From the NCBI GenBank assembly GCA_964514595.1, contig CAZEQZ010000001.1, forward strand, positions 107,914 to 171,913: DNA of 64,000 bases, written 5' to 3'. The position numbers and the translations under genes are program-made. This DNA comes from an uncultured Candidatus Saccharibacteria bacterium. Lineage in GTDB: Bacteria; Patescibacteriota; Dojkabacteria; SC72. A model generated the notes under the pieces. The model made no database searches. It was not told the origin of the DNA and saw only the letters and a list, made by a program, of their open reading frames with translations. Below, piece by piece: positions 1 to 64,000 of this stretch; positions within the stretch are counted from its first letter, which is position 1, and each line of letters begins with the position of its first letter.

Positions 1-357
1 GTAGTAGGGGAAGTTTTTTATGGCCTGTGCGTTCTGTACTAGTATTTTGTTACTTGGATTCTTTTTGTTATATTCATCTATATGGTCTATGATAAATCTC
101 TTGAAATGATATTCCTTCTCATCATCTAGGCTATGACCTCTAAATATAATGTGGGAGTATTCTAAAACGTCCTTCCTATTAGCCATAATAGAAGTTTTTC
201 CATTTCCAAAAAGAAACTCTAACTGGTCATTGTATACGAAATCATATTCTATATCTCTCTTCTTTAATTCTTCTACTAACCTAGCAGAACCTGTGGGAAT
301 TTCTCCCATTGTATCTACCTGTACTCTCTGTCTTTTGTCTATGATTAAGTATTTCAT
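1..357 (-). CDS. Partial CDS (5' end at 357, runs off window start). Hypothetical, with an 'FLFGNGKTS' motif reminiscent of the Mur-ligase P-loop (GTNGKTT). Possibly a split cyanophycin-synthetase C-terminal-like domain.
   Basis: Reverse-complement translation from ATG (complement of 355-357) is open to the window edge: MKYLIIDKRQRVQVDTMGEIPTGSARLVEELKKRDIEYDFVYNDQLEFLFGNGKTSIMANRK... It lies 1 nt downstream of the ATP-grasp gene at 359..2050 on the same strand. It is not in the ORF track because it is truncated. Confidence 0.4.
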   Translation of the reverse strand, partial: MKYLIIDKRQRVQVDTMGEIPTGSARLVEELKKRDIEYDFVYNDQLEFLFGNGKTSIMANRKDVLEYSHIIFRGHSLDDEKEYHFKRFIIDHIDEYNKKNPSNKILVQNAQAIKNFPYY

Positions 358-358
358 A

Positions 359-2050
359 CTATATGATTTTAATTTTATCTATTAACCCTTTTCTTTGGTA
401 TTTTCTTATTATCTTAAAATTCTCCTTCTGTGTACTTTGCTGTTTACTTACTATCACTAAGTCTATTCTATCAAATCCTAAGCCATTTTCTCTCACATCT
501 TGCCAATCTCTATGATGTATTAGAATCGCATCTAGGGAAGCATTAATTTTAAGAGCTTCGATAGCCTTCTGCTTATCTACACCCGAATTTACCTTAAGAG
601 AGTTAAAAAGTATATCTCCATCTTTAAACTCTCCTATATATTCCTCATCTGTTAGGTATGAACCGAGTATACTTTTCTGTCTTAATAGGGTGGGGATGTC
701 TTTTGTAAATTGTCCGATGGTGACTATTCTTTTTGTTTTATTCTCTTTGAGTAACTTCTCTATATATATGTCTCCAACATACTCTCTACTTTCTCCAATT
801 ACAGGGAATAGATTAAGGTATGCTTCTGGCATAGTATTAATTTCTAGAATGCCTCCATTTTCCTTTGTGAGAGGCTTACTAATATCGTTGCAGAGTATAT
901 CAGCCCCAATTACAAATGCATGGATGGATTTAGCTATGCTTTCTACGATGTATTTAATCTCGGGACCTACCTTATCTGTATAGTCCTCTGTTATACCTCC
1001 TTGGCTCATACTGGCAACCTTTCTGACAGTTACCTTCTCATCTTTCTTAGGAATATACTGAAGGGAGAGGTTTTGCTCCTTGAGGAATTCTAGGAGTGGT
1101 TCATCTATCCTGATTGGTTTTAATGTGTGAGCGGGGTTAGATATATCTCTTCTGGGATCATTGTTTGTTTCTTCTATAAGTTGTTCTATGTTCTTTTTAC
1201 CATCTCCGATTATAAATGCGGGGATTCTTTTTGTGACAATTTCCAATTTGCCATCTATCACAAGAAGTCTGTAGTCTTCTCCCTGTACCTGCTCTTGCAT
1301 CATAATTTTCTTTTGCCATAGGGGTCTTATCTTTTCATCTGTTTTCTCCTTAGCCCATCTGTATGCTTTCTTTGCTTGATCTATAGTTTTAATATTCATA
1401 GATACACCTTTCCCACCTGTGAGTCCTGTTGGTTTGATAACTAGGGGCTTTTGATATAGATCCCAGGTCTTCTCAATATCATCTTCGCTTTCTAATACCT
1501 GCCATTTGGGTATTGGGAGGGCGAGCTTTTCTATTATTTGATTAGATGCCCATTTGTCTCTCTGTATCTCTTTTGCAATTTTAGAATCCTGACTAGAGGA
1601 TATGGAGTACATTATTTGAGAACCTTTGCCACATCCTAATGTATAGTGACGATTTAATGTCTTGGTATATCCAAGCATCCTGTCCATGACTAGGGTGGGG
1701 GTTACCTCATATCCTTTTTTAAAGGCAGAATTAAGGAGAGTTAAGGTGGACATGGAAGCAACTCGGTACTTTATCACCTCATTAACAATATATTCCTTTG
1801 CGTCTTCGTATGTTATTTTGTCTATAGACAGGTCTATTAATGTATATGCGATTTCTTTCCAAAGAGAAGGAAGCTTTGATTCTAATAGTAATTGATCTTG
1901 TTGAAATTTGAAGGATTTAAGAAATAGGGGATGGAAGTTTTGTATTAATTTCAAAAGCTCTTTTACTGACTCTGTCTCATTTATTTTAACAGTAATTATG
2001 GAGGTTTCTGATTGTAGGTTGAGTCCTTGTAGTGTGGTTATATCTTTCAT
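359..2050 (-). CDS. ATP-grasp amidoligase, cyanophycin synthetase (CphA) N-terminal-half-like. It has an ~200-aa N-terminal extension and no Mur-ligase half.
   Basis: 563-aa ORF. Segments such as KPLVIKPTGLTGGKGVSMNI, EDYRLLVIDGKLEIVTKRIPAFIIGDGKKNIEQLIEETNNDPRR and ADILCNDISKPLTKENGGILEINTMPEAYLNLFP align, from memory, with the CphA ATP-grasp domain (PIVLKP..G..G, HRVLVINGKLVAVSERIPAHVTGNG..TIEELIQETN, GIDVVTPDITKPLTEVDGVIVEVNAAPGFRMH). Confidence 0.7.
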   Translation of the reverse strand: MKDITTLQGLNLQSETSIITVKINETESVKELLKLIQNFHPLFLKSFKFQQDQLLLESKLPSLWKEIAYTLIDLSIDKITYEDAKEYIVNEVIKYRVASMSTLTLLNSAFKKGYEVTPTLVMDRMLGYTKTLNRHYTLGCGKGSQIMYSISSSQDSKIAKEIQRDKWASNQIIEKLALPIPKWQVLESEDDIEKTWDLYQKPLVIKPTGLTGGKGVSMNIKTIDQAKKAYRWAKEKTDEKIRPLWQKKIMMQEQVQGEDYRLLVIDGKLEIVTKRIPAFIIGDGKKNIEQLIEETNNDPRRDISNPAHTLKPIRIDEPLLEFLKEQNLSLQYIPKKDEKVTVRKVASMSQGGITEDYTDKVGPEIKYIVESIAKSIHAFVIGADILCNDISKPLTKENGGILEINTMPEAYLNLFPVIGESREYVGDIYIEKLLKENKTKRIVTIGQFTKDIPTLLRQKSILGSYLTDEEYIGEFKDGDILFNSLKVNSGVDKQKAIEALKINASLDAILIHHRDWQDVRENGLGFDRIDLVIVSKQQSTQKENFKIIRKYQRKGLIDKIKII

Positions 2051-2058
2051 TTTACTGT

Positions 2059-3045
2059 TTAAGAATTTATATATTTATCTCTGATATATTCCATAATTGG
2101 AATAGCAACTTTCACAACTTTTCCCCTATCTACCTTGTAGTGAAGTCTGAGTCCAGGATTATAGTTAATTTCATTTATGGCTAGTTTAGATGGTTTGGAG
2201 ATATTTTCTGCTATTATGTCCACTCCGCCAAATTCTGCACCAACAACTCTTACCGCTTTTATGGCTATCTGTTTGTAGTAGTCGTGTACTTCAGACATGC
2301 ACTCCTGTGTGCTACCACCTGTGGTTAAGTTACAGTTGTATCTAAGTATTATCTCTTCGTCTTTATCTGGTACATAGTCTAGATCTAGGCTAGAGCGTTG
2401 TAGTTTGAGTACCACCTCGTTATCAATATTTATTGGCTTCAATCTGTTATTTTTTCTCTGTAAGTTCTTTTGTGTGATTAGCTCCCTTATAGTATTCTTG
2501 CTATTGCCAATAACATGGGCTGCTTTCCTTCTAACTACACCAATAACCTTCTCTCCTACGACTAAGAATCTGTAGTTTTCACCATGCATAAACTCCTCCG
2601 CTAAAACCTTGCTTTTAGATATAGATTTAGAATTCTCTAAAGCTATTTCATATGCCTTTAACACCTGTTCTTCTGTTTGGGGCAAGATAGTGACTCCTAT
2701 ACCGCCTAACTGTTGTGTTGGCTTTAATACAATATCTTTGTACTTTCCAAAGAACTTAATTGCATCTATAGGGGCTTGTATGTCCTCTTGTATTGGTACT
2801 GGTAGATCTTTATCTTTTAGTACTAAGTTAGTTAAGTGTTTTCTTTTACATATAGTAGTACTTGTTGCGGGGGTTAGAGGTGTTACAGTATTAATTATGA
2901 ACCAATGTTTCTTTTTGTATTCAAATTTAGCAAGCAAGCTTCTTATTAAAATTTCGTATTTAATATCCAATTCATCAGCTGCCTCTAGGTAGTAGGCGAG
3001 GTGTACGTTTCCTGCTTCTTTTAGATAGTATTCGTATGATTTCAT
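2059..3045 (-). CDS. ATP-grasp amidoligase, second CphA-N-like paralog (328 aa).
   Basis: VLKPTQQLGGIGVTIL glycine-rich loop, ENYRFLVVGEKVIGVVRRKAAHVIGNSKNTIRELITQKN and VDIIAENISKPSKLAINEINYNPGLRLH match the same CphA ATP-grasp core regions. There is an 8-nt gap to the downstream gene and 4 nt to the upstream gene. Confidence 0.65.
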   Translation of the reverse strand: MKSYEYYLKEAGNVHLAYYLEAADELDIKYEILIRSLLAKFEYKKKHWFIINTVTPLTPATSTTICKRKHLTNLVLKDKDLPVPIQEDIQAPIDAIKFFGKYKDIVLKPTQQLGGIGVTILPQTEEQVLKAYEIALENSKSISKSKVLAEEFMHGENYRFLVVGEKVIGVVRRKAAHVIGNSKNTIRELITQKNLQRKNNRLKPINIDNEVVLKLQRSSLDLDYVPDKDEEIILRYNCNLTTGGSTQECMSEVHDYYKQIAIKAVRVVGAEFGGVDIIAENISKPSKLAINEINYNPGLRLHYKVDRGKVVKVAIPIMEYIRDKYINS

Positions 3046-3049
3046 GTTT

Positions 3050-4498
3050 TTATTTAAATGTTTTACTCGTATCTATTAGATATCCTTTCAGTTCATTTCT
3101 TCCTATAACTACAGGATATATGGAGTCTTCTATTATTATCATCTCTATATCTTTAATTTCACCAGATATCTTGGTTTTGACATCTACTACCGGTCTTATT
3201 TTAACTCCATTTTCCTCTACGACTCTTGCGACTCTTTTGAAAATTTTATTGTTAAACATCTCCTTATTTTCATCAATATATTTTTGAGCTTCTTTGGGAG
3301 ATTCAAATTTTTCAGGAATGGGCAAAGAGTTGAAGAATTTAATTGTTGGCATGAATCCTATTCTATTGGCCATGCTTTTTGATATACGAGATGTTAATAT
3401 CCCTGTATCCATGAATGAATTGGTGATCTCTTTTTTCAAATCTTTTAATTCTTTATCTTCGTTATAGTACAGAATTATCTTCTCATTGATATTAACAACT
3501 TTCCTCCCACTAATTGCCTCTATGCTTTCCTCTACCTCCCCACCAAAAAGATTCTTAGCTACTCTGATCCCATGCTTTATACTTTTTATTTGTAGTCCTT
3601 TGACCTTTTCTAATCTCCACCTAAGGCCTGTTCTGTTTGCAACCTGTATACCTAATCCTGGCCTGGCATTTAATTCAAATACAACAGGCCCCTTATCTCT
3701 ATCTAGTGCAATATCTACACCTATATATCCAAGCTTACTAACTTTTTGACATACCAAGGCTATTCTTAATAACTCATCCCAGAAAGGAATTTGTATACCA
3801 CTAAGTTTTTTGTTCTCTTTTAGATCTGTTGTGGAGTCTATAATCTCATATGTGTCACTAAACAATGACTTAGGTGCCATCTGCATAGAGTATGTTGTTA
3901 TACCTGTACTAATGTCTATACCTGTACATATAGCTCCAGAGTGAAGATTTGCAGTACCGTTGGATCGTTTTGTTGGTAATCTAGTCATTGCCATTATTGG
4001 AACCCCATTAAAACAGATAAGTCTAATATCAGGAACACCTCGGTATGAGTACTGTTTGAGTAGGGGGTCTGTCTTTATTCGTTCCTCTATTATAGCTATG
4101 TCTGTTTTAGAACCCATCGAGAATCTTCCTTCTAATATGTTTTCTATGTGGAGTGTAATGTCTCTTTTATTCATATTCTCTCCACTAGGTCTAATCCATA
4201 CATTCTCGCCTTTCTTTTTGCCATAGAAGACTATTATTCCATTTCCTCCAGTACCTTTGTTAGGTTTGATAACAAAGCTTTTAGGGAGGGAGTCCCAATC
4301 TAGAAATCGCAACTGTTTTTTATTTTTGATTAGCTTATAGACTTCAGGAGATTTTATCCCCTCCTTGGCAAGGACCTTCTTGGTAAGGATTTTGTTGTCT
4401 GCAATACTTTTTGCAGTCGGAGAATTATACGGACGAATATATTCCTGATTTCGTCTATTTAATCCTAGTATTTCTTTGTATTTATTGCTTAGTAACAT
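3050..4498 (-). CDS. RimK-like alpha-L-glutamate-ligase-related ATP-grasp fused to a C-terminal retropepsin-like (clan AA, DTG) peptidase domain.
   Basis: 482-aa ORF. N-terminus ILGLNRRNQEYIRPYNSPTAKSIADNKILTKKVL and VIKPNKGTGGNGIIVF are typical of RimK-related ligases. The C-terminal ~130 aa contains FMDTGILTSRIS, i.e. D-T-G followed by T-S as in putative-ATP-dependent-zinc-protease / retropepsin-like domains. It overlaps the 7TM gene by 17 nt. Confidence 0.65.
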   Translation of the reverse strand: MLLSNKYKEILGLNRRNQEYIRPYNSPTAKSIADNKILTKKVLAKEGIKSPEVYKLIKNKKQLRFLDWDSLPKSFVIKPNKGTGGNGIIVFYGKKKGENVWIRPSGENMNKRDITLHIENILEGRFSMGSKTDIAIIEERIKTDPLLKQYSYRGVPDIRLICFNGVPIMAMTRLPTKRSNGTANLHSGAICTGIDISTGITTYSMQMAPKSLFSDTYEIIDSTTDLKENKKLSGIQIPFWDELLRIALVCQKVSKLGYIGVDIALDRDKGPVVFELNARPGLGIQVANRTGLRWRLEKVKGLQIKSIKHGIRVAKNLFGGEVEESIEAISGRKVVNINEKIILYYNEDKELKDLKKEITNSFMDTGILTSRISKSMANRIGFMPTIKFFNSLPIPEKFESPKEAQKYIDENKEMFNNKIFKRVARVVEENGVKIRPVVDVKTKISGEIKDIEMIIIEDSIYPVVIGRNELKGYLIDTSKTFK

Positions 4499-5243
4499 TT
4501 TCTTTTTCGGATGTTATTGATTTAAATCTGAATAGATCTTTCACTCTAAGACCTTTGAATTGACCTATTAACAAATTAACAAATATTAGTAGAGGTACGA
4601 TCCAAAGATTCTCCAACATATATCTTGATATATAATCTCGACTGATTGCATACCACCCTATAGTTGAGATAATGAGTGTACTAAGAAGTATCATGGCTGA
4701 TGTTTTAAGAGATTTCTGTACATACTGTTTTATGAAAAAATCCGAGAGTGCAGCGATTGATATAACAGCAAGTGGGGGTATTTGTGCCATGTTTTCTAAT
4801 CCCAGACCGTATCGATTGATTAACAGAAAGAATATCACTAGGGATATAGATAGGAGACAGTAGTTAATTGCTATTCTTGTGATGTAGTGCATTCTAATTC
4901 TCTTGATTATTGAGTAGGAGAGTAGGGTAGTTAGTATAACGATTGTAGTTACAGATAGACCATACTTCAAACCTGTATATGTGTATGCAATAGCCAGTAT
5001 TATTGGTGCATATATTCCGTATGTTTTGGAACCAAATATGTACCTAGCTATACTTACAATTGTAGCCAATATGGTTATTGCAACAAGTAGCTCTAGCATC
5101 TGTTTTGATACTCCGTTATCTAATATCCATTGAGTAAAAGAAGAGTATTCCATATATCTAAGTTGATAATTTATTATAATGGCAGATTCCGATGTAATTA
5201 TACTTCTTTTGTATATATCTTGTCGATTAAAAGGAAAGACCAC
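4482..5243 (-). CDS. Polytopic (about 7 TM) membrane protein with no soluble domain; 7TM-receptor-like partner of the ligase cassette. Start uncertain: a GTG at 5243 lies inside a terminator hairpin, and the alternative ATG at 5153 gives MEYSSFTQW...
   Basis: 253-aa ORF with about seven hydrophobic helices (LLVAITILATIVSIA, IYAPIILAIAYTY, LSVTTIVILTTLLSY, INYCLLSISLVIFFLLI, IPPLAVISIAALS, AMILLSTLIISTIGWYAI, LWIVPLLIFVNLLIG). It is translationally coupled to the RimK-like gene. Confidence 0.5.
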   Translation of the reverse strand: MVFPFNRQDIYKRSIITSESAIIINYQLRYMEYSSFTQWILDNGVSKQMLELLVAITILATIVSIARYIFGSKTYGIYAPIILAIAYTYTGLKYGLSVTTIVILTTLLSYSIIKRIRMHYITRIAINYCLLSISLVIFFLLINRYGLGLENMAQIPPLAVISIAALSDFFIKQYVQKSLKTSAMILLSTLIISTIGWYAISRDYISRYMLENLWIVPLLIFVNLLIGQFKGLRVKDLFRFKSITSEKENVTKQ

Positions 5244-5260
5244 CCATTGGGTGGTCTTTT
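5236..5260 (-). terminator. Rho-independent-type hairpin downstream of rplL.
   Basis: An 8-bp GC-rich stem (agaccacc / ggtggtct) with a 4-nt loop, flanked by T-runs on both strands. It sits between the rplL stop (5280) and the 7TM gene. Confidence 0.4.
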
Positions 5261-5279
5261 AATCTCATTGTTAAGAAGA

Positions 5280-5684
5280 TTATGCTAATTCAATAGTAGC
5301 ACCTGCTTCCTCGAATTTGCCTTTGATTTCCTCTGCTTCTTCTTTTGCAACACTCTCCTTTACAGTTTGAGGTGCAGAATCTACGAGGTCTTTAGCTTCT
5401 TTGAGTCCTAGTTCTGTTATCTCTCTTACAACTTTAATAACTCCAATCTTGTTAGATCCAGCATCCTTTAATACGATATTGAAAGATGATTTCTCTTCTT
5501 CTGCTGGAGCTGCTTCTGCAACAGGTGCTGCCATAGCAACAGGTGCTGCTGCGCTTACTCCAAACTTGTCTTCCATGACTTTTACAAGATCAGCAAGTTC
5601 TAAGACAGACATTTTCTCTACAATTTCGAGAACTTTTGTACCATTTGCTGAAAGCTCTGGTAATGTTTTTGTCTCTTCTGCCAT
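5280..5684 (-). CDS. rplL: 50S ribosomal protein L7/L12.
   Basis: MAEETKTL...[22 protein letters not shown], an Ala/Pro hinge, and C-terminal [19 protein letters not shown]...[10 protein letters not shown]. Confidence 0.92.
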
Positions 5685-5722
5685 ATTTGTATATTAATTA
5701 AATTAAGTAGTTATTTGTCTAA

Positions 5723-6244
5723 TTAAGCATTCTTCTCAGATATGCCCTTAAGAACCACGGTTAAACCTTTAACATTGCCTGTGACGGCATTCATAAAGCC
5801 GGATAGTGGGGCGTTCATAGTTCCTACTAATTGGCTTAACAACACCTCTCTGGATGGAATTTCTGCAAGTTGCATAACTTTCTCCTCAGATAGGAATTCT
5901 CCCTCATATACTCCACCTTTTGCACTAAGTAATTCTGTTTCTTTCTGTAATTGCTTGATTAATTTTGCAGGAGCAGTTGGGTCCTCGTCAAAATATATTA
6001 CTGCTGTTGGACCATCTAATTCTTGTGTTTGAATAGGTTGTTCTGTCTCTTGTAGGGCGACTTTAAATATACTGTTCTTGACAACGGTATAATTAGAGCT
6101 AATATCTTTTAGTTGAGACTTAAGTTTGGATACAGTTGGTGTATCTGTTTTGTCAGAGCTAACCAAAAAATATCCTACTTTATTTTTTAGAATATCTTTA
6201 TATTTATCCAATAACTCTGTTTTTTGTGTACGAGTTTTTGCCAT
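5723..6244 (-). CDS. rplJ: 50S ribosomal protein L10.
   Basis: 173 aa, MAKTRTQKTELLDKYKDILKNKVGYFLVS..., immediately upstream of rplL. Confidence 0.85.
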   Translation of the reverse strand: MAKTRTQKTELLDKYKDILKNKVGYFLVSSDKTDTPTVSKLKSQLKDISSNYTVVKNSIFKVALQETEQPIQTQELDGPTAVIYFDEDPTAPAKLIKQLQKETELLSAKGGVYEGEFLSEEKVMQLAEIPSREVLLSQLVGTMNAPLSGFMNAVTGNVKGLTVVLKGISEKNA

Positions 6245-6435
6245 ATTATTATATTTTAAATTTGAATGTATATATTACCTCGCAAGGATTTATGTTTGTA
6301 CCTTGTTTCTTAGGTTAATACTAGAGCGATTATATCAGTGTGGTAGGGGTTGGTCAAGAGAGGGTGGTATGTGATATGTCTAGATATAATGATCTATATA
6401 GAGACATAATCGCCATCCTCTCTTTTCCAAATTTG

Positions 6436-6666
6436 TTATTGTTCTTCTTTCAGGTCTCCGTTTTCAAGCTCTATTGTGAGTGTTATAGTATCGCCTAAAG
6501 GGAATCTGATCCACGAGTAGCTGTGAGTTCTTTCGTTGTTTCTTATTAAAACAACTATTGTGTCCGGATCATCCTCCTTCTGTTTTATAGTGATTATGGA
6601 ATTTCCTTCTCTCGGGATACTTATGTGAAGCTTTTTCAACAATGGTAGTATCTCTTGCTTTTGCAT
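6436..6666 (-). CDS. Hypothetical small protein (76 aa).
   Basis: ORF only, with no recognisable motif. It lies in the insertion between rplA and rplJ. Confidence 0.3.
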   Translation of the reverse strand: MQKQEILPLLKKLHISIPREGNSIITIKQKEDDPDTIVVLIRNNERTHSYSWIRFPLGDTITLTIELENGDLKEEQ

Positions 6667-6861
6667 CAGCCTCTCTCTTTCTTTTTTAAGAACAACAAAT
6701 TTTTGAAAGCAGTATTCTACTCCTTAATATGTGAATTGTAAACAGGGGGGACGAGAAGGGAGGGTGATATACAATGTAAATTGTGATGAAAACAATCATC
6801 CTCCCTTATCTTTGTTTACAAACTTACTAGCTTATTGGTTGACGTCTGGGATAAGATATTT

Positions 6862-7257
6862 CTAGCTAATTTGAAAGTTAAGAAGAGCAACCTCCTTCGG
6901 AGGAAGTTTCTTCAACTCTTCAAATAGTAGTCCCTGTATCTTGTCCTCAGGAAGATCCTCAGGGATCTCGCGTTCCATATGATTAAGGAGATTTTGTTCA
7001 AATTCCTCCTCGTTGTCTGCAACGGGGCATTTACTGCCCTGGCATAGTGTCACAGGACATACACAGCACGGATACTTCCAAGCAATCATCAGTAACTCCT
7101 TTGTTTTAATGCGGAAATTTTTAAGAGCAACAGTAAGTTTGTTGCCTATAGATTTTATCTTATAGTGACGGTTTTGTGAAGTGTTAAAGTAGATTGACAT
7201 TCCGTGAGTGATCTGGTAGTATGTGGCTACTAATCTGTGAGTATTTCTGTATGGCAA
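6862..7257 (-). CDS. Hypothetical Cys-rich protein (131 aa; CC-x-C-x5-C-x4-C cluster). Start uncertain.
   Basis: WKYPCCVCPVTLCQGSKCPV cysteine cluster followed by an acidic tail. ORF only. Confidence 0.3.
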   Translation of the reverse strand: MPYRNTHRLVATYYQITHGMSIYFNTSQNRHYKIKSIGNKLTVALKNFRIKTKELLMIAWKYPCCVCPVTLCQGSKCPVADNEEEFEQNLLNHMEREIPEDLPEDKIQGLLFEELKKLPPKEVALLNFQIS

Positions 7258-7526
7258 AATATGAAAATAGACTACAAGTAAGTGTCTCTAATAAGTTACA
7301 TTCTAGACTTAGGGATAGAGCGGAATATCTAGGTGCTTCTTTACCTGAATATGTAAGGTATGTTTTGATGAAAGAAATGGAGAAAGGAGAATTAGAGAAT
7401 AATTCTGAATATATACAACTTGCAAAAGAGAGTTTAGAGGATTCTAGAAAGGGAAAGTTGAAAGAGTTTCCTAATGTAGATGAGGCATTGAAATATCTTG
7501 ATGCTTACGTGCGAAGCGATGAGTAA
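7251..7526 (+). CDS. Type II antitoxin, ribbon-helix-helix (CopG/ParD-like).
   Basis: MAKYENRLQVSVSNKLHSRLRDRAEYLGASLPEYVRYVLMKEM is an RHH pattern. It overlaps the downstream toxin ORF by 8 nt. The ORF track starts it at 7221, but the in-frame ATG at 7251 fits better. Confidence 0.55.
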   Translation: MAKYENRLQVSVSNKLHSRLRDRAEYLGASLPEYVRYVLMKEMEKGELENNSEYIQLAKESLEDSRKGKLKEFPNVDEALKYLDAYVRSDE

Positions 7527-7812
7527 TTATAAGATAGGATTCAACCAAAAATTCCTTAGAAAAATAAAAACTATTTATAAAAAGGATAAAGTTCTGTATG
7601 CCAAATATCTTAAGGTTATAGAGAGGGTGGGAAAAGATCCTTTTGCCGGTGGGTTGAGGACCCATTCTACAGGAGTGATAGATCACGGGAGAATCTTTAG
7701 CTCTAGGGTAACTGGTGATATTAGGGTTATTTGGTGTATAGAGCAGAAAGAAAAAAGGATAATACTATTAGATATTGGTGGGCACGAGGGAGGCAAGAAA
7801 GTTTACAAATAA
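7519..7812 (+). CDS. Type II toxin, RelE/ParE superfamily.
   Basis: MSNYKIGFNQKFLRKIKTIYKKDKVLYAKYLKVIERVGKDP...GDIRVIWCIEQKEKRIILLDIGGHE matches the characteristic RelE/ParE C-terminal pattern. The 8-nt start/stop overlap with the antitoxin is typical of TA pairs. Confidence 0.55.
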   Translation: MSNYKIGFNQKFLRKIKTIYKKDKVLYAKYLKVIERVGKDPFAGGLRTHSTGVIDHGRIFSSRVTGDIRVIWCIEQKEKRIILLDIGGHEGGKKVYK

Positions 7813-7813
7813 A

Positions 7814-8503
7814 TTACTCTTTCTTAGCGTAGCTTATCTTTACACTAGGTCCCATAGTTGGTGCTAAATGCATTCTTTTTATAGCTTGCATATATCCTTT
7901 TCCAATAGCACTCTCTACTGCTGATATAGCCTCATGAATATTCTCGATTAATTTTTCATCCTCCATATCTAACTTCCCAACACTCATATGTATTACGCCT
8001 GAAGCATCGCACGTAAATGTCTGTTTTCCTTTCTTGTATTCTTCTACTACTGAGGCAATATCCTCAGTTACAGTTCCTACCTTCGGATTAGGCATAAGGC
8101 CCTTAGGACCTAATTCTTTACCTAATACAGCAATCTGTGGCATAACAGAAGGTGTAGCTATTGCAACATCAAATTCAATCTTACCATCCTTAACATCCTT
8201 CATAAGTTTATCTAATCCTACAAAATCAGCACCAGCCTTTTTAGCAACCTCATCCTTATCTGGTGTTGTAAATACAGCTATCTTAACACTCTTTGTAGCT
8301 GTAGAGTGGGGTAGTGATACGCTTCCCTTTATTGATTTAGGATCCTTATCTTTAGGTATATTAATATCAATATGTGCCTCTAGCGAACCTACAAACTTTG
8401 AGTATGAAAGACTCTTAACTTTTTTTACCCCCTCCTCTAAAGAGTATGTTTTGGATCTATCTAAATCTTTTGACACTTTTTTATAATTTTTTCCTCTTCT
8501 CAT
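7814..8503 (-). CDS. rplA: 50S ribosomal protein L1.
   Basis: 229 aa, ...FDVAIATPSVMPQIAVLGKELGPKGLMPNPKVGTVT... Confidence 0.9.
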   Translation of the reverse strand: MRRGKNYKKVSKDLDRSKTYSLEEGVKKVKSLSYSKFVGSLEAHIDINIPKDKDPKSIKGSVSLPHSTATKSVKIAVFTTPDKDEVAKKAGADFVGLDKLMKDVKDGKIEFDVAIATPSVMPQIAVLGKELGPKGLMPNPKVGTVTEDIASVVEEYKKGKQTFTCDASGVIHMSVGKLDMEDEKLIENIHEAISAVESAIGKGYMQAIKRMHLAPTMGPSVKISYAKKE

Positions 8504-8520
8504 TCTAGTACTAGTATTAA

Positions 8521-8946
8521 TTAAAGTTCTACATCAACGCCCATCTGTTTTGCTGTCCCAGCTATTATTTTAGCTGCTTGGTCATAGTCAGATGTATTTA
8601 AGTCTGGCATCTTAATGTCTATTATTTTTTTAACCTGTTCCTTAGAAAGCTTTCCAACTTTGTTTAAGTTAGGTTTGTCAGAACCCCTTTTGATTTTTAA
8701 CTCCCTCCTTATCAACTCAGATGTGGGAGGAGTTTTTAGTATGAAATCAAAGGATCTGTCTTCGTATATAGTCAATATCACAGGAGTCAGGATACCATTA
8801 CTCTCCTTTGTTCTTTCATTGAATTGAGAGCAAAAATCTTGTGTATTAATACCGTATGGAGCTAATGTTGGACCTATTGGAGGTGCCATTGTAGCTTGTC
8901 CAGCTGGTATTGTTATTTTTATAACTTTTTTAATCTCTTTTGCCAT
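8521..8946 (-). CDS. rplK: 50S ribosomal protein L11.
   Basis: MAKEIKKVIKITIPAGQATMAPPIGPTLAPYGIN... Confidence 0.92.
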   Translation of the reverse strand: MAKEIKKVIKITIPAGQATMAPPIGPTLAPYGINTQDFCSQFNERTKESNGILTPVILTIYEDRSFDFILKTPPTSELIRRELKIKRGSDKPNLNKVGKLSKEQVKKIIDIKMPDLNTSDYDQAAKIIAGTAKQMGVDVEL

Positions 8947-8970
8947 ATTAGTATAAACTATTTAAATATT

Positions 8971-9552
8971 CTAAAGCTTAGTAACTTGAGAAAGATCAAG
9001 CTCTACAGGAGCCTCTCTACCAAGGAATGAGATGAGGACTTTTATCTTTCCTTTAGTAGTATCTATCTCTTGTACACTTCCTATGAAGTCTGCAAATGCA
9101 CCATCAGTTATTTTAACTGCTTCTCCAACACTAAATGATGTCTTAAATGATGGCTGTTCCACTTCCATGAATTTTGTAATTGCCATTACCTCAGATTCTG
9201 CCAAAGGCTTTGGATATTTATCTGTTTTAACAAAGCCCCTTACCCCCTCTGTATTAGTTACTATATCCCATGTTTTATTGTCTAATTCCATCTTGATTAG
9301 AATATATCCAGGAAATATCTTCTCTTCTTTCACATCCTGTTTGCCTTTTTTAACAAAAATCTTCTTCTGTACAGGAACTAATATATCTACAATCTTATCC
9401 TGCATCCCTGTTGCTTCTGCTCTTTGATTTATTTCCTTCTGTATACTATTTTCGTATCCAGTTCTAATATTTAACACATACCACTTAGCATTAGGATTGC
9501 TCTTCTTTTTACTTTTTACTACTTTCTTTTCTTTTTTAATTTCTTTTGTCAT
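8971..9552 (-). CDS. nusG: Transcription termination/antitermination factor NusG.
   Basis: KWYVLNIRTGYENSI... NGN domain, and C-terminal KOW (GEAVKITDGAFADFIGSVQEID). Confidence 0.85.
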   Translation of the reverse strand: MTKEIKKEKKVVKSKKKSNPNAKWYVLNIRTGYENSIQKEINQRAEATGMQDKIVDILVPVQKKIFVKKGKQDVKEEKIFPGYILIKMELDNKTWDIVTNTEGVRGFVKTDKYPKPLAESEVMAITKFMEVEQPSFKTSFSVGEAVKITDGAFADFIGSVQEIDTTKGKIKVLISFLGREAPVELDLSQVTKL

Positions 9553-9562
9553 ATTTGTTTAA

Positions 9563-9733
9563 TTAAACATTAAGAAACCAATCTCTTAATTTGAAAAGAA
9601 TCAAATCAAGACCTACCATTACGGCAGCGATTATACCACACAGTATTAGTGTATATATTGTTAACTGCAATAATTCCTTCTTAGAAGGCCACTTACTATT
9701 CTTTAATTCTGTTACTATATCTCTTATTTTCAT
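9563..9733 (-). CDS. secE: Preprotein translocase subunit SecE (56 aa).
   Basis: Manual reverse-complement translation gives MKIRDIVTELKNSKWPSKKELLQLTIYTLILCGIIAAVMVGLDLILFKLRDWFLNV, the SecE signature (W-P..E plus a single TM). It sits immediately upstream of nusG. It is below the ORF-track size cut-off. Confidence 0.6.
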   Translation of the reverse strand: MKIRDIVTELKNSKWPSKKELLQLTIYTLILCGIIAAVMVGLDLILFKLRDWFLNV

Positions 9734-9746
9734 CTTTATATATATT

Positions 9747-9822
9747 TGGCAGGCCCACTCCGACTTGAACGGAGAACTACGGTTTTGGAGACCGCTGTTT
9801 TACCAATTGAAACTATGGGCCC
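9747..9822 (-). tRNA. tRNA-Trp (anticodon CCA), with the CCA end encoded.
   Basis: Reverse complement GGGCCCATAGTTTCAATTGGTAAAACAGCGGTCTCCAAAACCGTAGTTCTCCGTTCAAGTCGGAGTGGGCCTGCCA folds as a cloverleaf with a 7-bp acceptor stem, anticodon loop CTCCAAA and T-loop TTCAAGT. Confidence 0.75.
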
Positions 9823-9838
9823 TAAATTGGTAAAAGAG

Positions 9839-10006
9839 CTACTGTTTTACTTTGGTCTCTTTATGTACTGTATGTGCCTGGCACTTGGAACAGTACTTCT
9901 TTTTTTCAATTTTTTCTTTCAGATTTTTACCTTTAAACGCAGTATAGTTTTTTGTTCCACAGATCTCACATTTAAAAGCAATGATATCTCTCTTTACTTT
10001 AGCCAT
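9839..10006 (-). CDS. rpmG: 50S ribosomal protein L33.
   Basis: Manual translation gives MAKVKRDIIAFKCEICGTKNYTAFKGKNLKEKIEKKKYCSKCQAHTVHKETKVKQ, with the CxxC...CxxC L33 zinc ribbon. It holds the canonical position upstream of tRNA-Trp/secE. Confidence 0.7.
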   Translation of the reverse strand: MAKVKRDIIAFKCEICGTKNYTAFKGKNLKEKIEKKKYCSKCQAHTVHKETKVKQ

Positions 10007-10131
10007 ATTTTTCGGGAATCAAATTTAGAATAATGGGAAAATACTCCGTATTATATTGGAAATAGTAGGGGAGGTCAAATATTTTTTAGGTTTTGAAAAA
10101 ATTATATATTGGTGTATTATTTATTTAATAT

Positions 10132-11070
10132 ATGGATGAAAATATAAAGGGAGGAAATTCTACAACGGAGAGTTCTGAGGGATCTTCAAAATCGGCTAGA
10201 ATAGTAGCTGCTGGTCTGGCTGTAGCAGGAGCCCTTACTCCAAAGGATGCTGTGTCTGCAATGACCGTGGATAATTACGATTCTAATACTGCTCCTGTAG
10301 TGGAGACAACGGGAAAGACTTCAGAGGAGATGTATTCTACTCCCGGTATTGAGGCGGTTAGGGAGGATCAGATGATGCCTTCCGTTCAAGAAATAGATCC
10401 AATTACAGAAAAAGGTGGAATTGTTTTCCCAGGGATAGACTATGAGTTTATGGTGGTATCTCCTTTGGGAGCATACGGTCCAGATGGCACATACTATCCC
10501 AACGCACTGCCAGAGGGTGGTATTATTAGTATAGGTGGTGTAGAGGCAGAGGTTACATATAATACAGGATATTTCCCAGAAGGGATAACGTTTCTCAATT
10601 TTCCTTCGGGGGAGGGGTTAGAGGCAGGACAAGTATTTCCGTATATGGCTTTTGTTCCTTACAATAGGGCTTTTAGGGGAACTAATTTTGCTGAGAATCA
10701 TCAGGGGAGTAAGGAGAAAACGGTATATTCAGATTCCAGGAAGGGAGGAGTGTCATATGTTGTGATGCCAATAGTAGTCTCAGGGAGGGTATCAACGATA
10801 TTTCCTCCAGATGTAGAAAATGGAAAGATTATCGAGGGTCCTACAAAAAGTTTGAAATTAGCAGCAAAAGGGATAACGACGGATACAAGTGGAGGAGTGG
10901 ATTGGCTTTTCTGTTCACTTAGTCAGAAGGAAGATGGGAAAGTTCTATTAAAAGTAGAGGCTATTTTAATCAATGATGGTTCTGGTGCAGGGGTATACAT
11001 GGATCCTCAAGGTGTTCCTATTGAAATGGCTAGTAAATTAAGGTCTGCCGGTTGGGATTCGGAGTTTTGA
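10132..11070 (+). CDS. Hypothetical protein (312 aa), Gly/Pro/Tyr-rich.
   Basis: ORF only. Its N-terminus has a short hydrophobic segment (IVAAGLAVAGAL). Confidence 0.4.
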   Translation: MDENIKGGNSTTESSEGSSKSARIVAAGLAVAGALTPKDAVSAMTVDNYDSNTAPVVETTGKTSEEMYSTPGIEAVREDQMMPSVQEIDPITEKGGIVFPGIDYEFMVVSPLGAYGPDGTYYPNALPEGGIISIGGVEAEVTYNTGYFPEGITFLNFPSGEGLEAGQVFPYMAFVPYNRAFRGTNFAENHQGSKEKTVYSDSRKGGVSYVVMPIVVSGRVSTIFPPDVENGKIIEGPTKSLKLAAKGITTDTSGGVDWLFCSLSQKEDGKVLLKVEAILINDGSGAGVYMDPQGVPIEMASKLRSAGWDSEF

Positions 11071-11505
11071 TTAGAGAATTGTCCAAGATAGAGTGTCTTT
11101 CTTTTTTGCAAACTTCAAACCTTCTAGTATGGTATAGGGTATCCAATCTTTGATGCTATTACTATATCCATTGTCAAAATTATGGTCTTCTACAGCAACT
11201 ACTTTTTTGTCCCCTAGATTAAAAACTAAGGCTAAACATCTTTTTTGTTTACTAAACAACATTTTGCGTTCATCAGAGGTAATGTCTTCTGGCGGATATA
11301 CTATAACATTTGGTCCTACGAAATCATTACTATATTGTGTCCTTACACCCAATCCGTCGTCTACTATATTGAATATCCCTGTTTCGTCTAATAATTGATT
11401 AACCCCATCGGAAAGTGACTCTAGTGTCTCAGAAGATATTTCCATACAATCTTCTGTTATATATGAGGTTGATCCTCCGTTAAAACCTTCTGTCTTTACA
11501 GGCAT
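11071..11505 (-). CDS. Hypothetical protein (144 aa).
   Basis: ORF only. It is convergent with the previous gene and abuts it. Confidence 0.35.
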   Translation of the reverse strand: MPVKTEGFNGGSTSYITEDCMEISSETLESLSDGVNQLLDETGIFNIVDDGLGVRTQYSNDFVGPNVIVYPPEDITSDERKMLFSKQKRCLALVFNLGDKKVVAVEDHNFDNGYSNSIKDWIPYTILEGLKFAKKKDTLSWTIL

Positions 11506-11582
11506 AATATATTAAGGTTAAATTTAAAAGAATAGCGAGCATTATATACTATTAATTAGAATTTGTAAAAACTATGGGACAA

Positions 11583-11656
11583 AGCTGGATCTGAGAATCG
11601 AACTCAGGACCTCATTCTTACCATGAATGTGCTCTAACCAACTGAGCTAATCCAGC
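11583..11656 (-). tRNA. tRNA-Thr (anticodon GGT).
   Basis: Reverse complement GCTGGATTAGCTCAGTTGGTTAGAGCACATTCATGGTAAGAATGAGGTCCTGAGTTCGATTCTCAGATCCAGCT, 74 nt; anticodon loop ATGGTAA. Confidence 0.7.
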
Positions 11657-11725
11657 AATTATAGGAAGATGTCGAGATGCTGATTTAGCATTCTGGACAA
11701 CCCTCCACACTATAAGTTAGCGGGA

Positions 11726-11808
11726 TGCAGAGGACAGGATTTGAACCTGTGTATCCCGAAGGAGTCGGATTTACAGTCCGATGCGTTTGACCACTCCGCC
11801 ACCTCTGC
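11726..11808 (-). tRNA. tRNA-Tyr (anticodon GTA), with a long variable arm.
   Basis: Reverse complement GCAGAGGTGGCGGAGTGGTCAAACGCATCGGACTGTAAATCCGACTCCTTCGGGATACACAGGTTCAAATCCTGTCCTCTGCA, 83 nt; anticodon loop CTGTAAA. Confidence 0.7.
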
Positions 11809-11812
11809 TTAT

Positions 11813-11889
11813 TGGAGCCGAAGAAGAGATTCGAACTCTTGACCTACTGTTTACAAAACAGTTGCTCTGACCAACTGAGCTACTTCGGC
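11813..11889 (-). tRNA. tRNA-Thr (anticodon TGT), with CCA encoded.
   Basis: Reverse complement GCCGAAGTAGCTCAGTTGGTCAGAGCAACTGTTTTGTAAACAGTAGGTCAAGAGTTCGAATCTCTTCTTCGGCTCCA, 77 nt. Confidence 0.7.
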
Positions 11890-11946
11890 ATTCGCAGTTG
11901 CAAGTTTAATATATGTAGAAAATATAGTCAATATAAGAAGGGAAAT

Positions 11947-12092
11947 GCTCTAGAAGGTGTGGAATCATAGAGCTCTGTATTCAAAGTGGGTTTCCGCAAC
12001 CTGGTCCCACGGGACCAAGCAATTTTTGCTGTTTGGAATCCCTAAGCTCTTTAGTATGGAGCTATGAAACCACAGTATTCCAACTAGAGCAG
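11947..12092. ncRNA. Candidate structured RNA (~150 nt, multi-stem). Identity and strand unknown.
   Basis: A closing stem gctctag / ctagagc encloses nested stems: tgtgg/ccaca, tcatag/ctatga, gctc/gagc, a perfect hairpin tggtcc-cacg-ggacca, and agcaa-ttt-ttgct. The region is non-coding and sits next to the tRNA array. Confidence 0.2.
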
Positions 12093-12151
12093 TATATTTT
12101 ACCCCAAAGAAACATTGAAATACAAATATATTTGAGCCTATAAGGCCGATT

Positions 12152-12772
12152 CTAGAGGAAGCCCAGTATAGTTAAACTTCTAGTTATTACGGTTGATATA
12201 TATATCCCCGCTAAAGACCCTGAATTTGCTATGGGAAGGATCAAAATAGCTAACATAACGAATTGAATCTTCTCTAACTGCTCCCAGTAGTAGCGGATAC
12301 TTCTTGGCAGTATAGCTCTTACTATCTTATGTCCATCCAATGGTGGAATTGGTATTAAATTGAAGAAAGCTAACGCCAAGTTGACTAGTGTAAAGGTTAG
12401 TAGGAAGGAGCCTGCAATAGTTGTTAAATCAGGCCTAAATATATAGTTTATTAATCCTAATACGATTGCCATAAGAATGTTTGATAGGGGACCAGCTAGT
12501 GCCGTAATTGCAGTACCAAACTCTCTCTTGTTGAAGTTATACTCATTTATTGGTACTGGCTTACTCCAACCAAATCTAAAAAGTACCATACAGAGTGCTC
12601 CCAGAGGATCTATATGTGCTAATGGATTTAAGGTGAGTCGACCCTCAGATTTTGCAGTAGGGTCACCTAATTTGAAAGCAGCTAATCCATGTGCATACTC
12701 ATGAATAGTTGATGCTACTAATATTGATGGGATTGCAAATAGAATCCAATATATTGTTTCTGAAGTGATCAT
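12152..12772 (-). CDS. Site-2 protease family (peptidase M50) zinc metalloprotease, membrane-embedded.
   Basis: HEYAHGLAAF HExxH motif near the N-terminus, polytopic membrane protein, and LDG motif (IPIPPLDGHKI). Confidence 0.75.
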   Translation of the reverse strand: MITSETIYWILFAIPSILVASTIHEYAHGLAAFKLGDPTAKSEGRLTLNPLAHIDPLGALCMVLFRFGWSKPVPINEYNFNKREFGTAITALAGPLSNILMAIVLGLINYIFRPDLTTIAGSFLLTFTLVNLALAFFNLIPIPPLDGHKIVRAILPRSIRYYWEQLEKIQFVMLAILILPIANSGSLAGIYISTVITRSLTILGFL

Positions 12773-12792
12773 ATCTAATTATATCATCTACA

Positions 12793-12821
12793 TTGACTGA
12801 ATCTCTCAACTTATATATAAT
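12793..12821 (+). promoter_or_regulatory. Sigma70-like promoter TTGACT-N17-TATAAT directly upstream of rpmB; near-leaderless.
   Basis: ttgact at 12793-12798, a 17-nt spacer, tataat at 12816-12821. The rpmB ATG is at 12831. Confidence 0.35.
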
Positions 12822-12830
12822 ACCCTCGTT

Positions 12831-13052
12831 ATGTCAAAATTATGTGAAATTTGTGGAAAATCTACAGTAGCTGGAAATAGGATACAGCATAAGCACTCCG
12901 TTGGTTGGAGATATAAAGCACCTAAGACAAAGAGGCAGTTTAAGCCTAATCTTAGAAGCATAGAAGTCGAAGTAGATGGTCAACCTATGAAAGTATCTAC
13001 CTGTATGAAGTGTTACAAGAGATTGCAGAAGGAATCTGGAACAGAAAAATAA
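12831..13052 (+). CDS. rpmB: 50S ribosomal protein L28.
   Basis: MSKLCEICGKSTVAGNRIQHKHSVGWRYKAPKTKRQFKPNL... Confidence 0.85.
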   Translation: MSKLCEICGKSTVAGNRIQHKHSVGWRYKAPKTKRQFKPNLRSIEVEVDGQPMKVSTCMKCYKRLQKESGTEK

Positions 13053-13128
13053 TCAGTATACAGTTGATATTTTTTAACACAGACACTCGTGTTCTTTTTT
13101 CTTAAATGATAGAATCAGTATAACAATT

Positions 13129-14184
13129 ATGAATTTTTTTGAATCCCTTTGGGGACTTGTAACATATGATTTAGGAATAGACTTGGGGACTGCTAACACC
13201 ATGGTATATATGCGAAATCATGGGATTGTTGTATCAGAGCCCTCTGTTGTAGCTATAGAAAAGAGAAGTAAAACAATACTAGCAGTCGGGAAAGAAGCCA
13301 GGCAAATGATCGGGAGAACTCCAGCAAATATTGTTGCTATAAGACCTCTTAAGGATGGAGTAATATCGGATTTTGATACTACGCAGGCCATGATTCATCA
13401 TTTTATACATAAAGCACATAACTACTTTGGTAAGGGTTTTAAGATACCTAGGCCAAGGGTGATAGTGGGGGTGCCTTCCTCTGTAACTGAAGTTGAAAGA
13501 CAAGCGGTTATAGATGCAGCAAAAACAGCAGGAGCTAGGGAGGTATTCATTGTAGAGGAAGCTATGGCAGCTGCAATAGGTGCAGGCCTACCTATAGAAG
13601 ATGCCTCTGGAAGTATGATTATAGATGTTGGAGGAGGAACTACTGATATAGCAGTATTCTCTTTGGGTGACATAGTTGTAGACAAGACTATGAAGGTAGC
13701 TGGGGATGAAATGGATGAAGATATCATTAACTATGTTAGAAGTAAGTACAATATGTTAATTGGGGAGAGAACAGCCGAGGATATCAAAATATCAATGGGA
13801 TCTGCCATGCCAATGAAGAAAGAGAAAAAGGTAAATGTGCAAGGTAGGGACCTATTAACAGGTCTTCCAAAGACAGTAGAGCTTAGTAGCATAGAAGTAA
13901 GGGAGGGGATGATGAATTCAATATTGATAATAACGGAATCTATAAAAGATGCTATAGAGGAGACACCTCCAGAGCTTCTGAGGGACTTACTTACTACAGG
14001 TGTAAGTCTGACAGGGGGAGGAGCTCTTATTAGGGGGTTGGACGTCTTTTGGTCCAAGGAATTAAATATTCCTGTTAAGGTAGTGGAGGATCCTCTTTCT
14101 ACAGTCGCTAGAGGTACAGCATTGATGTTGGACCATATAGAACTTTTAGACAGGGTCCAAAAATCGTGGCAGGAATTGGTTTAA
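13129..14184 (+). CDS. mreB: Rod shape-determining protein MreB (actin homolog).
   Basis: DLGIDLGTANTMVYMRNHGIVVSEPSVVAI..., DVGGGTTDIAVFSLG, TGGGALIRGLD. Confidence 0.9.
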   Translation: MNFFESLWGLVTYDLGIDLGTANTMVYMRNHGIVVSEPSVVAIEKRSKTILAVGKEARQMIGRTPANIVAIRPLKDGVISDFDTTQAMIHHFIHKAHNYFGKGFKIPRPRVIVGVPSSVTEVERQAVIDAAKTAGAREVFIVEEAMAAAIGAGLPIEDASGSMIIDVGGGTTDIAVFSLGDIVVDKTMKVAGDEMDEDIINYVRSKYNMLIGERTAEDIKISMGSAMPMKKEKKVNVQGRDLLTGLPKTVELSSIEVREGMMNSILIITESIKDAIEETPPELLRDLLTTGVSLTGGGALIRGLDVFWSKELNIPVKVVEDPLSTVARGTALMLDHIELLDRVQKSWQELV

Positions 14185-14199
14185 TCTTTATTAGTCATA

Positions 14200-15030
14200 A
14201 TGAAAAAGGGTACAAGTCAATTATCTAAAGAGTATTTCCTTCTGGTCTTTTCTGTATTTGCGGGTGTGTTATTTTTTCTGATGGATACATTGGGTATACT
14301 TTCTCCTTTGAGATCTGGAATTTCCTTTGTGGTGTCACCTGTTGCTTATGAGGCCAGTGTTATTGGTAGAGAAGGGAGGGAGTATCTTGAAACATTTATT
14401 CGTTTAAGGGAGTTTAGGGATGAGTATAACCAGTTGAGTATAGACATATACGAGAAGGAAGTAGAAAATTCCTTTTATACATTACTCAAAGAGGAAAATG
14501 AATCATTAAAGAAGCAAATAGCACTTGTCGGTGTTGATCAAAACTACATTATGGCAAAGGTTTTAAACGGAGAGGAGTATGATTTTTTAAGGATAAACAA
14601 GGGAGAGAGTTCGGGAGTAGTGGTAGGTGATGTGGTTACTTTGGGAAACATGTTTGTTGGGATAGTTACTGGTGTAGACAGGGAATCTTCCTTGGTTAGA
14701 TTGGCTACTAATAGAAGTAGTAATCTAGAAGTAATAGTTGTAAAAAAAGGGGTGGAGGAAGGGAAGGTGAGAGAGGATATAAGTGTTCTTGCTAGGGGGG
14801 TAGTTAATGGGTCTGCAGACGGTATTAGAATAGAAAACATTGCTATGGATGCAGATATTAGCAATGGTGATGTTGTTGTTGTAAACGATTCAAAGGTCGG
14901 GGAGTATTTGATTTTAGGATACTTAGTAGGTCTTTCAGAAAATCCTGCTGCCACATCTAGAACAGGCTATGTATCGTCGATAGTTGACTATAACAGGTTG
15001 GTAACGGTATTTGTTAGGGTAACTTTTTAA
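14200..15030 (+). CDS. mreC: Rod shape-determining protein MreC.
   Basis: Single N-terminal TM, a coiled-coil (ENESLKKQIALV), and a beta-rich periplasmic domain. It holds the conserved position after mreB. Confidence 0.6.
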   Translation: MKKGTSQLSKEYFLLVFSVFAGVLFFLMDTLGILSPLRSGISFVVSPVAYEASVIGREGREYLETFIRLREFRDEYNQLSIDIYEKEVENSFYTLLKEENESLKKQIALVGVDQNYIMAKVLNGEEYDFLRINKGESSGVVVGDVVTLGNMFVGIVTGVDRESSLVRLATNRSSNLEVIVVKKGVEEGKVREDISVLARGVVNGSADGIRIENIAMDADISNGDVVVVNDSKVGEYLILGYLVGLSENPAATSRTGYVSSIVDYNRLVTVFVRVTF

Positions 15031-15043
15031 TTTAAATATAGAT

Positions 15044-15544
15044 ATGGCTATAAACATTCTTTTAACAGTTTTGGGTGTCTTTGCAATTTTATTTGTGGAG
15101 AGTTTATTAGTAGCACTCTTTAATTTTAGAGTTGTGATTGTTCTCTTCCTTTTTCTGTTTAAAAAGATCGATTGGAAGCCACTTCTTGTTATATTTGGAA
15201 TAATCTCCCTGCTACTGGATGTTGTAAATAATTTACCCCTTGGGAGCAATTTGTTGATCATTTCTGTTGTTTTAGGTATCTTGATGTTAAGTTCAGTCTT
15301 CTTTTCCCTTGACTCCGATATTACTGCATTTCTGGTTAAATTCTTTGTTGTGGCAATATACTACATACTTCTTGTTATAACTCCAAATTTTTTAGTAACT
15401 GGAAGGTTCGGATTTTTAAGCTTGAATGATATTCTTTCTTCTATAATTAAGGCTGTTGTTACAACGTTTTTATTTATACTTTTAGAAAACATATTTACTG
15501 GATTTAGAAGTAGGGGAAATGCTTCGCAAATTCGATTAAAATAA
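15044..15544 (+). CDS. mreD: Rod shape-determining protein MreD-like polytopic membrane protein.
   Basis: 166-aa hydrophobic protein between mreC and pbp2; assigned from synteny. Confidence 0.4.
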   Translation: MAINILLTVLGVFAILFVESLLVALFNFRVVIVLFLFLFKKIDWKPLLVIFGIISLLLDVVNNLPLGSNLLIISVVLGILMLSSVFFSLDSDITAFLVKFFVVAIYYILLVITPNFLVTGRFGFLSLNDILSSIIKAVVTTFLFILLENIFTGFRSRGNASQIRLK

Positions 15545-15547
15545 GGT

Positions 15548-17563
15548 ATGGATTTAAAAATATCAAAACAGCTAAATAGCACTGTTAAAAGAAATGTCTC
15601 TAATGGGGGGAAGGGGTTTGATGTGGGGTATATGACAAAGAATATTAAGAGATCACTTCTTCAACCTTCGCAGTCTAATTCTGATTTGAGGTGGAATTAT
15701 TTATTAATATTTTTCATTTTTATACTATTCTTTGCGGTATTAATACTGGAATTGTCCTCTTTGCAAGTCGCACATGGGGAAGAAATGCTAATAAAATCGG
15801 AAAATAATCAGATTAAAATAAGAAAAATTCCTGCATATAGGGGAGTTATATTTGATAGAAATGGGAAAAAGCTTGTTGTTAATGAATCATCTATGAACGT
15901 GTATCTGGCATTAGAACACTATCTTGATGAGGATGGATATATAGATACACAGTTAGTGGAGGAATCCAGTGATACCCTTGCGGGTATCCTGGGTGATAAT
16001 TGGAGTAATACAGTAGCAGATGATGAGGAGATTCCTCCATATACCTCAATTTCGGAGAAGATATACTCTTTGCACAAGGAAAGTCCCTATTTTACAGAAA
16101 TATTGATAGCTACGGATATAGATAATGATACTGCAATAAAGATTAAGGCTAGAGCTGAGAGTCTTCCAGGTGTGTATATAGATAGTGGTAATAAGAGGAT
16201 GTATCCAGAGAGGGAAATACTGTCACATATTTTAGGGTATACAGGTACAGTCTCTGCCGAAGATTTAGATGAGTTAGAGTATATTCAACCAACGGATGTT
16301 ATAGGAAGAACAGGTCTTGAGAGGAAATATGACAAGGAGCTTTTAGGTGAGTATGGAGAAATTGCTTGGGAAGTGGATGCCATGGGAAGGACTATTTCAA
16401 AAGAAGGATATATTGTAAAGGAGCCTGTCTCTGGTAAGAATTTGTATCTTTCTTTGGATTTGGAGATGCAAAGGAAGTTGTATGAGATTCTCCAAAATGG
16501 AGTTTCAGAATACGGTGCAGTAGGGGGGGCAGGAATACTTCAAGATCCTAATACGGGGGAAATATTAGCATTAGTCTCTTTTCCTAGCTATGATAACAAC
16601 CTTTTTGTCGGAGGTATATCTGTTGCAGGGTATGGAGAGTTAATAAATGATACTCGAAATCCGCTAATGAATAGGGCAATAGCTGCACAGATGCCCCCAG
16701 GCTCCACATTCAAGACCATAGTTGCTGTGGGGGGATTGGAAGGCAAGGCAATTACAAAGAATACGATATATGTGAGTAGGAGGGGGTATACATTTTCTAG
16801 TGGTGCTCCTTTCCAAGACTATCGCAATATAGCATATGGATCTTTGAATTTGATAGATGCAATAGCGGTTTCTTCAAATATCTACTTCTGTGAATTAATC
16901 AGGAACTGGGATATGAATAAGTTAGTTCCATATTTGGAAAAGTTTGGAATAGGGCGATATACAGGAATAGATATCCCAGGGGAGGCTCCTGGAAGGATGC
17001 CTTCTCCTGCGAATAAGATAGCTCTTGCCAATACCATTAGTCCTTGGCTAGACCCTGTATGGTATCCAGAGGGAGATTCATGTAACTCTGTCATAGGCCA
17101 AGGTATTGCTTTGGTCACACCATTGCAAATGGTTAATTGGGTTTCTGCTATCGCCAATGATGGTACGCTATACACTCCTCACGTGGGAGGGTATTTCCTA
17201 GATGAAGAGAAAGAAAGGACAACATTGGAATATGAACCAATATATACAGAGGTTGCGTCCAAGGAATCCCTTAAGACAGTTAGGGAGGGTATGTGGGCAG
17301 CAGTAAATGGTCCTAGGGCAACAATTAGAACTCTTTCGGGGATGAAGGTGGCCGTTGCAGCTAAAACAGGTACTGCAGAGTTTGGGGCTATAAATAAGGA
17401 TGGGCAGTATGAAAATACTCATGCTTGGGCTACGGGTTTCTTCCCCTATGAAAATCCTAAATACTCTTTCACAATATTTCTCGAGGATGGTGGAGAAAGT
17501 ATTAATGCTGTTAGATTGGCAAGGCAAATGATTGAATGGATGATTGAGAATGAGTTAATCTAG
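15548..17563 (+). CDS. mrdA: Penicillin-binding protein 2 (elongasome transpeptidase).
   Basis: STFKTIVAVGGLE (SxxK), SSN and KTGTA motifs, plus an N-terminal TM. Confidence 0.8.
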   Translation: MDLKISKQLNSTVKRNVSNGGKGFDVGYMTKNIKRSLLQPSQSNSDLRWNYLLIFFIFILFFAVLILELSSLQVAHGEEMLIKSENNQIKIRKIPAYRGVIFDRNGKKLVVNESSMNVYLALEHYLDEDGYIDTQLVEESSDTLAGILGDNWSNTVADDEEIPPYTSISEKIYSLHKESPYFTEILIATDIDNDTAIKIKARAESLPGVYIDSGNKRMYPEREILSHILGYTGTVSAEDLDELEYIQPTDVIGRTGLERKYDKELLGEYGEIAWEVDAMGRTISKEGYIVKEPVSGKNLYLSLDLEMQRKLYEILQNGVSEYGAVGGAGILQDPNTGEILALVSFPSYDNNLFVGGISVAGYGELINDTRNPLMNRAIAAQMPPGSTFKTIVAVGGLEGKAITKNTIYVSRRGYTFSSGAPFQDYRNIAYGSLNLIDAIAVSSNIYFCELIRNWDMNKLVPYLEKFGIGRYTGIDIPGEAPGRMPSPANKIALANTISPWLDPVWYPEGDSCNSVIGQGIALVTPLQMVNWVSAIANDGTLYTPHVGGYFLDEEKERTTLEYEPIYTEVASKESLKTVREGMWAAVNGPRATIRTLSGMKVAVAAKTGTAEFGAINKDGQYENTHAWATGFFPYENPKYSFTIFLEDGGESINAVRLARQMIEWMIENELI

Positions 17564-17592
17564 ATTTAATAATTGCATGCAATAATGATTGT

Positions 17593-18258
17593 ATGCAGTT
17601 TAATTCAGGACAACAAACAGAGGTGGTTTTTGTAGAACTACCTAAACTTCCCAAACAGCTGTACTACGAGGGTAATGTATCTCTATTAGAGAAGAGGTTA
17701 GTTACATTTGTTGGTACAAGAAACATTACGCAGTATGGGAAGTGGTGTATAGAGTATCTGTTACATGATTTTCTTAAGGAATTGGATATCGTAGTAGTGA
17801 GTGGATTGGCTAAGGGAGTCGATGCGTATGTGCATGAGGTGTGCCTTAAAAGGGGAATAAATACAATTGCGATAGTTCCAGGGGGGATTGATACTGCTGT
17901 TCCTAAATGTAATAGGGAACTATTTGAAAACATAAAGAGAAAGGGACTGGTTCTTGCGGAGTTCCCAAAAGATACTTTTCTAAAAAGAGAGATGTTTGTT
18001 TTGCGAAATAGACTACTTGCAGGAATCTCTGAAATGACAATTGTTATAGAGGCCGGATTGGGAAGTGGATCCCTGATCACAGCAGGTTTGGCTTTGGAAT
18101 TTAACAGGGATGTATACGTAATTCCTGGTAATATTAATAACAAAATGTCACACGGTTGTAACATACTTGCTAGGGAGGGGGCTGGTATAATCACATGTTT
18201 AGATGACTTTAAGCAAGTACTGGGAGTTGAGGATGATCAAGTATTGTTTAAGTTGTAG
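17593..18258 (+). CDS. dprA: DNA processing protein DprA/Smf, Rossmann-fold domain only.
   Basis: FVGTRNITQYGKW...VVSGLAKGVDAYVH...VVPGGID...EFP......FV.RNRLLAGIS, the DprA core motifs. Confidence 0.65.
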   Translation: MQFNSGQQTEVVFVELPKLPKQLYYEGNVSLLEKRLVTFVGTRNITQYGKWCIEYLLHDFLKELDIVVVSGLAKGVDAYVHEVCLKRGINTIAIVPGGIDTAVPKCNRELFENIKRKGLVLAEFPKDTFLKREMFVLRNRLLAGISEMTIVIEAGLGSGSLITAGLALEFNRDVYVIPGNINNKMSHGCNILAREGAGIITCLDDFKQVLGVEDDQVLFKL

Positions 18259-18321
18259 TTGAGGTGTATAAGGAAGATGAACAAATTGACAATGTAAACA
18301 TATATACTGTATTTTAAACAG

Positions 18322-20448
18322 ATGGCAAAAACAAATTATAAAAATCTTTTGATAGTAGAGTCACCTTCTAAGGCGAAGACCATAAATAAGTATCTAGGAG
18401 ATGATTTTAAGGTAATGGCAACAGTAGGTCATATAATTGATCTCCCCAAAAGTAATCTAGGAGTAGATGTAGAGAATGGATATGAGCCTCAGTTAGAAAC
18501 GATATATGGGAAAGGAAAGATTATTAAAGAATTAAAGAAAGCAGTCCCAAAAGATGGAAATGTATATTTAGCAATGGATCCAGATAGGGAGGGGGAGGCA
18601 ATAGCATACCATGTAATGGATTCTTTGGGATTAAAAAATGCTAAGAGAGTGACATTTCATGAGATAACAGCAGATGCCGTAAATGAGGCGGTAGGTAAGC
18701 CAGGTAATATAAATATTGATTTAGTAGAGGCTCAGAAGGCAAGAAGAGTATTAGATAGGTTGGTAGGGTATAAGCTCTCCGAATTAATATGGAAGAAGAT
18801 ATGGTACGGTCTTTCTGCTGGAAGAGTTCAATCAGTTGCATTGAGATTGGTAGTAGAAAAAGAAGAGGAGAGGGAGGCATTTAATTCAGAAGAGTATTGG
18901 GAGGTATCTGTAAAGCTAAAAGATGGGAAAGAAAATATTTTGATAGCTAAATTAGCTAAAAAAGATGGAAAGAAGTATGTACCAAAGAGTAAGGAAGAGG
19001 TAGAGAAATTTGAAAAAGAGATAGGGGAGAGTAAATTTTGGGTTAAAGATGTTACTAAAAGGAATGTTAGTAAGCATGCTTATCCTCCTTTCACAACATC
19101 TAAACTACAGCAAGTTGCAAATAATGCTTTGGGATACACTTCTAAAAGGACTATGAATGTAGCACAAACCCTATATCAAGCCGGATACATTACATATATG
19201 AGAACAGATTCAGTGTATCTAAGTGACAAGGCGATTGGAGAGATTAGAAAGTTGGTTATAGGGAAATATGGGGAAAAGTATTTACCAGAGAAGCCCAATT
19301 ATTACAAAAATAGATCTAAAAATGCACAAGAAGCGCATGAGGCTATAAGGCCAACAGACTTTAATCTCGATTTTTCTAAAATAGAGAAAGAGCATGGAAG
19401 ATCTGCATCCAAATTGTATGAATTAATATGGAGAAGGGCAGTTGCAAGTCAAATGAGTAGTAAAGAAGTAGAGGTATTAAATGTTTCTTTGGTTCCAAAG
19501 GATATCAAAAATCCTGAATATATATTTACAATGGGTGGTGAAAAAACAATATTTGATGGCTTTAGGAAGGTTTTGGGGATCAAGAAGGGGGATGATGATT
19601 TACAAGAGATAGAGCAAATCAAAAAGGGAGATGAATTAGAGAAGGTAGAATTTGTAAATGATCAGAAATTTACACAACCTCCTGCTAGATACACAGAGGC
19701 ATCTTTGATAAAGAAATTAGAAGCATTGGGTATAGGTAGGCCTTCCACATACGCTTCCATAATATCAACAATACAGGGTAGGGGGTATGTAGAAATGGAG
19801 GCTAGAGCGATACTTCCAACGGATGTCGGTAGAGTTGTTACAAATTTCTTAAGGGATAATTTCAAGAGGTTAGTTGATTATGAGTATACTGCCAAAGTAG
19901 AGGACGAGTTAGATGATATAGCTTTGGGCAAGAAAAAATATATACCGGTAATAGATGATGAATATAAGCCATTAATGGATAGTATAGGGGTGGCAGATAA
20001 AAACGTTAAAAAAGATGATGTCGTGATATTGGGGAAGTCTGATGAAAAATGTCCTGAGTGTAAGGGGGAGATGGTTGTTAGGGTTGGTAGGTATGGCAAA
20101 TTTTTAAGTTGTGCTAAATTCCCAGAGTGTAAAGGTATGAAGGATTTGAGTGGAGGAGAAGAGGAATTAGATAAGGAGAAGTATTTTAAGCCTAAGGAAT
20201 GTCCTGAGTGTAAGAGTAATATGGTTTTAAAGAATGGAAAGTATGGTAAATTTTGGGCTTGCGAGAAATATCCTGAGTGTAAGGGTATTGTTTCTTTACT
20301 TCTGAATGAAAAATGTCCTGAGTGTGGTCACCATTTAGTGGAGAGAAGGGGAAAATGGGGAAGATCCTTCACAGGATGTAGCAATTATCCTAATTGTAAA
20401 TACATTAAGAAGGCTAAGAGTAAGCGTAAGAAAAAATCGAGAAGTTAA
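18322..20448 (+). CDS. topA: DNA topoisomerase I with four C-terminal Cys4 zinc ribbons.
   Basis: LLIVESPSKAKTINKYLG Toprim, active-site region (YITYMRTDS), and CPECKG repeats at the C-terminus. Confidence 0.9.
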   Translation: MAKTNYKNLLIVESPSKAKTINKYLGDDFKVMATVGHIIDLPKSNLGVDVENGYEPQLETIYGKGKIIKELKKAVPKDGNVYLAMDPDREGEAIAYHVMDSLGLKNAKRVTFHEITADAVNEAVGKPGNINIDLVEAQKARRVLDRLVGYKLSELIWKKIWYGLSAGRVQSVALRLVVEKEEEREAFNSEEYWEVSVKLKDGKENILIAKLAKKDGKKYVPKSKEEVEKFEKEIGESKFWVKDVTKRNVSKHAYPPFTTSKLQQVANNALGYTSKRTMNVAQTLYQAGYITYMRTDSVYLSDKAIGEIRKLVIGKYGEKYLPEKPNYYKNRSKNAQEAHEAIRPTDFNLDFSKIEKEHGRSASKLYELIWRRAVASQMSSKEVEVLNVSLVPKDIKNPEYIFTMGGEKTIFDGFRKVLGIKKGDDDLQEIEQIKKGDELEKVEFVNDQKFTQPPARYTEASLIKKLEALGIGRPSTYASIISTIQGRGYVEMEARAILPTDVGRVVTNFLRDNFKRLVDYEYTAKVEDELDDIALGKKKYIPVIDDEYKPLMDSIGVADKNVKKDDVVILGKSDEKCPECKGEMVVRVGRYGKFLSCAKFPECKGMKDLSGGEEELDKEKYFKPKECPECKSNMVLKNGKYGKFWACEKYPECKGIVSLLLNEKCPECGHHLVERRGKWGRSFTGCSNYPNCKYIKKAKSKRKKKSRS

Positions 20449-20482
20449 TCTTTTTTTAATAACTGTCTGATACGATAGTTAT

Positions 20483-21118
20483 ATGCTTCCAAGAGAGAAA
20501 TATTTAGAAAAGGGTATAGATAATCTTAGTGATATGGACTTAATAGCTATATTAGTTGAAAGTGGTATTAAGGGAAAGGACTTTTTAAGTGTTTCTAGAG
20601 GAGTAATTAGCAAGATTAGAAGAGTGTTAAATAAGGGAAGAGAGATTACCATTTCCGATATTACAGAGGTTGATGGGATAGGGATAGTTACGGCTATGCG
20701 AATATTGTGTGGGATTGAGTTGGGACGGAGATTATATGATTTGTCTTGTAAGGAAAGGAGTTTTGTCAGGAATTCGCAAGAGGCATATGTGATTTTGAGA
20801 GATGTGGGGAAAAAGAAACAGGAGCATATAGTTGCGTTATTTCTTAATAGTAGATTTGAAGTACTGGATAGGAGGGTAATATGTATTGGAAGCTTGGATG
20901 GGGTGGGGGTTTTGCCTAGGGATATAATAATTCCAGCTTTAGAGTTAAATGCTAGTAGTGTGGTATTGGCACATAATCATCCATCAGGAGATGCGACTCC
21001 TAGCTTAGAAGATATAGAGATCACAAAGAGGATTAAGGAAGGTTTGGATTTGGTTGGGTTAAATCTTTTAGACCATATTGTAATAGGGAAAGATGAGTGG
21101 AAGAGGGTGGAGGTGTGA
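20483..21118 (+). CDS. radC: RadC-like JAB/MPN domain protein.
   Basis: HNHPSGDATPSLEDIEITKRI JAMM motif and an N-terminal HhH region. Confidence 0.75.
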   Translation: MLPREKYLEKGIDNLSDMDLIAILVESGIKGKDFLSVSRGVISKIRRVLNKGREITISDITEVDGIGIVTAMRILCGIELGRRLYDLSCKERSFVRNSQEAYVILRDVGKKKQEHIVALFLNSRFEVLDRRVICIGSLDGVGVLPRDIIIPALELNASSVVLAHNHPSGDATPSLEDIEITKRIKEGLDLVGLNLLDHIVIGKDEWKRVEV

Positions 21119-21218
21119 ATAGGATTCGCAATACCCATAGTGTGTTAAAAAGTATATATAAATGCAGTATAGTATTTATATCACCAGGTGTTTTTGTGCA
21201 AACCGGACGTAGGTTGGC

Positions 21219-21247
21219 TTGTCAACAGAAGGATTTGTTTGTATAAT
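21219..21247 (+). promoter_or_regulatory. Sigma70-like promoter TTGTCA-N17-TATAAT for rpsB-tsf.
   Basis: ttgtca 21219-21224, a 17-nt spacer, tataat 21242-21247, about 85 nt upstream of the rpsB ATG. Confidence 0.45.
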
Positions 21248-21268
21248 CCTACAGTTATTTAATCTCAT

Positions 21269-21309
21269 ATATCTTTGTTCCTATCCTGGACATAGTCCAA
21301 CAAAGATAT
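21269..21309 (+). promoter_or_regulatory. rpsB 5'-leader hairpin: a perfect 11-bp inverted repeat with a 19-nt loop.
   Basis: atatctttgtt (21269-21279) and aacaaagatat (21299-21309), between the predicted promoter and the RBS AGGAAAGGAAA. Confidence 0.3.
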
Positions 21310-21330
21310 TAAAAAAGGAAAGGAAATATT

Positions 21331-22461
21331 ATGACAGAGGTCAAAAAAGAAGTCTTAAAGAAAACAGAGACTAAAAACAAGAGTTTTCAAGTACCAGAGC
21401 TCATAGATCTACTTAAGGCGGGGTGTCATTTTGGGCATAAAAAGAGTGCCTGGAATCCTCGTATGAAGAAGTACATATATGAGGAGAGGAATGGAATCCA
21501 TATTATAGATTTGGTTAAAACAAGGGAGATATTGGAAGGTACTCTTGCTGAGTTAAGTAAATTCGCTGAAAAGGGGAATGTTTTAATAGTTGGTACAAAG
21601 GGACAAGCAGCTTCTATTGTTCAGAAGGTTGCAGAAGAAAAGGGTATGTTCTATATAAATAAGAGGTGGATGGGTGGTTTGTTTACTAACTTTGATGCTA
21701 TAAAAAAGAGTGTACAGGGATTGGTTAGGATGGAGGAGCAATTAGCAGGAGGTTTAGAAGGTTTGGTTAAAAAAGAGAGACTTCTACTCCAAAGAGATGT
21801 TGAAAGATTAAACAAGATATATAGTGGAATTAAATTCATGGATAAGCTCCCTGAAGTAGTTGTGGTTGTAGATAGTAAGGTAGAGAAAAATGCTATTAAA
21901 GAGGCTAGGGTTGCCGGAATTCCAATTGTTGCTTTGATAGATACTAATTGTAATCCTGATCTCATAGATTTTCCCATACCAGCAAATGATGATTCTATAA
22001 AAAGTATTTCATTGTTCGTAAATCTATTTGGAGATGTAGTGGGTGAATCAAAGAACTCCCTATCTCTAATATCTTTGAGAAGGGATCATGAGGCTAAATT
22101 AGAAAAAATAAATAGAGAGTATCTAGAGGAAAGAGAGAGAAGGGAGAAGATGGAAGAGCAGGAGAGAGAAAGGATGAAAGCATTGAGGGAAGGGAAGGTT
22201 AAGGCTGACACTACAGGATCTGTGGTGAGGGTTGTGAAAAAGGAGAAGGATATAGATGCAGAAATAAAGGCTGCTGAAGAAGAGAAAGAGAAATCCGTAA
22301 AGATAGAGGAGTTAGGATTAGGTAGTAGGATTGAGAAATCACTGAAAGATGCTAAGATTAAAACAGTAAGTCAACTTAAAGGGAAGAGCGAGCAAGAACT
22401 TTTAGAGATAAAAGGTATAGGGGAGAAAGCTGTTAAGGATATACTTAAAGCAATTAAATAA
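21331..22461 (+). CDS. rpsB: 30S ribosomal protein S2 with a ~120-aa KE-rich, HhH-like C-terminal extension.
   Basis: LLKAGCHFGHKKSAWNPRMKKYIY S2 core. The tail EEREREKMEEQERERMK ... IEELGLGSRIEKSLKDAKIKTVSQLKGKSEQELLEIKGIGEKAVKDILKAIK lies beyond the S2 core (bacterial S2 is typically ~240-260 aa). Confidence 0.9.
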   Translation: MTEVKKEVLKKTETKNKSFQVPELIDLLKAGCHFGHKKSAWNPRMKKYIYEERNGIHIIDLVKTREILEGTLAELSKFAEKGNVLIVGTKGQAASIVQKVAEEKGMFYINKRWMGGLFTNFDAIKKSVQGLVRMEEQLAGGLEGLVKKERLLLQRDVERLNKIYSGIKFMDKLPEVVVVVDSKVEKNAIKEARVAGIPIVALIDTNCNPDLIDFPIPANDDSIKSISLFVNLFGDVVGESKNSLSLISLRRDHEAKLEKINREYLEERERREKMEEQERERMKALREGKVKADTTGSVVRVVKKEKDIDAEIKAAEEEKEKSVKIEELGLGSRIEKSLKDAKIKTVSQLKGKSEQELLEIKGIGEKAVKDILKAIK

Positions 22462-22478
22462 TTTTTAATTTGCGAATT

Positions 22479-23189
22479 ATGGCAGTTACTGTCGAGGATA
22501 TAAAAACATTAAGGGCAAAGACATCCGCTGGAATGGCGCTTTGTAAAGAGGCGTTAACAAAATCTGATGGAGACATGAAGAAGGCAGTTGAGTATATTAA
22601 TAAGAGAAGTGATGTGATAAGTAGGTTAAGGAATTTAACAGGTGCTAAGATAGGATTGTGTAAATTGGCTTTTGAAGAAGCTGAGAAAGATTTTGAGAAA
22701 GCAGTTGAATTAATAAAGGAAAGAGGTTGGGATGAGCCTATAGGGGAAGGTTTAGAGGAGAAGAGGGAGGGAATTATTGAATCATATGTTCATGGAAAGG
22801 ATCAAAGATTAGCTGCTTTAGTAGAGGTGCATTGTAAGACAGATTTTGTGGCTAGAAATGAAGATTTTAAAAAATTCGCTCATGAGGTTGTTCTTCAGGT
22901 TGCAGCCATGAAGCCAGAGTATGTGTCCAAAGAGAGTATAACTGATGAGAAAACGGATAGTTTAAGAGAACTATTTACTAAAGAAGCAAAGAGTGAGGGC
23001 AAGCCAGATAATATAGTAGAGAAGATAGTAGAAGGGAAGTTAAATAAATACTACGAAGAGAAATGTTTGCTTGAGCAGAAGTGGTTTAAAGATGATTCTA
23101 AGAGTATGGGAAATCTTCTGGATGATGCAATACAGAAAATGGGTGAGCCTATAGAGATTAAGAGATTTCTCGTTTGGGAATTGAAATAA
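22479..23189 (+). CDS. tsf: Elongation factor Ts.
   Basis: MAVTVEDIKTLRAKTSAGMALCKEAL UBA-like N-terminus. Confidence 0.85.
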   Translation: MAVTVEDIKTLRAKTSAGMALCKEALTKSDGDMKKAVEYINKRSDVISRLRNLTGAKIGLCKLAFEEAEKDFEKAVELIKERGWDEPIGEGLEEKREGIIESYVHGKDQRLAALVEVHCKTDFVARNEDFKKFAHEVVLQVAAMKPEYVSKESITDEKTDSLRELFTKEAKSEGKPDNIVEKIVEGKLNKYYEEKCLLEQKWFKDDSKSMGNLLDDAIQKMGEPIEIKRFLVWELK

Positions 23190-23262
23190 CAAGGCAGCTT
23201 CTCCCTTTATCTTTCCTCCTAATTAATATACAATTATCCTATTAAAATATTAATATTTTGGT

Positions 23263-23808
23263 ATGGATATAGAATCATTTAAAACAGATATAGGGAAGTG
23301 TTTGGATCATATAAAGGAGGATCTATCACAGATAAGGACAGGAAGGGCAACTCCCGAATTAGTTGAAGAGGTGCTAATTAATGCGTATGAGACTACCTCT
23401 CCACTAAAGAATTTAGCAACAATTAGTGCAGTTGATGCTAAAACAATTAATATTCAACCATGGGATAAGACAATACTAGAAAGTATCGCGAAAGGAATCA
23501 GTAGTGCCAATTTGGGATTTTCTCCAATAACTGAGGGTGATAGGGTATTGGTTAAGATACCTGATTTAACTGAGGAAAGAAGATTAGAATATGTCAAAGT
23601 GATGAAGGAGAGAATAGAGGATGGAAGGGTAGCAGTAAGGCAGGTAAGGCAGAGGTATATGAAAGAGATAGATGAAGCACAGAGGGGAGGTTTTTCAGAG
23701 GATGAGGCTGATAGGTTAAGGGATGAGATAGAGAAGGTTGTAAAGGAAGCAAATCAACAAATAGAGGATATAAGGAACGCTAAAGAGGAAGAGCTACTAA
23801 CTATTTAA
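23263..23808 (+). CDS. frr: Ribosome recycling factor.
   Basis: 181 aa, with ATISAVDAKTINIQPWDK... and VRQVRQRYMKEI. Confidence 0.85.
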   Translation: MDIESFKTDIGKCLDHIKEDLSQIRTGRATPELVEEVLINAYETTSPLKNLATISAVDAKTINIQPWDKTILESIAKGISSANLGFSPITEGDRVLVKIPDLTEERRLEYVKVMKERIEDGRVAVRQVRQRYMKEIDEAQRGGFSEDEADRLRDEIEKVVKEANQQIEDIRNAKEEELLTI

Positions 23809-23824
23809 CTTTTGCTTTCAATAT

Positions 23825-24958
23825 ATGCTTTCAATCTTAGTAAACATTTTGCTTTTCATACTAGTTATAGGCTTTTTAACTTTTATCCATGAGTTAGGTC
23901 ATTTTTTATCTGCAAAATTGGTTAAAGCTAAGGTATATGAGTTTTCTTTAGGTTTTGGTCCTAAACTACTATCCAAGAAATACAAAGGAACACTGTATTG
24001 TATTAGGATAATACCTCTTGGAGGGTTTGTTAAGATACTGGGGGATGGTGATCCGGGAGAATATGAAAAGGGAAAGGATCTTAATAAAAGTGAATATAAT
24101 CTAAATAATAAACCTAAGGTAGTCCAGATGTTTGTTATGTTAGCTGGTGTGTTTATGAATATTATTTTTGCAATACTCTTCTACTACATAATATTAGGTT
24201 TAAGTAGTTGGAAAACGTCCCCTATATATATAAATATGGAAGGAATAGATATTGTTGGAGTAGAGGTGAGGAAGGTTGTGGGCTATGAGGTAGCTCCGGA
24301 GAGTAATGCAGAGATAGCAGGGCTTCCTCAGTATGGAATAATAAGTGAGGTAGATGGAGAGAGAGTTACTGACAGAGATGGGTTAATAAATAGTCTAAAA
24401 GCGAAGGAAAGGGTTGATGTTTTGGTATGCAATGATTCTTTGGAAGGATGTTCTAACTATGACGTAGAGGTCGATGAGGAAGGTAAAATAGGTATATTTG
24501 TATCCCATGGATATATCTTGGATTACGAGAATGTTAAGCTATCTGCCGGAGGCGTATACTTGATAAATAATCTTAAGATTATTTCCAGAGTTCTAGGATC
24601 TATGATAGGTACTGCGAGAGAGACTGGAGATTACTCAGAACTTTCAAATACAGTATCTGGCCCTATAGGTATATTTCTTTTGATTGATAATTTAAAGAGT
24701 AGGGGTATAGTTGTATTCCTTTCTTTAATAGCAGATTTATCTATATCTTTAGCAATTATGAACCTTCTTCCTGTTCCTGCTTTGGATGGGGGAAGAGTTT
24801 TAATATTACTAATAGAGGGGATGTTCAGGAAGGATCTAGATGAAAGAATAGAGGCGATCATAATCAATATTAGCATGGCATTTTTAATAATCTTGATAAT
24901 TCTAATTATGATAAAGGATGTCGTGAATATAGATAATATGAGAAATATGTTTGGCTAA
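23825..24958 (+). CDS. rseP: RseP-like site-2 protease (M50) with a PDZ domain.
   Basis: HELGHFLSAKL HExxH, PDZ-like middle region, and C-terminal LDGGRV motif. Confidence 0.75.
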   Translation: MLSILVNILLFILVIGFLTFIHELGHFLSAKLVKAKVYEFSLGFGPKLLSKKYKGTLYCIRIIPLGGFVKILGDGDPGEYEKGKDLNKSEYNLNNKPKVVQMFVMLAGVFMNIIFAILFYYIILGLSSWKTSPIYINMEGIDIVGVEVRKVVGYEVAPESNAEIAGLPQYGIISEVDGERVTDRDGLINSLKAKERVDVLVCNDSLEGCSNYDVEVDEEGKIGIFVSHGYILDYENVKLSAGGVYLINNLKIISRVLGSMIGTARETGDYSELSNTVSGPIGIFLLIDNLKSRGIVVFLSLIADLSISLAIMNLLPVPALDGGRVLILLIEGMFRKDLDERIEAIIINISMAFLIILIILIMIKDVVNIDNMRNMFG

Positions 24959-26247
24959 TGGAAGTAAAGCTGCCAAGGAGGGTAAACAAAAGGAATATCA
25001 TTATTATGTTAGTTCTTTCTTTCTTGTTAGCCTTTTCTGGAATACTTCTGCTTTGGAGAGTTAATCAGGAAAGATCTTTAGCACCAGAAATAGCCGATGC
25101 TGGATGTATAGGCACAGACGGAAAAGTACTTCCAGGCTGTCTTCGTTGTCAGTGTGAGTCTGGTGTATGGGTAGTAGGTACGGGAACCAGTTGCTATATA
25201 TTATGCGGAGAGAAAGGACAAAACAAACCTCCACCATCTGCAGGTGGGTCATGCGGATCAGGTAGTCAATGTCCAGCTTGTGAATGGCCTAATGTAGCAT
25301 ACTGTGGGTGTAAGGGTGATTCAAATCCTAGTCATCTCAAATGTGGATGTAGGGCATACAATAATTTCTCCTGTGGACCTGCCTGTGGTCAAATTTCTAG
25401 CTGTACTCCGCCTTCATGTCCTTCCGGTTGGGTAAACTGTGGTGTGTCAGGAGAATCAGGCTCTAGGGCATCAGGATGTCAGGCAAAGACCTCATGTAAT
25501 GGGAAATGTTTGGGATGTCAAAACAAATTTGTTGTAAAGAGGTATTGTAAGAAACCCACAGTTACTGCTGCCAACGTATGTGATAGCGGAGAGTGGGAAA
25601 AGAAACCATCTGGAACGTATGAATATTGTGAAGATATATCATATGCCTTTATCGCCAAAGATTCGGATGGTATAGATGGATCTTCGATAAGTGTTAAATT
25701 AAACGGTAGTAACAGAACTGGCTTCACTAAGGCTGAAAAGGCAACAGAGACTAAAGTTAGTGAAATATTAAGCTCTCAGGATAGTTGTTTGGAGCCAGGG
25801 GAATACAGTATAAGTAGTAGTTGGAAAGATAAAAAAGGAGCAGGAGGGGATGGTTGTGTTCTCTCTGCGACCTTCACTGTTTTGGAGAAGCCAGAAGAAC
25901 CCCCTCCACCAGAGGAACCACCTCCACCTGAGGAACCACCAGCATCAGAGGAGCCTCCGATTGTAGAGGATGTAGTGATTCCGGAAACAGGTATATTTGA
26001 TGAAACAGAGTCATCCTTAATCTTTGGAGCAATTCTCCTCTTCTTGGGCTTCACTTGGACATGGATAGGAGAAAGAATATATCTCTCTGTAGGTTTAATT
26101 GGAAATATGGTAGAGAAATTAAAAATAGGTTTTAATAAAGTGAGAAAAAATATTGAGAGTAGTAGTAAAAGAATGAAAAAAGAGAAAGAATTAAGGGCAA
26201 ATAATCGAAGAAAGGAAAATTTCGAAAAGAAAGTGGTAAAGAAGTAA
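24958..26247 (+). CDS. Cys-rich secreted/surface protein with EEPPPP repeats, an IPETG (LPXTG-like) motif, a TM segment, and a long KR-rich tail.
   Basis: N-terminal signal anchor, >40 Cys in the ectodomain, PEEPPPPEEPPPPEEPPASEEPP, then VIPETGIFDETESSLIFGAILLFLGFTWTWIG followed by ~80 basic residues. Confidence 0.45.
   Translation: MEVKLPRRVNKRNIIIMLVLSFLLAFSGILLLWRVNQERSLAPEIADAGCIGTDGKVLPGCLRCQCESGVWVVGTGTSCYILCGEKGQNKPPPSAGGSCGSGSQCPACEWPNVAYCGCKGDSNPSHLKCGCRAYNNFSCGPACGQISSCTPPSCPSGWVNCGVSGESGSRASGCQAKTSCNGKCLGCQNKFVVKRYCKKPTVTAANVCDSGEWEKKPSGTYEYCEDISYAFIAKDSDGIDGSSISVKLNGSNRTGFTKAEKATETKVSEILSSQDSCLEPGEYSISSSWKDKKGAGGDGCVLSATFTVLEKPEEPPPPEEPPPPEEPPASEEPPIVEDVVIPETGIFDETESSLIFGAILLFLGFTWTWIGERIYLSVGLIGNMVEKLKIGFNKVRKNIESSSKRMKKEKELRANNRRKENFEKKVVKK
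25894..25959 (+). repeat. Imperfect 18-nt tandem repeat (about 3.7 copies) encoding the EEPPPP units.
   Basis: gaagaaccccctccacca / gaggaaccacctccacct / gaggaaccaccagcatca / gaggagcctccg. Confidence 0.5.
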
Positions 26248-26292
26248 TACGGTGTGATATAATCACCAAGCTATAATATTAAAAAATAAACA

Positions 26293-26493
26293 ATGTCTGT
26301 AATAGTACATTCTAACGAAAATATAGATAGTGCACTCAAAAGACTTCACAGAGAGGTTCTTAGGGAGAAGATATTAGAAACATATAGGGCTAAGCAGTAT
26401 AGAACTAAGAAAGCAGATGAAGATATACAGAAGAGAAGAGAGTGGGCTAAGATGAAAAGAAGAAGAAGAGCAGCTGCAAGAAGAGCTAAATAA
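26293..26493 (+). CDS. rpsU: 30S ribosomal protein S21.
   Basis: MSVIVHSNENIDSALKRLHREV...RRRAAARRAK. Confidence 0.85.
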   Translation: MSVIVHSNENIDSALKRLHREVLREKILETYRAKQYRTKKADEDIQKRREWAKMKRRRRAAARRAK

Positions 26494-26510
26494 ATTGTCA
26501 TTTTCCTCCA

Positions 26511-26954
26511 ATGTCTTTAATGGATACATTAAGAAAGGATATGTTTGATGCTTCTAAGAAAGGAGAGGTGGAGAAAGCAGATATACTCAAAATGGCAATG
26601 GCCTCAATTAAGAATGCTCAGATTGCTTCCGAGAAAGAGCTGACAGATACGGATATAGAGCTTATATTAAGAAAAGAGGTAAAGAAGGTTAAAGATTCCA
26701 TAGAACAGTTTGAGAAAATGGGAAGGGAAGATCTGTTAAAGAAGGAGGAGCTTCAATTAGAGGTTTTGCAATCATATCTGCCGGAATTAATGAGTGAAGA
26801 GGATGTAGAAAGGGTTGTTGAGGAGAAAATAGAGCAATTGGGAGCAAAAGATATGAGGGATATGGGTAAGGTTATGGGTGTTGTGATGAAAGAATTAAAT
26901 GGAAAGACAGATGGTAGCACTGTGAAGAGTATAGTTGAGAAGCTTCTTAGTTAG
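26511..26954 (+). CDS. GatB/YqeY domain protein.
   Basis: 147 aa; ILKMAMASIKNAQ...VEEKIEQLGAKDMRDMGKVMGVVMKELNGKTDG is the YqeY pattern. Confidence 0.7.
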   Translation: MSLMDTLRKDMFDASKKGEVEKADILKMAMASIKNAQIASEKELTDTDIELILRKEVKKVKDSIEQFEKMGREDLLKKEELQLEVLQSYLPELMSEEDVERVVEEKIEQLGAKDMRDMGKVMGVVMKELNGKTDGSTVKSIVEKLLS

Positions 26955-26955
26955 C

Positions 26956-27432
26956 ATGGTTGTTAATTTCCATAATTGGAGTGTTCTAAAAAAATGTTTT
27001 TTCAGTTTGTCATATACAAAATCCACATTAGAGAGGGTTATAAGATTCTATTTCCCTGATAGTAAAATACAGAAAGCCGACATAATCTTTGTTAGTGAGG
27101 AAAAGATTATGGGATTAAACAAGCAATTTAGAAAGAAGAATACTCCCACGGACGTTCTAACATTTATAATTTCTGAAAACCCACTTATAGGTGAGATATA
27201 TGTGTGTCCAGAGTACATATCAAAGAAATATGATGAGAGAGAGGTTCTAAGAAGTGTAATACATGGGTTCTTGCATCTAGAAGGATATGAACATAGTGGT
27301 AATTTTCAGGAAGAGGATTTTTCTAATGAGGAAATGTTTGTAAAACAGGAGAATATATTGCAGAATATATGGTATGAAATTAATAGTAGGTCTGGGAAAC
27401 CCAGAAGAAAAATATCTGCAGACAAGGCATAA
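26956..27432 (+). CDS. ybeY: rRNA maturation endoribonuclease YbeY.
   Basis: VIHGFLHLEGYEH is the H-x-x-x-H-x-x-G-Y-x-H motif. Start chosen at the in-frame MVVNF. The 3' end overlaps pth by 59 nt. Confidence 0.7.
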   Translation: MVVNFHNWSVLKKCFFSLSYTKSTLERVIRFYFPDSKIQKADIIFVSEEKIMGLNKQFRKKNTPTDVLTFIISENPLIGEIYVCPEYISKKYDEREVLRSVIHGFLHLEGYEHSGNFQEEDFSNEEMFVKQENILQNIWYEINSRSGKPRRKISADKA

Positions 27433-27937
27433 TGTCGGTTTTCTTTTTGTTGATTCCTTAAGAGAGAAATTCCTCTATCAAAGGGATATATATGCTACTG
27501 ATTGGAAAGAGGAGGATACATTCAATTCACAGATGTGCTTTCTAAAGGAGGGTTCTAGGATAGTGGCAATACTTCTAAAACCTTTAACATATATGAATAA
27601 ATCAGGTGATGCTGTAAGGAAGGTTATTAAGAAATTTGATGTTGAGAGTATAAGTGATGATTTGATTCTTGTTCACGATGATTTGGATATAGGGATAGGG
27701 GACTTTAAGATTCAGGTGGGGAAATCTCCACTAGGGCATAATGGTGTTAAAAGTGTAGAAGATGGTGTAGGGACAGTAGATTTCAAAAGGGTTAGGATAG
27801 GTATAGAGGGTAGGGAGGAGAATTCTGTTCCTGGTGAGGATTATGTTCTAATGAAATTTACTAAAGAAGAGAAAGAAACGATAGAGGAAGTAATACAGGA
27901 TGCAATAAGGGGTGTGTTAGCAGATATATTAATCTAA
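27374..27937 (+). CDS. pth: Peptidyl-tRNA hydrolase.
   Basis: MKLIVGLGNPEEKYLQTRHNVGF, the canonical Pth N-terminus. Confidence 0.85.
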   Translation: MKLIVGLGNPEEKYLQTRHNVGFLFVDSLREKFLYQRDIYATDWKEEDTFNSQMCFLKEGSRIVAILLKPLTYMNKSGDAVRKVIKKFDVESISDDLILVHDDLDIGIGDFKIQVGKSPLGHNGVKSVEDGVGTVDFKRVRIGIEGREENSVPGEDYVLMKFTKEEKETIEEVIQDAIRGVLADILI

Positions 27938-29161
27938 TTACTTCTGAATGTATATCTTTGATATTTCATCATCATATGTTTCCCTTATGCTTTGATATGA
28001 GTGCATAGAAAGATTATAATCTGTATCTAATACAGTAGCCAAATAATTACCCTCTAGGGTAATTCCTAAGTTTAATACCTCTCCGTGGGAATCAATTAAA
28101 AAGAATATTTTAGAGCTTGGAATGTTAACTGTGGCATCCAAATTTAATTCAATAAGTTCGTCCTCCTCCTGGAGGTATTCAAATAGTAGGGTTTGGTAAT
28201 CATACTGATGGGAGTAGGATATGAATCCATCTCTTTTGATTGCAGAATCTCTTAATACTGGCTCTATGGGGAGATTAATATTGTAATACGTCTGGGCAAT
28301 TATACGATATGAATCAAATCCCCCAAGCGTATATTTAAGTTTAGAAGATAGTTGGTTGTTTCCTTTTGAGGTCCATTTCTGTGAATTAATAACGTCCAGT
28401 GTACTGTCCAAAATCTCTATCTCCTTAGCTTTCTGTATATTATCTTCTCCCGTATTCCCCACATCCATATCCATACGATCTATGAAGGTATCATAATCCA
28501 AATCATAATGAATCTCCCCATTCTTGTCATACATATACATTCGATTGTATGTATTAAATGATATATATGCAGATACGGGAAGATATGTAACTGAAAGACA
28601 TATTAGACCCTTTAATACAGTAGTGATAATTTTGCTATTTTTAAGGAAATTATCATATACGTAATATATGAAAATAGATATCGCTAATATTTCTATGGCA
28701 AAGAAGAAACTAAAGAAGTATCCTGCGTGTAAATTAGGTTCAAACAGGTATTTAAAGAGATATATTTTACTACTAGAAATCGGATAGAAGAGAATGATAC
28801 TTCCAGAAAGGAGGTCTGCTAGGAGATGAAAGAGTGTGGCTACGAGGAATGTATTAGCAAGAATATTTAGCAGGTTTCTATCCAACACAAAGGTTGTTTT
28901 CTTCGCAAGTATCCTATGAAAAGGATTAATTAGAAGTTTGAGTAATAACCATATAGCTATATAAAAGATGGGGGTGTGAGTGATAATACTGTGATGAATA
29001 AATCCAGGGATATTAAGAAAAAGATCAAAGTCGGGAAGTATTCCAAAGAGCATACTAAATACAGCTACCAATATTTGTTCGTTGAGTTTAAGTTTCTTAA
29101 TCTCCCTTTTTTGAATTACCTCATTTGCAAGATATGATATCGGTGCGTGTGCAATGTACAT
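27938..29161 (-). CDS. Membrane protein: N-terminal polytopic metal-dependent-hydrolase-like (YdjM/DUF457-like) domain plus a C-terminal soluble domain.
   Basis: His-rich TM region (FIHHSIITHTP, FHLLADLLSG) followed by a ~200-aa hydrophilic domain. Weak assignment. Confidence 0.35.
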   Translation of the reverse strand: MYIAHAPISYLANEVIQKREIKKLKLNEQILVAVFSMLFGILPDFDLFLNIPGFIHHSIITHTPIFYIAIWLLLKLLINPFHRILAKKTTFVLDRNLLNILANTFLVATLFHLLADLLSGSIILFYPISSSKIYLFKYLFEPNLHAGYFFSFFFAIEILAISIFIYYVYDNFLKNSKIITTVLKGLICLSVTYLPVSAYISFNTYNRMYMYDKNGEIHYDLDYDTFIDRMDMDVGNTGEDNIQKAKEIEILDSTLDVINSQKWTSKGNNQLSSKLKYTLGGFDSYRIIAQTYYNINLPIEPVLRDSAIKRDGFISYSHQYDYQTLLFEYLQEEDELIELNLDATVNIPSSKIFFLIDSHGEVLNLGITLEGNYLATVLDTDYNLSMHSYQSIRETYDDEISKIYIQK

Positions 29162-29224
29162 AGGTGGTATTTTAAAATTACTCCACTATTATACATATTC
29201 TTAGGGAGTTGATAAAATAGCGAT

Positions 29225-31645
29225 GTGAAAAAAGAGAATTTTAACAACAATATATTAAATAATCTTGTGGGAAGATATTCTCACTTAATAGAGGATATAA
29301 AAGATGTTGAGAAAGTCACTGGTGTAGACACAGAGTACTATGAACTATCCTGTGAATTACTGGGTATCCTTCTTAACAGAGTGGTATGGCTCTCCACGAG
29401 TGAAAATACCCAAACAGAAAAGAGGAGAGTGTTGTTGAAAATGGGAGAAGTATTTGACATAAATTCTTTAATAAACATAGGCTACGAGAGAGTAGAAAGA
29501 GTATGGAATGAGGGGGAGATATCAGTATTGGGAGATGTGATAATAATATGGCCTTTTAGTATGAACAGGCTTGTTAGATTAAGTTTGTTCGGAGAGAAAG
29601 TAGAAAATATATCCGTAGTGGATGTAGATAGCCGAAGGAAGATTAAGGATGTGGAACAGAGGATGTTTTTAGGAAAAGGGGAACAGCTGTTAGTCGGAAA
29701 TGAGGACTCCAAGGGAAGTATAAATATTTCAATGGTAAAGAGTATCGGTGATACTAAGGGTGCAATAGATCTAGGGATTAGATCTATTCCAAATCTAGAG
29801 ACATACTCTTCAAGAAGAGCTGTTGTAGAGATAGTGAAAAATTATAGAAGTAGGGGATATGAAGTTTGGTATTTAAGCAGAAGTATAGATAAATATGATT
29901 TGCAGGTGGAGAAGGAATTAAAAGAGAGTATAGATGATGTGTTCGCTGTCCATAATCACTTCGAAAGGAGTATAAACAGAGGTTTTGTATCCTCTGTTGC
30001 TAAAGTGTTGCTTTTAACAGATTTAGAGGTTCTAGGAGAGCTAGACCTTTCAATGTATGAGAAGAGGAACCTAAGTATGGACCCTGGTTCTGTAGAGATA
30101 TTGAAAAAAGTAATACCGGGGGAATATATAGTCCATCAGGATCATGGAATTGGAAAGTTTGTTGGTTTAGTAAAGAAGGAACATGGGCCATACATCCACA
30201 TATCATATGCTGGGGAGGATAATTTATATGTACCATTAAGTGCATCTGAGAAGTTAACAAAGTACATTGGAGCAGGTAAAAAAAGACCGATTTTGACTGG
30301 TTTAAATAGTGGAGTATGGAAGAGGATATCTAAAAAAGCACAGGAGAGAGCAGAAGATATAGCCAAGGAGCTTTTGCAACTATATGCTCTAAGGGAAGCA
30401 TCAAGGACAGCTAGGTTTCTAAACTCAAAGGATGATGTTAATGATTTGAATACATTTATAAAACAGTTTGAATTTGAAGATACAGATGATCAAATAGTAG
30501 CTACAAATCACCTAATCAAAGATTTTGAAAGTAGTAGACCAATGGATAGATTATTAGTTGGAGATGTGGGGTATGGAAAGACCGAGATAGCTGCAAGAGC
30601 AGTATTTGTAGCTGTGAATTCAGGGTATCAAGTTGCCATATTAGCACCCACTACTGTACTTATAGAACAGCATATGGCTGTATTTAAAGAAAGGTTTAAA
30701 AACTATCCATTCACGATATCTTCTCTTTCTCGATTCTCTGCGCAGGGTGAGAAGGAGAAAGTAAAGGAGGGATTAAGAAAGGGTACGGTTGATATTGTAA
30801 TTGGTACGCATGCACTTCTATCCAAAGATATTTCTTTTAAAAACCTAGGCCTTTTGGTAATAGACGAGGAACAGAAGTTTGGAGTTAAACAGAAGGAGCA
30901 GATTAAAGCTAAAAGAGTTGATACCAATGTCCTTTCCTTAACAGCAACACCTATCCCTAGAACTTTAAATATGGCCTTAGCTGGAATTAGAGATATATCA
31001 GTATTGGCCACACCTCCATCTGGGAGAAAGGAGATAGTTAATTATTTTGAAAGATTTAATTGGAGTAGTGTAAAAGAGGCTATACAGAAAGAGCTACAAA
31101 GGGGTGGTCAGATATATTTTCTGCACAATAGAGTCAACACAATACAGTATATATATGACAGATTGGTTAAAATGTTTCCTCACAGTAATATATCTATTGC
31201 TCATGGGCAAATGAGTGTACAACAATTATCTAACAGTATGAGTGAGTTTGTTAAAGGAAATACTGATATTTTGGTATGTACCACCATCATAGAGAATGGA
31301 TTAGATATCCCTACTGTTAACACATTAATCATAGATGATGCCACTATGTTGGGTCTCTCTCAGATGTATCAGATTAGGGGTAGAATAGGGAGATCTAATA
31401 TACAGGCATATGCATACTTTTTCTTTGAAAATCTTAAAGGAGATGCTGTACTCAGATTGGAAGCTATAAAAGAGTCGCAGGAGTTAGGTTCAGGTTTCTT
31501 ACTCTCTAACAAGGATTTGGAGATTAGAGGAGCAGGAGATATATTAGGAAAAAATCAATCTGGGACTATAAACTCTGTGGGCTATGGACTGTACTCTCAA
31601 ATGTTAGAAAAAGCTGTAAAAGAATTGAAAGATATGGGTAAATAA
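29225..31645 (+). CDS. mfd: Transcription-repair coupling factor (Mfd), short form lacking the N-terminal UvrB-homology modules.
   Basis: CarD/TRCF RNAP-interaction domain (KKVIPGEYIVHQDHGIGKFVGL), then SF2 helicase motifs (GDVGYGKTEIA, LVIDEEQKFGV, SLTATPIPRT, QIRGRIGR). Confidence 0.75.
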   Translation: MKKENFNNNILNNLVGRYSHLIEDIKDVEKVTGVDTEYYELSCELLGILLNRVVWLSTSENTQTEKRRVLLKMGEVFDINSLINIGYERVERVWNEGEISVLGDVIIIWPFSMNRLVRLSLFGEKVENISVVDVDSRRKIKDVEQRMFLGKGEQLLVGNEDSKGSINISMVKSIGDTKGAIDLGIRSIPNLETYSSRRAVVEIVKNYRSRGYEVWYLSRSIDKYDLQVEKELKESIDDVFAVHNHFERSINRGFVSSVAKVLLLTDLEVLGELDLSMYEKRNLSMDPGSVEILKKVIPGEYIVHQDHGIGKFVGLVKKEHGPYIHISYAGEDNLYVPLSASEKLTKYIGAGKKRPILTGLNSGVWKRISKKAQERAEDIAKELLQLYALREASRTARFLNSKDDVNDLNTFIKQFEFEDTDDQIVATNHLIKDFESSRPMDRLLVGDVGYGKTEIAARAVFVAVNSGYQVAILAPTTVLIEQHMAVFKERFKNYPFTISSLSRFSAQGEKEKVKEGLRKGTVDIVIGTHALLSKDISFKNLGLLVIDEEQKFGVKQKEQIKAKRVDTNVLSLTATPIPRTLNMALAGIRDISVLATPPSGRKEIVNYFERFNWSSVKEAIQKELQRGGQIYFLHNRVNTIQYIYDRLVKMFPHSNISIAHGQMSVQQLSNSMSEFVKGNTDILVCTTIIENGLDIPTVNTLIIDDATMLGLSQMYQIRGRIGRSNIQAYAYFFFENLKGDAVLRLEAIKESQELGSGFLLSNKDLEIRGAGDILGKNQSGTINSVGYGLYSQMLEKAVKELKDMGK

Positions 31646-31686
31646 TTTTCACTTGGCAAAGCTTTAAGTTTGCTCTAGTATATACC

Positions 31687-33225
31687 ATGCCTTCAGTACT
31701 GTATCAAAAATATAGGTCCATGGACTTTGATGAAATCAAGGGGCAGGACCATGTTACAAAGCTTTTAAAGAATGCTGTAAAGGGCAATCAGATAGCTCAA
31801 GCATATCTTTTTGTTGGTTCTAGGGGTACTGGGAAGACTTCCACAGCAAGAATATTAGCAAAGGCAGTTAATTGTATTAATCCTAAAAAGGATGGGAATC
31901 CGTGTAATGAGTGTGAGTACTGTGTGAGTATATCTACAGGGAAATTTTTGGATCTAATTGAGATAGATGCAGCATCAAATAGGGGTATAGATCAGATTAG
32001 GGAGCTAAAGGAAAAAATAGAGTTTTCACCATCTGAGGGGAAATTTAAGATATATATCATAGATGAGGTGCATATGTTGACCACAGAGGCGTTTAATGCG
32101 CTTCTTAAGACCTTAGAGGAGCCTCCAGCTCATGTTATATTCATTCTTGCAACTACAGATGTACATAAGCTTCCTCCCACGATTCTTTCTAGGTGTCAGA
32201 GGTATGATTTTAGACTAGGGACAGAGAAGGAGTTAGAAGAGTTAATTAAGGATATAACTAAAAAAGAGAAGATTAAGATAGAGGATGAAGCATTGGATAT
32301 AGTTATTCAGAACGCAAAGGGTAGCTATAGAGATGCTCTTTCCACTTTGGATGTAGTATATACAGGTCAAGATGAGAATAAGTCAGAAATAAAAGCGGAG
32401 GAAGCAAGGGAGGTGTTAGGACTGCCTGATTTTGATAGTGTAATTTCATTATTAAAGCACTTAATAGATGGAAATGGGCAGAAAGCATTAGATATTGTAG
32501 AGAGTTTAGAAAAGAAAGGTGTTAATCTCCAGCAATTTACTAGCTATGTTTTAGACATATTAAGGGACATATTAGTTGGTACTATAAAGGAGGATCTAGA
32601 CAAGAAGTATGAATTTGCAAAGGATGTAGATATTAAGCTACTTCATAGACTAATTAATCTGTTCCTAGAGGCAGAAAATAGGATTAGGTATGCAAATAAT
32701 CAAGCCTTAGTGATAGAAATGATAATACCTGAAATGATGAGGGCTAATGTGGGCAAGGATGTGGAGATAGTTAATAAAGATGTGAAGAAAAGAATAACTC
32801 ACGATAATGAGGAGGTGGTTGATAGGGATGATAAGGCCCCGGACATACCTGTTAATGAAATAGTGAGTAAGTGGGAGGAGTTTGTGAATGAGATTAAGCC
32901 ATTTAATGGACATCTGTACGCGTTTCTTGGGAGTGCGAATGTGAAAAATTTTGACAAAGGAATACTATATATGGAGGTCCCATTCCAATTTCATAAAGAG
33001 AGAATGGAGGTTCCAAAGAGTAGGAATGCAATATCGGAGACATTTAAAAGAATATATGGGAGAGGATGTAATATATCTTGTGTAGTGAATCCCGATATCA
33101 AGCCTAAGAATAAGTCTGATGCTGATTTTGTTTTAAAAAAACTACCTATAATCAAACCTAATAAAGAGAAAACAGAGAAAAAGAAGGTTACTACAAACAT
33201 AGAAGCGATATTTGAAGGTATGTAG
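31687..33225 (+). CDS. dnaX: DNA polymerase III subunit gamma/tau.
   Basis: GSRGTGKTSTARILAK Walker A, a Zn module CINPKKDGNPCNECEYC, and an SRC arginine finger. Confidence 0.85.
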   Translation: MPSVLYQKYRSMDFDEIKGQDHVTKLLKNAVKGNQIAQAYLFVGSRGTGKTSTARILAKAVNCINPKKDGNPCNECEYCVSISTGKFLDLIEIDAASNRGIDQIRELKEKIEFSPSEGKFKIYIIDEVHMLTTEAFNALLKTLEEPPAHVIFILATTDVHKLPPTILSRCQRYDFRLGTEKELEELIKDITKKEKIKIEDEALDIVIQNAKGSYRDALSTLDVVYTGQDENKSEIKAEEAREVLGLPDFDSVISLLKHLIDGNGQKALDIVESLEKKGVNLQQFTSYVLDILRDILVGTIKEDLDKKYEFAKDVDIKLLHRLINLFLEAENRIRYANNQALVIEMIIPEMMRANVGKDVEIVNKDVKKRITHDNEEVVDRDDKAPDIPVNEIVSKWEEFVNEIKPFNGHLYAFLGSANVKNFDKGILYMEVPFQFHKERMEVPKSRNAISETFKRIYGRGCNISCVVNPDIKPKNKSDADFVLKKLPIIKPNKEKTEKKKVTTNIEAIFEGM

Positions 33226-33267
33226 AATTATCAATTTAGGATATAATGTATCCATTACTTAAGTTTT

Positions 33268-33570
33268 TTGTTTAATACTATGTTAAACCCTGTAGAGATA
33301 TTAAAAATGCAAAGTGAAGCTAAAAAATTGCAGAATAAGTTAAGAGAGAGAAAGATTAAAGGAGAGTCTAAGAATGGGATGATTAGAATCTATATGAATG
33401 CAGCGCAGGAATTTGAGGATGTACATATAGATGAGGAGTATCTTTCTCCAGATATGGAAGATGCCCTTAAAAAGGGCTTTAAGGAAGCATTCAAGGATTA
33501 TCAAAAGAAGTTGCAAAAAGAGATGGTCCAGGATATGGATATAGATCAATTAAAGAGTATGTTTAAGTAA
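33268..33570 (+). CDS. YbaB/EbfC nucleoid-associated protein.
   Basis: 100 aa, in the conserved dnaX-ybaB-recR arrangement. Confidence 0.7.
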   Translation: MFNTMLNPVEILKMQSEAKKLQNKLRERKIKGESKNGMIRIYMNAAQEFEDVHIDEEYLSPDMEDALKKGFKEAFKDYQKKLQKEMVQDMDIDQLKSMFK

Positions 33571-33572
33571 AT

Positions 33573-34196
33573 ATGTCTGTATTACCTAGTAGTGTAGAAC
33601 AAGTAATTGAGGAATTTAGTAGACTGCCAGGTATTGGACCAAAGTCTGCTTCTAGGATGGCATATCACTATCTTAGATCCCCCAATAAGGATGCCTCTAA
33701 GTTAGCTCAGGCTCTAAAAGATATGGATGATACTGTTAAGAGTTGTAGGAGTTGTTTCAATGTCACAGATAAAGAGGAGTGTGATATATGTGGTAGTCCA
33801 CTTAGAAAAAAGGATAAGCTTTGTATAGTAGAAGAGCCTTTAGATGTAGTGGCTTTTGAAAATTCTGGTATATATGATGGACTATATTTTGTATTAGGGG
33901 GGGTAATATCTCCTGCGGAGGGTATAGGGGCAGACGAGTTGAGATTTAAAGAATTGGATAAAAGAGTAAGGGAATTGTTGGCTAAGAGTAATGAAATAGA
34001 GGTTATAGTAGCCACCAATCCAAGCCTAGAGGGTGAGGCCACATCAAGTTATATAATTGATCTGTTTAAGAGTTTGATAAAAGAGGGTAAAATAAAGATG
34101 ACTAGATTAGCAATGGGATTGCCAACTGGTGCTGATTTAGAGTATGCAGATAGGTTAACTTTAAAAAAGGCTTTAGAAGGAAGGAGGGATATATAA
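33573..34196 (+). CDS. recR: Recombination protein RecR.
   Basis: RLPGIGPKSASRMAYHYL HhH, a C4 zinc finger CRSCFNVTDKEECDIC, and a Toprim domain. Confidence 0.85.
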   Translation: MSVLPSSVEQVIEEFSRLPGIGPKSASRMAYHYLRSPNKDASKLAQALKDMDDTVKSCRSCFNVTDKEECDICGSPLRKKDKLCIVEEPLDVVAFENSGIYDGLYFVLGGVISPAEGIGADELRFKELDKRVRELLAKSNEIEVIVATNPSLEGEATSSYIIDLFKSLIKEGKIKMTRLAMGLPTGADLEYADRLTLKKALEGRRDI

Positions 34197-35644
34197 TGAG
34201 ACTGTATTCAACATTAGATAGGAAAATATTAGAGATAGAACCGATAGAGAAGGGTAAAGTGTCAATATATAGTTGTGGCCCTACAGTATACTCTAGGGCT
34301 CATACTGGGAACCTTCGGTCATCTGTTAATTGGGATATTCTTCAAAGGGCTTTAGTATACTTAGGATATGACGTTAAGAGGATTATGAATATGACAGATG
34401 TTGGTCATATGACATCAGATGCTGACTTTGGGGAGGACAAACTAGACAGGCAAGCATCTAAGGAGGGTATTCAACCAATAGATATAGCAAATAAGTATAT
34501 AGATACAGTTTTAGATGACTTTAGAGCATTAAATATTCTAGCCCCTAATGGGGAAATAATACCCAAAGAACTCACTCATGAGAATGTGAGTAAATATGGC
34601 TTCCCGAGAGCAACGGAGTATGTAGATGAAATGATAGAGGTTATAAAAAGTATAGAAGCTAATGGATATACATACGAAACAGAGCAGGCTTTATATTTTG
34701 ATGTAACCAAGATAGAGGATTATACAAAATTCACAGGACAGAACTTGGATGAGAAGGAGGTTGCAGTAAGGGAAGAGGTAGAAGTAGATCCTAATAAAAA
34801 ACATCCCGCTGATTTTGTACTTTGGATGAAAAGGTATGGAAAATATGAGAATCATATTATGAATTGGGAATCTCCATGGGGAAATGGGTTTCCAGGATGG
34901 CACATAGAGTGTACAGCTATGGGAACGGCCTTGCTAGGGGAGAAATTTGATATTCATACAGGTGGCGTGGATCTTGTTTCTACTCACCATACAAACGAAA
35001 GGGCTCAAAATATTGGTGCTTTTGGTCATCCTGTTGTTAATTATTGGATACATAACGAATGGGTTGTTAATACAGAAAATGAAAAATTATCTAAAAGTGA
35101 GGGAAATGCAGAGGATCTACCTGGTATATTGGCATTAGGATTTGATGCGTTAGATGTGAGATATTTATTTGCCTCTATAAACTACAGAACTAAGATTCAA
35201 TTCTCTATGGAATCTTTGAAGGGTGCTAGAAATGCAAGATTATCCATAGTTAGAAGGGTAAGGGAACTAGGCAATGAAATAGGTAAATTACTTCCGGAGT
35301 ATTTAGATAGGTTTAAGAATGCATTAAAAGACAATCTGAATATGTCCGAAGTTATGTCCATACTGAATGAACTACTTAAATCTGATAATTCAAAAGAAGA
35401 CATATTAGCCACAGTATTGGATTTTGATAGAGTATTAGGTCTAGATCTGGATAAAGTGTCTAGTTCAGAGAGAGGATTATATATAGAAGGAAAAGATCCT
35501 CAATTAGACGAGCTATTAGATGCTAGGGAAGTGGCTAGGAAAGAGAAAAAATATCAAGAATCCGACAGATTAAGAGATGAAATAGGAAAGCTAGGGTACA
35601 TTGTAAAGGATACATCTGAGGGACAACAGGTTGAGAAGATATGA
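34196..35644 (+). CDS. cysS: Cysteinyl-tRNA synthetase.
   Basis: YSCGPTVYSRAHTGNLRS (HIGH-like), GWHIEC, KLSKSEGN (KMSKS). Confidence 0.85.
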   Translation: MRLYSTLDRKILEIEPIEKGKVSIYSCGPTVYSRAHTGNLRSSVNWDILQRALVYLGYDVKRIMNMTDVGHMTSDADFGEDKLDRQASKEGIQPIDIANKYIDTVLDDFRALNILAPNGEIIPKELTHENVSKYGFPRATEYVDEMIEVIKSIEANGYTYETEQALYFDVTKIEDYTKFTGQNLDEKEVAVREEVEVDPNKKHPADFVLWMKRYGKYENHIMNWESPWGNGFPGWHIECTAMGTALLGEKFDIHTGGVDLVSTHHTNERAQNIGAFGHPVVNYWIHNEWVVNTENEKLSKSEGNAEDLPGILALGFDALDVRYLFASINYRTKIQFSMESLKGARNARLSIVRRVRELGNEIGKLLPEYLDRFKNALKDNLNMSEVMSILNELLKSDNSKEDILATVLDFDRVLGLDLDKVSSSERGLYIEGKDPQLDELLDAREVARKEKKYQESDRLRDEIGKLGYIVKDTSEGQQVEKI

Positions 35645-36528
35645 GCCAAAATACAATCTCCATAAAATTAAGCAAAAGAGAAGCAGAAGGCCTTAAGGAT
35701 ATTCTCTCTAAACATAAATGGTTTGAAGATAGCATAAATAATGAATACATTGCTCTTAGGATGAAGAATGAGAAAGGCTCGGTTTGTACTCTGTATACAA
35801 GTATGAAAATGGTACTGCAGGGAAATGAGGATTTTGGGGATATAGTTAATTCCTTAAAAGAGAAGGACACTGGGATAGAAGCTCATTTAGGTGTAGATGA
35901 GGTAGGAAAAGGAGATTATTTTGGTCCCTTGGTTGTAGTTGCTTGTTTTGTAGATTATGACTTTATCAAAAAGTACGGTAAATTAGGTATACAAGACTCT
36001 AAGAAATTTTCAGATAACAGTATAAGGAATATGTATGAACATCTTAAAAAGTATCCATATTACTATGTATCCATTGTAAAGCCAGAAGAGTACAACAAAC
36101 TTAATAAAGAATTAAAAAATGTTTCTATACTATTAGCTAAACAGCACTCCAAAGTTATAGAAATGGGATTGAAAGATCTAAAGGAGAAAGATGTTGAGTG
36201 TAAAAGGGTTGTAATAGACCAGTTTTCTTCTAAAGAGAGTAGGGTAATGAATGAGTTGGGTATATTAGGAAAGGGTGTAGAATTTGTGCAATTCCATAAA
36301 GGAGAGAGCGATTTGGCTGTTGCATCTGCATCCATTATTGCTAGGGGAATATTTCTTGAAGAAATGGATAGAATGGGGGACAGATATTACTTTGAATTCC
36401 CTAAGGGTGCTTCCAATGTAATATCTAGTGCTAAGGAATTTGTTAAAAAGCATGGAAGTGAAGAATTAGCCAAAGTAGCGAAGATTGATTTCAAAACCAC
36501 TAAGAAGGTTTTACAACCTTCTTTTTAG
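35641..36528 (+). CDS. rnhC: RNase HII-family ribonuclease with an N-terminal extension (RNase HIII-like).
   Basis: GVDEVGKGDYFGPLVVVACF catalytic motif preceded by a ~80-aa N-terminal domain; length 295 aa. Confidence 0.6.
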   Translation: MSQNTISIKLSKREAEGLKDILSKHKWFEDSINNEYIALRMKNEKGSVCTLYTSMKMVLQGNEDFGDIVNSLKEKDTGIEAHLGVDEVGKGDYFGPLVVVACFVDYDFIKKYGKLGIQDSKKFSDNSIRNMYEHLKKYPYYYVSIVKPEEYNKLNKELKNVSILLAKQHSKVIEMGLKDLKEKDVECKRVVIDQFSSKESRVMNELGILGKGVEFVQFHKGESDLAVASASIIARGIFLEEMDRMGDRYYFEFPKGASNVISSAKEFVKKHGSEELAKVAKIDFKTTKKVLQPSF

Positions 36529-37429
36529 CCTTACTACTATCATTAACTATCGCTTTAATTAGTATTAATACTGCTAATAATAGTATGATCCCTAATACTA
36601 GTACTATGTAGTTGGGCTCTATAGATGTTTCTTTGAGAATATAGTTTTGGTCAATACCGTTATAAAATCTTCCAATTACTACTCTTTGATTATATATGTC
36701 AGTAATATCATATTTGGCTACTTCAAATTCTTCCTCAATAATCCCCCCCGGGTATAGTTTTTCTTCTTCTTTATTTATCTTTAAGTATATAGGTGCATAT
36801 TTCCCTTTCCTATTAAACACTTGTATCTCGCCCATGGGGGAAAGTACATAGTTAGTTACATTTTGATAGATATATTTAACTTTTGTAGGCCTAATAAATG
36901 GAATACCTCTCTCTACAACTTCTAAACTAATTTGTGCGAATTCTGTTGTAATGCCATATACTGCATTATCTGCCTCTATGATATGCAAAACAACTAGATG
37001 AGATATATTATCTATAACTCCTACGGGATTGGTCTGGTTTAGAAAGGAATCCTCACTTTGTGTTTGGAATACAATTAAATTAAAGTATGTTCCAGGTTCC
37101 ATATTAAGAGGAGGTACTATTTCATAGTTCAGTACTAAGACCTCTTCGGGCTTTACCTTAAATATTTCTCTATCTGCTTGTACAAATATATATCCCTGTG
37201 TATCAGTTATTTCCAATGTCTGAGGATTGTATGAATATATCCTAGGTATGACATATATGTCCTTTTTACCATCATTTTTAAAAGATACTGTCTCCCTTGT
37301 TCTTTCTTGGTTAGTAATCATTCTCTCTCTCTTGTATGGAGAGACAGTACTAGCTTTGGCAAGGGAAAAGGAGGGTATGAGAAACAATAGTATTAGGCAG
37401 ATTTTGACAAAAAACTTTCTATACAGCAT
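36500..37429 (-). CDS. Surface protein: signal peptide, beta-rich ectodomain, C-terminal TM anchor and Lys-rich tail.
   Basis: N-terminus MLYRKFFVKICLILLFLIPSFSLAKA and C-terminus YIVLVLGIILLLAVLILIKAIVNDSSKAKKKVVKPS. It shares this architecture with the next gene. Confidence 0.4.
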   Translation of the reverse strand: MLYRKFFVKICLILLFLIPSFSLAKASTVSPYKRERMITNQERTRETVSFKNDGKKDIYVIPRIYSYNPQTLEITDTQGYIFVQADREIFKVKPEEVLVLNYEIVPPLNMEPGTYFNLIVFQTQSEDSFLNQTNPVGVIDNISHLVVLHIIEADNAVYGITTEFAQISLEVVERGIPFIRPTKVKYIYQNVTNYVLSPMGEIQVFNRKGKYAPIYLKINKEEEKLYPGGIIEEEFEVAKYDITDIYNQRVVIGRFYNGIDQNYILKETSIEPNYIVLVLGIILLLAVLILIKAIVNDSSKAKKKVVKPS

Positions 37430-37436
37430 GTATATA

Positions 37437-38438
37437 CTACTTAGGTAAGGGCTGAGGTTGATCTTTTCTTCTCTTCCTCATCCTTAATAATATCATAGTA
37501 GTTATGATGATGAGGAGAGCTATCACTATATATTTCCAAGGTAGTATCCAAAACGAAGCTTCTGCTACCAAAGGGGCAAATCCAGGTTGAAAATTTCTAT
37601 ATGTAGCCACTAGCCTTGCATCAATAGGGCCTAGTATTAGCTTTCTATCTTTGGTTAAGAAGGATCCAAAATCCCATACGGTTTCATAGTTTCCTGAATT
37701 ATCTCTTAATATACTTTGCCCGTTAGCATTAAATATAACCTTTCCGACTTCCTGTTTAAATATATTCGTTAGAATTATTTCCCCCACAGGTGTTATGTGA
37801 GTATCTCCTAGGTTATTTATCCTAGTCTCAAATGTGACAGTAGGGGTCTCATAGAAATTTTTATCTGTATCAAATTTAAGTAATTCTGCATTTTCTACGA
37901 ATTCTTCCCCAATCTTAATAAGCATAGGAGTCCCTGCAGAAAGCGATGTGAAGGCTGTTGTTCCTAGAGATTTGGTCTCCGCATCAGATATAAAGGCAAT
38001 TATGACATTGTATTCTCCTTTTGTAATATCGGTTGGTACGTTAATTTCATAAAATATTTTCTCATTCTTATGTGGTACCAATTCAATTTCTTGCCTGTCA
38101 ACTGTCACCCACGAAGATGCAGAGTATAGGTATCTTTGCTCCTCTTCTTCAGTGAGCATTATGGCTGTACCAGGTTGGTTCTCTACCTGTCTAAACCCCC
38201 TCACATATATTTGATATGTAGTTGTTCTATCTGATAGATTCCATACTACAATTTCCCCATCGTATTTCTCCCCAGGTTTTAGCTGAAGTTTCTCAGAAGC
38301 AGGGGCAGTACCGATAGTTAGTGGTGATTGAGCAAAGGATGTTGATTTAGAGAGTAAAAGAAAAACAACTAAAAAAATTGCTATAAGGGTTGTTTTTTTG
38401 TATGACCATGGGGCAGGATATAGATTTTGTTTTTTCAT
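37437..38438 (-). CDS. Surface protein paralog-like: signal peptide, ectodomain, C-terminal TM anchor and basic tail.
   Basis: MKKQNLYPAPWSYKKTTLIAIFLVVFLLLSKSTSFAQS ... FWILPWKYIVIALLIIITTMILLRMRKRRKDQ. Start taken at the internal ATG (38438) to avoid overlap. Confidence 0.4.
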   Translation of the reverse strand: MKKQNLYPAPWSYKKTTLIAIFLVVFLLLSKSTSFAQSPLTIGTAPASEKLQLKPGEKYDGEIVVWNLSDRTTTYQIYVRGFRQVENQPGTAIMLTEEEEQRYLYSASSWVTVDRQEIELVPHKNEKIFYEINVPTDITKGEYNVIIAFISDAETKSLGTTAFTSLSAGTPMLIKIGEEFVENAELLKFDTDKNFYETPTVTFETRINNLGDTHITPVGEIILTNIFKQEVGKVIFNANGQSILRDNSGNYETVWDFGSFLTKDRKLILGPIDARLVATYRNFQPGFAPLVAEASFWILPWKYIVIALLIIITTMILLRMRKRRKDQPQPLPK

Positions 38439-38440
38439 AA

Positions 38441-39574
38441 TTAATAATAACCACCACAAACGAATGTTACGGTTTCTGAATAACTACCTGACACTGCGGA
38501 AGAGCTTGCTCTAGCACCGTAGGTTATTGTTGCATTCTCAGTACTAGCTTGTTCATCTGATTGATATAGTATTAATCTAGCTCCAGCGGCTGCTCTATCT
38601 AAAGCTCCAAACTGGCCTAAAGTTCCTGTTTGAAAGTTAGATGGGACAGCTGCAGAACCTCCGGCGTCGGGGTCAGATACAGTCATACCGAAACCTTCGG
38701 CATTACCTCCTGTAAGATCGATGGTTGTGCTTCCTGTAGAGGCTATTAAATAGGCGGAGGGAGCAACTTTGTACAATCCAGCATCAGTAGATCCGTCTCC
38801 CTGTCCATATGCTGCCCAATAGTAACCAGCATTACTAGAGCTTGTTCCTATTGTGTGAGTTGCTGTCACAAAAGAGCCTCCAGGATATAAAGTTCCAAGA
38901 CTTACACTGTTAGTACTGATTTGACAAGTGACAGAGGGGGCTGCTGAAACAGTAGCTGACACTACCACTTGATCATCAGTTAGTATACTAACACTAAAAG
39001 CTTTAGAATCAATTGTTGTTCCTTCCGATACCTCAACAGTTATTGTTCTTAGACCGGTAGTTGCAGAGGTTCCTATGACACCAGCGGAGGAACCATTTGT
39101 TATTTTTACACCGTATGTCGTAGCTGTAGATAGTGCCCCCACAGCAGTTATAGTTATCGTATCAACTGTGGTAGAACCATTTCCTTGTGTACAAGCTGCT
39201 GAAAGACCACTACCTGTATCTGGTAGGGCAGAGTCTATATCCCAATCGGTACCAGACAAATCTGCTGCAGAAGCTGTAACCCCTGTAGCAATCAGATTCC
39301 CAGCTGTTCTACACCATTCACTATCATCAGAAATAGGGAAAGTTATTTCCACCTGTCCTCCGGAAGAGAAGCTTTGACTAACCTCAAAAGCTACAACATA
39401 CTCTACAACCTGTCCTGTACCACCATTCAAATCAGCCTTAATTCTACTCATATAGAAGTATAAATCAGGTAGAGTTCCTGCATTCGATTTGAAAGAAGGA
39501 AAAAACAGAAAATAGAAAAGCAAAGAAAAGATGGTTAGTAGTAGGGTAGAGACAATCTTAGTTTTACTTTTCAT
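38441..39574 (-). CDS. Secreted Thr/Ser/Gly/Ala-rich protein (377 aa).
   Basis: Signal peptide MKSKTKIVSTLLLTIFSLLFYFLFFPSFKSNA, low-complexity beta-rich repeats, and C-terminal ...VTFVCGGYY. Confidence 0.4.
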   Translation of the reverse strand: MKSKTKIVSTLLLTIFSLLFYFLFFPSFKSNAGTLPDLYFYMSRIKADLNGGTGQVVEYVVAFEVSQSFSSGGQVEITFPISDDSEWCRTAGNLIATGVTASAADLSGTDWDIDSALPDTGSGLSAACTQGNGSTTVDTITITAVGALSTATTYGVKITNGSSAGVIGTSATTGLRTITVEVSEGTTIDSKAFSVSILTDDQVVVSATVSAAPSVTCQISTNSVSLGTLYPGGSFVTATHTIGTSSSNAGYYWAAYGQGDGSTDAGLYKVAPSAYLIASTGSTTIDLTGGNAEGFGMTVSDPDAGGSAAVPSNFQTGTLGQFGALDRAAAGARLILYQSDEQASTENATITYGARASSSAVSGSYSETVTFVCGGYY

Positions 39575-39649
39575 TGTAGTAGGGCAGACAAGATTTTTAA
39601 TTAATAATTAAAGGTTATACAAAGATTTAGAATAAGTCAATAGTGTGTA

Positions 39650-40852
39650 TCAATATCTTGGTACAAGAATGAAATAAATTTCTTCTGTGTAATCTGTCTC
39701 TGCAGTACGTCCAACACCAGCCCTTGCCTTAAGATACATGCCCATTCGACCATCATTTATGGGTCCATCCCCATCATATATTTTGTTGGCAGTAGTGGAT
39801 ACAGCTCCAACAACATTACCGGAGCCAGAATAGTTTGTAGTAGATGTTATCTCTCCCAGATATCCAGAGCTCTCATAATCAATATAATAGCTTTGAAGAC
39901 CGAATCCTTCTGCACCAGAATCATCAAGATTTTCACTGTCTGACAAGATTGTTTCAGTAGTTGTTGGACTATACAATCCCCCGTATTTGCCAAACTGTAT
40001 TATAGCAACACCTCCAGCAGAGCTACTAACCACATCAAGCCACACTAAGCTAGAAGCAGTAGTAGCTGCAGCCCCCGCTACTAATTGCTCAGATCCGGAA
40101 AAGGAAATGGAATAAGGAGAAGCACTCTCAGTATCATATCCACTCTCTGTTGCTATATCGATATCGAAATATAATAAACCAGCTGTTGTTGTAGCATCTG
40201 CCACTGTACTAAAATCAGATTGAGTAAAATCTCCATGTAGAGCAGAGATCCTAATGTAGTACTGAGTACTTGGTTGTAGCCCTTTAATATTGAAATCTTC
40301 GTCTTCCCAATACTCCTCAGTTCTGAAATCATTAATATCACAACTAGGAAGATCCTTTGGTCTGAATGTAGAACCATCTATACACTTAATATCACTTGAA
40401 AAATTATCCTCTGATATATGAACCATATACAAAGTATCTTCCGGATTAACATACGGCTGTATCTCAAACCTTGCCTTATCATAACACCCTCCTGGACCAC
40501 ATATAGCAACCATTCCTCCACTTAACAGCTCCGCAGGTCCTGATGTACAGTCGGTAGTACCATCAGTATCTGTCTCAAAACATTCCACACCAGGCTGTGC
40601 AGCCGTGAATATCGCAGAGGGATCCTGATTAATTCTGTAATTGGTAGAGTAATTCCTAGGATCTGCAGATATCTGTCCAGCAGTAGATATCAATTTGAAA
40701 TTTGTAGAATCCATTAGACCTCCACCTCCTGAAGTAGATACACCAATCATCTTAAAATTAGTAGAATCTAATTCATTAGCTAGCACATTTGTACTTAGAA
40801 AGAGTATTGGTAATAAAGATAACCATATCTTTAATATATTGGCAGATTTCAT
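39650..40852 (-). CDS. Secreted protein (400 aa) with an internal duplicated DSTNFK[ML]I motif.
   Basis: Signal peptide MKSANILKIWLSLLPILFLSTNVLA. LDSTNFKMIGVST and LMDSTNFKLISTAG repeats. A Cys-containing middle region. Confidence 0.4.
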   Translation of the reverse strand: MKSANILKIWLSLLPILFLSTNVLANELDSTNFKMIGVSTSGGGGLMDSTNFKLISTAGQISADPRNYSTNYRINQDPSAIFTAAQPGVECFETDTDGTTDCTSGPAELLSGGMVAICGPGGCYDKARFEIQPYVNPEDTLYMVHISEDNFSSDIKCIDGSTFRPKDLPSCDINDFRTEEYWEDEDFNIKGLQPSTQYYIRISALHGDFTQSDFSTVADATTTAGLLYFDIDIATESGYDTESASPYSISFSGSEQLVAGAAATTASSLVWLDVVSSSAGGVAIIQFGKYGGLYSPTTTETILSDSENLDDSGAEGFGLQSYYIDYESSGYLGEITSTTNYSGSGNVVGAVSTTANKIYDGDGPINDGRMGMYLKARAGVGRTAETDYTEEIYFILVPRY

Positions 40853-40913
40853 ATATCAATGATATTGTAAGTTATATTAATTAGTCAAATTTTGATATAA
40901 TTCTAAAGCTTTT

Positions 40914-41000
40914 GGAGAGGTGCCTGAGTGGTCGAAAGGGACGGTCTTGAAAACCGTTGTACAGGTTACTGTACCGTGGGTTCGAATCCCACCCTCTCCG
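40914..41000 (+). tRNA. tRNA-Ser (anticodon TGA), with a long variable arm.
   Basis: GGAGAGGTGCCTGAGTGGTCGAAAGGGACGGTCTTGAAAACCGTTGTACAGGTTACTGTACCGTGGGTTCGAATCCCACCCTCTCCG, 87 nt; T-loop TTCGAAT. Confidence 0.75.
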
Positions 41001-41146
41001 TACTTATACTACGTTCGGTTTGTGCATAAACATTGGTATTACAATCACTATATGCAGTTTGTTAGTTATTTTTAATATACTATAAGATGGTTGAATAGGA
41101 TTTTCATAAGTAATGTAAAAATATTTAAATTAAACTACACAATAAG

Positions 41147-41998
41147 ATGAAATCAACAGAAGTTTATGAAAAACTAGAAAAAGATTTTGTCACTTTAACC
41201 ATGACAGATGATTGGGTCGCACATATGGATAAGGTTCAGGAATTTTTGACAGAAAACTTCAAGCAAAGATCCATGGGATTAGTTTGTGATTTTACAGAAG
41301 ATATACAAAAAGTATATACAGCTGTATTTCCATCTCAGAAAGTTATGCAAAAAATATTGGATGATAACGTCTCAGATGCTCTATTGTTTGTTCATCATCC
41401 TTCTATTTGGGATATTAGGAGAGCGCCTGAAATCTTTCATCAAATGGATAAAGAACAACTACAACAGTTCCAAAACAGAAATATAGCTATTTTTAATTTT
41501 CATGTACCCTTGGATAATAATGGTGAATTTTCAACAACGGTAAATTTAGCTAAAGCTTTGGATATAGAGGTAGAAAAAGAATTTGCCCCATACTTTGGAG
41601 CTATGTGTGGGGTGTTTGGAAAGACAGCAGATACAAATGTCAATGAACTCAAGGACAGATTTGAGAAAATTTTGGGCCACGAGGTACAACTATATGCCTA
41701 TGGAGATGAACAAATAAGGAACCAAAGAGTTAGTTTAGTAGCAGGGGGCGGAAATGATAAAGAAATTTTAGAAGAAGTTGTGGCTGAAGGAATAAATGTA
41801 CACATTACTGGAATAACAGCCCTAAGTGATTATTCCAGAAAGGCTCATGATTATGCAAAGGAACATCATCTTAACATATTAGGAGGAACCCATTATTCGA
41901 CTGAGAGGTTTGCTTGTGAAGCTATGGTTAGATATTTTGAAAGTATGGGACTACCAGCAGAATTCGTAGAAGATGCTCCTGTGATGGAAGATATGTAG
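41147..41998 (+). CDS. NIF3-family (YqfO/YbgI-like) dinuclear-metal-centre protein.
   Basis: LLFVHHPSIW (HHP motif), GGTHYSTERFA (GHYxTE-like), and a length of ~280 aa. Confidence 0.5.
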   Translation: MKSTEVYEKLEKDFVTLTMTDDWVAHMDKVQEFLTENFKQRSMGLVCDFTEDIQKVYTAVFPSQKVMQKILDDNVSDALLFVHHPSIWDIRRAPEIFHQMDKEQLQQFQNRNIAIFNFHVPLDNNGEFSTTVNLAKALDIEVEKEFAPYFGAMCGVFGKTADTNVNELKDRFEKILGHEVQLYAYGDEQIRNQRVSLVAGGGNDKEILEEVVAEGINVHITGITALSDYSRKAHDYAKEHHLNILGGTHYSTERFACEAMVRYFESMGLPAEFVEDAPVMEDM

Positions 41999-42043
41999 AT
42001 GGAGTATGCTATCATATACAAATAATTTCATATAAATATACAT

Positions 42044-42952
42044 ATGAACTCAAAAATATCCCTCTTCGTACTAGCCGCTGGCATGGGTAGTAGATACGGT
42101 GGCCTTAAACAGATGGAAGGATTTGGTCCTAGTGGAGAAACAATCATAGATTATTCAATATATGATGCTGTAAGGGCAGGCTTTGACAAATTCGTATTTG
42201 TAATTAGACCAGATATGGAAGAAGCATTCCAGGAAATATTCATGGAGAAATATAAGAATAAGATAGATATTAGCTATGTATTCCAATCTCTGGATATGCT
42301 CCCTGACTGGTACAAACTTAACCCAGAAAGAGTAAAGCCGTGGGGTACAGGACAGGCACTTTTAGTGGCAAAGGACGCCATAAAGGAACCATCGTATGTA
42401 ATTAGTAGTGATGATTTCTACGGTAAAGAAACATTTGAAATAGTCGCAAAGTTTCTCAGAGAAGAGTGTTCCCCAGAGCTATACAGTATCCCAGTATACA
42501 AGCTTAAGAATGTGCTAAGTGAATACGGTACGGTAAAGAGAGGTATATGCTTCACAGAAAATGGATACCTAAATCACATAGAAGAGACATTTGAAGTAGG
42601 GAGAGGGGAAGATGGGCAGATAAGGGGACAGAAACAAACAGGTGAGAGTGTAGATCTGGAGGATGAAACTCCTGCAGCTATGAGCTCATATGGTATTCAT
42701 CCTTCGGTATTTCCTAATTTAGAGAAAAGATTTGATGAATTTCTAAGGAACCTTAAGGATGATTTGACAGGTGAGTATCTATTACCTGAAATATTAAGTG
42801 ATATGGTACAGGATAAGGAAATTAAAATAAAAATATTAGAAACAGATAGTGATTGGTTTGGTGTAACATACAAAGAAGATGGGCCTATAGTTAGAGAAAG
42901 ATTGAGACAATTAGTAGATAAAGGGATATATCCTGAAAAGTTAGAACTATGA
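42044..42952 (+). CDS. Sugar-phosphate nucleotidyltransferase family protein.
   Basis: LAAGMGSRYGGLKQ is the G-x-G-x-R nucleotidyltransferase N-terminal motif. Confidence 0.5.
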   Translation: MNSKISLFVLAAGMGSRYGGLKQMEGFGPSGETIIDYSIYDAVRAGFDKFVFVIRPDMEEAFQEIFMEKYKNKIDISYVFQSLDMLPDWYKLNPERVKPWGTGQALLVAKDAIKEPSYVISSDDFYGKETFEIVAKFLREECSPELYSIPVYKLKNVLSEYGTVKRGICFTENGYLNHIEETFEVGRGEDGQIRGQKQTGESVDLEDETPAAMSSYGIHPSVFPNLEKRFDEFLRNLKDDLTGEYLLPEILSDMVQDKEIKIKILETDSDWFGVTYKEDGPIVRERLRQLVDKGIYPEKLEL

Positions 42953-43932
42953 TAATAGATACGCATTGCCATTTACCCTATATTAATCACAATGTAAGGA
43001 ATTGGGAAGAATTATACATAAACAAATACTCAAAGTATCTGCTCCGCTATTTAGCTAAGTATTATGCATTTAAAGCCAAGTGTGAATATTCTAATACTTT
43101 GGAAAAATTCAAGAAGAATATAATGGACAGCACAGTAAAAAATATAAATGAAAGTATATTAGATTATGCAATACTATTTGCTATAGATGGAGTATATGAC
43201 AACCAAGGACAAATAAAAAATAAAGAGAGTGTAGTATATGCTCCGAATAGCTTAATTCTAGATCTCGCTAAAGAAAACAACAAAATATTACCTGGGGCTT
43301 CTCTTAATTTTAATAGGAGAGATGTAGACCAAGAGTTAGGCTACATAATTAAGAATAATTTTATTTTAATAAAAATACATCCCTCAATACAACAAGTTAA
43401 TATAGGTGACCCTAAGTATATTCCTCTGTATCATAAAATTGCTAATGCGAGAATACCTCTTTTGATACATGTTGGGTTTGAATCTGCAATACCTGGGTAT
43501 AATGGAGTGAAGGAATATAATCGGATTCAAAATATAGAGCTTCCTTTAAAATACGGCTGTACTGTTATTGCCGCACATGGTGGAGGTACACCAATCGATT
43601 TCTTTGGTAGTGAGAAAGAAACATTTGAAGAAGTTAGAAAATTGTTAGATAAGTATCCTAATTTGTATCTAGATAATTCAGCAACATATGGTTTCCATAG
43701 GCCAAATCGTGCTAAAACAATGCTGAAATATCCCGAATATGAAAATAGATATCTATTTGGCTCAGACTATCCCAATGTAGCTGCTGGTATGATTGCAAAT
43801 GTCATTAGGATTAATAATGAAAACATATTTAATCTGGATATACAGAAGAAGATAGAGCTCGGTTTCTCAGAAGCTAGTTTCGCGAATGTGTTAAATGTGT
43901 CAGATAATATAAGATTCTGGTTAAGAAGATAA
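42949..43932 (+). CDS. Amidohydrolase-family (TIM-barrel metal-dependent hydrolase) protein.
   Basis: MIIDTHCHLPY is the HxH metal-binding start. Downstream His/Asp residues are consistent with the family. It overlaps the previous gene by 4 nt. Confidence 0.5.
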   Translation: MIIDTHCHLPYINHNVRNWEELYINKYSKYLLRYLAKYYAFKAKCEYSNTLEKFKKNIMDSTVKNINESILDYAILFAIDGVYDNQGQIKNKESVVYAPNSLILDLAKENNKILPGASLNFNRRDVDQELGYIIKNNFILIKIHPSIQQVNIGDPKYIPLYHKIANARIPLLIHVGFESAIPGYNGVKEYNRIQNIELPLKYGCTVIAAHGGGTPIDFFGSEKETFEEVRKLLDKYPNLYLDNSATYGFHRPNRAKTMLKYPEYENRYLFGSDYPNVAAGMIANVIRINNENIFNLDIQKKIELGFSEASFANVLNVSDNIRFWLRR

Positions 43933-43977
43933 GTATTGTTGATATATTTATCCTTTTGAAATAAAATATCCTACACA

Positions 43978-45597
43978 ATGAATAAAGAGATTCAATCTAA
44001 TAGTAAGAACCCGTATAAACCCACTGATAGAGATGGAGGTTTTCCAGTTAATATGCCGTATTGGAAAAGAAGAATATTTGAAACTATTCCTGGTTTATTA
44101 ATATGGACATTCCTTCTTCTTCCTGTAATATTCGCTTTATTAAGATGGAATACTGGAATGGTTGTATACATATCCTTTTTGGTTGCATATTGGCTGTACC
44201 GAACAATTAAATTTGTTCTTGGGGACTACGTAGGTATTCGAAGGATGCAAGATGAGACTACCAAGGACTGGGTCGGGATGATTAAAGAGTTAGATTCTCC
44301 TAAATTAAAAGATTTAAGATACATATACCTATGCCCCGTATATTCAGAAAGTATGGAAGTGCTAGAACCATCATTTGAAGCATGGGCAAACAGTGATATA
44401 GGAGCAGAGAGAATAGATGTAGTTATGGCCATGGAGGAGAAGAAAAAAGATTTTCAAGTGGAAAACTTTAATAAACTTAAGGAAAAGTACGGGCATAAAT
44501 TTGGAAGTATGCAGTATTATGTACATCCTTCAGGTATACCAGGGGAGATAGCAGGAGTTAAGGGCGCAAATATTAATTGGGCGGCAAGACATTATGTAAA
44601 AGAGTTGGAAGAAAAGGGGGAGGATCTTGGAAACTATCTTTTAATAACCTGTGATTCCGATCTTAGACCTCATCCAAAGTATCTTTCTGCAGTTACCTAT
44701 AAATATCTAACTTCGGAAGATCCAGAGAAAACATTCTATGCTTCTGCGATACACACATTCAATAACAATATATGGAATGTTCCTCCCATGATTAGAACTC
44801 AATCCCATATGCTAACCTTAGTAATTTTGCATATGTGGGTGTGGCATAGATTCATAAGGATACCCTTCTTTGGAGAGAATGTGTATGTTAGAGAGACGTT
44901 CTCTTCATATATAGTTAACCTTAAAACATTAAAAGACATTGAATTCTGGGATCCTGAGATTCCAAATGATGATACTGCCTTCTATTGGAATTCACTTCTT
45001 AGATCAAAAGGAAATTTTAAAAGCCAAGAGGTATATGTTCCCACATATAATGATGCCGTAGAGAATGAGAATTTTGTTAAATCCCATGTATCCTTCTATA
45101 AACAGCAGTACAGATGGGGATGGGGAACTATAACCTTCCCAATATCTTTAGCAGTACTTTGGGAAGATAAAGAAAATTTTCCTTTGCGTAGGAAAATAGT
45201 AATGCTCAAAATGATGTTCGAATACCTTTGGCTTCTTTCGGTTGTTTTTGTACTCACCTTTGGATTAAATATAATGGGATGGTTAAATCCGGAGTACCAA
45301 TTCTCTGTATTCTGGTACAATCTTCCTAAGATTCTTAGTTATATCTTCACTCTAGTAATGCTATCTAATATCCCCATTGTGATATTTAGGAGAAAAATCA
45401 CACCTGTACCACAAGGCTGGAAGTGGTGGAGGCATGTATTAGATTTCTTGGAAACATACCTTATAACGGTAAATATGCTCACATTTTCCTTCATCCCGTA
45501 TGTTCAAGCTATGACGGAAATGATGCTGGGTTTGGGTAAATTTAAAAGAAATTTCTACGTCACTGATAAGGTAAGGATTAAGGAGAAGGAGAGTTAA
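43978..45597 (+). CDS. Membrane-embedded processive family-2 glycosyltransferase-like protein.
   Basis: N- and C-terminal TM helices, LITCDSDLRP (D-x-D-like), and YKQQYRWGWG (the QxxRW motif of processive GT2 enzymes). Confidence 0.5.
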   Translation: MNKEIQSNSKNPYKPTDRDGGFPVNMPYWKRRIFETIPGLLIWTFLLLPVIFALLRWNTGMVVYISFLVAYWLYRTIKFVLGDYVGIRRMQDETTKDWVGMIKELDSPKLKDLRYIYLCPVYSESMEVLEPSFEAWANSDIGAERIDVVMAMEEKKKDFQVENFNKLKEKYGHKFGSMQYYVHPSGIPGEIAGVKGANINWAARHYVKELEEKGEDLGNYLLITCDSDLRPHPKYLSAVTYKYLTSEDPEKTFYASAIHTFNNNIWNVPPMIRTQSHMLTLVILHMWVWHRFIRIPFFGENVYVRETFSSYIVNLKTLKDIEFWDPEIPNDDTAFYWNSLLRSKGNFKSQEVYVPTYNDAVENENFVKSHVSFYKQQYRWGWGTITFPISLAVLWEDKENFPLRRKIVMLKMMFEYLWLLSVVFVLTFGLNIMGWLNPEYQFSVFWYNLPKILSYIFTLVMLSNIPIVIFRRKITPVPQGWKWWRHVLDFLETYLITVNMLTFSFIPYVQAMTEMMLGLGKFKRNFYVTDKVRIKEKES

Positions 45598-45654
45598 TCT
45601 AGATTTAATAACTACTTAGTAAAATATGTTTAATAATCTTTAAACATATATACT

Positions 45655-46776
45655 ATGATTCTCATTCTATTTTTTCTTCTTCTACTAATATCTCCTGTAT
45701 ACTCTGACGACTTCAACGTATCAGGTGACGGAGCATTAAACGAATACTATCAAACAACAGCAATTACGGTTAGTTATTTTCCTGACCACTATGAATATGA
45801 GAAAGGCATAACATATGATTTAAGTGAAATATACGGTTTGGACACATATGATGTACTTAACGACTACTCAATAGGAGGGCTAACTACTATGTGGTATTCA
45901 AGAAGAGTGCCAAATGTAGTTGACAGGGTAGCAGGACCTCCAGGAACTGTAATAGACATCCTGTATCTCTATTTCAATGATACTAAACATGATGTAGATA
46001 TTTCTAAGATAGTAATACCTTTTAGTAGGAATATTCCTAGTATGGGAAATTGGAATAATATTGTGACACACTTTTCAAATACAGCAATATTTAGGAGTAT
46101 AGATGTCAGTTTTGATAATAAGGTTATAAGAAAGGAGGGAATGTTGAAAAAGTACGAGGGCTTAGGTTTGGTAGCTAATGGTGCTATGGGATCAAGAATT
46201 TTAGACACCATTATGATATCCAATCCTTTGGAGGTTGTAAGTACTCAAATTCAGGAGTTAGATGGATATCTAAATATCCAAATCTTAATCAGGAATAATA
46301 GCACAGAGAAATTAAATGACATTATCTTTGAGCATGAGGAGTATGTTGAAGTTTTCACATTACTTCCTGCAGACGAAATATTTCTTGAATATAATTTAGA
46401 AAAAAAGGAAGATCTAGGATACTACAGAATAACTAATCCTAATACTAAAACAGAGTGTGTTATATATGGTAGTAACTACTATAATTGGTTGCAACCCAAC
46501 GCAGTTACAGTTCTAGCATATAGAGAGGATGGAGGATGGATAAATGGAGCTCACGTACAACCTGTAGGGGAGAGTTTCTGTATAACTAGACTTCCATACA
46601 GTACAACCTCTTCCGTTCTTAAGTATGAAAAGCAAACGGTTGGTGATAATATATTAGAGACCGAGGAAGTCATAGCCAAAGAGGAGGGTAGTACAAATGA
46701 ACTAAATAATGTATTAGGAGTAGATTCTACTACAGGTATGTCCCTTCCTAAAACAGCTAAGAAAATATATTATTAA
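45655..46776 (+). CDS. Hypothetical secreted protein (373 aa).
   Basis: Signal peptide MILILFFLLLLISPVYS. No recognised domain. Confidence 0.35.
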   Translation: MILILFFLLLLISPVYSDDFNVSGDGALNEYYQTTAITVSYFPDHYEYEKGITYDLSEIYGLDTYDVLNDYSIGGLTTMWYSRRVPNVVDRVAGPPGTVIDILYLYFNDTKHDVDISKIVIPFSRNIPSMGNWNNIVTHFSNTAIFRSIDVSFDNKVIRKEGMLKKYEGLGLVANGAMGSRILDTIMISNPLEVVSTQIQELDGYLNIQILIRNNSTEKLNDIIFEHEEYVEVFTLLPADEIFLEYNLEKKEDLGYYRITNPNTKTECVIYGSNYYNWLQPNAVTVLAYREDGGWINGAHVQPVGESFCITRLPYSTTSSVLKYEKQTVGDNILETEEVIAKEEGSTNELNNVLGVDSTTGMSLPKTAKKIYY

Positions 46777-46782
46777 AAAGGT

Positions 46783-48210
46783 ATGAAGATAAAGATTAAA
46801 TTGCCAGAATATGTACAAAAAGTAGCAAGGATCCTTATTAAAGAAGGCTATGATTGCTATTTAGTAGGTGGTGCCTTAAGGGATATTGTGATGGATAAGG
46901 TGCCGCATGATTATGATTTGGCAACTAATGCACTGCCAGATGAAATGTTAAATATGTTTCCAAAATCAGTATCAACAGGAGCTAAATTTGGTACAGTTAT
47001 GGCCCTAATTCAGGATAATCATGGAGAAACACATGAGGTTGAAGTTACAACCTTCAGGAGTGAATCTGGCTATGTGGATGGTAGATGGCCTAGTGATGTT
47101 AAGTTTGTGCAGGATATAGATAAGGATCTTGGGAGAAGAGATTTCACATTTAATGCAATGGCATTAGATCTGTCACAGTTGGATTTGGATGGTTCTTCAG
47201 AAGAACAAGAAGCTGAGGTATACGATCCCTTTGATGGTGTTGGGGATATAGAAAAAAAGATAGTTAAGGCTGTGGGTACTCCCATAGAAAGATTTAAAGA
47301 GGATGGTTTAAGAGCATTTAAGGCGTGTAGAGTGGCTTCACAATTAGGTTTTGAGATAGAAGAGGAGACATTTAAGGCTATAAAGGAATCTATACCAGTA
47401 GCATCCCAAATATCAATGGAGAGGATAAGGGACGAATTTATGAAAATGCTTCTTAATTCATCTAAGCCATCTGTAGGTATTGATCTAATGAGGGAGAGTG
47501 GTCTTCTTAATATCTTTATGCCAGAACTATTAGAGGGTTTAGATGTTGAGCAGAAGCTATATCATGCTCATGATGTATACTGGCATGCACTTAAGACATG
47601 TGATGTGGCACATGATAGTGTCAAATTAGCTGCACTACTTCATGACATAGCAAAACCTAGAACTGATATGGGGAATGGTCATTTCTATGGACATGATAAG
47701 ATGGGGTCTGAGATAGCAGAAAAAATAATGAAAAGGATGAAATTCTCGCAGAGTGAGATTAATAGGGTGAAGGTATTGATAGAGAATCACATGTTCTACT
47801 ACCCTCACATACAGGAAGATATGACAGATGAAGAGAAAGAGAATATAGAGATGCATAAATGGTCAGATTCTGCTGTTAGAAGATTTATACAAAGAGTAGG
47901 AGAGGAGAATATAGATGATCTGTTTAAATTAAGAATGGCAGATGCTCAATCCAACCCTTCTACAGCATTTAAGCCAGATGAGATAACCATACTACAAAAC
48001 AGGATATCTGAGGTCAGAAGACAGGATATGGCATTAAAGGTAACGGATTTAGATATAACAGGGGAGGATTTAATGAAGATTGGTATTAAGAAAGGTCCTC
48101 AGTTAGGTACAGTATTAAAGGAACTTTTAGAGATGGTATTGGATGATCCGTTATTAAATAAGAAGGAAGAATTACTTAGAAAAGCTAAAGAGATAGCTAA
48201 ATTAGAATAG
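46783..48210 (+). CDS. cca: tRNA nucleotidyltransferase (CCA-adding enzyme) with an HD domain.
   Basis: LVGGALRDIVMDKVPHDYDLATNALP Pol-beta NTase head, and an HD motif (LLHDIAKP). Confidence 0.7.
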   Translation: MKIKIKLPEYVQKVARILIKEGYDCYLVGGALRDIVMDKVPHDYDLATNALPDEMLNMFPKSVSTGAKFGTVMALIQDNHGETHEVEVTTFRSESGYVDGRWPSDVKFVQDIDKDLGRRDFTFNAMALDLSQLDLDGSSEEQEAEVYDPFDGVGDIEKKIVKAVGTPIERFKEDGLRAFKACRVASQLGFEIEEETFKAIKESIPVASQISMERIRDEFMKMLLNSSKPSVGIDLMRESGLLNIFMPELLEGLDVEQKLYHAHDVYWHALKTCDVAHDSVKLAALLHDIAKPRTDMGNGHFYGHDKMGSEIAEKIMKRMKFSQSEINRVKVLIENHMFYYPHIQEDMTDEEKENIEMHKWSDSAVRRFIQRVGEENIDDLFKLRMADAQSNPSTAFKPDEITILQNRISEVRRQDMALKVTDLDITGEDLMKIGIKKGPQLGTVLKELLEMVLDDPLLNKKEELLRKAKEIAKLE

Positions 48211-48279
48211 AGGGTTGTCTTTCTCTATCCTCTTCCATTATCATATATACATACATTACTTAAAAACAGTACTGCCTTA

Positions 48280-49686
48280 ATGAAAATACAATTTCTAGGT
48301 GCATCTAAAACAGTCACAGGTTCATGCTTCTATGTTGAAACAGATAATATTAAGTTTTTAGTAGAGTGTGGTGCGTTTCAAGGACCAGAAGAATTAGAAT
48401 TAAAAAACTATGAACCATTTCCATTTAATCCTGCTGATTTAGACTTTGTATTTCTCACCCATGCTCATTTTGATCATAGTGGAAGAATACCTGTGTTAGT
48501 TAAACAGGGGTTTAAGGGAAGAATAGTATGTACACAACCCACTAGAGATCTAACAAAGATAATTCTTCTTGATTCTGCAAATCTACAAAAAGAAGAGTTT
48601 GAAAGATGGGAAGCCAGACCTAAGGGTTCAAAAGAGGAAGGGAATGCTGAATTAAAGAAACCCCTTTTCACAGAACAGGATGTAGAGGAGAGTATGAAAT
48701 ACTTTGAGGTGTATCCATACGGTAATTCGGTGAACATAACAGATACATGTGAATTTAGAATGAGAGATGCTGGACATATATTGGGTTCTGCAATATTTGA
48801 ATTTTGGTTAAAGAATAATGCGGGAAGGATTAGAAAATTGGTATTCTCAGGAGATTTAGGCCAACCTGGTGCTAGGATAGTTAGAGATCCAGACCTAATA
48901 AGGGAGGCTGATTATGTAATTTGTGAATCGACATACGGTAATAGGCTGCATAAGGATAGAAATGAGACTGTTTTGGAGCTTCTCTCTGCTATTCAGAGTG
49001 CTCAGAAAGCAGGGGGTAATATATTAATTCCCTCTTTTGCCATAGAGAGAACACAGGAAATACTGTATGAGATAAACCTATTTATAGAGAGTCAGATAAT
49101 AAGTGGATTGCCGGTATATCTTGATAGCCCAATGGCATCTAAAGCTACAGAAGTATTCAGGCAGTATCCAGATTTCTATGATGAAGATGCCAAAAGATTG
49201 TTGGAAAAAGGTGATGATCCATTCGATTTCCCCGGGCTACGCAAAGTTGATTCAGCAGAGGAATCAAAAAGATTGGCTGCAAAGAAAGGTATAGCAATAA
49301 TAGCTGGAAGTGGTATGTGTACAGGAGGGAGAATTCTGCATCACCTTAAAAATAATATAGAAGATCCAAGCACTCACTTAGTGATAGTAGGGTATCAGGT
49401 ATATGGGACTTTGGGTAGGAGACTTGTGGATGGTGAGAAAACAGTGAAAATAATGGGAGGAGAGTATCAAAATAATGCAAAACTATATACCTTAGGAGGC
49501 TTTTCTGGACATGGAGACCAAAGAGATTTAAGATATTGGTTAAGAAGCTTTGGACATACACCGAGGACAATATTTTTAGTACATGGAGATGAAAATATTA
49601 TTGATGATTTCGCGAAAAATCTAAAGGAAGAATTCAAGATGGAGATAAAAATTCCTGAGGATGGAGAGATAGTTAAATTAGATTAA
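48280..49686 (+). CDS. Metallo-beta-lactamase / beta-CASP family ribonuclease.
   Basis: LTHAHFDHSG (HxHxDH), the beta-CASP region, and a C-terminal His motif (LVHGD). Confidence 0.7.
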   Translation: MKIQFLGASKTVTGSCFYVETDNIKFLVECGAFQGPEELELKNYEPFPFNPADLDFVFLTHAHFDHSGRIPVLVKQGFKGRIVCTQPTRDLTKIILLDSANLQKEEFERWEARPKGSKEEGNAELKKPLFTEQDVEESMKYFEVYPYGNSVNITDTCEFRMRDAGHILGSAIFEFWLKNNAGRIRKLVFSGDLGQPGARIVRDPDLIREADYVICESTYGNRLHKDRNETVLELLSAIQSAQKAGGNILIPSFAIERTQEILYEINLFIESQIISGLPVYLDSPMASKATEVFRQYPDFYDEDAKRLLEKGDDPFDFPGLRKVDSAEESKRLAAKKGIAIIAGSGMCTGGRILHHLKNNIEDPSTHLVIVGYQVYGTLGRRLVDGEKTVKIMGGEYQNNAKLYTLGGFSGHGDQRDLRYWLRSFGHTPRTIFLVHGDENIIDDFAKNLKEEFKMEIKIPEDGEIVKLD

Positions 49687-49691
49687 ATGAT

Positions 49692-50654
49692 ATGAAAAAT
49701 TACCCAGACATATTGAAAATATATAATGATATACAAAAATTGAACATTCAAGGAGCTACTAATGTAGCTATTGCAACCTTTGAAGGTATGAAATTGTATG
49801 TTGAGCAGAGTAAAGAGAAGGATCCTCAACTGTTTTACAATGAATTACTAGAGATAGCTGATAAATTGGCTAATGCTCGAATGAATGAGCCATTAGCTCG
49901 GAATGGTGTGAAGTTCGTGAAATATTTTTTCAAACAAGATTTTCCTGTTTTACCAGAGATAAATAGTATGAGACGGGAGGTATATGAACTTTGTGATAAA
50001 TATTTGGACATGATTAGTGGTTTTACGGAGGGTGGAAGCAAAAAGAACCTTGTAGAAAAGTGTGCTCCTCTTCTTAGTAATTTTGATAAAATATTTACTC
50101 ACTGTCACTCATCTACGGTGGTTGCATTGATAATAGAGCTATCTAAGGGAGATAAAAATTTTGAAGTAGTATGTACAGAAACAAGACCTCGTTTTCAGGG
50201 TAGAACCACTGCAAAAAATCTTCTTAATGCAGGTGTAAAGACTACATTGATAGCGGATAGTGCAGGGGAATCGTTCATTATAGGTAGGGGATCTGTCCCA
50301 ATAGATGTTGTATTCATAGGGTGTGATCAGATTACAGCAAAGGGTCATGCTATTAACAAAATAGGAAGCTGGGGAATGGGTATGGCGGCACACTATGGTG
50401 GTAAACCTCTGTATGTCATAACACCTCTTCTGAAGATAGATCCTGACTCTTTCCATCACTCAGTACAGATAGAGGTTAGGGAGGATGGTGAGCTTTGGCC
50501 AGATGCACCTAAAGGTTTGCATATGTACAATCCTGCTTTTGAGATTGTTGATAGTATGCTAATAACAGGATATGTGACTGAGTTTGGGATTCTTAAACCT
50601 AGTGATGTAGATAAGGTAGCCCAGGAAAAATATCCATGGCTTTTAGAGAAATAA
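49692..50654 (+). CDS. e2b2: eIF-2B alpha/beta/delta-family isomerase (ribose-1,5-bisphosphate isomerase-like).
   Basis: VCTETRPRFQGR..., GCDQITAKGHAINKIGS, and a Rossmann-like e2B fold pattern. Confidence 0.65.
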   Translation: MKNYPDILKIYNDIQKLNIQGATNVAIATFEGMKLYVEQSKEKDPQLFYNELLEIADKLANARMNEPLARNGVKFVKYFFKQDFPVLPEINSMRREVYELCDKYLDMISGFTEGGSKKNLVEKCAPLLSNFDKIFTHCHSSTVVALIIELSKGDKNFEVVCTETRPRFQGRTTAKNLLNAGVKTTLIADSAGESFIIGRGSVPIDVVFIGCDQITAKGHAINKIGSWGMGMAAHYGGKPLYVITPLLKIDPDSFHHSVQIEVREDGELWPDAPKGLHMYNPAFEIVDSMLITGYVTEFGILKPSDVDKVAQEKYPWLLEK

Positions 50655-50672
50655 TTTAATATATACACAACT

Positions 50673-52184
50673 ATGTCTTTCTACTTAAGAAGCAAAAATT
50701 TAGACCTAGGAGAGGATAATGATTTTAATATTGTTTTAAACCGAAAAGATGCAGAGAGGTTAGGTGTGAGGGAGGGGGAAATAGCTGTAGTGGGTATGGG
50801 GGAGATAGAGCTGTATGCGAATGTAATGGAAACAGACTCTAAGGTCATGGAGGGGGAGATAGGGCTATTTGAAGAGATTTGGAAACAGTATGATATAGAT
50901 AATGGTTATTCTGTATTTGTAGATATTCCAGAGCCAAGTAAATCGTTAGAGGCAATAAGCAAAAAACTCTTGGGTCATGATTTAACTCAACAGGATTTGG
51001 AAATGATAATGAAGGACATAGGATCTAGAAAGTTAAGGGAAACGGAGATAGCATTCTTTGTCTCCACCTTCTTTAACCCTGGTTTTAATGATGCCGAAAT
51101 ATACTGGATGACTAAAGGTATGGCCGAATCAGGGGATATATTAAATTTCAAAGGGATTAGGGGTAATGGAGAGCTAGTTGCAGATAAACATTCGATAGGG
51201 GGTGTAGCAGGAAAAGCGATAACACCAACCTTAGTACCGATACTTGTCGCTGGTGGACTGATAGTCCCAAACACCTCTACAAGAGCTATAACCTCTCCTG
51301 CAGGCACATCAGATATTTTAGAAGTCGTTATGCCAGTAGCTCTTTCAAAGGAGAGGGTGATGGATGTGGTGAAGCAAACTGGTGGGTGTATGTTTTGGGG
51401 AGGATCATTAGAGCTTTCACCTGCAGATGATGTAATCATTAATGTAGAAAGATCCCTTAGAATACAGGAATTCCAAAAGGTATTGGTAAGTATAGTGGCA
51501 AAAAAGATATCTATGGGAGTAACAAATATCTTGATAGATCTCCCATATGGGAAAGGTTCTAAAGTGGAGAGACCTGATGATGTACAGATGCTAGATAGGG
51601 AGTTTAAGAAACTATTTAAGAAATTCAATATAGAGTGTGAAACGATCAAAAGAGTAATAAAGGGTCCAGATGGTAGGAGTGTGGGACCGAATTTGGAGAT
51701 AAGAGAAGCTTTGCGTATATTAGAGAGGGAAGAGCATAAGTGTCAAGAATTGGAAGATGTGATTGTGGAGATGGCTACTAGGATATTTGAAAATACAAAA
51801 GTAGTAGATAGGGGGAAGGGTAAAAAGTTTGCGCAGGAATTGCTAGATTCTGGTAAAGCATTAGATAAGTTTTGGGAGATAGCCTTTGCTCAGGGGGCTG
51901 TAAAGAAGATAAATTCTTCGGAGATTAGGTATGGAAAGATAGAGCACGATTTACTATCTGATAGGGATGGTGTTGTTAAGAGTATCAACAATGTGGAGCT
52001 TGTTGCTGTAGCTAGAGCATTAGGAAATCCTAAAATAAAGGAAGCAGGTTTATATGTGCACAAGATGCCTGGAGAAGAAGTCAAAAAAGGTGATAAGTTG
52101 ATAACAATATATGCAACAACAGAGGGAAGATTAAATAATGGGAAAGGCGTATTAAGTATTGATAAACTATACGATTTCAGGTAA
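50673..52184 (+). CDS. deoA: AMP phosphorylase (thymidine-phosphorylase family).
   Basis: KHSIGGVAGKAITPTLVPILVAGGL, TSTRAITSPAGTSD, and a ~500-aa length with the N-terminal extension typical of AMP phosphorylases. Confidence 0.65.
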   Translation: MSFYLRSKNLDLGEDNDFNIVLNRKDAERLGVREGEIAVVGMGEIELYANVMETDSKVMEGEIGLFEEIWKQYDIDNGYSVFVDIPEPSKSLEAISKKLLGHDLTQQDLEMIMKDIGSRKLRETEIAFFVSTFFNPGFNDAEIYWMTKGMAESGDILNFKGIRGNGELVADKHSIGGVAGKAITPTLVPILVAGGLIVPNTSTRAITSPAGTSDILEVVMPVALSKERVMDVVKQTGGCMFWGGSLELSPADDVIINVERSLRIQEFQKVLVSIVAKKISMGVTNILIDLPYGKGSKVERPDDVQMLDREFKKLFKKFNIECETIKRVIKGPDGRSVGPNLEIREALRILEREEHKCQELEDVIVEMATRIFENTKVVDRGKGKKFAQELLDSGKALDKFWEIAFAQGAVKKINSSEIRYGKIEHDLLSDRDGVVKSINNVELVAVARALGNPKIKEAGLYVHKMPGEEVKKGDKLITIYATTEGRLNNGKGVLSIDKLYDFR

Positions 52185-54026
52185 TTTGCTTTTTCTTCTT
52201 TTCAATTTGGATCTCCTTATTAAATAAGAAAGAAGTGATATTAATAGTATTAGGAAGGCCAATACTATTAGTATAGGTACTGTAATTATTAATGCTTTTC
52301 CTAATGTTGTGGTCTTGAGCATTGTATTTCCAAGTATTCCAATTCCTGGGGATGCATTTTCAGAAATTTCATCTTTTGATATTAAATCAGCATATGATTG
52401 AAGTGTATTCAAATCAACCTCGTCAGTTGCCCCATATATCTTCACAGAGTATCCCTCTGATGTGAGACTCCTAATATCATTTGCAGAATAAATACGGATA
52501 TTGGATAAGGAATCAGTATTAAATACTTCCCATAATACTCGATCTACCATCTGTCCAATCTTCATATTATTACTTTCAAACGTTGGATCCACAGATAGCC
52601 ATCCATACTCGGGTACCCAGACCTGTACCCATTGGTGTCGTACTTGTTCTGAAGGAGGTGTTTCTCTAAGGTTTGCATAACCAATAGCTGCTCTAGATGG
52701 AATACCTTGTGCTCTTAGTAGAGATATCATTAGATCTGCGTACTCCATACAAACAGAAGGACCTCCAAGTAGGGCAGCCTTTGCACCTATTCTCTCATTT
52801 TCTGAAGTAGCTTTCTGTTGATCATACTCTAACTTTTCGTTGATGTATTGATAATTGGATCTGATAATTTCAAGTAAGGTAATTTTGTCCTTCTTTAATT
52901 TATTAGCTTCACTCCTAATCAAATCATCAGTAACTTCCCAGTATTTTGTAGAACCTAAATATCTCTTAATATATTCACTCTCCTTTATCTTCTCTAAATA
53001 CTGAGAAAACTCCACGTCGAAATATTCCCCGTTTTCTCTTAATTCATCCTGATTAACAAGAATGTATCCTGTCATAGTGATAGTACTTTCCTGATTTGCT
53101 GGTACTTCAAATAGGGCCAGAATATTCCCCTCACTATCTCTATATATGTCCTTTGGAAGGGGAGATACATTTTCAAAGTATACCTTTTGGTTAGTTTCCG
53201 AGAATTCTCTAGGTAGGGATAGTTCGTATATATTAGTAGAGAGTGCTTTGAAAACTTCGGAGTATTTCTCGGGTATGAATGAATCCGTTTTAGGTGTTTT
53301 ATATTCCAATTCAAATCTATAAAGAACAGAGGTTCCAAACTCTACAGAAGGAGAGTTGCCAATTCTGTCTGTTTGTTTAAATTCGTAGTATGTTTTTCCA
53401 TCTTTCTCCTGGAGCGTAAATTCTGGAAATACTCTTACTAAAGGAGAGATGTTACTATCTACAACAATACTTAGATAGTAGTTGAATACAGTTAATGTAT
53501 TATTATTTTCCTCTTTTCTGTCAAAAACAGTATCTGTTGGAAGTGATGTGCCAATTATGTTAACGAAATCTCCTACCTTCGCAACATAGTCATGGGTCTG
53601 GAAAGAGAAAACTACCTTATACGGAGCGGTAGGGGTAGTAGTTTTGTAATTAGGTATAGTTACAAAAATCCCTTCGCCTACCTCTTTCTCCTCTATTGAG
53701 TAATTAACCCTTCCTCCCTTTTCATCAGTTACTACGAGTGTGTCTAATTTATACTTTCTTTCTTCGTATATCTCCTCCTCTTTTAAGCCAGAGAGGTCTG
53801 GAATATGAAATATCTTTTCTCCTGATGCAGGAAAATAGTAGCTAGAATTCTTCACGCTTCTTGTGTATTCAGTAGTTACAGTAACATGTCTGTCTCCAGT
53901 CGTATATGATATTTCAGTGTCAGTATCTATGACGAAATCTGCCTCAGATGCATATATATGTGTACCTATTAAGGTTGTGAGGGAAAGAATTGTTATTGAT
54001 AATATTGCTTTTTTAAGAAATTTCAT
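52167..54026 (-). CDS. Extracytoplasmic transglutaminase-like cysteine-protease-fold protein, with an N-terminal signal and a C-terminal TM anchor.
   Basis: Core triad context GGPSVCMEYADLM (Cys), RHQWVQVWVPEYGW (His), LSVDPT (Asp). C-terminus ALIITVPILIVLAFLILLISLLSYLIRRSKLKRRK. Confidence 0.6.
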   Translation of the reverse strand: MKFLKKAILSITILSLTTLIGTHIYASEADFVIDTDTEISYTTGDRHVTVTTEYTRSVKNSSYYFPASGEKIFHIPDLSGLKEEEIYEERKYKLDTLVVTDEKGGRVNYSIEEKEVGEGIFVTIPNYKTTTPTAPYKVVFSFQTHDYVAKVGDFVNIIGTSLPTDTVFDRKEENNNTLTVFNYYLSIVVDSNISPLVRVFPEFTLQEKDGKTYYEFKQTDRIGNSPSVEFGTSVLYRFELEYKTPKTDSFIPEKYSEVFKALSTNIYELSLPREFSETNQKVYFENVSPLPKDIYRDSEGNILALFEVPANQESTITMTGYILVNQDELRENGEYFDVEFSQYLEKIKESEYIKRYLGSTKYWEVTDDLIRSEANKLKKDKITLLEIIRSNYQYINEKLEYDQQKATSENERIGAKAALLGGPSVCMEYADLMISLLRAQGIPSRAAIGYANLRETPPSEQVRHQWVQVWVPEYGWLSVDPTFESNNMKIGQMVDRVLWEVFNTDSLSNIRIYSANDIRSLTSEGYSVKIYGATDEVDLNTLQSYADLISKDEISENASPGIGILGNTMLKTTTLGKALIITVPILIVLAFLILLISLLSYLIRRSKLKRRKSKLPEIV

Positions 54027-54097
54027 CTTCTAGGCAGTTATGTAATTGTAAATAATATCATATATCATCTCTTTAGTTATTATTATATAATCCATCC

Positions 54098-55204
54098 ATG
54101 TCAATTAAACAATCACACTCTTTTTCGTTAGGTATAGTTGGATTACCTAATGTTGGAAAATCTACAATATTTAACGCTCTAACAGAGATGTCAGTTCCTG
54201 CAGAGAATTTCCCGTTTTGTACCATAGACAAAAATGTTGGGGTGGTGGAGATACCTGATGAGAGACTAAAGAGGATGGCTTCTCATTTTAATGCACAAAA
54301 GATAGTGCCATCTGCTATGACATTTGTTGATATAGCTGGATTAGTAAAAGGGGCTTCAAAGGGGGAGGGTTTAGGGAATCAGTTTCTTTCACATATTAGA
54401 GAGGTGGATGTAATAATGTATGTTTTAAGAGCTTTTGATAGTGAGAAAATATCCCATGTATATGATCGTATTAATCCAGTAGAAGATTTTGAGATAGTAC
54501 AATCTGAGTTAATATTAAAAGATATTGAGAGTGTGGAGAAAAGAATGGTGGGCGTGGAGAAGATGAGTAGGATAGGGGGAAAGGATGCTATGAAAGAATT
54601 GATTGTGTTAAAAAAGATTTTAGAGAGTCTAAATAATGATATTGCAGTTGTAGATATGAATCTCTCCAGTGAAGAGAAAGAGATTATTCATGATCTTTGG
54701 CTTTTAACAAGTAAAAAGAGGATGTTTGTATTAAATAGTAAAGCGGGGTTGGGTGCAGAGAGGATTAGTACGTGGAAGGAAGAGATAGAGAAGAGAACGG
54801 GGGATATGGTGTTGGTGGTAGATGTAAAATTACTGGGTGACATGAAGGATATGGGTGATAGTGAAGTGGAGGAGTATGTCGCTCTATTAGGAGAAGAGCC
54901 AGCTACTATTTCCGATGTGATTCATTCTGCTTTCAGATGTTTGAATTTAATAACTTTCTATACAGGTTCTGAGAAGGAGTGTAATGCATGGAGTATTGTA
55001 GATGGTAGTACAGTTAAGGAGGCGGCGGGGGTAATTCATACAGATCTAGAGAAAGGATTTGTAACAGCAGATGTTGTTAACTTGGATAGTATGTTAGATG
55101 TGGGAGGATGGGTTAATGCAAAGGAGAAGGGATTAATAAAAAATCATGGGAAGGAGTATGTCGTAAAAGATGGTGATTATATTGTTATTCTAGCAAATAG
55201 ATAG
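54098..55204 (+). CDS. ychF: Ribosome-binding ATPase YchF (Obg family).
   Basis: GIVGLPNVGKSTIFNALT, with DIAGLVKGAS and TGS domains. Confidence 0.85.
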   Translation: MSIKQSHSFSLGIVGLPNVGKSTIFNALTEMSVPAENFPFCTIDKNVGVVEIPDERLKRMASHFNAQKIVPSAMTFVDIAGLVKGASKGEGLGNQFLSHIREVDVIMYVLRAFDSEKISHVYDRINPVEDFEIVQSELILKDIESVEKRMVGVEKMSRIGGKDAMKELIVLKKILESLNNDIAVVDMNLSSEEKEIIHDLWLLTSKKRMFVLNSKAGLGAERISTWKEEIEKRTGDMVLVVDVKLLGDMKDMGDSEVEEYVALLGEEPATISDVIHSAFRCLNLITFYTGSEKECNAWSIVDGSTVKEAAGVIHTDLEKGFVTADVVNLDSMLDVGGWVNAKEKGLIKNHGKEYVVKDGDYIVILANR

Positions 55205-55243
55205 GGTTGCAATGGGTGTTGAAAGAGTTTAATATATTCATTA

Positions 55244-56848
55244 ATGAATATAGCTGCCCGAAGAAAAATACTGACAATTCTAATTGTTCTCTTTTTGTTA
55301 TGTGTAGGGGGGTTGGTATATTGGTATTACTTTCGAAATAGGTGCGTTAGTTTACCTAAGGAGTATGAATTTCTTAACAGATTTATTGTTAAGGATGAGT
55401 GTGGAATAAAGGAATTTAAGGTAAAAGGGATTGTATATAATATTAGGGATGAGGATGGGAAGGTTAAGTTTGATTTCAATGCATGGAATACTGAAACTAG
55501 AGAAAGTTTATACTATGAAGGTATAGGGTTTGAGAGGGACGATTATGAAGGAGATTTTGAAATGAGTGAAGGGAATTTGGGTGCTGTGGAAATGATTGTA
55601 GAGATGTCGAGTTCTAATGAGGCATTGAGGTCTTCTTTAAAGAGAGTTTGTAGGGTTACACCTCTAAAATTCACGGAAGATTCCTATGATAATCTCATGG
55701 GGATCTTGTACGATGTCATTGTGAATGGTCCAGTGTCAGAATATGCTTCCTTTAAAGGGTTGGAAGAAGGTTTAGAAAAAAACAAAGAGGGATTTTTTGT
55801 TACTGCGGTAGCATATGAAGATGGTACATACTATCCTTATTTGGTAGATGGGGGTGTTGCGGCAAGGTTATATAAGCCTTTAGTTTTATCCTCTTTGATA
55901 GACAGTGGCTATGCCAATAAATATACATGGATATCGAAGAAGAACGTTTATGATGCAGAGTCTATAATGGGGATAGTGAGGTTTGACTTGAAGAATTTTT
56001 TGATGGATTTTGAGAAGGAAATGCTTGCCAAGGTAGCTCCCGAGGAATCACTATGTGTTGCTGGGGAGTGTGGAGGATTCTTAGGGGATTTCTCTGCGGA
56101 TATACCGCAGTTAGGATATCAGAAACTAGGATGTATGTTAATGTATGAGATATTTAATAATTTAAATTATGCATGGCAAGAGGGCGATTACAAAGAGTAT
56201 TGTGATATAGATGAACTTCGTGAGATATCACAGGAAGTAGAGATGGATATAATGGATGATGATTTGTATATAGACTTCTTTAAGGATTTGAGGTTAGAGG
56301 AATTGGTTGGAAAGGGGAGGAAGAACGAGCAGCTTTTCTTTCGTTCAGAAATTTCAAAAGACTTGTCTTTTCTATTAGATTATTTTTATGCTCTTCGATT
56401 GTATGGATTAGATATAGAGAAGGAAGATTTGGATCAAGATCTTGGGAATGTTGTGAATCATTTAATATTGTATGATAAGGTTTCCTTAGGTGATACCTGT
56501 TTGCTTTTGTCATACTTGAACGTATTAAAGCAGGAAGGGTTGGGTAGTCAAGAATGGATATCTACTAGGGAAGATATTATAAATCTACTATATTCTTCTA
56601 GCGGAGATCTTTTGAAATTGATAGATGAAAACCCATATTATGGTGTCTTATGTCTAGATTCGTTAATGAAGGAAGAAGGGTTTGAAGATATGGCATCCTC
56701 ACTAGTTATAAGGATTATGAATATGAACTTCTGGGATGAAGGTATCGAAAGTAATCGTACAGGTTTATGGATGGATGGGGAATATGACATACGGTTTAAT
56801 AGTAAGTATTTTAAATTATTACTAGAAAATAGGGATAAGTTATTATGA
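55244..56848 (+). CDS. Hypothetical membrane-anchored protein (534 aa).
   Basis: N-terminal TM ILTILIVLFLLCVGGLVYWYYF. The stop overlaps the start of the giant gene (ATGA). Confidence 0.35.
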   Translation: MNIAARRKILTILIVLFLLCVGGLVYWYYFRNRCVSLPKEYEFLNRFIVKDECGIKEFKVKGIVYNIRDEDGKVKFDFNAWNTETRESLYYEGIGFERDDYEGDFEMSEGNLGAVEMIVEMSSSNEALRSSLKRVCRVTPLKFTEDSYDNLMGILYDVIVNGPVSEYASFKGLEEGLEKNKEGFFVTAVAYEDGTYYPYLVDGGVAARLYKPLVLSSLIDSGYANKYTWISKKNVYDAESIMGIVRFDLKNFLMDFEKEMLAKVAPEESLCVAGECGGFLGDFSADIPQLGYQKLGCMLMYEIFNNLNYAWQEGDYKEYCDIDELREISQEVEMDIMDDDLYIDFFKDLRLEELVGKGRKNEQLFFRSEISKDLSFLLDYFYALRLYGLDIEKEDLDQDLGNVVNHLILYDKVSLGDTCLLLSYLNVLKQEGLGSQEWISTREDIINLLYSSSGDLLKLIDENPYYGVLCLDSLMKEEGFEDMASSLVIRIMNMNFWDEGIESNRTGLWMDGEYDIRFNSKYFKLLLENRDKLL

Positions 56849-59800
56849 AAATGGCAGAGAAGATTTACAAATTATTCTCGGTTGTGATTTTTATCTTTCT
56901 TTTTGGTCTAATCAGTTTAAAAGATACACGCGCTTTTGCTCCAGGAACCTACTGTAATATGTTTTGTTATGGTAGATATTGTGAATCCTGGGGATTTCCA
57001 GGTGGTGCACGTTTTTTTTGTGAAGATCTCGAGGATAGTTGTACTCCAAAATGTAATAAAACATGTACCCCCACGTGTGCACGATATCCAGGCACATCTT
57101 TTGATTATTCAGGCCCTTTGTGTAATGCTGGGCGTTCAAGATGTTCGTATAGTAATGGATGTGGTGGTAAGTGTTACAAATATGGAGACAATTGTTACTA
57201 TCCTGAAACCAATCTCCAAACTAATGTTCCATCTAACTGGGCACCTACACATACCTCTATGATAGTAGGTAACAGGGCATACCAATTATCTACCGATCCC
57301 GCCACTCCCACAACAATAAATGTATCTAGTATATTAACAGCAATATCGCAGATACAAGATTCAAATAAGACCTTAAAGACAGATAATACTGTAGAAGCAA
57401 GGAGTAATGTAATGGGTACAATGGGGAGAATACCTTTAGGCTCCTCTACTGGGGATAAGGATCATATAAGAGGGTCGAGTGTGTTGGTGGATGAAGGAGT
57501 GTATAAAATGTGGTATTCAGGAAGCAATGGTAACTATCGTATTTACTACGCCACCTCCAACGATGGCCTTACCTGGAATAAATATAACAACGTAGCGGAA
57601 GCAAGAAGTAACACTACTGGTACTGAAGGAAGGATACCATTAGGAATGGCTACGACAGGAATAGGAGATAGGGCACATGTGTATCACCCGAGTGTAATCA
57701 GGGATGGAGATACATATAAAATGTGGTATACCGGAGAAGATTCAGGAAACGTACCTAGAATATATATGGCTACATCCTCAGACGGCTTAATATGGACAAA
57801 GGAGAATAACAGTATTCCTAGTAGGGATGATTCCACTAATGGAAGGATTGCTCTTGGTGCAAGTGTAAGTGGGGTTGGAGACAAGAATCGTGTATCTGAT
57901 CCTTCGGTTATTAAGGATGGTACCGAATATAAAATGTGGTACGCTGGATATGATGGAAGTAACTGGAGAATATACATGGCAACATCAGTTGACGGTTTAA
58001 CATGGAATAAGGTAGACAATAGTACGCCTATTAATTCAAACGATATCTCTACACAGGGAAGGATCCCTCGAGGAGAGGCGGGGACAGGAGATAGGACACA
58101 TGTAAGGTCCCCTATAGTTATAAAAGATGCGGATGTATATAAGATGTGGTATACAGGATATGATGGCAGCTATTGGAGGATATTCTATGCTACTTCTACA
58201 GATGGGTATACTTGGATTAAACAGAATAATGCGGTCCCTTCTCCAGCAAGATCTAATGATTATACAACGGATGGAAGAATAACTAGAGGATCTAGTGGCG
58301 GGGATGCTACACACGCATCGTTCCCCTCGGCCATAAAATCAGGAGGAAAGATAATAATATACTATTCTGGTTCTAATGGAACTTGGAGAATATATAGGGC
58401 AGAGGTAAATGACGACTATCCAGTAAAAGTATCTATGCCTGTTACTAGCGCATTACCAGGTTCCCGAGACATCCTGTATGAATTTAAAGTTGATAACTAC
58501 GGTTCTAATCAAGTATGGTTCGGTGGGACTGAATGCATGGGAGTTAATGGAGAGGATTTTTGTAATATTGATATAAACAATGCACCCCGATTCGTACCTG
58601 CTGGTCTTGGAATAGGGGAAGTTTTGTCTCTGGGATCTTCCGGAAAAGTAATGGGTTCATACCACTCATTAAACCTATGCGATGATAGTACGATACAATC
58701 AACGACAGTAAACGGATACTATAAAATAAACAGTGGCCCTGAAATAGTACTACCATGCCCCATGGACACATCCATAGCAGAAGATGATCCTAGATGTACT
58801 CCCTGTGTAATAGGGGGAGTATTAATAAATGCCAATATAATACTAGAAGATGAAAGATGTACTCTGGATGAGGAACCAGAGGAGTGTAAATGGAATAAAG
58901 ATTTAATGTCCAATAATCCAGCATGCAAACCCCCTGAGGAGGATAAAAAGAAATTTCTCCCAGAAGTAGGGAGTGATATGACACAAGAGAGATGTAAGAG
59001 TGAAGAGTATACAGGAAAAGAAATAAATAATCCTTTAAGGGTAAGGATATCCGGAGTGGACGCAGATGGAAATGATGAAATCGAAGGAGTTTTAGTGGCA
59101 TTCACTAAAAGCAGTATATCTCTCCCGATAATATCAGAATACGGTGAATATACATATTCGGATATGAATAATTTAGCCATATTGCTTAAAAGGAACGGTT
59201 CTGATCCCAATTGGGATAATGAGCCATTGATATACGGCCTAACTCATAATGGTGTCTGGGGGGAATTAAGTGGAGATTCTAGGAGCCTAAAGAACTCTTT
59301 GGGTAGTGAAATAGTGACAGTGCTTGAAGGTATTACAGTAAATATGAGAGGAAATGATGATGGAGTTGTAACATTTGAAATGCAGCTTAACTTTAAAGAG
59401 GGAAATGATGATAATCCAGGAGGGATATTTGATTTTAGAACCGCAGTTCTAGATAGATATATGTTGGAGGGGATTGTTGACCAAAGTATGGTAAAGAAAT
59501 ATTTTGATTGGGGTATTGATTTAGTAGATCCCGTGGTAGAGAAGCCAGAGCAGGCAGTTTCTGGTCCTCAGCAGTTAAACCTCACTATTAGTGCAAATGA
59601 CACAGATTCGAATATAACAGACCTAATAATTGATACATATAAAAGAGGATACTTGATTAGTGGTACTCTTAAAATCATATCTCCATCCCAATACCTAAGC
59701 TATCCAATACTGGAAGTGGAAGATGAACCTCCTTTAATCGATTTGTTGAGTCATCTAGAAGGAATCTATGATTTAAACAGCTGGCATTTTGGAGGAATAG

Positions 59801-60822
59801 GGGCAACTATCTATGAGCAAACTTTTGGTATGGATATAGGCATGAGTGAAGGGGAAACAATGGTTATTAGGCCAACAGTGTTTGATCAGGGTTGTAACCT
59901 TTCAAATAAAGAACATAGAATATCTCTGGCTCCTTGGATAGCCACTAAAGGTGGAATTGCATACTCCAGTGGCTCTTTTGGTCCAGGAGCAAAAGATGTT
60001 CTGGATGAGCAGGATTTGGGGGGGTTAACAAATATAAAGAATATTTCGTTTAATGAACTAACCACTGGTACGGAATTGGTCTCTTCTAAAGGAGGTTTTA
60101 TAAATGAATTAAGATTTCCTGAGTTAGAGGCTTTAAAGGGTGTAAGGGCTAGGAATGTGTATGACTATAACGATAGAAAAAACTACTGGTTTGAGTATTT
60201 GAAACGTAAATTAAGTGTTCAGAAATCAGATGAGACAGTTGCGATAAGTGAGCATTTGTGGATGGAAGAGGATAGTCTAAAGGGTAGTGTATCTGCAATT
60301 TGTGCAGGCTTAGAGAATTGTTTAATAAATTCGGAGAGTAGTATTGTGATTACTTCTGGATTCATCTGTGACAGAAGAGCATTAATTATGTCCGAAAAAG
60401 ATATAACACTTGGACCCAATATAACTACGAATGGAAATAATGGTAGTGGTTGTATATTTTTAGCTAAAGATCGAATTCTCATAGGAGAAGGAAATTATCA
60501 AAGTACCTCTGTCTCTCCCGGTACCGTTGGGTATGACTATATAGAGGGATACTTGATAGCAGAGGATCAAATAATTATAGAAAAGGCAGACGACGAAAGA
60601 ATAATAAGGGATGGTTTGGAAATATATGGTGGAATGGCAGCATTTGGAAGAAATTCTGTTGATGATAATGCTGTGTCAATCCAAAGAAATCTTCGTCTTC
60701 TTAACTATTCGAATCCAACGCTTGCAGTCACCTGGGATCCAAGATATGCAAAAATATCGGAGATATTTTTCGGATTGGAAGCAGGTATATATAAACAGGA
60801 GGTAGGGTTTAAAGTATATTAA
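56845..60822 (+). CDS. Giant secreted protein (1325 aa): signal peptide, a Cys-rich N-terminal module, six tandem ~70-aa beta-propeller-like repeats, and a large C-terminal region.
   Basis: MKMAEKIYKLFSVVIFIFLFGLISL; about 20 Cys in the first 120 aa. Repeats carry a D-G-x-T-W core (..YKMWYSG..GNYRIYYATSNDGLTWNK, ..YKMWYTGE...RIYMATSSDGLIWTK, ..YKMWYAGYDGSNWRIYMATSVDGLTWNK, ..YKMWYTGYDGSYWRIFYATSTDGYTWIK ...). Matching imperfect DNA repeats occur at about 210-nt spacing. Confidence 0.5.
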   Translation: MKMAEKIYKLFSVVIFIFLFGLISLKDTRAFAPGTYCNMFCYGRYCESWGFPGGARFFCEDLEDSCTPKCNKTCTPTCARYPGTSFDYSGPLCNAGRSRCSYSNGCGGKCYKYGDNCYYPETNLQTNVPSNWAPTHTSMIVGNRAYQLSTDPATPTTINVSSILTAISQIQDSNKTLKTDNTVEARSNVMGTMGRIPLGSSTGDKDHIRGSSVLVDEGVYKMWYSGSNGNYRIYYATSNDGLTWNKYNNVAEARSNTTGTEGRIPLGMATTGIGDRAHVYHPSVIRDGDTYKMWYTGEDSGNVPRIYMATSSDGLIWTKENNSIPSRDDSTNGRIALGASVSGVGDKNRVSDPSVIKDGTEYKMWYAGYDGSNWRIYMATSVDGLTWNKVDNSTPINSNDISTQGRIPRGEAGTGDRTHVRSPIVIKDADVYKMWYTGYDGSYWRIFYATSTDGYTWIKQNNAVPSPARSNDYTTDGRITRGSSGGDATHASFPSAIKSGGKIIIYYSGSNGTWRIYRAEVNDDYPVKVSMPVTSALPGSRDILYEFKVDNYGSNQVWFGGTECMGVNGEDFCNIDINNAPRFVPAGLGIGEVLSLGSSGKVMGSYHSLNLCDDSTIQSTTVNGYYKINSGPEIVLPCPMDTSIAEDDPRCTPCVIGGVLINANIILEDERCTLDEEPEECKWNKDLMSNNPACKPPEEDKKKFLPEVGSDMTQERCKSEEYTGKEINNPLRVRISGVDADGNDEIEGVLVAFTKSSISLPIISEYGEYTYSDMNNLAILLKRNGSDPNWDNEPLIYGLTHNGVWGELSGDSRSLKNSLGSEIVTVLEGITVNMRGNDDGVVTFEMQLNFKEGNDDNPGGIFDFRTAVLDRYMLEGIVDQSMVKKYFDWGIDLVDPVVEKPEQAVSGPQQLNLTISANDTDSNITDLIIDTYKRGYLISGTLKIISPSQYLSYPILEVEDEPPLIDLLSHLEGIYDLNSWHFGGIGATIYEQTFGMDIGMSEGETMVIRPTVFDQGCNLSNKEHRISLAPWIATKGGIAYSSGSFGPGAKDVLDEQDLGGLTNIKNISFNELTTGTELVSSKGGFINELRFPELEALKGVRARNVYDYNDRKNYWFEYLKRKLSVQKSDETVAISEHLWMEEDSLKGSVSAICAGLENCLINSESSIVITSGFICDRRALIMSEKDITLGPNITTNGNNGSGCIFLAKDRILIGEGNYQSTSVSPGTVGYDYIEGYLIAEDQIIIEKADDERIIRDGLEIYGGMAAFGRNSVDDNAVSIQRNLRLLNYSNPTLAVTWDPRYAKISEIFFGLEAGIYKQEVGFKVY

Positions 60823-60826
60823 TAAT

Positions 60827-61849
60827 ATGAAAGATATTGTAAAGAAAATAGAGGGGAAATATGAAGCACAGGCCTTAGCCATAGCTATGGTTGTTTTAGT
60901 AATATCCTCATTAATTGCCATATCGGTATATTCTAGAAGTACAAAGGATAAGGGATTAACCCTAGAGGAGAGGGCATCCGCAGAGGCATTAGAGGTCTCT
61001 GATCTATTATTAGATAAGCTAACGGCATTTCCCATAACAGAGGTTATAACCATATTGGCAGAAGAATCAGAATTGGGAGTTGAGGACTCTTTAGATTTTA
61101 ATAAAGGTATTATTGTAAAAGAGCAATCAGGTTCTAATGGGGAGGGTATAACAAACCTTTTTTCTAGACTAGGTATCTTAGAAGGAACCGCTACTATTTC
61201 TGACATGATAAGTCCTTTGTGTCCTGTATCTGAAGGAAGTAGTAACGAATATCAAATAACGTTATTAACAGCAGATGAGAACACCTATTATGAAATTCGT
61301 CCAGGACAGGTATGGAGTCTTCCCTCTAGAGCCATACTATTGGGCAGGGATGATTGTATGTTAAATATGAAAGTAGCTATAAGGGGAGATTCGAAAGCTG
61401 GGTTTTCTCTGATTAAATCGTATTGTAAGTATGAGGAGGGAACCCTTAATTGGCAGGAATGTCGCGGATATGAAGGGGAAGATATTACAAATTATTGTTT
61501 TGGAAGTGCAGAAGAGTGTAATAATGACAGTGATTTTGATGATCTAGGGAATTGGCAAAAGTATCAATCTGAAACAACGTTAGGACCAATAAGTATGGGG
61601 CCTACTACTGGAGTGCCGGTAGAAGAGTATCAATATCCTACGGAGATACGTATTAAGGCGGTAGGAGGGACCATAGGGATATCGTATAAATTGCCGGAAC
61701 AGTGTGTTCCAGATTTTAGAATGTTCCTGATAAGGGCGACAGCAAACTGCTCTGGAGTATACAGGGGAAAGGAGATTCTAATACCTGAACAGAAATGGCA
61801 TACTACGATATTTGATTATGTATTTTTCAACGGGGAAGGGTCCATGTAA
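60827..61849 (+). CDS. Hypothetical membrane-anchored Cys-containing protein (340 aa).
   Basis: N-terminus MKDIVKKIEGKYEAQALAIAMVVLVISSLIAISVY, with 5 nt spacing after the giant gene. Confidence 0.35.
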   Translation: MKDIVKKIEGKYEAQALAIAMVVLVISSLIAISVYSRSTKDKGLTLEERASAEALEVSDLLLDKLTAFPITEVITILAEESELGVEDSLDFNKGIIVKEQSGSNGEGITNLFSRLGILEGTATISDMISPLCPVSEGSSNEYQITLLTADENTYYEIRPGQVWSLPSRAILLGRDDCMLNMKVAIRGDSKAGFSLIKSYCKYEEGTLNWQECRGYEGEDITNYCFGSAEECNNDSDFDDLGNWQKYQSETTLGPISMGPTTGVPVEEYQYPTEIRIKAVGGTIGISYKLPEQCVPDFRMFLIRATANCSGVYRGKEILIPEQKWHTTIFDYVFFNGEGSM

Positions 61850-61994
61850 AATGTTTCTCTGTGATTGAAAAGTCTCTCAATAATTGATAATATAATTCTC
61901 ACATAAGGTTTGGAATATGCAAGAGGATTGTTGTACAAAGTAACATTTTCTGCTAAAATCCATCTCGTTATATAAATACATACTGTATATATTA

Positions 61995-62351
61995 ATGTTA
62001 GTAAAAAAGACAAATCAGTTAAAGAATTATGAGATGATGGTTGCTCTTAAGCCACTATTACCTGATGACCTAAGAAAGGAGATTCATAAGGAGTTTGTAG
62101 ACCTGATTAAGAAAAAAGGTGGAGATTTGATAGATGTGGATGTATGGGGGAAAAGATACTTAGCATACAAAATAAAGGGTCACAATGAGGGATACTACAT
62201 AGTATATGACTTTAAAGCATTTCCAAAAGATATTGCAGAGGTGAGGAGACAGATGCAACTTAAGCAGGAAATACTCCGTTTTATGATCACAGAGGTGGAA
62301 GATGTTAGTACAATAGGAAAAAGTATAAAAAAGAAAGAATTGGAAATTTAA
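61995..62351 (+). CDS. rpsF: 30S ribosomal protein S6.
   Basis: NYEMMVALKPLL...GKRYLAYKIKGHNEGYYIVYDF. Confidence 0.8.
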   Translation: MLVKKTNQLKNYEMMVALKPLLPDDLRKEIHKEFVDLIKKKGGDLIDVDVWGKRYLAYKIKGHNEGYYIVYDFKAFPKDIAEVRRQMQLKQEILRFMITEVEDVSTIGKSIKKKELEI

Positions 62352-62411
62352 TCGAAATTTAATAATTGAGGTGTATAGTTAAGGGTAAGTTAAATTATAA
62401 ATATAAATAAT

Positions 62412-62888
62412 ATGGCGTCTAGATCTTTAAATAAAGTTATCCTAATAGGAAACTTAACAAGAGACCCAGAGATGAGATATACAAACTCTGGAACTCCAGT
62501 AGTCACGTTTGGGATGGCTACAAACAAGTCATGGAAAGATGCAGAGGGGGAGACAAAAGAGTTAGCAGAATTTCATAACCTTGTTGCATGGAATAAAATG
62601 GCAGAGATATGTCAACAGCTTCTTTCAAAAGGGATGAAAGTATATATAGAGGGTTCACTTAATACAAGATCATGGGAAGGTGAAGATGGAGTTACACGAT
62701 ATAAGACAGAAATTAGAGTAGATGATATGATTCTCCTTGATAGTAAAGGTAAGCAGGGAGCTGGAATCACAGAAAATGGAGATTCCGAACCTAAGGAGGA
62801 GGAGAAAGAGGAAGCTAAGGAAGAAGAGGTTTCAGAAGATGAAGAAACTCCTGTTGAGGATCCATTGGAGGAAGATTTACCATTCTAA
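62412..62888 (+). CDS. ssb: Single-stranded DNA-binding protein.
   Basis: OB fold (NKVILIGNLTRDPEMRYT...FHNLVAWNKMAE), an acidic tail, and the terminal DLPF. Confidence 0.85.
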   Translation: MASRSLNKVILIGNLTRDPEMRYTNSGTPVVTFGMATNKSWKDAEGETKELAEFHNLVAWNKMAEICQQLLSKGMKVYIEGSLNTRSWEGEDGVTRYKTEIRVDDMILLDSKGKQGAGITENGDSEPKEEEKEEAKEEEVSEDEETPVEDPLEEDLPF

Positions 62889-62902
62889 TTTAAAAAACTA
62901 GC

Positions 62903-63247
62903 TTGATGGCAGAGGAAGTAAAAAATATAGAAACAACAAATACACCGCCCACATTGGATGATGTTTTTGATGATACAAAAATAACTGAAGAAGAGGTTCA
63001 TGAGCAAAAGAGAGCTCCTAGAAGAAGGAAAAAGATAGTTCAGAATCTTAAATGTCCTCTTTGTGAATCGGGAGTTAAAAACGTCACATACAAAGATGTG
63101 TATCAGTTAAAGAAATTTACTTCTGTGAGAGGTAAATTCATATCTACTGAGAAATCAGGAGTATGTCATAAACATCAGAGACAATTAAAAAGTGCTATTA
63201 AGAGGGCAAGGTATATGGCACTACTTCCATACGCTCTAAATGAGTAG
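62903..63247 (+). CDS. rpsR: 30S ribosomal protein S18 with a ~40-aa N-terminal extension.
   Basis: KCPLCESGVKNVTYKDVYQLKKFTSVRGKFIS...RQLKSAIKRARYMALLPY. Confidence 0.8.
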   Translation: MMAEEVKNIETTNTPPTLDDVFDDTKITEEEVHEQKRAPRRRKKIVQNLKCPLCESGVKNVTYKDVYQLKKFTSVRGKFISTEKSGVCHKHQRQLKSAIKRARYMALLPYALNE

Positions 63248-63269
63248 AGTATTTATTTTGTGAAGGGTA

Positions 63270-63296
63270 GGGGGATCGAAAGATCCCCTTTTTTAT
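63270..63296 (+). terminator. Rho-independent terminator after rpsR.
   Basis: ggggatc-gaaa-gatcccc hairpin followed by ttttttatt. Confidence 0.55.
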
Positions 63297-63332
63297 TGAA
63301 AAGATACTCTCTTTTAAGTAATATATAACATA

Positions 63333-64000
63333 ATGTCAAAACTGCCCTTACTTGAAAAAAACGCATATCTGAGTGTAGTAATAAAAGACAATGGTATATG
63401 GTCTCATTTAGCTTATACAGACCATGATGCAAACAGGGAGTATATCCTTACAGATTTCACAGACGTAAACCCTCTTCGGTACAGGTTAGATGATGAGCTG
63501 TTTACCAAAAACTTCTGGTTTGAATATTTTGATAATCTCGAAAAAGTGTTTAGTTGGGATTTAGTAGATAGAAATAAATTAGCTGTATTCACGTTTAGAC
63601 CTTTTAAAAACGAGGGAGACGGCTTAACAGGTATCAGGATACAGATAGATGATAACCAAAAATTCTTTGAGAAGATATTTTCATCAGTAAGGGATTTCTC
63701 CAGGGATATATCCTTAAGGGTCATTGATGATCAGTATATGTACAATATATTAGATGCTTTGATAGATAAGAGTGAATACGATGATTTGATGTACATAGAT
63801 ATGGATTTGATAGATCTCTCTATATTCCGAGTCCATAAAGTATATGACCGAAGGAGTAAAAAAGAAAAGAAGATCTTCTCCAGATCTAAAATCAGTTGGA
63901 ATAACGATTTGACGGTTATAGATTCAGTACGAGACGCTAGATTTAGGGCCTTCTTAGGTACTGACTTAAGTACAAAAGAGATATTTAACTACTGGAGTAA
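63333..64000 (+). CDS. Partial CDS (3' end beyond the window). Hypothetical acidic protein.
   Basis: ATG at 63333 in frame 3 is open for 222 codons to the window edge (MSKLPLLEKNAYLSVVIKDNGIWSHLAYTDHDANREYILTDF...). It is absent from the ORF track because it lacks a stop. The listed antisense ORF 63413..63724 is probably its shadow. Confidence 0.45.
   Translation, partial: MSKLPLLEKNAYLSVVIKDNGIWSHLAYTDHDANREYILTDFTDVNPLRYRLDDELFTKNFWFEYFDNLEKVFSWDLVDRNKLAVFTFRPFKNEGDGLTGIRIQIDDNQKFFEKIFSSVRDFSRDISLRVIDDQYMYNILDALIDKSEYDDLMYIDMDLIDLSIFRVHKVYDRRSKKEKKIFSRSKISWNNDLTVIDSVRDARFRAFLGTDLSTKEIFNYWS

Follow-up and report, generated by a model that had tools for sequence, protein, structure and literature searches.

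The closest described counterpart of the locus analysed here is rloABC of Pseudomonas aeruginosa, which has been characterised both genetically and structurally (mBio 2025, PMC12239564). RloA cuts runs of 8 or more Glu, deletion of rloB or rloC suppresses the phenotype of a triple rloA1-3 deletion, and rlo mutants exhibit cell-shape, beta-lactam and hypo-osmotic phenotypes; the distribution of RloB has been reported as 96 % Proteobacteria (PMC12239564). A second relevant system is RimK-RimB, responsible for poly-glutamylation of S6 and its trimming, in which an ATP-grasp alpha-L-glutamate ligase is bound by a cytoplasmic retropepsin that trims poly-Glu, with no membrane partner involved. Cyanophycin synthetases combine N and G domains either with a full M domain harbouring the Mur-ligase P-loop (CphA1) or with a truncated, inactive M domain (CphA2). 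In eukaryotes, TTL/TTLL ligases and the peptidase MATCAP (KIAA0895L) are the writers and erasers of tubulin tails, and MATCAP acts on protein C-termini.

The core of the cassette located at the beginning of the 64-kb stretch of DNA analysed here (the window) is a variant of the rloABC system. In common with rloABC of P. aeruginosa and P. fluorescens (Lormand et al., PDB 9g58, 9g59), it encodes a PF14402 7TM protein, a TIGR02291/PF14397 ATP-grasp (RloC) and a RimB/RloA retropepsin, and the genes are adjacent and co-directional in both. The statement of the sequence-only reading that this trio had merely been predicted computationally is out of date, since the trio is rloABC (PMC12239564). In contrast to rloABC, whose 7TM protein has a periplasmic inactive-transglutaminase domain and whose RloA is a separate protein secreted with a signal peptide, the 7TM protein of the cassette lacks this domain, and its retropepsin forms the C-terminus of the ligase, carries a helical insert and is cytoplasmic. 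Furthermore, the cassette adds three ATP-grasps and a MATCAP-like peptidase, and its host is a CPR bacterium of the Dojkabacteria with a tiny genome. The operon comprises a 7TM_transglut protein, an RloC ATP-grasp::retropepsin fusion, and bare CphA-G-type, CphA2-like and divergent RimK-type ATP-grasps, with the following features:

5235..5259, minus strand: intrinsic-terminator-like hairpin closing the rplJL unit, AAAGACCACCC-AAU-GGGUGGUCUUU, then CCUUUUAAU
5197..5226, minus strand: sigma-70-like promoter candidate for the cassette, TCGACA-18-TATAAT, 11/12, a consensus match only
4482..5153, minus strand: g1, RloB-like 7TM membrane protein without transglutaminase domain, 223 aa from its most likely start; ORF open back to GTG 5243, stop overlapping the g2 start by 17 nt
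3050..4498, minus strand: g2, protein of 482 aa
3599..4456, minus strand: N-terminal domain of g2, RloC-type ATP-grasp ligase, aa 15-300 of 482 (PF14397 9.3e-67, TIGR02291 8.4e-89)
3053..3496, minus strand: C-terminal domain of g2, RimB/RloA-like retropepsin with helical insert, aa ~335-482 (motifs FMDTGILTSR and YPVVIGRNELKGYLIDT)
2059..3045, minus strand: g3, stand-alone ATP-grasp of 328 aa, CphA G-domain / GshAB C-terminal type (NF010623 1.7e-64, profile positions 166-470/871)
359..2050, minus strand: g4, CphA2-like protein of 563 aa (N + G + truncated M-like)
1646..2050, minus strand: N domain of g4, aa 1-~135
740..1645, minus strand: ATP-grasp G domain of g4, aa ~136-437
362..739, minus strand: truncated M-like remnant of g4 without P-loop, aa ~438-563
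1..357, minus strand: g5, divergent RimK-family ATP-grasp, first 119 of 317 aa, the remainder lying beyond the window edge

The five minus-strand ORFs (4482..5243, 3050..4498, 2059..3045, 359..2050 and 1..357) are as tightly packed as had been described from the sequence, with an overlap of 17 nt between g1 and g2 and gaps of 4 nt (g2/g3), 8 nt (g3/g4) and 1 nt (g4/g5). The terminator hairpin proposed between rplL and the cassette was confirmed as well: located at 5259..5235(-) directly 3' of the rplL stop, it has an 11-bp stem with 6 GC pairs and a T-rich tail, and the intergenic RNA folds with a z-score of -3.46. No notable terminators or promoters were found in the cassette interior, and an Rfam scan of positions 1-12000 returned tRNAs only. 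The reading of the cassette as its own transcription unit after rplL is supported. The earlier placement of the 7TM start at 5243 did not hold. As GTG 5243 falls within the stem of the terminator and the promoter-like TCGACA-18-TATAAT occupies 5226..5197, translation of g1 most likely starts at ATG 5153. The lengths of the orthologue alignments (210-230 aa) agree with this start; the gene calls in three identical contigs are 223 aa in two of them (L002, L003) and 205 aa in the third (L001). For every cassette protein, homologues number in the hundreds (E=0 to 1e-200), which places the genes far beyond chance.

With a match to PF14402 at 2.5e-16 and no soluble domain, g1 is indeed the protein of approximately seven transmembrane segments that had been recognised at first sight. 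Its match to the NCBIfam RloB model is restricted to positions 298-505/508, i.e. the 7TM half (protein 223-253 aa), and its C-terminal tail is conserved (G-L-R-x-x-[DE]-x-[FL]-R-F-K). The gene is translationally coupled to the RloC-type ATP-grasp g2, which reached 225.6 bits with PF14397 (cut-off 31.4) and 297.7 bits with TIGR02291, just below the equivalog cut-off of 314.2. Residues K78, G82/85/87, D262, E275 and N277 of g2 are invariant, even in relatives that are 38-53 % identical. The ATP-grasp residues of g2, g3 and g4, namely the catalytic Lys, the Gly-loop, the Asp that binds Mg and the E-x-N motif, are invariant among relatives.

Searches with the sequence of the g2 retropepsin domain alone gave marginal scores (Pfam 0.047; NCBIfam RloA3 0.0023; PDB 0.16, or 0.02 with a profile), and the retropepsin case therefore rests on the structural model, the Foldseek comparison and transitive PF05618 matches. 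The domain was modelled by AF2 with a pLDDT of 83, and the top 50 Foldseek matches of the model in the PDB were all retropepsins, RloA and RloA2 included; a profile-versus-PDB search likewise gave 9g59/9g58 (RloA2/RloA) as top matches. PF05618 is carried by distant fused homologues of g2, which itself is too divergent for a direct match. Among 16 aligned Patescibacteria fusions, the DTG motif has an invariant G, with conservation of at least 90 % for D and T; in the Dojkabacteria-only set it is D and T that never vary, and G reaches at least 90 %. A few homologues read DTS, DTT, DTV or NTG instead. The C-terminal strand G[RK]xxLxxYLID, with the expected G-R..L...D pattern, is also conserved. 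The fusion of a RimK-related ligase to a clan-AA retropepsin, first deduced from the DTG segment, is thus substantiated by TIGR02291/PF14397, the conserved D-T-G and Foldseek, and the modelling supports the fold. Being fused to the ligase C-terminus and devoid of a signal peptide, the protease is cytoplasmic. The fusion mimics the RimK-RimB complex, but the scores of g2 (56 bits), g5 (51.1 bits) and g3 (65.9 bits) with the RimK family model TIGR00768 stay far below its cut-off of 143.4.

Both g3 and g4 had been taken for the ATP-grasp half of cyanophycin synthetase without the Mur-ligase half. The similarity to the G domain stands for both, and g3 (1.5e-33 versus PDB 7wac) corresponds to this domain alone; g4, however, is more than a G domain and resembles CphA2 from end to end, with an N domain and a truncated M-like remnant. 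Database homologues were the input for a structure prediction, and the top Foldseek match of the g4 model was CphA2 (7ta5; E 5.3e-36, ~598 columns, TMq 0.70 / TMt 0.68), the architecture being that of PDB 7ta5 and 8fxh/8fxi; in the sequence alignment, residues 149-550 of g4 pair with 185-577/629 of CphA2. A search with the C-terminal 138 aa of g4 retrieved nothing meaningful, and the P-loop position is variable among its orthologues. The full-length g5 protein matches PF08443 (8.8e-11, 42.2 bits versus a cut-off of 21). A comparison of g5 with the PDB gave no matches. In g5, E-I-S stands in place of the E-x-N motif and the Gly-loop has degenerated, so that the protein may be inactive or regulatory.

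A MATCAP-family Zn-metallocarboxypeptidase gene (375 aa), which the sequence-only reading had missed, adjoins the operon in the source genome just beyond coordinate 1, outside the window. The protein belongs to PF08014 (104.4 bits, cut-off 27), retains HExxxH (HEVGTH) and the downstream EEGLA, and matches human MATCAP (PDB 7z5g) at 9.2e-17. This carboxypeptidase is part of the system of the cassette. Its gene is convergent with the cassette in Dojkabacteria; outside this group, a co-directional arrangement is known from one distant Patescibacteria locus (L038) and from fusion proteins. ATPgrasp_ST::MATCAP fusions with an RloC-type ATP-grasp occur in 28/80 MATCAP-like metagenomic loci, and 18 of these 28 directly follow a PKD+7TM_transglut protein. 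No ATP-grasps adjoin the stand-alone MATCAP homologues, whose neighbours are unrelated genes (RsmB/F, SerRS, OLD-like, TPR). Our literature search found no work joining DUF1704/MATCAP with ATP-grasp enzymes and nothing useful for QEGLA/COG3930; nor did we find a description of the extended combination, and none of the titles listed joined cyanophycin with Patescibacteria.

The co-conservation of the cassette in related CPR genomes could be established: the five-gene order is identical in 26/26 Dojkabacteria loci examined, down to 38-55 % identity. As the housekeeping flanks rplJL and mreB are equally conserved there, synteny within Dojkabacteria is by itself weak evidence. Outside this group, one locus (L034) reads rplL -> 7TM -> fusion -> g3-like -> g4-like, another (L037) 7TM -> fusion -> RimK-like, and L038, between ruvC and ruvA, carries 7TM -> fusion -> ATP-grasp -> CphA-like (562 aa) -> MATCAP on one strand, while L031 and L039 retain 7TM and fusion only.

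With respect to function, we lean towards an expanded, membrane-associated Patescibacteria-type Rlo system for building and trimming a peptide or poly-amino-acid that is made independently of the ribosome and is probably acidic. By analogy with RimK, CphA-G and GshB, the ligases would activate a terminal carboxylate as acyl-phosphate at the expense of ATP and attach amino acids one at a time. The product might be an amino-acid oligomer or polymer that is free or attached to a carrier or a protein C-terminus, and a Glu/Asp-rich composition appears most likely for it. The CphA2-like g4 could be the processive, polymer-holding member. If the fused retropepsin cuts inside the chain and the MATCAP-like enzyme trims its C-terminus, we propose that chain length would be set by the balance of writers and erasers, with the 7TM protein tethering, gating or sensing the process at the membrane. 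A further reading, a prokaryotic "C-terminal tail code", is unlikely: several ATP-grasp writers would add a defined acidic or aromatic tail to a specific cellular protein, the retropepsin and MATCAP would erase it, and a 7TM sensor would control the process. As in the tubulin-tail system, the bacterial MATCAP-like protein is paired with, and elsewhere fused to, ATP-grasp amino-acid ligases. These are, however, of the RloC, CphA and RimK types, with weak PF03133 matches in relatives only, and no tubulin-like or acidic-tailed target was identified near the cassette; L7/L12, L10, L1 and the MATCAP-adjacent MreB paralogue have no acidic C-terminal tails. If such a tail code were true, the ATPgrasp_ST::MATCAP fusions, which are widespread in bacteria, would be an evolutionary source or deep analogue of the TTL/TTLL-MATCAP system.

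Among the other explanations, a role in cell-envelope modification is doubtful but fares best. The ligases would then add amino acids or short peptides to glycopolymer, peptidoglycan or lipid-linked precursors, similar to D-Asp ligase, Ddl and the pseudomurein ATP-grasps, and the 7TM protein would handle a lipid-linked or extracellular substrate. The Pfam name of PF14397 ("sugar-transfer associated ATP-grasp"), the above-mentioned phenotypes of P. aeruginosa rlo mutants, the extracellular PKD or inactive-transglutaminase domains of the 7TM partner in other lineages, and the mreB paralogue adjoining the cassette in Dojkabacteria are in line with this idea. However, the mreB adjacency is lost outside Dojkabacteria, neither a glycosyltransferase nor a flippase or Mur gene lies in or beside the cassette in any lineage examined, the protease domain is cytoplasmic, and the substrates of both peptidases are peptide chains (poly-Glu for RloA/RimB, protein C-termini for MATCAP).

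It is improbable that the locus represents a CphA split into separate genes for a cyanophycin-like Asp-Arg storage polymer, with the downstream ORF as the Arg-adding Mur half. The best matches of g3 and g4 are CphA G domains, g4 has the full architecture of CphA2, which polymerises beta-Asp-Arg, and some databases already name g4 orthologues "cyanophycin synthetase". Nevertheless, the scores of g4 (246-253 bits) and g3 (206-218 bits) remain far under the CphA equivalog cut-offs of 850-877 (TIGR02068 / NF010623), g4 is only ~22 % identical to CphA2 in the structural alignment, and the full M domain with P-loop that defines CphA1 is present in neither protein, the M-like remnant of g4 lacking a conserved P-loop. 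The interpretation of g5 as a Mur ligase had been based on its FLFGNGKTS segment and was rejected: this segment is not conserved in orthologues, the 119-aa fragment has no Pfam or NCBIfam match, Mur_ligase included, and the full-length protein is a fourth ATP-grasp. An active Mur-type (Arg-adding) module is absent from the cassette, and the rest of the 64-kb window yielded neither a paralogue nor a Mur-type ligase. Moreover, cyanobacterial cphA2 loci are unlike the context observed here, with Rlo-type genes in a CPR host.

Very unlikely, in our view, is a mere neighbourhood in a compact genome, with g1-g2 as a two-gene Rlo-like unit and with unrelated roles for g3-g5 and the MATCAP-like gene. 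Some lineages do carry 7TM and fusion alone (L031, L039), rplJL and mreB hold their positions in Dojkabacteria as well, and 37/80 MATCAP-like loci have no recognised ATP-grasp neighbour, but the gaps of 1-8 nt without notable internal signals and the recurrence of the association where synteny is absent (L037, L038) and in the form of domain fusions speak against it. A graspetide-type RiPP pathway, in which ATP-grasps cyclise a ribosomal precursor peptide and proteases remove its leader, can hardly apply: graspetide cyclases are RimK-like ATP-grasps and two peptidases are available here, but no small conserved ORF that could serve as precursor gene lies inside or beside the cassette in the Dojkabacteria loci, where gaps are at most 8 nt, g3 and g4 fall into the CphA/GshB and not the cyclase clade, and the small ORFs between rplA and rplJ have no Pfam match and no comparable counterpart beside the cassette in the gene tables of L037, L038 and L039, the longer of the distant loci.

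The expanded Rlo system favoured here is of interest beyond this locus: in Pseudomonas, the Rlo system influences cell shape and biofilm as well as osmotic tolerance and resistance to antibiotics. The CPR version is a natural minimal, fused form, with no transglutaminase domain and with ligase and protease in one polypeptide, and at the same time an expanded one that includes three additional ligases and another peptidase. The repeated fusions of MATCAP-family peptidases with RloC-type ligases link a eukaryotic family of tubulin-tail erasers with a bacterial amidoligase system and offer concrete constructs for finding the product; should this prove to be a poly-amino-acid or protein tail of a new kind, a new pathway for making peptides without the ribosome would be added, in a phylum that is uncultured. 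That genomes with a longest assembled contig of ~0.76 Mb retain the cassette at ~70-80 % identity implies that its function is important.

The cassette is a CPR variant, well conserved and unusually elaborate, of a system that is poorly understood; it is carried here by Candidatus Dojkabacteria (WS6, Patescibacteria/CPR), with 760 kb for the longest matching contig of the source genome. Five packed minus-strand genes at 1-5243 behind an rplL hairpin had been described from sequence alone, and this was borne out by the ORFs, by their junctions in cassette order (a 17-nt overlap of g1 and g2, then gaps of 4, 8 and 1 nt) and by the hairpin fold:

4482..5243, minus strand: g1 ORF, 7TM protein
3050..4498, minus strand: g2, ligase-retropepsin fusion, 482 aa
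2059..3045, minus strand: g3, ATP-grasp, 328 aa
359..2050, minus strand: g4, CphA2-like protein, 563 aa
from ATG 357 past the window edge, minus strand: g5, ATP-grasp, full length 317 aa
5259..5235, minus strand: terminator-like hairpin, 11-bp GC-rich stem and T-rich tail
5226..5197, minus strand: promoter-like TCGACA-18-TATAAT, downstream of the hairpin
9750-9822, 11726-11808 and 11816-11889, minus strand: three tRNA genes (Rfam scan)

The hairpin lies immediately 3' of the rplL stop (5280; intergenic fold z = -3.46) and encloses GTG 5243. Gene callers gave g1 223 aa in two identical contigs and 205 aa in one, and orthologue alignments span 210-230 aa; the most probable g1 start is therefore ATG 5153. 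Besides the three tRNAs, the Rfam scan of 1-12000 returned nothing: neither the region upstream of the cassette nor that upstream of rplJ matched a riboswitch or leader family.

The membrane protein g1 matched PF14402 (7TM_transglut) in Pfam at 2.5e-16, covers solely the C-terminal 7TM half of the NCBIfam RloB model and carries a conserved cytoplasmic tail, G-L-R-x-x-[DE]-x-[FL]-R-F-K. Residues 15-300 of g2 matched PF14397 (9e-67), and its N-terminus scored 8e-89 and 297.7 bits against TIGR02291 'alpha-L-glutamate ligase-like', slightly below the cut-off of 314.2. Sequence matches of the C-terminus (aa ~335-482) were marginal: RloA3 at 0.0023, a gag-asp protease model at the DTG (0.047) and, using a 25-sequence profile against the PDB, 9g59/9g58 at 0.02-0.03, with the DTG segment and the C-terminal strand both collinear. 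The AlphaFold2 model of this domain (pLDDT 83) nevertheless adopts a retropepsin fold, the first 50 Foldseek PDB matches all being retropepsins (among them Ddi1 RVP, Lpg0085/DUF785, Rickettsia APRc, HIV-1 PR, RloA, RloA2). The assignment is supported by a library-wide phmmer search, whose 44 proteins include more distant full-length fusions (465-511 aa) with a canonical K[IV]DTGA motif and precomputed PF05618 'RimB-like' matches. In 16 fusions, with identity falling as low as 38 %, K78, the Gly-loop, D262, E275 and N277 of the ligase are invariant, as is G366 in the protease half, where D364 and T365 reach at least 90 % and the G..L...L.D strand is conserved. Domain matches, modelled fold, distant motifs and residue conservation thus confirm the proposed fusion of a RimK-like ligase to a clan-AA protease. 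DTS, DTT or DTV occurs at the retropepsin motif of a few Dojkabacteria sequences, and N-T-G replaces D-T-G in a divergent fused homologue (L034:1040-2545, P0127); in some lineages, then, the protease may lack activity.

The trio of 7TM protein, ATP-grasp and retropepsin was reportedly predicted computationally by Iyer et al. 2009. That it is only predicted, as the sequence-only reading had it, is outdated, the trio being the Pseudomonas rloABC system described by Lormand et al. 2025 (PMC12239564). There, RloA paralogues are secreted retropepsins cutting runs of 8 or more Glu, RloB joins an inactive transglutaminase domain to a 7TM region, and RloC is a cytoplasmic ATP-grasp. A triple rloA1-3 deletion has a lethal hypo-osmotic phenotype, which is suppressed when rloB or rloC is deleted (PMC12239564). 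RloB was reported to be 96 % proteobacterial, and fusions were not mentioned (PMC12239564). In contrast to Rlo, the cassette lacks two defining features, the transglutaminase domain and a separate secreted protease; its topology is, as a cytoplasmic ligase-protease complex, closer to RimK-RimB.

Best matches of g3 and g4 were cyanophycin synthetase G domains and the GshAB C-terminal ATP-grasp, and the catalytic residues of both are invariant across orthologues. Alignments of g4 continue into CphA positions ~480-575, with residues 149-550 running along 185-577/629 of CphA2 (7ta5), and its AlphaFold2 model (pLDDT 85.9) had CphA2 as top structural match (~598 columns, E 5e-36, TM 0.68-0.70), followed by CphA1 and then more CphA2 structures. 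Alignments and model together point to an N + G + truncated M-like architecture rather than a G domain alone. The remnant is not an ATP-binding Mur module, because the Mur P-loop position is variable in orthologues (consensus IVVVGxxxxDIPTLL). The description of g3 and g4 as two CphA-like ATP-grasps holds for the G-domain-type ligases, but leaves out the N and truncated M-like domains of g4.

Completed from identical contigs (L003:7376-8326), g5 is a RimK-family ATP-grasp (PF08443, 8.8e-11), scoring 1e-15 to 1e-11 at full length against the MptN, RimK and CofF models. The 'FLFGNGKTS' string sits in its pre-ATP-grasp N-domain and is not conserved, and the windowed fragment had zero matches in Pfam and NCBIfam; a split Mur-ligase in this truncated ORF is therefore refuted. 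Two atypical features are conserved in orthologues, E-I-S at the E-x-N (Mg-binding) motif and a degenerate Gly-rich loop, and g5 may be a pseudo-enzyme or regulatory subunit. The initial observation was largely right and its interpretation partly so.

In the source genome, an HD phosphohydrolase, a MATCAP-like gene and an MreB paralogue follow 3' of g5 on the opposite strand, in that order, and another MreB paralogue lies within the window:

L003:8354-9037, immediately past window coordinate 1, opposite to the cassette: HD-domain phosphohydrolase (PF01966, 4.6e-16)
L003:10250-11269, minus strand: MreB paralogue 2, adjoining the MATCAP-like gene
window 13078-14181, plus strand: MreB paralogue 1, heading an apparent mreBCD-type cluster

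The phosphohydrolase gene occupies this position in this genome only and is absent there in other Dojkabacteria loci. The MATCAP-like protein (375 aa; PF08014 MATCAP / TIGR02421 'QEGLA'; HEVGTH and EEGLA motifs) matched human MATCAP at 9e-17. The MreB paralogues are ~43 % identical to each other; paralogue 2 is highly conserved (75-96 %) and in Dojkabacteria always adjoins the MATCAP-like gene, an adjacency missing from the distant locus L038.

We consider it somewhat probable that the ligases build, and the peptidases limit or recycle, an amino-acid chain in a membrane-coupled process. The domain identities, the operon structure and the recurrent linkage and fusion are matters of observation, and the catalytic motifs are, judged by sequence, intact in g2, g3, g4, the retropepsin and the MATCAP-like protein. 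The ligases would add amino acids onto a carboxyl terminus via acyl-phosphate intermediates, as in RimK, CphA-G and GshB, with the CphA2-like g4 holding the growing polymer; the retropepsin as endopeptidase and the MATCAP-like enzyme as carboxypeptidase would limit or recycle the chain. The 7TM protein may couple the process to the membrane, for which the 17-nt g1/g2 overlap and the conserved g1 tail are cited. The specificity of RimB/RloA, taken as an analogy, favours an acidic product; no acidic-tailed protein was found among the neighbours. A role in envelope glycopolymer or peptidoglycan amidation is the foremost alternative and an unlikely one. True cyanophycin synthesis appears improbable; g4 is like CphA2 in architecture and unlike it in score and context.

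That the genes share mere synteny is more doubtful still. The order rplJ-rplL-g1-g2-g3-g4-g5-(MATCAP, reverse)-(MreB, reverse) was found in all 26 Dojkabacteria genome loci of sufficient length, and is maintained down to 38-55 % identity; the sole exception is L026, whose g4 and MATCAP genes have no detected g5 between them. The expected co-conservation in related genomes was thus found, and 14 metagenome loci have the same order. By itself, this synteny is weak evidence of functional linkage, because the housekeeping flanks are conserved equally. Evidence from outside Dojkabacteria is stronger:

L031 and L039: 7TM, fusion only
L037: 7TM, fusion, RimK-like
L034: rplL, 7TM, fusion, g3-like, g4-like
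L038, between ruvC and ruvA, one strand: 7TM, fusion, ATP-grasp (478 aa), CphA-like (562 aa; 30 % identity with g4), MATCAP (431 aa)

A RiPP pathway is scarcely credible. A few MAG contigs (L020, L025, L108, L116) have cassette genes broken into two ORFs; these breaks resemble frameshifts or misassemblies more than genuine pseudogenes.

The recurrent pairing of ligase and peptidase in the proposed chain-building system extends to MATCAP-ATP-grasp fusions, a link that gives the cassette additional interest. A metagenome scan with a MATCAP alignment as query yielded 80 MATCAP-like loci, 28 of which encode ATPgrasp_ST (RloC-type)::MATCAP fusions of roughly 640-800 aa (644-804 aa in the four checked in Pfam: L043, L045, L058 and L083). 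Eighteen of the 28 fusion genes lie immediately downstream of a PKD + 7TM_transglut membrane protein gene. Example loci of fusions and of partners are:

L043:3807-6107, L058:7699-10050 and L045:4542-6953: fusion examples, 767-804 aa
L043:2125-3810 and L058:6122-7666: partner genes of fusions

One locus (L042) has a MATCAP-RimK pair, and 37/80 are without a recognised ATP-grasp neighbour, sampled neighbours being RsmB/F, SerRS and others. Our literature search found no paper pairing MATCAP with an ATP-grasp. As a general rule, a PF14402 membrane protein seems to be accompanied by an RloC-type ATP-grasp that has a peptidase, of retropepsin or MATCAP type, fused to it or lying beside it. Extra ligases are optional, and the set is fullest in Dojkabacteria.

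The rplKA-rplJL cluster is broken up by two small overlapping ORFs:

7221-7526, plus strand: 101 aa
7498-7812, plus strand: 104 aa

Neither these nor the orphan minus-strand ORFs 6436-6666 and 6862-7257 had a Pfam match at E<=0.01; by eye, the 101/104-aa pair is antitoxin/toxin-like.

What the first reader, a model, noticed from the sequence alone, without database searches (positions are those of the whole stretch)
3050..4498. RimK-like ligase covalently fused to a retropepsin-like (DTG) domain.
Where this three-gene system has been described, the ligase and the aspartic peptidase are separate ORFs. Here a single 482-aa polypeptide carries both: the ATP-grasp at residues ~1-340, and a ~130-aa tail containing FMDTGILTSRIS, the D-T-G followed by Thr/Ser hallmark. 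Retropepsins act as dimers, so the fusion implies a ligase dimer that could both extend and cleave a peptide substrate. Alternatively, the DTG domain may serve as a substrate-binding module.
Basis: partly seen in the sequence, partly recalled or inferred. Interest (0 to 1): 0.55.

Follow-up and report, generated by a model that had tools for sequence, protein, structure and literature searches.

The report
Peptide ligase fused to retropepsin-like peptidase
A candidate-phylum (Dojkabacteria) bacterium encodes one 482-residue cytoplasmic protein that joins an RloC/RimK-type peptide ligase to a diverged retropepsin-like peptidase, two enzymes that are separate (and in Pseudomonas in different compartments) wherever this little-understood stress-tolerance system has been studied.

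Summary
Window 3050..4498 (-) is one 482-aa ORF. Residues 1-319 are an RloC-type ATP-grasp ligase (PF14397, E 9e-67). They match an unfused Legionella RloC at 39% identity, and that protein ends exactly at residue 319. Residues 320-332 are a conserved Glu-rich linker. Residues 333-482 are a diverged PF05618 (RloA/RimB-like) retropepsin domain.

Pfam misses the peptidase domain from the single sequence, but other tests recover it:
- hhalign: 99.7% probability, E 1e-26.
- Profile against PDB RloA2 (9g59): E 1.3e-5.
- AlphaFold model (pLDDT 87): its top Foldseek hits are RloA, Lpg0085, Ddi1 and HIV protease.

The fusion is not an artefact. The exact protein lies on 15 contigs, and 47 of 54 Dojkabacteria species genomes carry it as one ORF. 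dN/dS is 0.01-0.09 in both halves. Asp and Thr of DTG are invariant, but Ala after DTG is Ile/Val and RloA's Lys46 is Phe.

A short 7TM gene (RloB without its transglutaminase domain) precedes the fusion, and three more ATP-grasp genes follow. At least 20 further 50%-identity clusters share the architecture, mostly with canonical DTGA. No paper found describes it. Verdict: a new variant of a known system, of moderate interest.

The parts
3050..4498 (-). Whole fusion gene, 482 aa plus stop. It has no signal peptide and no hydrophobic segment, so the protein is predicted to be cytoplasmic.
   Evidence: ORF. The exact protein is on 15 contigs. NCBI and JGI name it only 'alpha-L-glutamate ligase-like protein'. 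Maximum 19-residue hydropathy is 1.18.
3542..4498 (-). RloC-type ATP-grasp ligase domain, residues 1-319.
   Evidence: PF14397 at E 9.3e-67. TIGR02291 scores 297.7 bits against a cut-off of 314.2. It is 39% identical to unfused Legionella RloC over residues 10-319. Structural neighbours are ArgX/LysX, RimK, Ddl and CphA1. E275 and N277 are invariant in the family.
3503..3541 (-). Fusion-specific Glu-rich linker GEVEESIEAISGR, residues 320-332.
   Evidence: It lies beyond the C-terminus of unfused RloC. Most positions are at least 90% conserved in 48 Dojkabacteria sequences. GGE.E...G is conserved in about two thirds of the wider fusion family. It is predicted as a helix with lower confidence, pLDDT about 70.
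3053..3502 (-). Diverged PF05618 (RloA/RimB-like) retropepsin domain, residues 333-482. It contains no cysteine.
   Evidence: hhalign 99.7% probability, E 1e-26. PDB profile hits 9g59, 9g58 and 2pma. Tail model pLDDT 87, with Foldseek top hits RloA, Lpg0085, RloA2, Ddi1 and HIV protease. dN/dS 0.014-0.085. No Cys.
3401..3409 (-). D364-T365-G366, the putative catalytic motif.
   Evidence: Asp and Thr are invariant in 48 of 48 Dojkabacteria sequences, and Gly is kept in 43 of 48. The Asp aligns with the DTG of RloA2.
3236..3361 (-). Helical insertion of about 40 residues (380-421) between the post-DTG helix and the flap hairpin.
   Evidence: Secondary structure of both models. It is present in most fusion-family members and in some stand-alone relatives. 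It is absent from short forms (P0077, P0128, P0124) and from RloA.
3188..3196 (-). R435-P-V motif. R435 is the equivalent of RloA R114, a polyglutamate contact.
   Evidence: Arg in 45 of 48 sequences. Aligned with the ERPV of RloA2. The role of R114 is described in PMC12239564.
3095..3106 (-). I-G-R467-N, the retropepsin G-R-N/D motif. R467 is the equivalent of RloA R137.
   Evidence: Arg or Lys in 47 of 48 sequences. Aligned with the LLGR of PF05618 proteins. The role of R137 is described.
4482..5243 (-). Short 7TM protein corresponding to the C-terminal membrane half of RloB, without the periplasmic inactive transglutaminase domain. The probable start is M31 at 5153, giving 223 aa. Its stop overlaps the fusion gene's ATG by 17 nt.
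   Evidence: PF14402 at E 2.5e-16. The RloB model matches only over positions 298-505 of 508. BLASTP aligns it to Legionella RloB residues 309-411. Overlap shown. Present upstream of the fusion in 47 of 54 loci and in divergent fusions.
2059..3045 (-). Second ATP-grasp gene (328 aa), similar to the cyanophycin-synthetase and GshAB ATP-grasp domains. It starts 4 nt after the fusion gene.
   Evidence: Conserved in 54 of 54 loci.
359..2050 (-). Third ATP-grasp gene (563 aa), cyanophycin-synthetase-like.
   Evidence: Conserved in 53 of 54 loci.
1..357 (-). First 119 codons of a fourth, RimK-like ATP-grasp gene (317 aa in full) that runs off the window start.
   Evidence: The translation is identical to L003 7376-8329. 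Conserved in 46 of 54 loci.

Best explanation
**What it is.** The gene encodes a bifunctional cytoplasmic enzyme of the Rlo/Rim type.

**Shown.**
- Residues 1-319 are an intact RloC-type ATP-grasp amidoligase.
- Residues 333-482 are a retropepsin-fold PF05618 domain. It keeps the catalytic Asp-Thr-Gly, the flap hairpin, the G-R-N motif and the two arginines (equivalents of RloA R114 and R137) whose mutation most impairs polyglutamate cleavage in RloA.
- The two are joined by a conserved 13-residue acidic linker.
- The fusion is fixed across Dojkabacteria, and both halves are under strong purifying selection.
- The gene is translationally coupled to a 7TM protein that equals the membrane half of RloB. 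Three further ATP-grasp ligase genes follow it.

**Inferred mechanism.**
- The ligase domain uses ATP to add amino acids, most likely alpha-linked glutamate, to a carboxylate acceptor such as a peptide or protein C-terminus, at the cytoplasmic face of the 7TM partner.
- Two fusion chains pair their peptidase domains, as all retropepsins must, to form the Asp dyad. That dyad endoproteolytically trims the acidic chain.
- One polypeptide therefore both writes and erases the modification at fixed 1:1 stoichiometry.
- This hard-wires the RimK-RimB relationship, in which RimB cleaves RimK-made poly-Glu tails and stimulates RimK ATPase.

**How it differs from Pseudomonas.** There RloA is secreted and RloB carries a periplasmic domain. 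Here everything except the membrane helices is cytoplasmic. That fits a Patescibacteria (CPR) cell, for which I assume no periplasm; the envelope type was not checked.

**Substrate specificity has probably shifted.** Phe replaces the Lys46 equivalent, and Ile or Val replaces the Ala after DTG.
For: **Domain identities:**

**Junction.** It lies exactly at the C-terminus of unfused RloC.

**Reality and fixation of the fusion.**
- 15 contigs carry the exact protein.
- 47 of 54 species genomes have it as one ORF.
- All 120 best homologues of the ligase part are 482-497 aa.

**Selection.**
- dN/dS is 0.014-0.085 for the peptidase domain and 0.017-0.050 for the ligase domain.
- D364 and T365 are invariant, R435 is kept in 45 of 48 sequences, and R467 is R or K in 47 of 48.

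**Cytoplasmic location.** There is no hydrophobic segment. There are no cysteines in the peptidase domain, and the paired cysteines are a feature of periplasmic orthologues only.

**Functional coupling of the components, supported by independent fusions.**
- 7TM::ATP-grasp in Halobacterium.
- Tandem retropepsin::7TM (P0112) and ligase::retropepsin::MATCAP or ::YdjC.
- A short 7TM gene immediately upstream in divergent fusion members.

**Published biochemistry.**
- RloA and RimB cleave runs of at least 8 Glu, and R114 and R137 are critical.
- RimB stimulates RimK ATPase and trims RimK-made tails.
- rloB and rloC mutations suppress loss of rloA.
Against: - No biochemical data exist for any fused member.
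- The active-site surroundings are atypical. The residue after DTG is Ile or Val in 30 of the 43 sequences that keep Gly and Ala in only 2. The Lys46 equivalent is Phe in 45 of 48. Gly of DTG is Ser, Ala or Thr in 5 of 48.
- One related cluster representative, P0027, has Asn for the catalytic Asp.
- The peptidase domain carries only a small net positive charge (median +4, range 0 to +8), against up to +26 in some stand-alone relatives. A polyglutamate channel is therefore not assured.
- Dimerisation of the peptidase domains within the ligase oligomer was not modelled.
- The ligase's substrate is unknown even in Pseudomonas.
- Pfam's own name for PF14397 ('sugar-transfer associated') hints at a non-protein acceptor.
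Confidence: 0.6

Rival explanations
1. The C-terminal domain is a retropepsin-derived pseudo-enzyme. It would be a non-catalytic module that binds the growing acidic chain or the acceptor, or that allosterically activates the ligase, as RimB binding raises RimK ATPase. It would not cleave anything.
For: - Ala after DTG is replaced by bulky Ile, Val, Leu, Met, Tyr or Phe. The Lys46 equivalent is lost. Gly is replaced in 5 of 48 sequences.
- P0027 has NTG and P0106 has DSS.
- The domain scores below every curated threshold in Pfam and NCBIfam.
- RimB stimulates RimK ATPase.
Against: - Asp364 and Thr365 are invariant in 48 species, although the domain averages only 67% column identity.
- R435 and R467, the residues most critical in RloA, are retained.
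- 19 of 24 wider-family members have canonical D[TS]GA.
- dN/dS of about 0.06 shows constraint but does not distinguish catalysis from binding.
Confidence: 0.25
2. The fusion is a self-processing polyprotein or an auto-inhibited enzyme. The conserved Glu-rich linker GGEVEESIEAISGR would be an intramolecular substrate or pseudo-substrate of the adjacent acid-specific retropepsin. The peptidase would then either excise itself, as retroviral proteases do, or stay blocked until the linker is displaced.
For: - The linker is fusion-specific, because unfused RloC ends just before it.
- It is among the most conserved segments of the protein.
- It is acidic and lies immediately N-terminal to a domain whose relatives cleave poly-Glu.
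- It is modelled with lower confidence, which is compatible with flexibility.
Against: - RloA needs at least 8 consecutive Glu, and interrupting residues abolish cleavage. The linker has at most two or three consecutive Glu.
- About a third of the wider fusion family lacks the GGE.E motif.
- AlphaFold predicts it as a helix, not an extended strand in a cleft.
- There is no experimental evidence of processing.
Confidence: 0.1
3. The single ORF is an artefact: two adjacent genes merged by an assembly, frameshift or gene-calling error.
For: Some database homologues appear as short stand-alone tails or as 280-aa fragments.
Against: - Those cases trace to N-runs or fragmented assemblies.
- The identical ORF is in independent assemblies.
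- It is intact in 47 of 54 species genomes.
- In the canonical gene order, rloA and rloC are not even adjacent.
Confidence: 0.01

Closest known systems
RloABC system of Pseudomonas aeruginosa and other Gammaproteobacteria (PMC12239564); canonical example here is the Legionella adelaidensis plasmid cassette L062
   Same: It has the same three protein modules: a TIGR02291/PF14397 ATP-grasp (39% identity), a PF05618 retropepsin and a PF14402 7TM module. They sit in one operon, and genetics ties the three together.
   Different: - Here the ligase and peptidase are one polypeptide.
- The peptidase has no signal peptide and no disulfide cysteines, so it is cytoplasmic rather than secreted.
- The 7TM protein lacks the ~300-residue periplasmic inactive transglutaminase.
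- Gene order is 7TM then ligase::peptidase, instead of rloA-rloB-rloC.
- The residue after DTG is Ile instead of Ala, and Lys46 is replaced by Phe.
- A ~40-residue helical insertion is present.
- Three extra ATP-grasp genes follow.
RimK-RimB of Pseudomonas fluorescens (PMC7343187, PMC11957791)
   Same: A cytoplasmic ATP-grasp glutamate ligase works with a cytoplasmic, Cys-free retropepsin that trims the ligase's poly-Glu product and stimulates its ATPase. Functionally this is the closest analogue of a fused writer-eraser.
   Different: - The ligase here is RloC-type, not RimK-type. TIGR00768 scores 56 bits against a cut-off of 143, and the RimK equivalog scores only 14 bits.
- The tail gave no match to the RimB model.
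- A 7TM partner is present.
- There is no evidence that RpsF is the substrate.
Other PF14397+PF05618 fusion proteins in uncultured lineages (for example P0031, P0040, P0081; at least 20 clusters at 50% identity)
   Same: They share the same architecture, the same junction, mostly the same GGE.E linker and helical insertion, and a short 7TM gene directly upstream. The window protein is a member of this family.
   Different: Most of them keep canonical K-x-D-T-G-A and are recognised by Pfam (17 of 24). The Dojkabacteria branch has diverged so far that no source annotates the peptidase domain.
Retropepsins embedded in larger proteins: retroviral Gag-Pro-Pol and eukaryotic Ddi1
   Same: A single retropepsin domain inside a multidomain chain must dimerise in trans to become active. 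The fold matches at Foldseek E 4e-5 to 1e-4.
   Different: The partner domains and substrates are unrelated. There is no evidence of self-excision here.
Tubulin tyrosine ligase (TTL/TTLL) with MATCAP and CCP carboxypeptidases
   Same: This is an ATP-grasp 'writer' of C-terminal amino-acid tails paired with a dedicated 'eraser' peptidase. A MATCAP (PF08014) gene sits convergent to this operon in 39 of 54 loci and is fused to the ligase::retropepsin in P0056 and P0130.
   Different: The eukaryotic enzymes are separate proteins acting on tubulin. Any link here is by analogy and gene association only.

Membership tests
PF05618 / RimB-like retropepsin-like aspartic endopeptidases (RloA, RimB, Lpg0085) | Significant match of the single sequence to the curated family model | tested here: not met
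   There is no PF05618 hit at E<=10. NCBIfam RloA3 scores 21 bits against a cut-off of 210, RloA1 and RloA2 score about 17 bits, and only the C-terminal half is matched.
PF05618 / RimB-like retropepsin-like aspartic endopeptidases (RloA, RimB, Lpg0085) | Homology detectable by profile methods | tested here: met
   - hhalign against 14 stand-alone proteins, 13 of them PF05618 by Pfam: 99.7% probability, E 1e-26, 146 columns.
- Tail profile against PDB: 9g59 at 1.3e-5, 9g58 at 1e-4, 2pma at 0.023.
- Against Legionella RloA: 91.5% probability, E 8.7e-7.
- 17 of 24 full-length family members hit PF05618 directly.
PF05618 / RimB-like retropepsin-like aspartic endopeptidases (RloA, RimB, Lpg0085) | Retropepsin fold | tested here: met
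   The tail model has pLDDT 87 and pTM 0.79. All top Foldseek PDB hits are retropepsins, led by RloA 9g58 at E 8.8e-7 with target-normalised TM 0.53. TM scores are modest because of the extra linker helix and the insertion.
PF05618 / RimB-like retropepsin-like aspartic endopeptidases (RloA, RimB, Lpg0085) | Catalytic D-T/S-G followed by Ala | tested here: inconclusive
   D-T-G is present, with Asp and Thr invariant and Gly kept in 43 of 48. The following residue is Ile here, and Ile or Val in 30 of the 43 sequences that keep Gly, with Ala in only 2. Ala is cited as the retropepsin hallmark in PMC12239564.
PF05618 / RimB-like retropepsin-like aspartic endopeptidases (RloA, RimB, Lpg0085) | Polyglutamate-contact residues K46, R114 and R137 of RloA | tested here: inconclusive
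   The R114 equivalent (R435) is kept in 45 of 48 sequences and the R137 equivalent (R467) is R or K in 47 of 48. The K46 equivalent is Phe in 45 of 48 and never Lys.
PF05618 / RimB-like retropepsin-like aspartic endopeptidases (RloA, RimB, Lpg0085) | Homodimer with the Asp dyad at the interface; D-dependent cleavage of poly-Glu | not testable with these tools
   No multimer prediction and no assay were available. There is only one DTG per chain, and it is the only retropepsin domain in the window.
RloA subfamily (secreted) | N-terminal signal peptide and the conserved disulfide cysteine pair | tested here: not met
   The domain is C-terminal to a cytoplasmic ATP-grasp, the protein has no hydrophobic segment, and residues 333-482 contain no cysteine. 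These features are defined.
TIGR02291 / PF14397 RloC-type alpha-L-glutamate-ligase-like ATP-grasp | Match to the family models | tested here: met
   PF14397 scores 225.6 bits against a cut-off of 31.4, covering model positions 1-277 of 278. TIGR02291 scores 297.7 bits, just under its equivalog cut-off of 314.2. It is 39% identical to a Legionella protein that passes TIGR02291 at 436 bits.
TIGR02291 / PF14397 RloC-type alpha-L-glutamate-ligase-like ATP-grasp | ATP-grasp fold and conserved catalytic/Mg-binding residues | tested here: met
   The full-length model has pLDDT 89.3. Foldseek finds ArgX, RimK, Ddl and CphA1 at E 1e-9 to 1e-10. K78, D262, E275 and N277 are invariant in the family alignment. 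Ligase activity itself was not tested.
RloABC three-gene system | RloB consists of a periplasmic inactive transglutaminase domain plus 7TM | tested here: not met
   Only the 7TM half is present. The RloB model is matched over positions 298-505 of 508 at 40 bits against a cut-off of 900, and BLASTP aligns to RloB residues 309-411.
RloABC three-gene system | Three separate genes in the order rloA-rloB-rloC | tested here: not met
   The order here is 7TM then rloC::rloA in a single gene. The canonical order is shown in L062.
RimK family (TIGR00768 / PRK10446) | Match above the family cut-off | tested here: not met
   TIGR00768 scores 56 bits against a cut-off of 143.4. PRK10446 scores 14.3 bits against 331.
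   It is not among the NCBIfam hits at E<=10 for the tail or E<=1 for the whole protein.

The most novel reading that the evidence does not exclude
The fusion is a bacterial counterpart of a retroviral polyprotein. The strictly conserved acidic linker, which exists only in the fused proteins, would be the peptidase's own intramolecular (pseudo)substrate. Ligase activity, peptidase activity and release or activation of the peptidase would then be coupled through occupancy or cleavage of that linker, giving a self-timed writer-eraser switch at the membrane.
Probability: 0.1. Interest if true: 0.7.

Novelty: new variant of a known kind. Interest (0 to 1): 0.45.

Why it matters
[quoted passage not shown] The published model places the ligase in the cytoplasm and the protease in the periplasm.

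A naturally fused, wholly cytoplasmic ligase::peptidase is independent evidence that the two enzymes act on the same molecule, probably in physical contact. The supporting observations are:
- It is fixed across a whole class of minimal-genome bacteria.
- It is always preceded by the 7TM half of RloB.
- Other fusions join the same modules: 7TM::ligase, retropepsin::7TM and ligase::retropepsin::MATCAP.

It also offers a compact two-gene version of the system for reconstitution. It shows that the transglutaminase domain and secretion are dispensable add-ons.

Finally, it corrects an annotation gap. In none of the Dojkabacteria homologues listed by the searches (120) does a source name or precomputed Pfam hit show the aspartic peptidase domain.

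Tried and rejected
- **Single-sequence scans of the tail.** Pfam gave only sub-threshold noise (gag-asp_proteas 0.048, CooT, SNase). NCBIfam gave weak RloA hits over half the domain. phmmer of the whole protein against PDB found nothing for the tail. This is why profiles and structure were needed.
- **TIGR02281.** No hit.
- **Apparent stand-alone or split homologues (P0014, P0020, P0023).** I examined them as possible evidence that the fusion is sometimes split. They are rejected because L005 and L006 carry N-runs inside the gene and L007 is a fragmented assembly in which even L1 and L10 are broken.
- **Diverse tail alignment A4.** It was too divergent to seed a genome scan, so I used A2, which restricts the taxonomic scan to the Dojkabacteria-type tail.
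- **Iyer et al. 2009 (PMC3268129).** This is the paper that first described the ATP-grasp/7TM-transglutaminase/peptidase neighbourhood. It is not held, so I could not check whether it mentions such fusions.
- **Literature searches for the fusion or the system in Patescibacteria.** They found nothing.
- **dN/dS.** Only 4 species pairs had unsaturated dS, so the estimate is coarse.
- **Small ORFs between rplA and rplJ.** No Pfam match.
Full report
**1. The observation.**
Window 3050..4498 on the minus strand is a single 482-aa ORF. FMDTGILTSRIS begins at residue 362, so the motif Asp is D364. The protein has no hydrophobic segment: the maximum 19-residue hydropathy is 1.18, and the first 30 residues average -1.05. 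I therefore read it as soluble and cytoplasmic.

The exact sequence lies on 15 contigs from ENA, JGI, Logan and NCBI assemblies, the longest 760 kb. The sources name it only 'alpha-L-glutamate ligase-like protein'.

**2. The N-terminal half.**
- Residues 15-300 match PF14397 (ATPgrasp_ST) at E 9.3e-67. Residues 7-301 match TIGR02291 at 297.7 bits, just under its cut-off of 314.2.
- RimK-family models score far below threshold.
- The plasmid collection supplied a canonical unfused cassette from Legionella adelaidensis, L062. It has rloA (152 aa), rloB (508 aa) and rloC (314 aa), each confirmed with the NCBIfam Rlo models.
- That RloC aligns with window residues 10-319 at 39% identity and ends at '...MFA' opposite the window's '...NLFG319'. 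The ligase domain is therefore 1-319, and everything beyond it is extra.
- The full-length AlphaFold model is confident (pLDDT 89.3, pTM 0.73). Its ligase part is closest to ArgX/LysX, RimK, Ddl and cyanophycin synthetase. No solved structure contains both domains.

**3. The tail.**
Single-sequence tests fail. There is no PF05618 hit at E<=10, and the NCBIfam RloA models hit only weakly over the C-terminal half.

With homologues the picture is clear.
- The tail has 22 close relatives at 50-67% identity, from WS6/Dojkabacteria, with D-T-G invariant. One distant relative, P0023, has KIDTGANSTSIN and a precomputed PF05618 hit.
- A profile of these tails (A2) hits PDB 9g59 (P. aeruginosa RloA2) at E 1.3e-5, aligned from DTG to the C-terminus. 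It also hits 9g58 (RloA) at 1e-4 and 2pma (Lpg0085) at 0.023, followed by Ddi1.
- hhalign against 14 stand-alone proteins, 13 of them PF05618 by Pfam, gives 99.7% probability and E 1e-26 over 146 columns. Against the Legionella RloA alone it gives 91.5% and E 8.7e-7.
- The AlphaFold model of the tail has pLDDT 87 and pTM 0.79. It retrieves only retropepsins from the PDB: RloA, Lpg0085 and RloA2 first (E about 1e-6), then Ddi1, HIV-1 protease and rickettsial APRc.
- TM scores are modest, about 0.53 on the target. The query carries a linker helix and a ~40-residue helical insertion (residues 380-421) between the post-DTG helix and the flap hairpin.

**4. Is the peptidase likely to be active?**
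I compared 48 Dojkabacteria sequences.
- Asp364 and Thr365 are invariant, and Gly366 is kept in 43.
- R435, in the 'RPV' motif, is kept in 45. R467, in 'IGRN', is Arg or Lys in 47.
- These two arginines correspond to RloA R114 and R137, whose mutation most impairs polyglutamate cleavage and complementation.

Three features are atypical.
- The residue after DTG is Ile or Val in 30 of the 43 sequences that keep Gly, and Ala in only 2. Ala is the retropepsin hallmark.
- The equivalent of RloA K46 is Phe in 45 and never Lys.
- Five species have DTS, DTA or DTT.

In the wider fusion family, 19 of 24 members have D[TS]GA, usually preceded by Lys or Arg. P0027 has NTG and P0106 has DSS. The peptidase domain has no cysteine, like cytosolic RimB and unlike periplasmic RloA.

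dN/dS on the four species pairs with unsaturated dS is 0.014-0.085 for the peptidase domain and 0.017-0.050 for the ligase domain. The domain is clearly functional. Catalysis is likely but not proven, and specificity has probably shifted.

**5. The fusion is real, old and widespread.**
- A genome scan found the Dojkabacteria-type tail in 54 species-representative genomes. 47 have ligase and tail in one ORF of at least 450 aa, and the other 7 are cut by contig ends or N-runs.
- All 120 best homologues of the ligase part are 482-497 aa, and none has a PF05618 annotation.
- Apparent split genes were N-runs or broken assemblies.
- A profile search of 1.84 billion representatives found 265 hits. 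At least 20 clusters at 50% identity are 459-511 aa with the tail at about residue 310 to the end. Of 24 aligned full-length members, 23 hit PF14397 and 17 hit PF05618.
- The architecture therefore already exists in Pfam-annotated data. The Dojkabacteria branch is a diverged, unannotated part of it.

**6. The linker.**
Residues 320-332 (GEVEESIEAISGR) lie beyond the end of unfused RloC. Most positions are at least 90% conserved in Dojkabacteria. The GGE.E...G pattern is present in about two thirds of the wider family. The linker is modelled as a lower-confidence helix. An acidic, fusion-specific, conserved linker next to an acid-specific peptidase suggests a pseudo-substrate or self-processing role. 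However, RloA needs at least 8 uninterrupted Glu, so I rate this reading low.

**7. Context.**
The gene is the second of a tight minus-strand operon directly downstream of rplJ-rplL.
- **7TM gene (4482..5243).** The probable start gives 223 aa, and its stop overlaps the fusion gene's ATG by 17 nt. It matches only the membrane half of RloB and lacks the periplasmic inactive transglutaminase.
- **Downstream ATP-grasp genes.** Three follow: 328 aa, 563 aa, and a 317-aa gene cut by the window start.
- **Conservation across the 54 loci.** The 7TM gene is present in 47, the second ATP-grasp in 54, the third in 53 and the fourth in 46. A convergent MATCAP-like peptidase gene is present in 39.
- **Divergent fusion members.** They also have a short 7TM gene immediately upstream.
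- **Other natural fusions tie the same modules together.** These are 7TM::ATP-grasp in a Halobacterium plasmid, a signal anchor plus two retropepsin domains plus 7TM (P0112), ligase::retropepsin::MATCAP (P0056, P0130), ligase::retropepsin::YdjC (P0052), and retropepsin::ATP-grasp_4 in the reverse order (P0164).

**8. Mechanism.**
*Shown:* domain identities, the junction, conservation, the cytoplasmic prediction and operon membership.

*From the literature:*
- RimB and RloA are dimeric retropepsins that cleave runs of at least 8 Glu.
- RimB trims RimK-made tails and stimulates RimK ATPase.
- Loss of rloB or rloC suppresses loss of the RloA proteases.

*Inferred:* the fusion is a writer-eraser enzyme. 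Its ligase extends an acidic peptide chain on an unknown acceptor at the cytoplasmic face of the 7TM partner. Its peptidase domains, paired between two chains, trim that chain.

The all-cytoplasmic layout resembles RimK-RimB in topology but uses Rlo-type parts. It would suit a cell without a periplasm, which I assume for Patescibacteria from general knowledge and did not check.

Rivals are a non-catalytic binding or activating module (0.25), a self-processing or auto-inhibited polyprotein (0.10) and an artefact (0.01).

**9. Novelty and verdict.**
None of the three Rlo/Rim papers I read mentions a ligase-peptidase fusion. Full-text searches found no report of the system in Patescibacteria. The 2009 Iyer et al. 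paper that defined the gene neighbourhood is not held, so prior mention there cannot be excluded.

Fusions of operon partners are common, and this architecture is visible in domain databases. It is therefore a new variant of a known system rather than something categorically new.

Its value is as comparative evidence about how the poorly understood Rlo system works, as a minimal version for reconstitution, and as an annotation correction. Interest 0.45.

Noticed in passing
L063 3167-4921 (+), Halobacterium sp. DL1 plasmid CP007061.1: An unannotated 584-aa ORF fuses the 7TM module (PF14402, E 2.8e-24) directly to an RloC-type ATP-grasp (PF14397, E 1.6e-59). This is an archaeal fusion that links the membrane component to the ligase and places the 7TM C-terminus on the cytoplasmic side.
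   Followed up: partly
P0112 (487 aa): A signal anchor is followed by two tandem retropepsin domains (a possible built-in pseudo-dimer) and then the 7TM module. Here the retropepsins take the place of the inactive transglutaminase on RloB-like proteins.
   Followed up: partly
P0056 (916 aa), P0130 (784 aa); L003 9062-10189 (-); just beyond the window start: Some relatives are triple fusions of ligase::retropepsin::MATCAP-like metallopeptidase (PF08014). In Dojkabacteria a separate MATCAP gene lies convergent to the operon in 39 of 54 loci. This echoes the eukaryotic TTL/MATCAP writer-eraser pair.
   Followed up: partly
P0052 (688 aa), P0103 (854 aa), P0164 (557 aa): Three further architectures appear: ligase::retropepsin::YdjC-like deacetylase, ligase::retropepsin plus an unassigned ~400-aa C-terminal region, and retropepsin::ATP-grasp_4/LAL_C2 in the reverse order with a different ATP-grasp family.
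   Followed up: no
P0027 (501 aa), P0106 (474 aa): Two fusion-family members have a degenerate active site: NTG in place of DTG, and DSS. The peptidase domain may have become non-catalytic in some lineages.
   Followed up: no
L062 1981-2439, Legionella adelaidensis plasmid NZ_LR134414.1: The RloA-type retropepsin of a canonical rloABC cassette is annotated 'RimK/LysX family protein'. That name belongs to the ligase, so this looks like a misannotation.
   Followed up: yes
window 4482-9552 (-): The operon sits directly after nusG-rplK-rplA ... rplJ-rplL on the same strand, where rpoB and rpoC usually follow (from general knowledge). L10 and L7/L12 lie upstream on the same strand in 36 and 37 of the 54 loci, though not always immediately adjacent to the 7TM gene. 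I could not tell whether this reflects co-transcription or just conserved gene order in small genomes.
   Followed up: partly
window 7221-7526 (+) and 7498-7812 (+); also 6436-6666 (-) and 6862-7257 (-): Small ORFs fill the gap between rplA and rplJ. Two of them overlap on the opposite strand and by eye resemble an antitoxin/toxin pair. None has a Pfam match at E<=0.01. Similar small genes are called at this position in L001-L003.
   Followed up: partly
window 11583-11656 (-): ARAGORN calls a tRNA-Thr (GGT) here that Rfam's tRNA model does not report at gathering threshold. The other four tRNAs (Trp, Tyr, Thr-TGT, Ser) are found by both tools.
   Followed up: no
L005 ~5800-5850 and L006 ~3100-3150: Two unrelated metagenome contigs carry a short N-run at nearly the same position inside the ATP-grasp gene, just upstream of the ELNARPG motif. 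This splits the gene call in both. It may be masking in the stored data rather than biology.
   Followed up: no
P0094, P0097, P0133, P0140: Stand-alone PF05618 proteins without signal peptides carry the same helical insertion as the fused domains. The 'fusion-type' peptidase therefore also exists as a separate cytoplasmic protein in some genomes.
   Followed up: no
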